Positions 1 through 32,000 of a stretch of DNA of 32,000 bases are shown one piece after another. Each line of letters starts with the position of its first letter. Positions within the stretch are counted from its first letter, which is position 1. Position numbers and translations under genes: made by a program. The DNA comes from Candidatus Saccharimonadota bacterium (lineage in GTDB: Bacteria > Pseudomonadota > Gammaproteobacteria > Enterobacterales > Enterobacteriaceae). Location: assembly GCF_964059045.1 (NCBI RefSeq), contig NZ_OZ060402.1, positions 180,001 through 212,000 on the forward strand, given 5' to 3'. The notes under the pieces are model-generated. The model was given only the letters and a program-made list of their open reading frames with translations. It did no database searches and had not been told where the DNA came from.

Positions 1-566
1 CAATTTATAAAGGTATTTGTGTAGATACATCTATGGGTTTAACACCATTGGAAGGGTTAGTCATGGGAACTAGAAGTGGTGATATAGATCCTTCTATTAT
101 TTTTTTTATGTATAAAAAATTAAAAATATCTATAAATGAAATTAATACTATTTTAACATTTAAATCTGGTTTATTAGGATTAAGTAATATTAGTAGTGAT
201 TTCAGGGATGTAGAATCACAATATTATATTAACAAAAAAGCAAAATATGCTGTGGATGTTTTTTGTTATCGTTTAAAAAAATACATTTCTTCATATATTT
301 CTTTAATGAATGGTGTATTAGATGGTATTGTTTTTACTGGTGGAATTGGAGAAAATTCTCCTTTAGTCAGAAAATTAAGTATAGATAATTTGTCATTAAT
401 GGGTTTAATCTCTATCGATGAAGAAAAAAATAATAATTTTAAAAAACAAAAAAATCATTTTATTAATACTAATGGTAGTATTCCAATATTAGTTATTCCT
501 ACAAATGAAGAACTAGCTATTGCTAAAAAAACAAAAAAGTGTATTAATGTACAATCTATTCAATGA
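1..566 (+). CDS. ackA: Acetate kinase, C-terminal part (5' end lies outside the window; reading frame starts at base 3)
   Basis: Translation (IYKGICVDTSMGLTPLEGLVMGTRSGDIDPSIIFF...FTGGIGENS...VIPTNEELAIA) is collinear with the C-terminal third of E. coli AckA. It sits directly upstream of pta, as in the enterobacterial ackA-pta operon. Confidence 0.93.
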   Translation, partial: IYKGICVDTSMGLTPLEGLVMGTRSGDIDPSIIFFMYKKLKISINEINTILTFKSGLLGLSNISSDFRDVESQYYINKKAKYAVDVFCYRLKKYISSYISLMNGVLDGIVFTGGIGENSPLVRKLSIDNLSLMGLISIDEEKNNNFKKQKNHFINTNGSIPILVIPTNEELAIAKKTKKCINVQSIQ

Positions 567-617
567 AGTTTATAATAAATTATCTATTGTATAATTATTT
601 TGATTAAGAGAGTTATG

Positions 618-2771
618 ATGTCACGTGTTATAATGTTATTGCCATTAGGAGATAGTGTTGGTATAAAAACTATTACTTTAGGTTTAATTCAAGCTATTCA
701 ACAACAAAACCTAAATATTACTTTTTTTCAACCTATTTCTAATAATGTTATTTCTAATAATTGTTTAGACACAATTTTAAATGCTATTAAAGATGATAAA
801 TCAATTAATATTATTCCATCTATTAAGAAAATTATTTTAAAAAATATTTATGATCGTAATCAATATACTTGCATGATGGATAAAATATTTGAATATTATA
901 ATTTAAACATTGGAATTTCAGACGTAATATTAATTAATGGATTAACAGTCAAAAATACTAATCCTTTTATAAATAAAATTAATTATGAAATTGCATGTAA
1001 TCTTAATGCTGAAATAATTTTTGTATCTGTTTTACAAAATCATAAATATTTTAATTTAAAACAAGAATTAAAAATGATTCATAATTTTTATGGAATTGAT
1101 AAAAATCTTAATATTATAGGTATCATTGTTAATCAAATTAATCAATGTAGTACAATAAAAAATAATACAAATGATTTTACTGTAGATAATTATTTTAATA
1201 TTGTTCCATTTAATCACTATGATATTAATTCCTTTATAAAAAATAGTAATATTAAATTATTAGCTCATATTCCTTTGAATATGCAATTGATACGTATTTC
1301 AGTTATGAATTTATTAAAATATTTGAAGTTAGATATTATTCATGATAATAGTACGAGTTTGTGTATAATTCAATTTATATTTTTACTAGAATGTTATGCT
1401 AGTGATATATTAAAAAATTTAAAGCATAATTCATTAGTAATTATATCTTTTTATAATATTGTTGTTTTAAAAAATTTATTGCATGATTTTCAAACACATC
1501 TAAAAATCAGTTTATTAGTTATTACTAATGTTAATTTATCTGAATTTTCATCTCAAAACTGGATTCAACAGATTAAAAAAACGTGTCTTTCAGTTATTAT
1601 TACTCCTCAAAATACTTTAAATTTTTTATTTGATTTGAAAAAAGTTCATTTTAAAACAAAAGATACTCAATCATTATTTTTTGATGCTGAAAAAAAAATT
1701 ATTGCTAATTATATTGATAAAGATTGGGTAAAATCATTAAAACAACCAGTTGTTAAAAATAATTCGTATTTGTCACCGATAGAATTTCGTTATCATTTGA
1801 GAATGTTAGCAAAAAAATCTTTGTTTAAAAAAATTGTTTTACCTGAAGGACATGAACCTAGGATTATTAAAGCAGCTATTTTTTGCTATAAGAATAATAT
1901 TGCAGATTGTATTTTATTAGGAGATAGAAAAAATATCTATAATATTGCATCAAAAAATAATATTCAATTAGACGAAAAAATAAAAATTTTAAATCCAAAT
2001 ATAATTAGTAAAAATTATATTGATCTTTTGATAAAATTAAGACAACATAAAGGCATGAATAAAATTATTGCTAATAAACAAATTAAAAATAATATTATTT
2101 TAGGAACGTTAATGTTACAAAATGGAGATGTAGATGGACTAGTAGCAGGTTCTGTTACGACAACAGCAGAGAGTATTAGACCAGGATTACAATTAATAAA
2201 AATGGATAAAAAGTATTCTTTAGTTTCATCAGCTTTTTTTATGTTATTGCCGAATAGAGTTTGTATTTATGCTGATTGTGCTATTAATGCAGATCCAGAT
2301 TATAAACAATTATCTGAAATAGCCATTCAATCTGCCGAAACTGCTATTTTATTTGGAATAGAACCAAGAATAGCAATGATTTCTTATTCTACTGGTCAAT
2401 CAGGTTTTGGTGACAAAGTAAAAATAGTTAATCAAGCTACAGTATTGTTAAAAGAAAAATATCCAAATTTAGTTGTTGATGGACCTATGCAATATGATAC
2501 TGCTATGACATTAGATATTGCAAAAATAAAATTACCTAATTCTAAAGTAGCTGGAAAAGCTAATATTTTAATTTTTCCAGATTTAAACACAGGCAATACA
2601 ACATATAAAGCTGTTCAACGTTCAGCTAATATCATGTGTATTGGTCCAATGTTACAAGGTTTAAAAAAACCGATTAATGATTTATCGAGAGGAGCTTCAA
2701 TAGAAGATATAATTTATACTATTGCATTAACGGTAGTACAATCCAGCTCTTTGGATAAAAATAAGATATAA
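618..2771 (+). CDS. pta: Phosphate acetyltransferase (long enterobacterial form with N-terminal regulatory domain)
   Basis: MSRVIMLLPLGDSVG matches the E. coli Pta N-terminus (MSRIIMLIPTG). The C-terminal PTA_PTB domain is well conserved (LPEGHEPRI, DGLVAGSVTTTA, FPDLNTGNTTYKAVQR, DLSRGASIEDI). The ORF-track TTG at 600 is probably not the start: an AGAGAG Shine-Dalgarno-like motif lies 5 nt before ATG 618. Confidence 0.93.
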   Translation: MSRVIMLLPLGDSVGIKTITLGLIQAIQQQNLNITFFQPISNNVISNNCLDTILNAIKDDKSINIIPSIKKIILKNIYDRNQYTCMMDKIFEYYNLNIGISDVILINGLTVKNTNPFINKINYEIACNLNAEIIFVSVLQNHKYFNLKQELKMIHNFYGIDKNLNIIGIIVNQINQCSTIKNNTNDFTVDNYFNIVPFNHYDINSFIKNSNIKLLAHIPLNMQLIRISVMNLLKYLKLDIIHDNSTSLCIIQFIFLLECYASDILKNLKHNSLVIISFYNIVVLKNLLHDFQTHLKISLLVITNVNLSEFSSQNWIQQIKKTCLSVIITPQNTLNFLFDLKKVHFKTKDTQSLFFDAEKKIIANYIDKDWVKSLKQPVVKNNSYLSPIEFRYHLRMLAKKSLFKKIVLPEGHEPRIIKAAIFCYKNNIADCILLGDRKNIYNIASKNNIQLDEKIKILNPNIISKNYIDLLIKLRQHKGMNKIIANKQIKNNIILGTLMLQNGDVDGLVAGSVTTTAESIRPGLQLIKMDKKYSLVSSAFFMLLPNRVCIYADCAINADPDYKQLSEIAIQSAETAILFGIEPRIAMISYSTGQSGFGDKVKIVNQATVLLKEKYPNLVVDGPMQYDTAMTLDIAKIKLPNSKVAGKANILIFPDLNTGNTTYKAVQRSANIMCIGPMLQGLKKPINDLSRGASIEDIIYTIALTVVQSSSLDKNKI

Positions 2772-2836
2772 TATCATCAGTTATATTAAATTTAATTTAT
2801 ATTAATTATTTTTATCTATTAAACTACTTTAATTAA

Positions 2837-3097
2837 TTATATTTTTATTTGAATATCACTCATCATAATACAACAACAAGGAAAAACTTCTTCAGGATAA
2901 GCAAAAGCTATTGGTTGAGTTATTATATATTTTATTTGACCTTTAATCAAAATGACTTTGCATGCTCCACAAAAACCATATCTGCATTGAGCATTGATTT
3001 TAATTTTATAATTTTCTAAAATTTTTAATAGTATTTTGCTATTATGAGAAATAATTTTTTTATTTTGTCCTATTATTGTGATGGAATATTTTTTCAT
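2837..3097 (-). CDS. yfaE: 2Fe-2S ferredoxin YfaE (ribonucleotide reductase diferric-tyrosyl cofactor maintenance)
   Basis: About 86 aa with a plant-type ferredoxin cysteine pattern (CRYGFCGACKV ... PCCC). It lies immediately downstream of nrdB, as in E. coli nrdA-nrdB-yfaE. Start chosen at MKKYSITI by length and homology; the longer ORF-track start would overlap nrdB. Confidence 0.85.
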   Translation of the reverse strand: MKKYSITIIGQNKKIISHNSKILLKILENYKIKINAQCRYGFCGACKVILIKGQIKYIITQPIAFAYPEEVFPCCCIMMSDIQIKI

Positions 3098-3098
3098 A

Positions 3099-4232
3099 CT
3101 ATAATTCAAATTTTTTAAAATCATGTTCATGTATAGAAGAATCAATTTGACCGACTAAATAAGAACTAATTTCAGTTTCTTGTGGAGCGACTTGTACATT
3201 ATCTGATGTTAACCAAGAATTAATCCATGGAATTGGATTGGATGATTGATTATGAAATATTGGTTTTAATCCTATTGATTTCATTCTAATATTAGTAATA
3301 TATTCAATATATTGACATAAAATTTCTTTATTTAAACCTAACATAGATCCATTTTTAAATAAATACTCAGTCCAGTTTTTTTCTTGATTAGCTATTTTTA
3401 AAAATAGTTCCGATGATTCTATTGTTAATTCATCAGCAATATCAGCCATTCCTTCTTTGTTGTAATGGTTTTTTAATATATTAATTATATGTTGTGTTCC
3501 TGTGAGATGTAATGCTTCATCTCTTGCAATTAATCTTATAATTTTTGCATTCCCTTCCATTATTTCTCTTTCAGCAAAGGCAAAAGAACATGCAAAACTA
3601 ACATAAAATCTTATAGCTTCTAGAGCATTAACGCTTACTAAACATAAATATAATTTTTTTTTTAAATCATATAAATTAATATTAATTTTTTTATTATTAA
3701 TAATATGAATACCTTCGCCTAGTAAATTCCAATATTGAATCATTTTTATTAAATCATCATAATAATCAGAAATATCTTTTGCTCTTACACTAATATATTG
3801 ATTATTAATAATATCATCAAATATTAATGATGGTTGTGTAACAATATTTCTAATGATATGTGTATAAGATCGAGAATGAATAGTTTCTGAAAAAGACCAT
3901 GTTTCAATCCAAGTTTCTAATTCTGGGATAGAAATAATTGGTAAAAAAGCTATATTAGGGCTTCTTCCTTGAATAGAATCAAGTAATGTTTGATATTTTA
4001 AATTACTAATAAAAATATGTTTTTCATGATCTGGTAATTTTTGAAAATCAATTCTATCTTTTGATAAATCAATTTCTTCTGGTCTCCAAAAAAAAGATAG
4101 TTGTTTTTCAATTAATTTTTCAAAAATAAGATATTTTTGTTGATCATATCTAGAGATATTCACTGATTGACCAAAAAACATAGGTTCTTTTAATTGGTTG
4201 TTGTTGTGTTTAGAAAAAGTACTATATATCAT
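3099..4232 (-). CDS. nrdB: Class Ia ribonucleotide reductase, beta subunit
   Basis: 377 aa, collinear with E. coli NrdB (376 aa). Long near-identical blocks: [70 protein letters not shown]-terminal SSYLVGQID. Confidence 0.97.
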
Positions 4233-4312
4233 TTTATTATCCTAATTAATATAAGAATATATAATTTTTATTAAAATATATTTTTTATTCATATTAATAT
4301 ACAATGTTCATA

Positions 4313-6604
4313 TTATATATGACATGATCCACTAGCACAATTATCATCTTTCATAATATTGTTAGAATTGTCTATATGAAAATTATCTTGAGCTCCATCT
4401 CTTGTGTTTTGATAATATAGAGTTTTTAATCCTAGTTTATAAGCAGTTAACAAATCTTGTATAAGATTTTTCATAGGTATTTTATTGTGTAAAAATTTTT
4501 TTGGATCATAGTTAGTATTTGCAGATATTGATTGATCAATAAACTTTTGCATAATTCCTACTAGTTGAAGATATCCAGTATTATTTGGAAAATCCCATAA
4601 TAATTCATATTTTGTTTTTAATTTATTAAATTCTGGAACGACTTGTTTTAACATACCATCTTTAGACGATTTTATACTAATATATCCTCTTGGTGGTTCA
4701 ATGCCATTAGTTGCATTAGATATTTGTGAAGAAGTTTCAGAAGGCATTAATGCTGATAAAGTAGAATTACGTAATCCATATTTTTTAATTTTTTTTCTTA
4801 AATTATCCCAATTTAAATGTAATGGTTCATTACATATTGTATCAATTTCTTTTTTATATGTATCTATAGGTAAAATTCCTTTATAATAATTAGTTTGGTA
4901 AAATAAAGAACAGGATCCTTTTTCTTTAGCTAATTGACATGAAGCAAGTAATAAATAATATTGAAAAGCTTCAAAAGTTTGATGAGTTAATTTATTTGCA
5001 CTTCCATCAGAATATTTAACATCATTTTTGGCTAGATAATAAGCAAAATTTATTACTCCTATTCCTAAAGATCTTCTATTGATAGCAGATTGTTCAGCAG
5101 CTAATATTGGATATTGTTGGTAATCTAAAACTGAATCTAAAGCTCTTACCATGAGATTAGACAATATTTCAATATCTTGAAGATTATCAATATTTCCTAA
5201 ATTAATAGCTGATAATGTACATAATGCAATTTCTCCATTTTTATCATTAATATCATTAAGTGGTTTAGTTGGTAATGTTATTTCTAAACATAAATTAGAT
5301 TGTTTAATTGGTGCCAATTTTGGGTTAAATGGACTATGTGTATTACAGTGATCAACGTTTTGTATATATATTCTCCCAGTAGATGTTCTTTCTTGTAAAA
5401 TGATTGAAAATAAGTCAATGGCTTTGATTTGTTTTTTTCTTAATTTTGGATCAATTTCATATTGATGATATAATTTTTCAAATTTTTTTTGATTAGAAAA
5501 AAAAGAATCATATAGATCTAATACATCTGATGGACTAAACAATGTGATATTTTTACCTAAAATCATTCTTTGATACATTAATTTATTAATTTGTACTGTA
5601 TAATCTAAATGTCTTACTCGGTTTTCTTCTATTCCTCGATTATTTTTAAGTACTAATAGATTTTCTATTTCTAAATGCCAAATAGGATAAAAAATAGTAG
5701 CAGCACCACCGCGCACACCACCTTGTGAACATGATTTTACTGCACTTTGAAAAAGTTTATAAAATGGAATACATCCAGTATGAAATGCTTCTCCTCCTCT
5801 AATAGGACTTCCTAAAGCACGTATTTGACCAGCATTAATACCAATTCCAGCTCTTTGAGATACATATTTAATAATAGAGCTAGTAGTAGCATTAATTGAA
5901 TTTAAACTGTCTGAACATTCAATTAGAACACATGAACTAAATTGTCTAGTAGGTGTTCTTACTCCAGACATAATAGGAGTAGGTAGAGAAATTTTAAATG
6001 TAGAAATAGCATTATAAAATTGTTGAATATATTGCATTCTAGTTTTACTAGGGTACTTAGAAAACAAACATGCAGAAATTAAAATATAAAGAAATTGAGC
6101 ACTTTCATATATTTTTCCAGTAATTCTGTTTTGTATTAAATATTTACCCTCTAATTGTTTTACTGCTGCATAGGAAAAATTCATATCTCTCCAATGATCT
6201 ATAAAGGAATTCATAATAGAATATTCAGATTTGTTGTAAGATGATAATAATTGTTGATCATAAATTCCTAATTTGACCATTTTTGTCACATGAGTATATA
6301 ATTTTGGCGGTTCAAATTGATTATATGCTTTTTTTCTTAAATGAAATATAGCTAATCTAGCAGCCATATATTGATAATCTGGACAATTTTGAGATATTAG
6401 ATCTGCTGCTGCTTTTATAATTGTTTCATGGATATTGATTGTACTAATTCCGTCATAGAACTGTATTCTTGATTTTATTTCTACTTGAGACACTGATACA
6501 TTTTTTAATCCTGCAGCAGCCCAATTTAAAACTTTATGAATTTTTTCTAAATTAATCAGTTCTTTTTTGTTATTCCTTTTTGTAACAAATAAAGTTTTTT
6601 CCAT
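4313..6604 (-). CDS. nrdA: Class Ia ribonucleotide reductase, alpha subunit
   Basis: 763 aa versus 761 aa in E. coli. ATP-cone N-terminus (VTKRNNKKELINLEKIH), catalytic-site blocks (QSNLCLEI, SALMPSETSSQISNATNGIEPP) and a C-terminal Cys pair (CASGSCHI). Confidence 0.97.
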   Translation of the reverse strand: MEKTLFVTKRNNKKELINLEKIHKVLNWAAAGLKNVSVSQVEIKSRIQFYDGISTINIHETIIKAAADLISQNCPDYQYMAARLAIFHLRKKAYNQFEPPKLYTHVTKMVKLGIYDQQLLSSYNKSEYSIMNSFIDHWRDMNFSYAAVKQLEGKYLIQNRITGKIYESAQFLYILISACLFSKYPSKTRMQYIQQFYNAISTFKISLPTPIMSGVRTPTRQFSSCVLIECSDSLNSINATTSSIIKYVSQRAGIGINAGQIRALGSPIRGGEAFHTGCIPFYKLFQSAVKSCSQGGVRGGAATIFYPIWHLEIENLLVLKNNRGIEENRVRHLDYTVQINKLMYQRMILGKNITLFSPSDVLDLYDSFFSNQKKFEKLYHQYEIDPKLRKKQIKAIDLFSIILQERTSTGRIYIQNVDHCNTHSPFNPKLAPIKQSNLCLEITLPTKPLNDINDKNGEIALCTLSAINLGNIDNLQDIEILSNLMVRALDSVLDYQQYPILAAEQSAINRRSLGIGVINFAYYLAKNDVKYSDGSANKLTHQTFEAFQYYLLLASCQLAKEKGSCSLFYQTNYYKGILPIDTYKKEIDTICNEPLHLNWDNLRKKIKKYGLRNSTLSALMPSETSSQISNATNGIEPPRGYISIKSSKDGMLKQVVPEFNKLKTKYELLWDFPNNTGYLQLVGIMQKFIDQSISANTNYDPKKFLHNKIPMKNLIQDLLTAYKLGLKTLYYQNTRDGAQDNFHIDNSNNIMKDDNCASGSCHI

Positions 6605-6963
6605 ATAGTTAATTCCTATTTATATGATAATTGAATTTCTATTAAAAAGACATTCACATTATTTTTTATTTGATAAAAAATATTAGTGTATTTTTTAAAT
6701 TGATTATTAATTTTTAATTTGATTAAAAATTATCATATTATGATTTTATAATTAAAAGATTTTTTATTAAAAAGATTATAAAAATTAATATTTTGAAATT
6801 AAATTATATATAGTTATATATAATATTTTTTAAAAAATAATAATACTATCATTCAAAATATTATTTATGAATCAAATGATATTGATAGATGTATTATATT
6901 TAATTAGTTTAATTATATTAATTAAAAATTGGATATTTTTATTTTTTATGATATTAATATTTT

Positions 6964-9495
6964 TTATAAAAAATTTTCTTTAACTCTTTGTAAAGCTACA
7001 ACTTTTTCTTTCATTGATGTTCTTATTAAAATTACACCTTGGGTATTTCTGCCTAATATTCCAATTTCGGATACTCTGATACGTACTAATTTACCTGCAT
7101 TGGTTATCATCATAATTTGATCTTGTTCTATTACTTGAATTGCTGCGATAACTTTTCCATTTTTTGGTGTAACTTTTATTGCTATTATTCCACGTGTAGC
7201 ACGAGATTTGATAGAAAATTCAGAAATATTAGTTCTTTTCCCATAACCTTTATTTGTAACAATTAGAATATCATTATTATTTCTTGGAACGATTAATGAT
7301 ACCACTTTATCTTCTTTATTAATTTTTATGCCTTTAACACCGGATGCATTTCTTCCCATTGTTCTTACTGATTTTTCGTAAAATTGAACCGCTTTTCCAG
7401 AAGCGGTAAACAGCATAATATTATCATGTCCATTAGTTAAAGCAATACCAATTAATTCGTCATTCGATTTTAAATTAATTGCGATTATACCTTTACTTCT
7501 CGGTTTTTTAAATTCTTTTAAACAAGTTTTTTTAACGATACCACAAGCAGTTACCATTAAAATATTAATAATATTATTTTTATATTTATGTATAGGTAAA
7601 ATTGCTGTAATACGTTCATGAGGTCTTAATGGGAGTAAATTAACGATTGGTCTACCTCTAGCATGTCTGCTAGATTCAGGTAATTGATATACTTTTAATT
7701 GGTAAAGAATACCTTTACTTGAAAAACATAGAATTGTATCATGTGTATTAGTTACTAATAGTATTTCAATAAAATCTTTTTCTTTAGTTTTGGCAGCTGT
7801 TTTTCCTTTCCCTCCTCTTTTTTGAGCTTCATAATCAGATAGTGGTTGATATTTGACATATCCTGTATGAGATAAAGTAATTACCACATCTTCTTTGTTT
7901 ATCATATCTTCTATATTGATATCGGTTATATTTGTTTTAATTTCTGTTTTTCTTTGATCTCCAAAGTTATTTTTAATAATTATAAGTTCTTCTCTAATAA
8001 TCTTCATCATATAATTATTATTATCTAAAATTTTTTCTAAATTATGTATTTTTTTAATTAAAAGATTTTGTTCTTCAAATATTTTTTTATGTTCTAAATT
8101 TGTTAATTTATTTAAACGTAGTTCAAGTATAGATTGTATTTGTTGTTCAGTAAAAAAGTAATATGCATGATTTACTGTTCTTTTTTTAAATAATTCTTTA
8201 TTATTTGATGGTTTATCGTTTAAAGGATAGCGAATATTATTTTTTATTATCCATGATCTTGATAAAAATTTTTCTTTAGCTTCTTTAGTATTATTAGAGG
8301 ATTGAATTAATTGAATAATTTGATCAATGTTATTTAGTGCAATTATTAATCCTTGTAGAATATGAGTTCTTTCTTTAAATTTTTTTAATTCGAATATACT
8401 ACGACGAGTGACTATTTCTTGGCGATGATTAATAAAATATTTAATAATTTTCATTAAAGATAATGTTTTGGGTTGACCATGACAAAGTGCTACCATGTTA
8501 ATACCAAAAGATATTTGCATTGGGCTTAATGAATATAATTGATTTAAAATTATTTCAACAATAGATTCTTTTTTAATTTCTATAACAATTCTCATACCTT
8601 CTTTGTCAGATTCATCTCTTAAAGCTGTAATACCTTCAATTCTTTTATCTTTAATTAATTCTGAAATTTTTTCAATTAATCTTGATTTATTTACTTGATA
8701 GGGTATTTCATATACTACAATAGAAACTTTTTTTGTTTTTTGATGAGTTTCTATTTTATGTCTAGCTCGAATAAAAATTTTACCTTTTCCTGTTTGATAG
8801 GCTTCTTCAATTCCAGTTCGACCATTAATAATACCTGCAGTAGGAAAATCTGGTCCAGGAATATATTTTAGTAATTGTTTTAATGTGATATGATTATTAT
8901 CAATATATGCAATGCATCCTGAAATAACTTCATTTAAATTATGAGGTGGTATATTAGTTGCCATCCCAACAGCAATTCCTGAAGATCCGTTAATTAAAAT
9001 ATTTGGTATTTTTGTAGGTAGTACATTAGGTATATATTCTGTTTCATCATAATTAGGTATAAAATTTACAGTATTTTTTTCAAGATCGTTAAGTAATTCA
9101 TGGGATATTTTTGACATACGTATTTCAGTATATCGCATAGCCGCAGCAGTATCTCCATCTACTGAACCAAAATTCCCTTGTCCATCTATAAGTACGTATC
9201 TTAAAGAAAATGATTGTGCCATTCTTACAATTGCATCATATACAGCAGAGTCTCCATGAGGATGGTATTTTCCAATTACATCTCCAACAATTCTAGCTGA
9301 TTTTTTGTATGGTTTATTCCATATATTGTTTAGAATATGCATAGCAAAAAGAATTCTACGATGAACTGGTTTTAAACCGTCTCTAACATCAGGTAAAGCT
9401 CTTCCAATTATAACAGACATAGCATAATCTAAATAAGATTTTTTTAATTCTTTTTCGATATTGACCTTTAAAATTTCATTTGATAGGTCTTTCAT
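6964..9495 (-). CDS. gyrA: DNA gyrase subunit A (lacks the acidic C-terminal tail of the E. coli protein)
   Basis: 843 aa. N-terminus [47 protein letters not shown], wild-type QRDR ([10 protein letters not shown]) and catalytic Tyr block ([11 protein letters not shown]). The C-terminal beta-pinwheel repeats are collinear with E. coli GyrA up to ...LQRV. Confidence 0.97.
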
Positions 9496-10067
9496 AGAGT
9501 TATAATCTCTTGTTATTTAATTCTTAAAATAAAATATGTTTATTGATAAAAGATCAATATTTTATTTTAAGAATATTGATCGTTAATAATATTTTTATTA
9601 TTAATTTTTATGTAAACATTTTTATTCATTTATTGGGATTAATTTTATCACATTGCTGTCAAATTTTTCAAGATTAGATAAAAAAGTTATGAAAATATTA
9701 ATTTATTGATATTTTATTTTTGATTTAATACATATAAATTTTTTGATAAAATTTATATGTATTATTGGTTAATTATTTTATAAATTAGTTTTATTGATTT
9801 TTGTTGTGTTTAATATTAAAAATTTATTATTAAAATATTTTATTTATTTTAAATTTTGATATAAATAAAAACTCAATTATTATTGAGTATAGATTTAATA
9901 TGTATATAATGACATATATCATGATTAGTAATAGTTGAAAAAATTAAAATATTATTTTAATGATTATTTAATTTTTAAATACAATTAATGTAAAAATAAA
10001 AATTAATTTTTTAAAAAATTATTTTTTGCTACAATAATATAGTTTTTAATCCTTTTTAGGAATTATT

Positions 10068-10796
10068 ATGAAAAATGAAGAAAAACAATTAATAGAAAAT
10101 TTATTTCATAAATTGAGCAAAGTAGAACAAAAATCAGATTTAAGAAATAGATCTGCTGAACAATTAATTCATTCTTTTATTAAAAATCAATCTAATGCTC
10201 CATATTATATGACTCAAACAATTTTAGTACAAGATACGGTGTTAAAAAAATTAAATAAACGTATTATTGAATTAGAGCAAAAAATATCTGAATATGAAAA
10301 TGAATTAAGTCAAAAATCAAAAAATACTGGTTTTTTATCTAATATATTTAAAAAAAATTATGATTCAACTACTAAAAACGCATCATATCATCGTGAAGAT
10401 GATGGTTCTGTTCGATCATCTAATCGTTCTGTTTTACCTTCTAGTTCTAGTGCTTCTAATACTGGTCCCGGTTTATCTTCTATTGGTAATAGTTTTTTAG
10501 GTAATGCTTTACAAACAGCTGTAGGGGTTGCAGGTGGTATGGTAGTTGGAAATATGTTAATGAATTTTTTTAAACATGAGAAACCAGAAGAAGAAATATT
10601 AACTTCATCTAACGATTCATTAATTGATCATACTGATTATGAAGAGTTTGATATATTAAACAATAATCCTTATAATGTTGTTAGCCAAGATCAAAATTTT
10701 TTATCTGATAATAATGATTTTTTTGATTCTAATGATATTCATCATATAGAATCAGACGATTATTATGAAGATAATAATGATGATGATCTTATATAA
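10068..10796 (+). CDS. Conserved protein of unknown function, DUF2076-like (coiled-coil N-domain, Gly-rich hydrophobic segment, acidic D/N-rich tail)
   Basis: The N-terminal block EEKQLIENLFHKL...APYYMTQTILVQDTVLKKLNKRIIELE resembles my recollection of the DUF2076 family signature. It is followed by GNALQTAVGVAGGMVVGNMLMNFF and a very acidic C-terminus. The family assignment is from memory and was not searched. Confidence 0.6.
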   Translation: MKNEEKQLIENLFHKLSKVEQKSDLRNRSAEQLIHSFIKNQSNAPYYMTQTILVQDTVLKKLNKRIIELEQKISEYENELSQKSKNTGFLSNIFKKNYDSTTKNASYHREDDGSVRSSNRSVLPSSSSASNTGPGLSSIGNSFLGNALQTAVGVAGGMVVGNMLMNFFKHEKPEEEILTSSNDSLIDHTDYEEFDILNNNPYNVVSQDQNFLSDNNDFFDSNDIHHIESDDYYEDNNDDDLI

Positions 10797-10973
10797 TTTA
10801 TAGTATATATAATTATTTAATTTATAGAATATATAATTATTTAATTTATAGAATATATAATTATTTGTGCATATTATTTTTAATTATAATTGTTTAAAAA
10901 CAATTATAATTAAAAATAATATGCACAAATAATTATATATTCTATAAATTAAATAATTATATATTCTATAAAT
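10797..10973. repeat. Perfect 154-bp palindrome (arms 10820-10895 and 10898-10973, 76/76 complementary, 2-nt centre) made of 24-bp tandem units, plus one extra degenerate unit at 10797-10820
   Basis: Base-by-base check: position x pairs with 21793-x across the whole interval with no mismatch. The unit TTTATAGAATATATAATTATTTAA occurs at 10821-10844 and 10845-10868 (last 2 nt differ), with a 1-mismatch copy at 10797-10820. Mirrored copies lie on the right arm. The unique core is GTGCATATTATTTTTAATTATAATTGTTT. Confidence 0.95.
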
Positions 10974-11562
10974 ATTTTTTTAAATATAAAGATATTCCTT
11001 TTTGACTAGTTTCTATTCCAGGTTCTCCTTTTTCCCAATTAGCAGGGCACACTTCTCCATTTTTTTCGTGAAATTTAACAGCATCAATAATTCTTAATAT
11101 TTCTTTTATATTTCTTCCAATTGGTAAATCATTAATAGATTGATGTCTAATAATCCAATTTTTATCAATGAAAAAAGTAGCTCTCAGTGCTACACCTAAA
11201 TCAGGATGTTCAACTCCATATAATTTTTGTATGTCTCTTTTTATATCAGAAATCATAGTGAATTGCATGGGACCTATTCCACCTTTTTGAATATTAGTAT
11301 TTCTCCATTTTTCATGAGAAAATACTGAATCTATAGAAACTCCAATTAATGTTACTTGTCTTTTTTGAAATTCTGAATATAAAGCATTAAATTCTATTAA
11401 TTCGGTAGGACAAACAAAAGTAAAATCTAATGGCCAAAAAAATAATACGCATCCTTGATGAGATGAATTTTGTTTTTTAAAATTGTAATTTTGAATAATA
11501 CTTCCATCATTTAAAATTGCAGGTGCAGTAAAATCAGGAGATAATTTACTAACTAAAATCAT
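10966..11562 (-). CDS. ahpC: Typical 2-Cys peroxiredoxin (alkyl hydroperoxide reductase C / TsaA type)
   Basis: 198 aa. Peroxidatic Cys motif FFWPLDFTFVCPTE, resolving Cys EVCPANW, and conserved blocks HEKWRNT and LRATFFID. Confidence 0.92.
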   Translation of the reverse strand: MILVSKLSPDFTAPAILNDGSIIQNYNFKKQNSSHQGCVLFFWPLDFTFVCPTELIEFNALYSEFQKRQVTLIGVSIDSVFSHEKWRNTNIQKGGIGPMQFTMISDIKRDIQKLYGVEHPDLGVALRATFFIDKNWIIRHQSINDLPIGRNIKEILRIIDAVKFHEKNGEVCPANWEKGEPGIETSQKGISLYLKKYL

Positions 11563-11777
11563 ATTTGTTCCTTAATGGATAGCAATAATATTTATTTCTA
11601 TAATATATAATTAGATATCAATCTATACAGTATAATAAATGCTGTTTATTAAATTTGAAAAATATATTTTTAATATTTATTTTGATTATATTGTGAATAT
11701 AATTATTATTATCATATAATTGTACTATAAAAATAATGTTTTTATATATTTAATATATTTAATTTAGAGTGTATACA

Positions 11778-12443
11778 ATGCTTAAAATTAATAATATGAC
11801 TTGGCAAGATTTATTTTTGAAAACAAAAAATTGGATAAAATTATTACATATAATTCAAAAAAAAAGAAAACATAAAATTATTTACCCTATAGATTCAAAA
11901 ATATTTCAAGCATTTTTTTTAACTCCTTTTAATTTACTAAAAGTAGTTATTTTAGGTCAAGATCCTTATTGTCAATTCAATCAAGCAAATGGTTTGGCTT
12001 TTTCGGTTAATAAAGGTGTAAAAATACCTCCTTCTTTGATTAATATATATCAAGAATTAAAAAATGATTTAAAACAATCAAACATTGCTCAACATGGTTG
12101 TTTAGATTATTGGGCTAAACAAGGTGTGTTTTTATTAAATACTATTTTAACTGTAGAACATGGTAAACCTGGGTCTCATATTGATTTAGGATGGAAATAT
12201 TTTACAAATCAAGTTATTCGTTTTATTGATCAAAATCATATTGGTATTGTTTTTTTATTATGGGGTAATCAAGCTATTAGTACAAGAAATATTATTTGTT
12301 CAGGTCGAAATTATATTTTAACTGCTTCTCATCCATCACCATTATCGGTGTATCGTAGTTTTTTTGGATGTCGACATTTTTCAAAAACTAATAAAATATT
12401 AGTCAAAAATAAAATAAAACCAATTGATTGGTTATTAAATTAA
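11778..12443 (+). CDS. ung: Uracil-DNA glycosylase (family 1)
   Basis: Motifs VVILGQDPY, GLAFSV, GVFLLNTILTV and HPSPLS (Leu-intercalation loop), collinear with E. coli Ung. ATG 11778 is preferred over the ORF-track GTG at 11769. Confidence 0.93.
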   Translation: MLKINNMTWQDLFLKTKNWIKLLHIIQKKRKHKIIYPIDSKIFQAFFLTPFNLLKVVILGQDPYCQFNQANGLAFSVNKGVKIPPSLINIYQELKNDLKQSNIAQHGCLDYWAKQGVFLLNTILTVEHGKPGSHIDLGWKYFTNQVIRFIDQNHIGIVFLLWGNQAISTRNIICSGRNYILTASHPSPLSVYRSFFGCRHFSKTNKILVKNKIKPIDWLLN

Positions 12444-12578
12444 TTTTTTAAATAGATTTTTAATAATTAATATTATAAATTTAAATATAATATTATTATA
12501 TAATATATTTAACAATTACAAAATATTTAATATTTTTAACATAAAAAGACATAATTGTTATTTTTATTTATTTTTTTT

Positions 12579-13133
12579 TTATTCTAATGTTACAATGGCT
12601 TTTCTTAATATTTCTTTTTGAAAAATATATCCAATTTTTTCAATAGATTTAATGTATTGAGTATCATTTACATTATTTTCTGTATTTAATATTGTTTGAT
12701 GTAATTTGGGATTAAATATTTTTTTTTGACAACCTTCTTGTTGTAAGCCATATTTGTTCAATGTATCTAATAAACATTTTAAAGTTAAAATTAATCCTTG
12801 ATGAATAGTATTATTTTGAAATTCTTTATTTGTATTTAATTGTATAATATTTTGCATATCATCAATGATAGGTATTATTTTTTTGATAAATTTTTTATTT
12901 TCATTTAGTTTTAGTTGATTAATATTATTAATTGATTGTTTTCTAATGTTTTCTATTGTAGCTTGTGTTCTTAATTTAGTATCATGAATTTTTTTTTCAA
13001 ATTTTATAATCTCTTTTTTTAAATTATTTTTTTGTTCTTTTTGAGTAATCAATATCGTTTGTTCTTTTTTTATTGTTTGTTCATCAATATTAGAACAAGA
13101 ATGTTCATTAATTTTTTCTTTGTTCATATTCAT
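12579..13133 (-). CDS. grpE: Nucleotide exchange factor GrpE (divergent)
   Basis: 184 aa with a K/E/Q-rich coiled-coil N-half and a small C-terminal domain. It is divergently adjacent to nadK exactly as in E. coli and is preceded by a near-consensus sigma-32 promoter. Sequence similarity to E. coli GrpE is weak by eye. Confidence 0.8.
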   Translation of the reverse strand: MNMNKEKINEHSCSNIDEQTIKKEQTILITQKEQKNNLKKEIIKFEKKIHDTKLRTQATIENIRKQSINNINQLKLNENKKFIKKIIPIIDDMQNIIQLNTNKEFQNNTIHQGLILTLKCLLDTLNKYGLQQEGCQKKIFNPKLHQTILNTENNVNDTQYIKSIEKIGYIFQKEILRKAIVTLE

Positions 13134-13160
13134 AATAGTTCCTATATTTTTATTTATTTA

Positions 13161-13188
13161 TTATGGGGTTTAGAAGAATTTTTTCAAG
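13161..13188 (-). promoter_or_regulatory. Sigma-32 (RpoH) heat-shock promoter of grpE
   Basis: The minus strand reads CTTGAAA-(13 nt)-CCCCATAA, versus the consensus CTTGAA-N13-17-CCCCATNT. The -10 element ends 27 nt upstream of the grpE ATG (13133), and an AGGAA Shine-Dalgarno-like motif lies between them. The CCCC run sits in otherwise about 90% AT sequence. Confidence 0.8.
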
Positions 13189-13237
13189 AATATTTTTATA
13201 ATTTTATATATATTTTTATTGAGACAAGTTGTTTAAA

Positions 13238-14113
13238 ATGAAAAAAAAATTCTATTGTATAGGTATTATAGGAAGACCACGAGACAATCGTGCATTCATA
13301 ATACATAAAAAATTATATTATTGGTTATTAGATCAAGGATATAAAGTAATTATTGAAGATAAAATATCTAATGAATTAACACTAAAAAATTCTCAGATAG
13401 CTACATTAACAGAAATTGGTAAATTGTGTAATTTAGCAATAGTAGTAGGTGGTGATGGAAATATGCTAGGAGCTGCACGTATATTGTCTTGTTATCCTAT
13501 TAAAATTATTGGTATTAATAAAGGAAACTTAGGTTTTTTAACAGATTTAAATTTTAATACTGTATTTCAAGAATTATCTGAAATTTTATCAGGTTCATAT
13601 ATTCTAGAAGATAGATTTATATTAGAAACGATAGTATTAAGTAAATTTTCTCATTCTCAAACAAGTACTGCTGTTAATGAAGTTGTTATACATTCTGAAA
13701 AAGTAGCTCATATGATAGAATTTGAAGTTTATATTGATGAAAAATTAGCTTTTTCTCAACGTTCAGATGGGTTGATTATTTCTACTCCAACAGGATCTAC
13801 AGGATATTCTTTATCAGCAGGAGGTCCTATTCTTTCCACATCATTAGATGCTATTGTATTAGTTCCAATGTTTCCACATACTTTATCAGCACGTCCTTTA
13901 GTCATCAGTAATAGTAGTGTGATCTTATTAAAGTTTTTAAATATGCAGAATAGATTAAAAGTAAGTTGTGATAGTCAAATTGTATTATCAGTAGATTTAC
14001 AAGATATGGTTTTGATTCGTCGAAGTGCTAATTATGTTCGTTTTATTCATTCTAAAAAATATAATTATTTTGATATGTTAAGTAAAAAATTAAATTGGTT
14101 TAAAAAAGGTTGA
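13238..14113 (+). CDS. nadK: NAD kinase
   Basis: [35 protein letters not shown] and [26 protein letters not shown] are collinear with E. coli NadK (292 aa). ATG 13238 is preferred over the TTG at 13229. Confidence 0.95.
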
Positions 14114-14178
14114 ATAATAAATTTTTATTGATCTATATATTTATATGATTATTAAAAGATACTGTTATTTATTGTTTG

Positions 14179-14257
14179 ATAATTTTATTCAAAAATTTTA
14201 ATTTGATTAATTTTAAAATTTATTTTTATTAAAATTAATATTTTTGAATAAAATTAT
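14179..14257. terminator. Composite hairpin between convergent nadK and ssrA (18-bp perfect outer stem plus 11-bp perfect inner stem)
   Basis: 14179-14196 (ATAATTTTATTCAAAAAT) is the exact reverse complement of 14240-14257. 14206-14216 (ATTAATTTTAA) is the exact reverse complement of 14229-14239. There is a 9-nt bulge on the left side only, a 12-nt loop, and TTTT follows on the + strand. Confidence 0.5.
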
Positions 14258-14319
14258 TTTTAGTATTAAGAAAATATTTTAATATTACATAAAATATTAT
14301 AAAAATGATTTATAGATAA

Positions 14320-14688
14320 TGGTGGAGCTGGCGGGATTCGAACCCGCGTCCAAAAATTCTTATAACTTTAGTACTACATGCTTATTCTGTATAAATATTT
14401 ATATTCATTTTTTTTTGTACAGACACATTAAAAAAAATATAACTTAAAAAATATTTTAGTATAATAGCTTATAAGTATCACTAATAATACGATCTCTTGA
14501 TTAATGACCTTCTTTTTTTCTAATATTAAGAGAAAAATTTAGAAAAGAAGGGCTTTTACAGTTTATTAAGCTGCTAAAGCGTAGTTTTCTTGTTTTTCAG
14601 ATATTTTATTTTCGGTTTTTAGCGAGGCAACCGATCCTCGGCATGCACTTAGGTTTTCAGATTTTTTGTCAAATCCATAATCAGCCCC
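14320..14688 (-). ncRNA. ssrA: tmRNA (SsrA), about 369 nt
   Basis: The minus strand starts GGGGCTGATTATGGATTTGAC...GTGCATGCCGAGGATCGGTTGCCTCG and ends GGACGCGGGTTCGAATCCCGCCAGCTCCACCA. These match the tRNA-like acceptor/T-arm halves of E. coli tmRNA. The internal tag reading frame is ...GAA AAA CAA GAA AAC TAC GCT TTA GCA GCT TAA TAA (..EKQENYALAA**). Confidence 0.95.
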
Positions 14689-14935
14689 TAATCTTTATAT
14701 TAATTTGATGTTTTATAATAAATTTTTTTTAAAAAATATTCTAACATTTTTTTTTTTTTTTTTCTACAAATAAATTATATTATACATAATATAATTTATT
14801 ATTATTTTAAACAGGTAATAAGATATATATATATGATATTAAAATTATTTGTAATTTTATTAATTTACTAATATTATTGATTTTAAATAAATTATATTTT
14901 ATTATTTTTTTAAATATTATCCATGAGAAAAATAT

Positions 14936-15253
14936 ATGAATATTAATGAAAAAATTAAAGAACAAATAAATAACCATCCTATTTTGTTATATATGAAAGG
15001 TTCTCCTAAATCACCTAGTTGTGGTTTTTCTGCTCAAGCAGTACAAGTCCTTTCTTCTTTTGATAAACGGTTTGCTTATATTGATGTTTTAGATAACCCT
15101 GATATTCGAAAAGAATTACCAAAATATGCTAATTGGCCTACTTTCCCTCAATTATGGATTAATGGTGAATTAATAGGTGGTTGTAATATCATATTAGAAT
15201 TATTTAATAATGGTGAATTAAAAAAAATGATAGATCAAATAGAAATAAAATAA
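14936..15253 (+). CDS. grxD: Monothiol glutaredoxin (Grx4 family)
   Basis: 105 aa with the CGFS active site in context (LYMKGSPKSPSCGFS), WPTFPQLWINGELIGG, and family-typical length. Confidence 0.93.
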   Translation: MNINEKIKEQINNHPILLYMKGSPKSPSCGFSAQAVQVLSSFDKRFAYIDVLDNPDIRKELPKYANWPTFPQLWINGELIGGCNIILELFNNGELKKMIDQIEIK

Positions 15254-15395
15254 TTTTTTATTTTTTTAATTATATTTTTATAGATATGAAATATATATTT
15301 AATATGTATAATGATTTTTGGTATTAATTTAATATTTTTTTATAAATAATTTTTATTAATATTTCTATATTTATATTATTGTTTTTAAATATGAT

Positions 15396-16058
15396 TTATA
15401 TTACATTTTTGTATTTATGGGTATTAGGTTGCACCGGCCAACCACCTAATGTTTTCCATTTATTAACTAATTCACAAAATAAATTAGCCGTTTGTAAAGT
15501 ATCATAAAGAGCTGAGTGGGCTTGGTTGATATCAAACACCAATCCTACTGCTTTGCAAGCTTTTGCTAAGACTGTTTGACCTACCACTAATCCACTTAAA
15601 GATGCAGTATCAAAAGTCACAAAAGGATGAAATGGATGATTTTTAATACCTACTCTATTTATAGCTGCCATAATAAAGTTATAATCAAACATTGCATTAT
15701 GTGCTACTATAATTGCTTTTTTACATTTTTTTTCTTCTATTCCTTGATGAACTAAATCGCATATTTTTCTTATTGCTTCTTTTTCACTAATAGCTAATCT
15801 TAATGGATTAAAAGGATCAATTTTATTAAATGCTAAAGCTTCAGGATTTATAAAAGATCCTTGGAATGGTATAATATGAAAATGTAATAAAGATTCTTTT
15901 TTTATCCATCCTTTTTCATCCATATTTAAAGTAATAGCAGCAATTTCTAGTATTGCGTCTTTTTGAGAATCAAATCCAGCAGTTTCCACATCAATTACTA
16001 CTGGATAAAAATTTCTAAATCGATTTTTTAGACTATTCATTTTTTGATTAATTAACAT
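15396..16058 (-). CDS. rnt: Ribonuclease T (DEDDh exoribonuclease)
   Basis: [31 protein letters not shown] and AHSALYD are collinear with E. coli RNase T. C-terminal LGGWP is present. Confidence 0.93.
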
Positions 16059-16408
16059 TATATGCTCTATATTTTTATATATTTTTATAGTAATTATATG
16101 TTTAATTTTTTGTTTTTAGTTTTTGAAAATTAACATAATGTAAAAAAAATAACAATATATATATAATAAAATATTTTTTTTAAATTTTTATATTATATAG
16201 ATTAAGTTGAGAAAAAATATTTTATTTTGATAATTTATTATTATATTTTATATGTAGATAAATTATTTTGTATCTTAATTTCAAGATAATTATATGATAC
16301 ATTTTGTTTTTAATATGATATAATTATTTTAAAAATAAGGCTTTTTATTTTAATCAAATTAGATTTTTATAAAATATTAAATATATCAATTAAATTTAGG
16401 ATTTAATC

Positions 16409-17026
16409 ATGAGTTACAGTTTACCTGTATTACCATATAAATATGATTACTTAGAACCATATTTTGATGCTTTAACCATGAACATACATTATAATAAACA
16501 CCATCAAAATTATATTAATAATACTAATAATATATTAGAATCTATGAATTTTCCTAATATTAAAGCTGAAATATTAATTAAAAAATTAGATGACATTCCA
16601 TTAGTTAGTCAAAATAATTTACGTAATAATCTTGGTGGACATGTTAATCATTGTTTATTTTGGAATGGATTGAAAATTGGTACTGTATTAAAAGGTAATT
16701 TAAAAGAAAAGTTAATCAGTACATTTAATAATATTCAACAATTTCAAAGTGAATTTGAAAAGATAGCTTTATCAAGGTTTGGTTCAGGATGGATTTGGTT
16801 AGTTTATCATGATAATTGTTTAAAAATCATTTCTACAGCTAATCAAGATAATCCATTGATGGGGGAATCTTTAACTGGAGTATCAGGTGATCCTATTATT
16901 TGTTTAGATTTATGGGAACATTCTTATTATTTACAATATCAGAATAGACGTTTAGAATATGTACAGGCTTTTTGGAACGTAGTTAATTGGGATGAAGCAT
17001 CTAGACGCTACAATGAATGTTTATAA
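16409..17026 (+). CDS. sodA: Manganese superoxide dismutase
   Basis: [39 protein letters not shown] and [15 protein letters not shown] are collinear with E. coli SodA (206 aa). Confidence 0.93.
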
Positions 17027-17070
17027 TATATAATAATAATTGAATATATATTTTATTAATTGAAGGTTTT

Positions 17071-17637
17071 TTGAAAAAAATAAAAATGATAGTTGGATTA
17101 GCTAATCCAAATAATTTATATTGCAAAACACGTCATAATATTGGATCTGTTTATATTTATTTATTAGCTAATCATTACAAATTAAAATTAAAAGAAGAAA
17201 AAAAATTTTTTGGATATACTGAAAATATTTATTTAAATAATGAAATAGTACGATTATTAGTACCTAATATATTTATGAATATTAATGGTAAATCCGTTTT
17301 TTTAATGTCATCTTTTTATAATATTAATCTCGATCAAATTTTAATTATACATGATGATCTTGACTTAATTCCAGGAGTTATAAAAATAAAATATGGTTTT
17401 GGAACTAATGGTCATAAAGGATTGAAAAATATTATTTCTTATTTTAAGAATGGTGTTAGTTTTTATCGAATAAGAATTGGCATTGGTCGTCCCAATCAAT
17501 TAGGTGAAATACCGAATTATGTTTTATCTATTCCAAACAAATATGAATTAAATTTAATTTATCAATCAATGAAAAAAACTATTTTTTTTATTGAAAATTT
17601 TATTCGAGAACCAAATTTAAAAAATTTTAGTAATTGA
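17071..17637 (+). CDS. pth: Peptidyl-tRNA hydrolase
   Basis: IVGLANP, TRHNIG, LLVPNIFMNINGKS, HDDLDL, GHKGLKNI and RIGIGRP. A TTG start at 17071 with GAAGG 4 nt upstream fits the E. coli N-terminal length better than ATG 17086. The start codon is uncertain. Confidence 0.9.
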   Translation: MKKIKMIVGLANPNNLYCKTRHNIGSVYIYLLANHYKLKLKEEKKFFGYTENIYLNNEIVRLLVPNIFMNINGKSVFLMSSFYNINLDQILIIHDDLDLIPGVIKIKYGFGTNGHKGLKNIISYFKNGVSFYRIRIGIGRPNQLGEIPNYVLSIPNKYELNLIYQSMKKTIFFIENFIREPNLKNFSN

Positions 17638-17751
17638 TTTAATTATTATTTAAATTTAAATAAATACATAAATATTTACTTATAAAAATAATTTACTTAT
17701 AAAAACATATGATATTGTTATTTTGATATATTATTTAGGTTGATAAAATAT

Positions 17752-18846
17752 ATGCATTTTAAGTGTGGAATTATAGGTTTGCCCAATGTAGGAAAATCTA
17801 CTTTATTTAATGCATTAACTGCTACAAAAATTTTAGTTGCAAATTATCCTTTTTCTACTATAAAACCTAATATAAGTACAGTCCCAATATTAGATCAAAG
17901 ATTAAATGATATTGCAAAAATTGTTTTACCTAAAAAAATTATAACTAATTTTATAGAATTAGTTGATATTGCTGGTTTAGTAAAAGGAGCTTCAAAAGGA
18001 GAAGGTTTAGGTAATAAATTTTTAAATAATATTAAAGATACTGATGCGATCATACATGTTGTTCGTTGTTTTCAAAATCATTCTATTACACATGTTTATG
18101 GTAAAGTGGATCCGATTAAAGATATCGAAATTATTAATTTAGAATTAATTTTATCAGATATAGATATTTGTGAAAAATTTATTTTAAGAATTAAAAAAAA
18201 AAATAAGCTTGAAAATAAAGAATTTAATATAGAATTAAATATAGTCAATCGTTGTCTAGATCATTTAAAAAAATTTAAAATGTTAAGATTATTAAAATTA
18301 ACTGTAGAAGAAAAGAAAAGTATTTCTCATTTACGTTTATTAACATTTAAACCAATGATGTATGTAGCAAATATCAGTGAAAAAAAATATGATCATGATT
18401 TACTCAAAAATGTTTTACAATTTGCAAAACAAGAAAATTCAATAGTTATTCCAATATTTTTATTACAAGTATCAGAAGAATCAAAAAAAATTAAACATAA
18501 AATTATGAATAATAATGATCATTTTAATTTTTTTAGTTCTAATTCTATTTTATCAGAAATTATTTCTTTAGGTTATAAATTATTAAATTTAAGAACATTT
18601 TTTACTGCAGGAGTTAAAGAAGTACGGGCATGGACAATGTCACAAGGTAGTACTGCTAAAGAAGCAGGAAGAGTAATTCATAGTGATTTTTATCATGGAT
18701 TTATTCGTGTCAAAGTTATCAAGTATGAAGATTTTATTTTTTACAAAGGTGAATTAGGAGTTAAATTAGCTGGTAAAATACGCACTGAAGGTAAAAAATA
18801 TATTGTACAAGATGGAGATATATTAAATTTTTTATTTAATTTATAA
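17752..18846 (+). CDS. ychF: Ribosome-binding ATPase YchF (Obg-like)
   Basis: [23 protein letters not shown] (P-loop), [35 protein letters not shown] and C-terminal [10 protein letters not shown] are collinear with E. coli YchF (363 aa). The pth-ychF adjacency matches E. coli. Confidence 0.95.
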
Positions 18847-18878
18847 ATTTATAACGAAATTTATATTTGATAGTTTTG

Positions 18879-18910
18879 ATAGAGAGGATGAATTGTTTTT
18901 TCCTCTCTAT
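18879..18910. terminator. GC-containing hairpin between convergent ychF and thrC; likely intrinsic terminator for ychF
   Basis: ATAGAGAGGA (18879-18888) pairs perfectly with TCCTCTCTAT (18901-18910). The loop is 12 nt, and TTTAATTT follows on the + strand. It is one of the few G/C-rich stems in the intergenic DNA. Confidence 0.65.
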
Positions 18911-18925
18911 TTTAATTTGACAGAT

Positions 18926-20215
18926 TTATTTTTTTAATAAAAATTGACGTAATTTATTGAAATCAGGTTTCATTTTATGAGATAATAAAGGTAAATGGTT
19001 TCTTTCTTCAAGAGTTTTAGGTAAAATAATTATTTTTTTTAAAATATTTTCTACTGATTGTTTAAACTTAGCAGGATGTGCAGTTCCTAAAAATAAACCA
19101 AACTCGTCTTTTTGAACACTTTTTTTTAATAATCTGTAAGCTACAGCAGCATGAGGTTCAGAAATATAACCTAAATGATCTAGTTTTTTTAAAGTTTTTA
19201 TGGTTTCATTATCTGAAACTCTACCAAATCCTAAATCTTTTAAATTCCAATTATTAATTTTAAATAATTCTTCTACACGAGGCCAGTTATTTGGTTGACT
19301 AATATCCATTGCATTAGATAATGTTGAAATTGTATTATTTGGACTCCATTGACCTGTTTCAAGAAATCTAGGAACAGTATCATTGGCATTAGTAGCAGCT
19401 ATAAAAGATTCTATTGGTAAACCGATAGATTTCGCTAATAATCCAGCAGTTAAATTACCGAAATTACCGCATGGTACTGCGATAATTATTTTTTTTTGTT
19501 GTTGAGTAGAGATAAGTGAAAAAGCTTCAAAATAATAACAAATTTGAGCAAGTAATCTGCTAATATTAATAGAATTAGCTGAATTTAATCCTATTTCTAT
19601 TTTTAGTTCTTGATCATTAAATGCTTGTTTTACAAGTTTTTGACATTCGTCAAAACTACCATTAACAGCAATAGTTGTAATATTTTTACCTAATGTACAA
19701 AATAATTTTTCTTGGTATTCACTAATTTTTCCTTGAGGATACAAGATTATTACTCTCACGTTTTTCATCTTATAAAATGCATGAGCTACAGCAGCACCTG
19801 TATCTCCAGATGTTGCAGTTAATATAGTCATAACTTCGTTTTGATGATTTAAATAAGATAGAATTTGAGCCATAAAACGTGCTCCAAAATCTTTGAATGC
19901 TAATGTAGGACCGTGAAATAATTCAAAACAAGCTATATTTTCTTCTACATATACTATTTTTGGAATAGAACAAGAAAAAGCATTTTTTACAGATTGATAT
20001 AATTTTTGTTCTTGAATTTCATCTCCAATAAACATTGATAGTATTTTACTACTTCGCTCAATAAAGTTCATATCTAGAATTTTTAAAAGTGTTTTTGAAC
20101 TTATTTTAGGTATTTGATTAGGGAAAAATAATCCTTGTTTGTTACCTAATCCTAATTTAATTGCTTGCGCAAAATTTACTTGTTCTTGATGATCTTTTAA
20201 GTTATATAATTTCAT
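18926..20215 (-). CDS. thrC: Threonine synthase
   Basis: 429 aa versus 428 in E. coli. MKLYNLKD N-terminus, PLP-lysine block FHGPTLAFKDFGARF, and ATSGDTGAA. Confidence 0.95.
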   Translation of the reverse strand: MKLYNLKDHQEQVNFAQAIKLGLGNKQGLFFPNQIPKISSKTLLKILDMNFIERSSKILSMFIGDEIQEQKLYQSVKNAFSCSIPKIVYVEENIACFELFHGPTLAFKDFGARFMAQILSYLNHQNEVMTILTATSGDTGAAVAHAFYKMKNVRVIILYPQGKISEYQEKLFCTLGKNITTIAVNGSFDECQKLVKQAFNDQELKIEIGLNSANSINISRLLAQICYYFEAFSLISTQQQKKIIIAVPCGNFGNLTAGLLAKSIGLPIESFIAATNANDTVPRFLETGQWSPNNTISTLSNAMDISQPNNWPRVEELFKINNWNLKDLGFGRVSDNETIKTLKKLDHLGYISEPHAAVAYRLLKKSVQKDEFGLFLGTAHPAKFKQSVENILKKIIILPKTLEERNHLPLLSHKMKPDFNKLRQFLLKK

Positions 20216-20218
20216 ATT

Positions 20219-21148
20219 TTATCCTATTTTTCTTGTTCCTTTTAAATCTAATTGACAAATATGTACAAAACCATTTTGATTTTTTAAATAATTTTTGCTT
20301 AAATAATTTGATATATCTTCAGCTATTTCTAGATTGTCACTAATAGAAAATAAACTAGGACCTGATCCAGAAATACCACAAGCCATAGCACCAATTTTAA
20401 TTATTTTATTTTTAATTGATAAAAAATTTGGTAATAATTTTATTCTATATGGTTCTGCTATAATATCTTGCATAGATTGAGCTGCTAATTTTTGTTGATT
20501 AGTATAAAGAGCATGAATGAAGATTGCTAAATTACGACTATGTTGTATGCAAGTTTCTCTTTGATATTGCATAGGTAAAATAGATCTTGCTTCAGAGGTT
20601 GATATATTGATTCCAGGCCAAGCAATAATCCAATACCAATTTTTAAAATATGGTAGTTGTTGACTGATAATTTTTTTACCTTGTAGAATTAATTGCAAAC
20701 CACCTAAATAACATGGTGAAACATTATCATAATGAACTCCACCAGATAATTTTCCTTCTAATTGACCCATCATTTTTAATAATTCTATTTTTTTGATAGG
20801 TTCAGAACAAAATGTATTTAAAGCAACTAATGTAGAAACAATTGAACAAGCACTAGATCCTAAACCAGATCCAATTGGCATATTTTTTTCTAATTTTATA
20901 GAAACAGGAATATTTTTTTTTATTTTTTTGCAGAATTTCAACCAACAATGCCAAACAATATTATTTTTTATATCTAAAGGAAGTTGGTGTTCAAATTTTC
21001 CTTGATTAATTAAATTAAATTCTTTTGATTTTGTAATGGTAATCACATCACCTAATAAAGTGTTTTTGATAGGTTTTATCGCTACACCTAAAACATCAAA
21101 TCCAACACCAACATTTCCAATAGAAGCAGGTGAATAAATTTTTATCAT
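20219..21148 (-). CDS. thrB: Homoserine kinase
   Basis: 309 aa. [21 protein letters not shown] and GHMP-kinase motif [14 protein letters not shown]. Its position between thrA and thrC matches the thrABC operon. Confidence 0.95.
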
Positions 21149-21169
21149 TATACTAATTCCTAATATTTA

Positions 21170-23632
21170 TTATAATGTACGAAGTAAGTCAGAAAATACT
21201 CCAGCAGCTGTAACATTATTTCCTGCTCCATATCCTCGTAATACTAATGGCATAGGTTGGTAATATTGGCTATAAAATGCTAATGCATTTTCTCCATTTT
21301 TAATTTTATATAATGGATCATTTTCATCAATTTCTTCAATTCTTACTTGACATTCTCCGGAGAGATCGATAATTCCGACATATCTTAAAACTTTTCCAAA
21401 TTTTTTAGCTTGGTTAAATTTTTTATAAAATAAATTATCTAATTTTTTTAGTTCAACCATAAATTGATTAATATCTGATATTGCATCAAAATATTTTGGT
21501 AAAATTGATTCTATTTTGATATCATTTAGTTCTATTTTGTATCCGACTTCTCTGGCTAAAATTAATAATTTTCTAGCAACATCTATTCCTGATAAATCAT
21601 CGCGAGGATCTGGTTCGGTAAAACCAAGTTTTTTTGCTTTAATTGTAGCATTGGAAAAACTAGTATTATTATCTAGTTCTCCAAAAATAAAAGATAGAGA
21701 ACCAGATAGTACACCACGAAAATGTAGAAATTTATCTCCAGTACTGATTAATTTTTGTAAATTTTCAATTATAGGTAATCCAGCTCCAACATTTGTTTCA
21801 TATAAAAATTTTTTTTGAAAAACAAAGGCTGTCTTTCTTATTGTTTGATAATATTCGTAACTTTGAGTATTAGCTTTTTTATTTGAAGTTACAACATGAA
21901 ATCCAGAAGAAAGAAATTCTATATATTGATCTGCAATAATTTGACTTGAAGTGCAATCAATGATAATAGGATGTTGTATATAATTGTTTTTTAATATTTT
22001 TTTGATTTCTTGAAAATCAAATAGAAGATTAGATTTGTAAAAATTGTTTTCCCATGCATTCAAATCAATACCTTGTAAATTTAATAGCAATTTTTTTGAA
22101 TTAGCAATACCACAAATTTTGATTTGAATTTTTTTTCTTTTTAAATAATTTATTTGTTTTTTTAATTGTGATAATAGAACTTTTCCTACACCTCCTATTC
22201 CTAAAAGAAAAATTTCCATAACTTGGTTATCATTAAATATTTTTTCATGAATAGCTTTAATGCTATGCATAGTATATTTTTCATTTATTACTATAGATAT
22301 AGTATGATCGGATGATCCTTGAGCTATTGCGAGAATTTTTACTTGATGATGATTCAAAACAGAGAAAATTTTAGAAAATATATTAGATTGAAGTTTTATT
22401 TTTTTTCCAATAATAGATATTATTGATAATTTTTTAATAATTTTTATAGGAGAAACTAAATTATTTTTTATTTCTAATTGAAATTCGTTTTTTAATATAT
22501 ATATAGTTTTTGATAATTGTTTTTCTAAAATACAAAAATTAAGATTAGATTCAGAAGAAGATTGTGTGAGTAACATGATCCATATTTTATGTTTTTCAAT
22601 GGATGATAAAATTCTGTTTGTTACTTTTGGTATATTTTTTATTTCTAAACTAGAAATATTTAACATAATTACATCATTTAAATGTGTAATTCCTGTAATT
22701 GATGCAGGTATTGAATCAATTTTTTCAATTAAATTGTTTGTATTACTAATTAATGTTCCTTCTCCTTTAGGGTTATTAGTATTTTTAATTATGCATGGTA
22801 TATTAAATTTCATAATGGGAAAAATAGTTTTTGGATGTAAAACTTTTGCACCAAAATAAGACAATTCCATAGATTCTTGATAAGAAATTTTTTTGATTAA
22901 ACAAGCATTTAATACTATTCGAGGATCACATGTGTAAATACCATCTACATCTGTCCAAATTTCTAATTTTCTTGCTTTTAAACATGCAGCTAGTATAGCA
23001 GCTGAATAATCAGATCCATTTCTACCAAGTACAACTAATTCTTTTTTTTTGTTACCTGCAATAAACCCAGGCATTAAAATAATGTTTGTTTTAGGAATTT
23101 TGATAGATTCTATATTAATAGATGATTGTTCAATGTCTACGATAGAATCTAATTTATCTCCTGTGGATAATAGTTTTTTAATTGGATTAATTATTGTAAC
23201 AGCATAATTTTTTTCTGTTAAAATAGCTTCCATAATAGCTATTGATAAAATTTCACCACGGGAGACTATAAAAGCATAAATATTTTTTGGACATGTTTTT
23301 AAAATTTGCACACTATATATAATTTTTTTTAATTGAATTAATTGATCATTGATTAATTGTATTATTGGTTGATATAAAAATTTTGGTTTTTTTTGATAAA
23401 TATCATTGACGATATTATTAAAAATATATTTTATTTCTTGAATATTATTTGATATTTCATCATTATTAATTTTATGGTTGGTCATTTTTACTAAATAATT
23501 AGTTATTTTAGAAGGTGCTGATAGAACAATTGCTAACTGTTCCTTTTTGATATCATTGGTAATTATATCCGATACATGTAAAAATTTATCGGCATTTTTT
23601 AATGATGTTCCACCAAATTTTAATACTTTCAT
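21170..23632 (-). CDS. thrA: Bifunctional aspartokinase I / homoserine dehydrogenase I
   Basis: 820 aa, identical in length to E. coli ThrA. MKVLKFGGTS, VLGRNGSDYSAAILAA, WTDVDGIYTCDPR and the C-terminal homoserine dehydrogenase (GIGGVG Rossmann motif, RGYGAGNNVTAAGVFSDLLR). Confidence 0.96.
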   Translation of the reverse strand: MKVLKFGGTSLKNADKFLHVSDIITNDIKKEQLAIVLSAPSKITNYLVKMTNHKINNDEISNNIQEIKYIFNNIVNDIYQKKPKFLYQPIIQLINDQLIQLKKIIYSVQILKTCPKNIYAFIVSRGEILSIAIMEAILTEKNYAVTIINPIKKLLSTGDKLDSIVDIEQSSINIESIKIPKTNIILMPGFIAGNKKKELVVLGRNGSDYSAAILAACLKARKLEIWTDVDGIYTCDPRIVLNACLIKKISYQESMELSYFGAKVLHPKTIFPIMKFNIPCIIKNTNNPKGEGTLISNTNNLIEKIDSIPASITGITHLNDVIMLNISSLEIKNIPKVTNRILSSIEKHKIWIMLLTQSSSESNLNFCILEKQLSKTIYILKNEFQLEIKNNLVSPIKIIKKLSIISIIGKKIKLQSNIFSKIFSVLNHHQVKILAIAQGSSDHTISIVINEKYTMHSIKAIHEKIFNDNQVMEIFLLGIGGVGKVLLSQLKKQINYLKRKKIQIKICGIANSKKLLLNLQGIDLNAWENNFYKSNLLFDFQEIKKILKNNYIQHPIIIDCTSSQIIADQYIEFLSSGFHVVTSNKKANTQSYEYYQTIRKTAFVFQKKFLYETNVGAGLPIIENLQKLISTGDKFLHFRGVLSGSLSFIFGELDNNTSFSNATIKAKKLGFTEPDPRDDLSGIDVARKLLILAREVGYKIELNDIKIESILPKYFDAISDINQFMVELKKLDNLFYKKFNQAKKFGKVLRYVGIIDLSGECQVRIEEIDENDPLYKIKNGENALAFYSQYYQPMPLVLRGYGAGNNVTAAGVFSDLLRTL

Positions 23633-24233
23633 AATTTAAATTCTCTGAATTAATGATAAATAGTTTTTTTGTTTTTTTTTATATTTTTTAATAATTTTAT
23701 GATGATTTTATATATATAATAATTATAAAAATAATTATTATTAATTTTTTAAGATAAAAATCGATTATTGATTTTATAGAATTTGTTAATAGATTATTTA
23801 AATGATAATCAATTTTTTATTAATTGATTAGGATTGTTGAAATTTTTTATTTTTTAAATTAAAAATTTTAACATATATTTATTTTTTTTACTTAATTTTC
23901 ACTATTTTTTTATAAAAATATTTGTGTAAATTTTTATTTTTCTAATTATTATATGGTAATTTTTATATTTTTATATTTATTTAATAATTTTTATTCTATT
24001 CATGATTGTTTGGATTATTTTAATATATGAAATATTTTTATGAATAAATAAAAAAATTTATTAATTTATTTAATATATTTTTTATCTATATAAAAATAAT
24101 ATTTATTTATATGTTTTTAAAAAATTTCATATTGATATGATCTATAAAAATTTCTATATTAACTTTGTTTGAATAATAAAAATCAAGTAAAATATATATA
24201 TATTTATTACTATATAATTATTTACTAATATTT

Positions 24234-24764
24234 ATGAAACATAAAATTAAAGTAATTATTCCTGAATTGATGTTACATGCAAGAATAAATGAACTTGGAA
24301 AACAAATTACTAAAAATTATAAAAATAGTAATAGTAAAATTTTATTAATTGGATTATTACGTGGATCATTTATTTTTCTTGCTGATTTATGCAGAGCTAT
24401 TAAAATTACACATGAAGTAGATTTTATGACAATATCTAGTTATGGAATTGATATTGTATCTTGTAAAGATGTAAAAATTTTAAAAGATTTAGATGAAAGT
24501 ATTTACAATAAACATGTTTTAGTAGTAGAAGATATTATAGATTCAGGTTTAACTGTAAAAAAAGTATTAAATATTTTGCAAGTTAGAGAACCTAAATCCT
24601 TATCAGTTTGTACTTTGTTAGATAAACCACAATGTCGTGAAGTGACTATTGCTGCTGATTATGTAGGTTTTTCTATTCCTGATGGATTTATGGTTGGTTA
24701 TGGTATAGATTATGCTCAAAGATATCGTCATTTACCTTATATTGGAAAAGTTGTTTTTTTGTAA
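24234..24764 (+). CDS. hpt: Hypoxanthine phosphoribosyltransferase
   Basis: 176 aa. [17 protein letters not shown]-binding loop [13 protein letters not shown], and [12 protein letters not shown]. Confidence 0.93.
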
Positions 24765-25109
24765 AATAGATGAAATTTTATTTAATCATTTAAAATTTAA
24801 ATTATTTTACATATAAAAATATATTTTTATTTTTATTATATATTTAATATTTTTATTAAAATTGATATAATTATCTTTTTTATTTAATATTGAATATATT
24901 ATTATTTTGATTTTTGAATTATCAATGAATTTTTATTTTGATCTATTTTGATAATAAATTAAATATGATTAATTTTAAAAATATTTTTATAGTAATTTTG
25001 TAAGATTTTATAAAAAATATATAATAATTTTTATTCATTAATATTTTTATTTATATACATTATTTATGGAATATCAAGGACAAATGAATATAAAATAATT
25101 AATTAATTT

Positions 25110-26324
25110 TTATTTAGATTGATTAATTAAATATTGAAAAATTTTATATAATTGCATATTTTTTTCTGTTTCTGCTCTCAATAATAGTAATTGACAGGAT
25201 TGATGAAATATTTTTTTATTCGGTAATTTAACATTTATATCATTGAATATTTTTTCTATGTAAAATTGTGATTTCCATATTTCTTTAATCGTAGATATTA
25301 TTTGTTTTGGTAATGCAAGTAATAAAGAAAATTCTGATAAAATTTTATTAATAGAAAATAAAAATGCTTCTTTTTTTTCTATTTTTTTTTCTTTTTGAAT
25401 ATTCATAGTCATTTCTATTTGTATATACCATAATATTGCAGAAAAGAAAAATTCTGGGATAAAATTATTATTTATTTTTTTTTGTATATTATTATCAATT
25501 GTTTTTAAAGTGATAGTACTAATGAGTTGAATTAAATTTTTAGTATGTGTGCTCATTTTTATTTTTGGAAACAGAGACAATAGTTGGAATAAATTAAATT
25601 GTTTTATTTTTTGATAAATATCATATGATTTGCCTGTTTCTAATAGTTTAATAATTTCATTAAATAGTCTAGCAGATGGTATATTTTTTAATAAATTAGC
25701 TAATCTAGAAATAGGTTCAGCAGTTTTTTCTTCAATTTTCATGTTTAATTGAACTGAAAATCTAATAACTCTTAATATTCTTATAGGATCTTCTCTATAT
25801 CTTGTTTCAGGATCGCCTATTAATCTAATTGTTCTTTGTTTTAGATCACTAATTCCTTGGACATAATCTCGAATAGAATAATTAGTAATATCATAATATA
25901 GAGCATTTATTGTTATATCTCTTCTTTGAGCGTCTTCTTCTATCTTGCCAAAAGTGTTGTCACTTAATAACATACCGTTAATAGTTTTTTTGTTTTTTTT
26001 ATAATTCTGGTATTTTGAAATATTTTTTTGATTGCCTCTAAAAGTTGATACTTCAATAAATTCAGTTCTGAACATTACATGAGCGATTCGAAATCGTTTC
26101 CCAACTAATCTAGAATTACGAAAAATTTTTCGTAATTGTTCTGGAGTGGCATTGGTTGTTACATCAAAATCTTTTGGTTTTTTCCCTAATAACAAATCTC
26201 TGACACTACCACCTACTAAATATGCTTGATATCCAGTTTTTTTTAGTCGATTTAATACTTTTATAGCATTTTTGCTAATATTGTTTTTTTTAATATTATA
26301 ATTTTTTTTATTGATTATATTCAT
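25110..26324 (-). CDS. pcnB: Poly(A) polymerase I (shortened at both termini relative to E. coli)
   Basis: AYLVGGSVRDLLLGKKPKDFDVTTNATPEQLRKIFRN, EDAQRRDITINALYY and RLIGDPETRYREDPIRILR are collinear with E. coli PcnB. 404 aa; the Arg-rich C-terminal tail is absent. Confidence 0.93.
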   Translation of the reverse strand: MNIINKKNYNIKKNNISKNAIKVLNRLKKTGYQAYLVGGSVRDLLLGKKPKDFDVTTNATPEQLRKIFRNSRLVGKRFRIAHVMFRTEFIEVSTFRGNQKNISKYQNYKKNKKTINGMLLSDNTFGKIEEDAQRRDITINALYYDITNYSIRDYVQGISDLKQRTIRLIGDPETRYREDPIRILRVIRFSVQLNMKIEEKTAEPISRLANLLKNIPSARLFNEIIKLLETGKSYDIYQKIKQFNLFQLLSLFPKIKMSTHTKNLIQLISTITLKTIDNNIQKKINNNFIPEFFFSAILWYIQIEMTMNIQKEKKIEKKEAFLFSINKILSEFSLLLALPKQIISTIKEIWKSQFYIEKIFNDINVKLPNKKIFHQSCQLLLLRAETEKNMQLYKIFQYLINQSK

Positions 26325-26567
26325 TAGATTAATTTTGTATTGTATATAATATAGTACTATTTTGGTATTTAAGAAATTTTTTGACCTAAATAGTCGATTT
26401 TTAATAAGAAGTAAATAATAATTTATTAAATCAAAATAATTTATTGTATAAAAAATTTTTCAAGATATTCATTATTATTAATTAATTTTTTAAAAAAATT
26501 GATAATTAAGATTGTTCTTATTATTTAAAAACATGAATTAATTTAATTGTTTGTTATTATTTTTATA

Positions 26568-26614
26568 AATTTATTGATCAATAACACATAACAAATGTTA
26601 CTGATCAATAAATT
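26568..26614 (-). terminator. Stem-loop starting 5 nt downstream of the dksA stop codon (possible terminator or RNA-processing element between dksA and pcnB)
   Basis: 26568-26580 (AATTTATTGATCA) is the exact reverse complement of 26602-26614. The stem continues for 5 more bp after one A/C mismatch (26582-26586 with 26596-26600), leaving a 9-nt loop. No clear U-tract follows on the minus strand, so function as an intrinsic terminator is uncertain. Confidence 0.4.
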
Positions 26615-26619
26615 ATCAT

Positions 26620-27075
26620 TTAACCAGACATTTGTTTTTCTCGAATCTCATCTAGTGTTTTACAGTCTATACATAAATTCGCTGTAGGTCTTGCTTCTAA
26701 TCTTTTTATTCCAATTTCAACATTACAAGATTCACAATATCCAAAGTTATTTTCATTGATTTTTTTTAAGGTTTTTTCAATTTTTTTTATTAATTTTCTT
26801 TCACGATCTCGATTTCTTAATTCTAAACTAAATTCTTCTTCTTGAGTTGCTCGATCAATTGGATCTGGAAAATTAGTAGCTTCATCTTGCATATAAGATA
26901 TAGTACGATATACTTCATGTGTCAATTGATGTTTCCAGGCTGTTAATATTTTTTTAAAATGGTTGATTTGATTGGGATTCATATACATTTCATGTTGTGT
27001 TTCTTGATAAGGTGTCACTCCTGCAATGGTCAACATACTTAATGAAGAACGTTTAGCATTGTCCGTTTTGTTCAT
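26620..27075 (-). CDS. dksA: RNA polymerase-binding transcription factor DksA
   Basis: 151 aa, the same length as E. coli DksA. Coiled-coil tip [27 protein letters not shown] and C4 zinc finger [25 protein letters not shown]. Confidence 0.96.
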
Positions 27076-27347
27076 TATTATCTCCTAAAGAATAATTAAT
27101 TTTTAATTTACAAATTGATTTGTAAATGTAATTAATATTTTTATTGTTTTAGTATTCTCTTTATTTTATGAAAGAATAAAATTTAAAAATAATTTTTTTT
27201 GCAAACAAAAATATTTTATACTAAATAATAATTTAATCTAATTAAAATATAAAATATTTTTATATTGTTGTTATTTTAATTTTTATAATTAAATTTTATT
27301 AAAAATCAAAATGATTATAACTATATTAAAAATAGATATGGATATAT

Positions 27348-28124
27348 ATGATTTCAAACATTAAATTAATCAAATTTGCGTTATGTATTGAGTATAACGG
27401 CAATAATTACCATGGATGGCAAAAACAAAAAAATATAGTTAGTATACAGGAAAAAATAGAACTAGCTTTATCTTTAGTAGCCAATCATCAAGTCAGAGTG
27501 ACATGTTCTGGTCGAACTGATGCTGGTGTGCATAGTATAGGTCAAGTGATACATTTTGAAACGTATGCTATACGTAAAGAAATATCATGGTTGCTGGGTG
27601 TTAATTCATATTTACCAAATGATATTGTGATTCTTTGGATTAAACAAGTCCCTATGTATTTTCATGCAAGATATTGTGCTTTTTCTCGTGTTTATAGATA
27701 TTTAATTTATAATCGTTCTTTTAGATCAGCGATCTTCATAAATTCTATGCATTATATTTTTCATAATTTAGATATTGAAAAAATGCATTTAGGAGGACAA
27801 TATTTATTAGGAGAACATGATTTTAGTGCATTTAGATCAACTGGATGTCAGTCTAGTACTGCTTTTCGAAATATTCGAAAATTAAATGTGATGAAGAATA
27901 ATTTTTTAGTTATAATAGATATAGAAGCTAATTCTTTTTTATATCATATGGTTAGAAATATTGTAGGAACATTAATTGAAATAGGGTTAAAAAAAAAAAA
28001 GAAATCTTGGATGAAAAAATTATTAAAAAGTAAAAATAGACATTTATGTGGACCAACAGTACAGGCTAGAGGTTTGTATTTGTTACAAGTAAAGTATCCA
28101 TCTTATTTTGATTTACCTAGTTAA
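27348..28124 (+). CDS. truA: tRNA pseudouridine(38-40) synthase
   Basis: IEYNGNNYHGWQKQ, catalytic Asp block SGRTDAGVHS, YRYLIYN, GEHDFSAFR and FLYHMVRNIVG are collinear with E. coli TruA. Confidence 0.94.
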   Translation: MISNIKLIKFALCIEYNGNNYHGWQKQKNIVSIQEKIELALSLVANHQVRVTCSGRTDAGVHSIGQVIHFETYAIRKEISWLLGVNSYLPNDIVILWIKQVPMYFHARYCAFSRVYRYLIYNRSFRSAIFINSMHYIFHNLDIEKMHLGGQYLLGEHDFSAFRSTGCQSSTAFRNIRKLNVMKNNFLVIIDIEANSFLYHMVRNIVGTLIEIGLKKKKKSWMKKLLKSKNRHLCGPTVQARGLYLLQVKYPSYFDLPS

Positions 28125-28260
28125 TTTATATTTTTATTATTAATGAGTTCATTGTTAATAGTATTTACAATACATATAATTTTTATAACAAAAATTATAT
28201 TATTATTTATGTATGTTTTATCTATTTTATTAAAATAATAATGTATTAAAAGGTATTATA

Positions 28261-29352
28261 ATGAATAAAAAATATAAAATTGCAGTATTGTCAGGCGATG
28301 GTATTGGTCCTGAAATTATGCAAGAAGGATATAAAATTTTAGATGTAGTTAAAAAAAAATATTCATTAAATTTAGATACTATCGAATATGATATTGGAGG
28401 TGTAGCCATTGATAAATTTGGAACTGCTTTACCAAAAGAGACCTTACGTGGTTGTGAAAATTCCAATGCTATTTTATTTGGTGCAGTAGGTGGTCCAAAA
28501 TGGAATAATATCTCTGCAGAATGTCAACCAGAAAGAGCAGCTTTGTTGCCTTTAAGGAAGCATTTTAATTTATTTTCCAATCTGCGTCCAGCAAAATTAC
28601 ATCGTGATTTAATTCATTTGTCACCTCTTCGTGCTGAAATAGTGTCTTCTGGTTTTGATATTCTTTTTGTTCGTGAATTAACTGGAGGCATTTATTATGG
28701 AAAACCAAAAGGTAGAAAAAAAACTATTTCTAGTGAATTTGCTTTTGATACATCTATGTATTATGTTTATGAAATAGAACGAATTGCTAAAATTGCATTT
28801 GAGTTAGCACGTAAAAGAAATAAAAAATTAACTTCTATTGATAAATCCAATGTATTAGAAACTTCAATATTATGGCGAGAAATAGTGAATAAAATATCAA
28901 AAAATTATCTTGATGTTGATGTCACACATTTATATGTTGATAATGCATGTATGCAAATTATTAAAGATCCTCATTCTTTTGATGTAATTTTATCTTCTAA
29001 TTTATTTGGAGATATTTTATCTGATGAATGTGCAATATTAACTGGTTCTATTGGTATGTTGCCTTCGGCTAGTTTAAATGATAATTATTTTGGTTTATAT
29101 GAACCAGCAGGAGGATCAGCACCAGATATAGCTGGTAAAAATATTTCTAATCCTATTGCTTTAATTTTATCCATCGCAATGTTATTTAGGTATAGTTTAA
29201 AATTATATAGTGTAGCTAATGAAATAGAATGGGCTGTGGATGAGGTATTAAAGTTTGGTTTTAGGACTTTTGATATTTCTAATCAAATTAATTATGTCAG
29301 TACTCAAGAAATGGGTAGTAAAATTGCGTTTTTTTTGAAAAACAAGGAGTAG
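28261..29352 (+). CDS. leuB: 3-isopropylmalate dehydrogenase
   Basis: 363 aa, the same as E. coli. [43 protein letters not shown] and [21 protein letters not shown]. Confidence 0.96.
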
Positions 29353-29354
29353 TA

Positions 29355-30770
29355 ATGGGAAAAACTTTATATCAAAAGTTGTATGATCAACATATTATTT
29401 ATGAATCAAAATATGAACCATCTATTTTATATATTGATTTACATCTAATTCATGAAGTTACTTCTCCTCAAGCTTTTTCTGCATTGCGAAAATATAATAG
29501 AATTATTAGACAAACTAGAAAAACTTTTGCAACTATGGATCATAATGTTTCTACTTTAAGTAGTAATATCCAAGCTTCAGGATTAAAAGCACAATTGCAA
29601 ATGGAAACTTTAATTAAGAATTGTCAGGATTTTAATGTAAAATTATATGATTTAAATAGTTCTAAACAAGGTATAGTTCATGTTATTGGGCCTGAACAAG
29701 GTTTGACATTACCGGGTATGACTATTGTTTGTGGAGATTCACATACATCTACTCATGGTGCATTTGGTGCACTTGCATTTGGAATTGGGACTTCTGAAGT
29801 TGAACATGTTTTAGCTACTCAAACTCTTAAACAAAATCGTGCTAAAACAATGAATATACAATTAAATGGTATTATTCAAAAAGACATTACAGCTAAGGAT
29901 ATTATTTTAAGTATTATAGGAAAAGTTGGTATTTCTGCAGGAACAGGATATGTTATTGAATTTACTGGTCCTGTAGTTTCTATTTTAAGCATGGAAGCAA
30001 GAATGACGTTATGTAATATGGCTATTGAAATGGGTGCTAAATCAGCGATTATTGCACCAGACAATATAACATATAGTTATTTAAAAAATAAATTTTATTC
30101 TCCTAAAGGAGATCACTGGCAGAAAGCATTAAATTTCTGGAAAACATTAAAGTCAGACAATAATGCTATTTTTGATAAAACTATTGTCATTAATGTTACT
30201 AATATAGAACCTCAAGTAACGTGGGGGACTAATCCTGGACAAGTTAGTGCTATCAGTCACAATATACCTATGATAAATACTTTTTCTAATCCAATTGAAA
30301 GGGAATCTGCTAAAAATGCTATTTCTTACATGCAGTTACAACCTGGAATTAAATTAACAGATATTTATATAGATAAAGTTTTTATAGGTTCCTGTACTAA
30401 TTCTAGAATTGAAGATTTAAGATTAGCTGCTTCAATATTAAACAATAGACGAATAGATAAAAATATACAAGCTATTGTTGTTCCTGGATCTAAAAGTGTT
30501 AAAATACAAGCTGAAAAAGAAGGTTTAGATAAAATTTTTATTAATTCTGGTTTTGAATGGAGACTACCAGGTTGCTCAATGTGTTTAGGTATGAATAATG
30601 ATAGACTTTTACCTGGTGAAAGGTGCGCTTCAACAAGTAATAGAAATTTTGAAGGACGTCAAGGTAGAGGTGGTTTGACCCATTTAGTTAGTCCATCTAT
30701 GGCTGCAGCAGCAGCTATTTTTGGTAGATTTGTTGATATTAGACAATTAAATTCAAGAGATAAAAATTAA
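29355..30770 (+). CDS. leuC: 3-isopropylmalate dehydratase, large subunit
   Basis: [51 protein letters not shown], and the Fe-S ligand blocks [11 protein letters not shown] and GCSMCLGMN. It starts 2 nt after the leuB stop. Confidence 0.96.
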
Positions 30771-30774
30771 TTTT

Positions 30775-31380
30775 ATGGATAAATTTGAAGAACATACTGG
30801 TATTATAGCACCTTTAGATATTTCTAATATTGATACTGATGCTATTATTCCAAAACAATTTTTACAAAAAGTTACACGGGAAGGCTTTGGTCAATATTTG
30901 TTTCATGATTGGAGGTTCTTAGATACTCAAAGAAAAAAAGAAAATTGTAATTTTATATTAAATCAATCGCCTTATCGTTGTGCTAATGTTTTGTTATCAC
31001 GTAATAATTTTGGTTGTGGTTCTTCTAGAGAACATGCTGTTTGGGCCCTCATGGATTATGGTATTAAATTAATTATTGCCTCTAGTTTTGCAGATATATT
31101 TTATAATAATAGTTTTAATAATCATTTATTATTAATTACTTTAACAGAAGAAGAAATTGATAAAATTTTTTTAGTAGTAAAAAAAATTATAGGTATTAAA
31201 TGTTATGTAAATTTAGTTAAAAGTACAATTGAAATTAATAATCAATTATATAAATTTTTTATACCTGATTTTTATCGTGTTTGTTTATTAAATGGATTAG
31301 ATAATGTTGATTTAACTATGCAACATGAATCTTTAATTCAATGTTATGAACAGAAAATACCTATTTTTTTTCGTCATTAA
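30775..31380 (+). CDS. leuD: 3-isopropylmalate dehydratase, small subunit
   Basis: 201 aa, the same as E. coli. HTGIIAPLDISNIDTDAIIPKQFL and NFGCGSSREHAVWAL. It starts 4 nt after the leuC stop. Confidence 0.95.
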   Translation: MDKFEEHTGIIAPLDISNIDTDAIIPKQFLQKVTREGFGQYLFHDWRFLDTQRKKENCNFILNQSPYRCANVLLSRNNFGCGSSREHAVWALMDYGIKLIIASSFADIFYNNSFNNHLLLITLTEEEIDKIFLVVKKIIGIKCYVNLVKSTIEINNQLYKFFIPDFYRVCLLNGLDNVDLTMQHESLIQCYEQKIPIFFRH

Positions 31381-31640
31381 TAAATGTTTATGTTGTATCT
31401 TATTTTAAAATATTAATTAATATTGATATATAATATATACAACTATTTTTATATATACATAATTTTTTTGTAAAAGATATAATAAAATTTAATTAAATAA
31501 ATTGTTTTATTATTTATTTTATTTTTTTTAATAAGATAATTTATAAAAATATATTATATTATATAAACTATAATTTACTTATGAAATAAGCATTATTTAT
31601 TTATATTTCATAAACATGATTTGAATAATTTACATAGAAA

Positions 31641-31672
31641 TAGAGATTCAGTTCATAATATCTGAATCTCTA
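31641..31672 (+). terminator. Hairpin in the leuD-leuA spacer (11-bp perfect, G/C-containing stem)
   Basis: TAGAGATTCAG (31641-31651) pairs perfectly with CTGAATCTCTA (31662-31672). The loop is 10 nt, and AACATATTTT follows. It lies 260 nt downstream of the leuD stop and 285 nt upstream of the leuA start. Confidence 0.4.
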
Positions 31673-31956
31673 ACATATTTTGATATAAATTATATATTTT
31701 AATGTTTTATTATTGTTATAATTTAATTTTTACATATTTTTTATAATTACAATTATATATATTATCATTATATAATTATAAAAGCATATGTATACCTTGT
31801 TTGAATTCAATATTAATGTATTTGATGATCTATATTTGCAATAAATATTTTAATATATATTTATATATATAATATTTTTAATAAAAAGCATTTTTATCAA
31901 AAATAGTATATTATTTTTGGTTTTATTAAATTTATAAAATAACAGTAGGTATGAAC

Positions 31957-32000
31957 ATGAAAGAAAGAATTATAATTTTTGATACAACATTAAGAGATGG
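31957..32000 (+). CDS. leuA: 2-isopropylmalate synthase, first 14 codons only (continues beyond the window)
   Basis: MKERIIIFDTTLRDG matches the LeuA N-terminus (E. coli MSQQVIIFDTTLRDGEQ). An AGG motif lies 7 nt upstream. The in-frame ATG at 31951 is an alternative start. Confidence 0.8.
   Translation, partial: MKERIIIFDTTLRD

What the first reader, a model, noticed from the sequence alone, without database searches (positions are those of the whole stretch)
10797..10973. 154-bp perfect palindrome made of 24-bp tandem units between two convergent genes
Positions 10820-10895 are the exact reverse complement of 10898-10973. I checked all 76 pairs and found none mismatched; the centre is 2 nt. 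Each arm carries two copies of the 24-bp unit TTTATAGAATATATAATTATTTAA plus a unique core containing the only G/C bases (GTGCAT...). A third copy with one mismatch (10797-10820) exists on the left side only and begins directly after the stop codon of the DUF2076-like gene. The right arm ends inside ahpC, covering its last codons and stop (..TAT TTA TAG, 10966-10973). TTTATAG is also the first 7 nt of every unit. The repeat therefore looks derived from the ahpC 3' end by tandem duplication followed by inverted duplication, for example by template switching. Even at about 90% AT, a 76-bp perfect inverted repeat cannot arise by chance. Genomes of this endosymbiont type are known for lacking repeats and recombination. 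Perfect identity thus implies either a very recent origin or active homogenisation or selection. In E. coli, perfect palindromes of this size are unstable (SbcCD cleavage), which raises the question of how this one is tolerated. Both convergent transcripts would fold into the same 76-bp dsRNA hairpin. That would make a symmetric bidirectional terminator and a potential RNase III substrate.
Basis: partly seen in the sequence, partly recalled or inferred. Interest (0 to 1): 0.75.

Follow-up and report, generated by a model that had tools for sequence, protein, structure and literature searches.

The report
Giant perfect palindrome between two Buchnera genes
An aphid endosymbiont (Buchnera of Eriosoma grossulariae) carries a real, mismatch-free 154-bp palindrome where its relatives have a small hairpin between two converging genes. 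It was most likely made recently by a DNA-copying slip that also rewrote the last codons and stop of the peroxiredoxin gene ahpC, which makes it a neat example of a known mutation process rather than a new kind of element.

Summary
Positions 10820-10895 and 10898-10973 are 76/76 complementary around a 2-nt centre. Composition-matched shuffles never score above 15, and the next-best perfect hairpin in the 32 kb is 17 bp.

The window is Buchnera aphidicola of Eriosoma grossulariae. The flanking genes are yba2 (DUF2076, + strand) and ahpC (- strand), which converge.

Six other Buchnera carry an ordinary 10-16-bp hairpin in the same spacer, so this is an oversized version of a positionally conserved 3'-end hairpin. 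No sister has the palindrome, and the 24-bp unit and core occur nowhere else in the window.

The left tandem array runs 31 nt past the palindrome into the conserved yba2 stop codon. The right array stops exactly at the palindrome edge. It supplies ahpC's last 8 nt, including a TAG stop where all six orthologs use TAA.

Best explanation: 24-bp slippage, then one recent template-switch (fold-back) copying event, largely neutral. An assembler-made artefact is ruled out for k of 77 or more. A read-level artefact is unlikely but untested, because only one assembly exists. Terminator function, SbcCD absence and age are inferred. Interest is moderate to low; it is a new member of a known kind.

The parts
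10068..10796 (+). yba2 (DUF2076 protein), 242 aa, stop TAA at 10794-10796
   Evidence: Pfam DUF2076, E = 6e-47. 100% identical to CAL4320378.1 of Buchnera aphidicola (Eriosoma grossulariae). The C-terminus D-D-[LF]-[IV]-stop and the following TT are conserved in the sisters.
10789..10866 (+). Left tandem array: three full 24-bp units plus 6 nt (TRF: 3.2 copies). Register is TTAT[A/T]TAATTTATAG[T/A]ATATATAA. The first copy overlaps the last 8 nt of yba2.
   Evidence: TRF period 24, 3.2 copies, 96% matches, score 142. Register printout: copy 1 against copy 2 is 22/24, copy 2 against copy 3 is 24/24.
10820..10895 (+). Left arm of the palindrome (76 nt). Inferred to be the template, i.e. the original arm.
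   Evidence: 100% complementary to 10898-10973. The array continues 31 nt outward at 29/31 identity.
10867..10926 (.). Unique core: GTGCATATTATTTTTAATTATAATTGTTT, AA, then its reverse complement (29-bp stem). Possible ancestral hairpin or seed of the fold-back.
   Evidence: The core occurs only here, once on each strand. Sisters have 10-16-bp hairpins at the equivalent place. That it is the seed is an inference.
10896..10897 (.). Asymmetric 2-nt centre (AA)
   Evidence: The predicted loop is 4 nt.
10898..10973 (+). Right arm of the palindrome (76 nt). Inferred to be the copy.
   Evidence: Its two units (10927-10973; TRF 2.0 copies, 100%) end exactly at the palindrome boundary, with no periodicity beyond (7/31).
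10966..10973 (-). Last 8 nt of ahpC ((T)AT TTA TAG), lying inside the right arm. The stop codon is supplied by the copied sequence.
   Evidence: Translation ends ...YLKKYL*. The stop is TAG here and TAA in all 6 orthologs. AhpC tails after YLK are variable among Buchnera, 197-207 aa overall.
10975..10981 (+). T7 run 1 nt after the stem on the + strand. On the - strand it encodes ahpC's Lys-Lys.
   Evidence: Sequence. It gives hairpin-plus-U-tract geometry for the yba2 transcript only.
10966..11562 (-). ahpC (2-Cys peroxiredoxin), 198 aa, intact
   Evidence: Pfam AhpC-TSA at 2.1e-33 and 1-cysPrx_C. The FVCPTE and EVCPANW motifs are present. Identical to CAL4320396.1.

Best explanation
The palindrome is a real, lineage-specific and evolutionarily recent product of replication errors in the spacer between convergent yba2 and ahpC of Buchnera aphidicola (Eriosoma grossulariae).

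Step 1 (shown by the sequence): a 24-bp segment made of the last 8 nt of yba2 plus 16 nt downstream was tandemly multiplied by slippage to about 3.25 copies.

Step 2 (inferred): a single template switch, either fold-back of the nascent strand or a switch across the fork, occurred at a short inverted repeat or small terminator hairpin at the spacer centre. It copied 76 nt of the left side in reverse complement. Synthesis rejoined the original template 8 nt inside ahpC. This replaced the native right half of the spacer and the end of ahpC, and supplied a new TAG stop.

The result is a five-fold oversized version of the hairpin that every examined Buchnera keeps at this position. It probably still acts as a 3'-end or terminator hairpin. 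For yba2 it is canonical, with the stem followed by a T7 run. For ahpC it is hairpin-only.

Its extreme length and perfection reflect mutational history and weak purifying selection, not design. It is probably tolerated because Buchnera lacks RecA-dependent recombination and, from my own knowledge and not tested here, the SbcCD hairpin nuclease.
For: The structure is real in the sequence and far beyond chance.

Source and method: Buchnera of E. grossulariae. The library was sonicated, 2x251-bp Illumina, assembled by SPAdes with k up to 127, with no MDA. All canonical k-mers across the region are unique for k of 77 or more, so the assembler had an unambiguous path and every k-mer must exist in reads.

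A hairpin is conserved at this position in 6 other Buchnera, with 10-16-bp stems. The stem sequence is conserved within Tetraneura, and also between Buchnera of Sitobion miscanthi (L087) and a Logan assembly from an unidentified aphid (L088), but not between those groups. This matches the published finding that Buchnera terminators keep their position but not their sequence.

The palindrome is absent from the sisters and the spacers are unalignable beyond the yba2 stop. The unit and core are unique in the window.

Polarity: the left array extends 29/31 beyond the palindrome into the conserved yba2 stop, while the right array ends exactly at the boundary. ahpC stops with TAG against TAA in 6 of 6 orthologs.

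Mechanism class: template switching creates perfect stems in one event, with patterns up to 59 bp reported. Fold-back priming at short inverted repeats is reviewed.

A second, imperfect palindrome specific to E. grossulariae (33/39 paired) lies in the nadK/ssrA convergent spacer. This suggests that such events recur and then decay.

Buchnera lack RecA and nearly all recombination proteins.
Against: - No ancestral state can be reconstructed, because the sister spacers are unalignable. The template switch is inferred from the pattern, not from a before-and-after comparison.
- Only one assembly exists and I could not inspect reads. A metagenome scan for the right-arm/ahpC junction found nothing.
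- The polarity argument rests on a boundary coincidence plus an 8-nt match that is individually weak (7/8; empirical p about 0.1).
- The AhpC tail is not abnormally short. At 198 aa it resembles the 197-198 aa of two other Buchnera, so the sequence YL-stop could be native.
- The terminator role is unproven. The consensus terminator scan does not call the structure, which is 92% AT, and there is no U-tract on the ahpC side.
- SbcCD and rnc status in this genome were not tested.
Confidence: 0.62

Rival explanations
1. Same mechanism, opposite polarity. The 24-bp unit derives from the native ahpC 3' end and was duplicated there. The left arm is the inverted copy, and one extra unit arose later on the left by slippage plus a point change.
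For: The ahpC-sense sequence AAATATTTATAGAAT resembles the E. lanigerum ahpC end AAATATATATACAAA (K-Y-I-Y-K); this is my reading of the output. AhpC length (198 aa) is normal for Buchnera. The number of events needed is similar.
Against: - It requires the inverted copy to end exactly at the outer edge of the right-hand array.
- It requires the later left-hand unit to blend by chance with the conserved yba2 stop context (29/31 continuity).
- The resemblance to the E. lanigerum tail is about 8/11 in sequence that is over 90% AT, which is not significant.
- A TAG stop is atypical.
Confidence: 0.15
2. The perfect palindrome is actively maintained and functional. Recurrent intra-palindrome template switching homogenises the arms. 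Selection favours a very long AU-only stem as a terminator, as an RNase III processing site, or as a long dsRNA that controls ahpC and yba2 expression.
For: - A hairpin is positionally conserved here across Buchnera.
- In a spacer with 7% GC, stability needs longer stems.
- Template switching can repair stems as well as create them.
- The + strand has a canonical U-tract.
- E. grossulariae has more tight palindromes than its sisters in the syntenic 21 kb: 4 against 0 and 1.
Against: - At -90 kcal/mol the stem is several-fold beyond what any terminator needs.
- The other palindrome specific to E. grossulariae is already decaying (33/39 paired), which argues against general homogenisation.
- 5 of 7 convergent spacers in the window have no hairpin above chance.
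- There are no expression data and no covariation, because only a single sequence exists.
Confidence: 0.12
3. Library or assembly artefact: fold-back chimeric molecules formed at a natural smaller hairpin during end-repair or PCR were assembled into a palindrome that is not in the genome.
For: - There is a single short-read assembly with no long reads for this species, and the library had 12 PCR cycles.
- The 93% AT region is probably poorly covered (my inference).
- No independent assembly is on record.
Against: - All k-mers are unique at k = 77, 99 and 127, so the path is unambiguous and must be read-supported.
- 251-nt reads can span the full 154 bp.
- Fold-back chimeras would continue into the reverse complement of yba2. 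Here the right arm joins ahpC in frame, and the two flanks differ.
- No MDA was used.
Confidence: 0.07
4. Insertion of a palindromic mobile or dispersed element (MITE-, REP- or RPE-like).
For: Compact palindromic shape in an intergenic spacer.
Against: - The unit and core have no other copy in 32 kb.
- No Rfam family matches, and no target-site duplication is evident in the flanks.
- The left repeats grade into the native yba2 stop.
- Buchnera are not known to carry mobile elements (my own knowledge).
Confidence: 0.02

Closest known systems
Template-switch mutations that create perfect hairpin stems in one event (Mönttinen & Löytynoja 2022, PMC8794818; Ripley/Lovett quasipalindrome template switching in E. 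coli)
   Same: The new sequence is an exact reverse-complement copy of the adjacent sequence. It is created or extended around a short inverted repeat and is perfect at birth. It can overwrite neighbouring sequence in a single multinucleotide change.
   Different: - At 76 nt it exceeds the largest pattern those authors report (59 bp).
- It incorporates a pre-existing tandem repeat.
- It overwrites a gene's last codons and stop.
- It occurs in an obligate endosymbiont.
- No ancestral sequence is available to show the before state.
Conserved intrinsic or bidirectional terminator hairpins in Buchnera intergenic spacers (Degnan et al. 2011, PMC3164680)
   Same: It lies between convergent genes, and a hairpin is positionally conserved at this spacer in all 7 Buchnera examined. 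Primary sequence is not conserved between clades. A U-tract follows the stem on the + strand.
   Different: - The stem is 76 bp rather than about 10-16 bp.
- It is about 92% AT.
- There is no U-tract on the ahpC side.
- A consensus terminator scan does not call it.
Long perfect palindromes studied in E. coli, such as the 246-bp lacZ palindrome cleaved by SbcCD (Eykelenboom et al. 2008; Leach laboratory; cited in PMC7999016)
   Same: A perfect inverted repeat with a near-zero spacer, about 150 bp in total, predicted to form hairpins on single-stranded DNA.
   Different: This one is natural rather than engineered. It sits in a genome that lacks RecA and probably SbcCD (not tested here), so the cleavage-and-repair cycle would not operate.
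Perfect coding palindromes in AT-rich mitochondrial genomes of Nematomorpha (PMC6649704; abstract seen)
   Same: Long perfect inverted repeats that overlap protein-coding sequence in a reduced genome.
   Different: Those are numerous and lie within genes, with both arms coding. Here there is a single intergenic palindrome that clips only 8 nt of one gene.

Membership tests
Template-switch (fold-back) generated inverted repeat | The new sequence is an exact reverse complement of immediately adjacent sequence | tested here: met
   76/76 complementary with a 2-nt centre.
Template-switch (fold-back) generated inverted repeat | Derived state is absent from the outgroup or ancestral sequence | tested here: inconclusive
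   Six other Buchnera lack the palindrome. Their spacers are unalignable, so the ancestral sequence cannot be reconstructed.
Template-switch (fold-back) generated inverted repeat | Source and target can be told apart, with one arm continuous with its native flank | tested here: met
   The left array continues 29/31 into the conserved yba2 stop. The right array ends at the boundary (7/31 beyond it). ahpC stops with TAG against TAA in its orthologs.
Rho-independent bidirectional terminator | Located in the spacer between convergent genes | tested here: met
   yba2 (+) ends at 10796 and ahpC (-) ends at 10966.
Rho-independent bidirectional terminator | Short G+C-rich stem (about 5-20 bp) with a 3-8-nt loop | tested here: not met
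   The stem is 76 bp with 6 G/C per arm. The terminator scan reports nothing here.
Rho-independent bidirectional terminator | U-tract directly after the stem on both strands | tested here: not met
   The + strand has A then T7 at 10974-10981. On the - strand the stem is followed by TAAATAATTATATATAC.
Rho-independent bidirectional terminator | Transcript 3' ends map to the hairpin | not testable with these tools
   No RNA data are available.
SbcCD-sensitive long DNA palindrome (E. coli paradigm) | Perfect inverted repeat of about 150 bp or more in total, with a very short centre | tested here: met
   154 bp with a 2-nt centre. The ssDNA fold is -69.7 kcal/mol, z = -18.6.
SbcCD-sensitive long DNA palindrome (E. 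coli paradigm) | The host's sbcCD status explains tolerance | not testable with these tools
   Only 32 kb of the genome is held, and no sbcC or sbcD lies in it. The literature confirms only that Buchnera lack RecA and most recombination genes.
Dispersed palindromic element (REP/MITE/RPE-like) | Multiple copies per genome | tested here: not met
   The unit and core are found only at this locus in the window. The whole genome was not available.
Known structured RNA family (Rfam) | Match to a curated covariance model | tested here: not met
   No hit at gathering threshold. The only hit at E of 1 or less is a chance miRNA match outside the palindrome.

The most novel reading that the evidence does not exclude
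Buchnera of Eriosoma grossulariae may have a raised rate of palindrome-forming template switching, for example after loss of a hairpin- or 3'-end-processing nuclease. The 76-bp perfect stem would then be kept perfect by recurrent arm-to-arm copying. It would be used as a long dsRNA terminator or RNase III processing site that sets ahpC and yba2 expression. That would make this genome a natural model for the birth and maintenance of palindromes without RecA or SbcCD.
Probability: 0.1. Interest if true: 0.6.

Novelty: new member of a known kind. Interest (0 to 1): 0.35.

Why it matters
Buchnera genomes are the textbook case of genomic stasis, with essentially no repeats and no recombination. A mismatch-free 154-bp palindrome in one of them shows that replication template switching still produces large structural novelty there. 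In this case the product also rewrote a gene's stop codon.

It is an unusually clean natural example of the process, because the source and target arms can be told apart. It could be dated and tested with population samples. It also offers a natural test of whether long perfect palindromes are stable in a bacterium that lacks RecA and probably SbcCD.

It does not reveal a new kind of element or function.

Tried and rejected
- **Exact-protein look-ups.** The window's AhpC and Yba2 are not on record. The cluster look-up shows a single NCBI assembly, so no independent assembly exists.
- **Metagenome scan for the right-arm/ahpC junction.** No hits.
- **'AhpC was truncated by the palindrome'.** I first thought this from the two Eriosoma sisters, whose tails are 3-4 aa longer. 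I dropped it as evidence once other Buchnera showed 197-198-aa AhpC. Only the TAG stop and the boundary logic remain.
- **Spacer alignment between species to reconstruct the ancestor.** Nothing aligns beyond the yba2 stop.
- **Long hairpins as a general feature of convergent spacers in this genome.** Rejected: only 2 of 7 exceed shuffles.
- **Promoter-like matches inside the palindrome.** Not above expectation in sequence this AT-rich (52 found against 39.9 +/- 6.5 expected), so I ignored them.
- **Mobile element or known RNA family.** Rejected.
- **Explicit Buchnera substitution rate and sbcCD status.** Neither is stated in the papers held. Both remain from memory.

Full report
**1. Observation**

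The sequence at 10797-10973 is as described. Arms 10820-10895 and 10898-10973 are 76 nt and 100% complementary around a 2-nt centre, AA. Complementarity stops abruptly outside the arms.

TRF finds a 24-bp tandem array of 3.2 copies at 10789-10866 on the left and 2.0 copies at 10927-10973 on the right.

The region is 7% G+C, so I checked chance explicitly:
- Shuffles of each intergenic spacer never give an inverted-repeat score above 15, against 76 here.
- The next-longest perfect hairpin-type repeat in the whole 32 kb is 17 bp.
- Predicted folding energies are -94.5 kcal/mol (RNA, + strand, z = -19.3), -90.6 (RNA, - strand, z = -17.9) and -69.7 (ssDNA, z = -18.6). None of 200 shuffles does as well.

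- The left array begins at 10789, 8 nt inside yba2.
- The innermost unit on each arm is truncated (22/24).
- Each unit contains a G, so the core does not hold the only G/C bases.

**2. Context and source**

The flanks are a DUF2076 protein (yba2, + strand, 10068-10796) and AhpC (- strand, 10966-11562), which converge. The rest of the window is standard Buchnera content: ackA-pta, nrdAB, gyrA, ung, grpE, nadK, tmRNA, grxD, rnt, sodA, pth, ychF, thrABC, hpt, pcnB, dksA, truA and leuBCD.

Both flanking proteins are identical to those of Buchnera aphidicola (Eriosoma grossulariae) on a 606,948-bp chromosome. That is the only assembly holding them.

According to the source preprint, the DNA was sonicated, PCR-amplified for 12 cycles, sequenced as 2x251-bp Illumina reads and assembled with SPAdes at k up to 127. 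No MDA was used, and no long reads were made for this species.

**3. Is it an artefact?**

I computed canonical k-mer multiplicity across the region. At k = 33 and 55 the arms share k-mers. At k = 77, 99 and 127 every k-mer is unique and none is its own reverse complement.

The de Bruijn path through the palindrome is therefore unambiguous, and each k-mer must have been present in reads. An assembler cannot have invented the structure.

A read-level fold-back chimera would continue into the reverse complement of yba2. Instead, the right arm joins ahpC in frame, and the two flanks are different.

I could not inspect reads, and no second assembly exists. I leave about 7% for an artefact.

**4. 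Comparison with relatives**

I retrieved the orthologous yba2-ahpC spacer from six other sources:
- Buchnera of E. lanigerum
- Buchnera of E. harunire (an NCBI assembly and a Logan assembly)
- Buchnera of Tetraneura ulmi
- Buchnera of T. sorini
- Buchnera of Sitobion miscanthi
- one Logan assembly from an unidentified aphid, L088

Spacer lengths are 113-154 bp, against 169 bp here. Every one has a hairpin in the spacer, with a stem of about 10-16 bp:

| Source | Hairpin stem |
|---|---|
| E. lanigerum | TTATCAATTACACCA, 15 bp |
| E. harunire | TTGGTGTCTAC, 11 bp |
| Both Tetraneura | (TT)CCGTCAATTAA..., 16 bp in T. ulmi |
| S. miscanthi and L088 | AAAGCCAGCA...TGCTGACTTT, with an A-tract and a T-tract |

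The hairpin is conserved in position, and in sequence within clades, but not between clades. This matches what Degnan et al. reported for Buchnera terminators.

None of the relatives has anything like the 76-bp stem. Beyond the conserved yba2 stop (TAA followed by TT) the spacers do not align. The palindrome is therefore specific to the E. grossulariae lineage, and it replaces an ordinary small hairpin.

The 24-bp unit and the 29-nt core occur nowhere else in the window. No Rfam family matches.

**5. Which arm is the copy?**

Written in a period-24 register, the left side reads:

```
10789  TTATATAATTTATAGTATATATAA
10813  TTATTTAATTTATAGAATATATAA
10837  TTATTTAATTTATAGAATATATAA
10861  TTATTT|GTGCAT...
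```

The left array runs 31 nt beyond the palindrome at 29/31 identity. It merges into the last codons and stop of yba2, which are native and conserved in all sisters.

On the other side, the array ends exactly at the palindrome boundary, 10973. The next 31 nt match the register at 7/31. The null mean is 14 and the maximum is 23.

The right-hand units therefore exist only as the mirror image of the left-hand ones. If the right side were the source, the inverted copy would have had to stop precisely at the outer edge of the array. A later extra unit on the left would then have had to blend with the yba2 stop context by chance.

I conclude, with moderate confidence, that the left side is the template and the right arm is the copy.

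Consistent with this, the right arm supplies ahpC's last 8 nt ((T)AT TTA TAG). The ahpC stop is TAG here but TAA in all six orthologs, and window-wide usage is TAA 20, TAG 3, TGA 3.

The AhpC tail after the conserved YLK is variable among Buchnera, at 197-207 aa overall, so a rewritten tail is plausibly harmless. The catalytic motifs are intact.

Two caveats apply. The 8-nt match within yba2 is weak on its own (empirical p about 0.1). AhpC is not unusually short.

**6. Mechanism**

This step is inferred. Slippage first multiplied the 24-bp unit.

A single template switch then occurred at a short central inverted repeat or small hairpin. It was either snap-back of the nascent strand on itself or a switch to the other parental strand. 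It copied the left side outward in reverse complement. Synthesis rejoined the original template inside ahpC.

This is the mutation class shown to create perfect stems in one event. Mönttinen and Löytynoja report patterns up to 59 bp, and fold-back priming at short inverted repeats is reviewed.

Zero mismatches in 76 pairs imply a recent origin. Using a Buchnera rate of about 1e-7 substitutions per site per year gives an upper bound of roughly 1e5 to 1e6 years. That rate is recalled from Moran et al. 2009 and is not verified in the papers held.

A second palindrome specific to E. grossulariae lies at 14179-14257 (33/39 paired, 1-nt centre), between convergent nadK and the tmRNA gene. It is absent from both sister genomes. 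It suggests that such events recur in this lineage and then decay. That favours recency over active homogenisation for the perfect one.

**7. Function**

This is also inferred. Given the positional conservation of a hairpin here, the structure most likely still serves as a 3'-end or terminator hairpin.

On the + strand, the stem is followed after 1 nt by a T7 run at 10975-10981. That gives canonical intrinsic-terminator geometry for yba2.

On the - strand, no U-tract follows, so for ahpC it is at best a hairpin-only element. The consensus terminator scan does not call it, because it requires a short G+C-containing stem.

A 75-bp dsRNA stem would be an RNase III substrate if rnc is present, which I could not test.

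Tolerance at the DNA level plausibly reflects the absence of RecA-dependent recombination and of SbcCD. The SbcCD point rests on my own knowledge of Buchnera gene content. The general loss of SbcCD and RecFOR in symbionts is discussed. Neither point was tested for this genome.

**8. Verdict**

- Tandem duplication followed by inverted duplication through template switching: yes.
- Origin at the ahpC end: probably reversed.
- Symmetric bidirectional terminator: only partly.

The palindrome is a striking but single-locus product of a known mutational process. It sits at a site where a known kind of element, the terminator hairpin, normally lies. I classify it as a new member of a known kind, with moderate to low interest (0.35).

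The most novel reading still open has probability of about 0.1. It is that this lineage has an elevated or homogenising palindrome-forming activity and uses the long stem functionally.

Noticed in passing
window 14179-14257: A second long AT-only palindrome (arms 14179-14217 and 14219-14257, 33/39 paired, 1-nt centre). It lies between convergent nadK (+, ends 14113) and the tmRNA gene (-, 14320-14688). The orthologous spacers of Buchnera from E. lanigerum (L089 14362-14530) and E. harunire (L090 14473-14626) lack it and fold much more weakly (-14.9 and -22.4 against -34.8 kcal/mol).
   Followed up: partly
window 1-21000 compared with L089 and L090 (syntenic ~21 kb): Tight palindromes (gap of 10 or less, score of 13 or more): four in E. 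grossulariae (scores 76, 21, 17, 15), none in E. lanigerum and one in E. harunire. This may point to more palindrome formation in this lineage. It needs a whole-genome census.
   Followed up: partly
window 9726-9764 and 14747-14800: A perfect 17-bp hairpin (9726-9742 / 9748-9764) lies in the divergent gyrA/yba2 spacer. A perfect 15-bp hairpin (14769-14783 / 14786-14800) lies a few bases after a T17 homopolymer (14747-14763), upstream of grxD.
   Followed up: no
window 10966-10968 and orthologs in L081, L082, L084, L085, L087, L088: ahpC ends with TAG in E. grossulariae but with TAA in all six other Buchnera examined. AhpC tails after the conserved YLK motif vary freely in length and sequence (197-207 aa overall).
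   Followed up: yes
window 28261-31380: leuB, leuC and leuD are chromosomal, directly downstream of truA, rather than on a leucine plasmid as in many Aphidinae Buchnera (the plasmid comparison is from my own knowledge).
   Followed up: no
window 24822-24913, 26485-26562, 2784-2845: Other, more decayed intergenic tandem repeats (periods 28, 35 and 32 bp; 76-83% matches). Slippage duplications recur in this genome's spacers.
   Followed up: no
L082 5566-6489 (E. harunire): grpE is called as 307 aa in the NCBI assembly, against 184-194 aa in the window, E. lanigerum and the Logan assembly of the same species. This is probably an over-extended start call.
   Followed up: no
window 2837-3145 / 3099-4232: The yfaE-like ferredoxin ORF and the nrdB ORF overlap by 47 nt on the - strand as listed mechanically. 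The same arrangement is called in both sister genomes (L089, L090).
   Followed up: no
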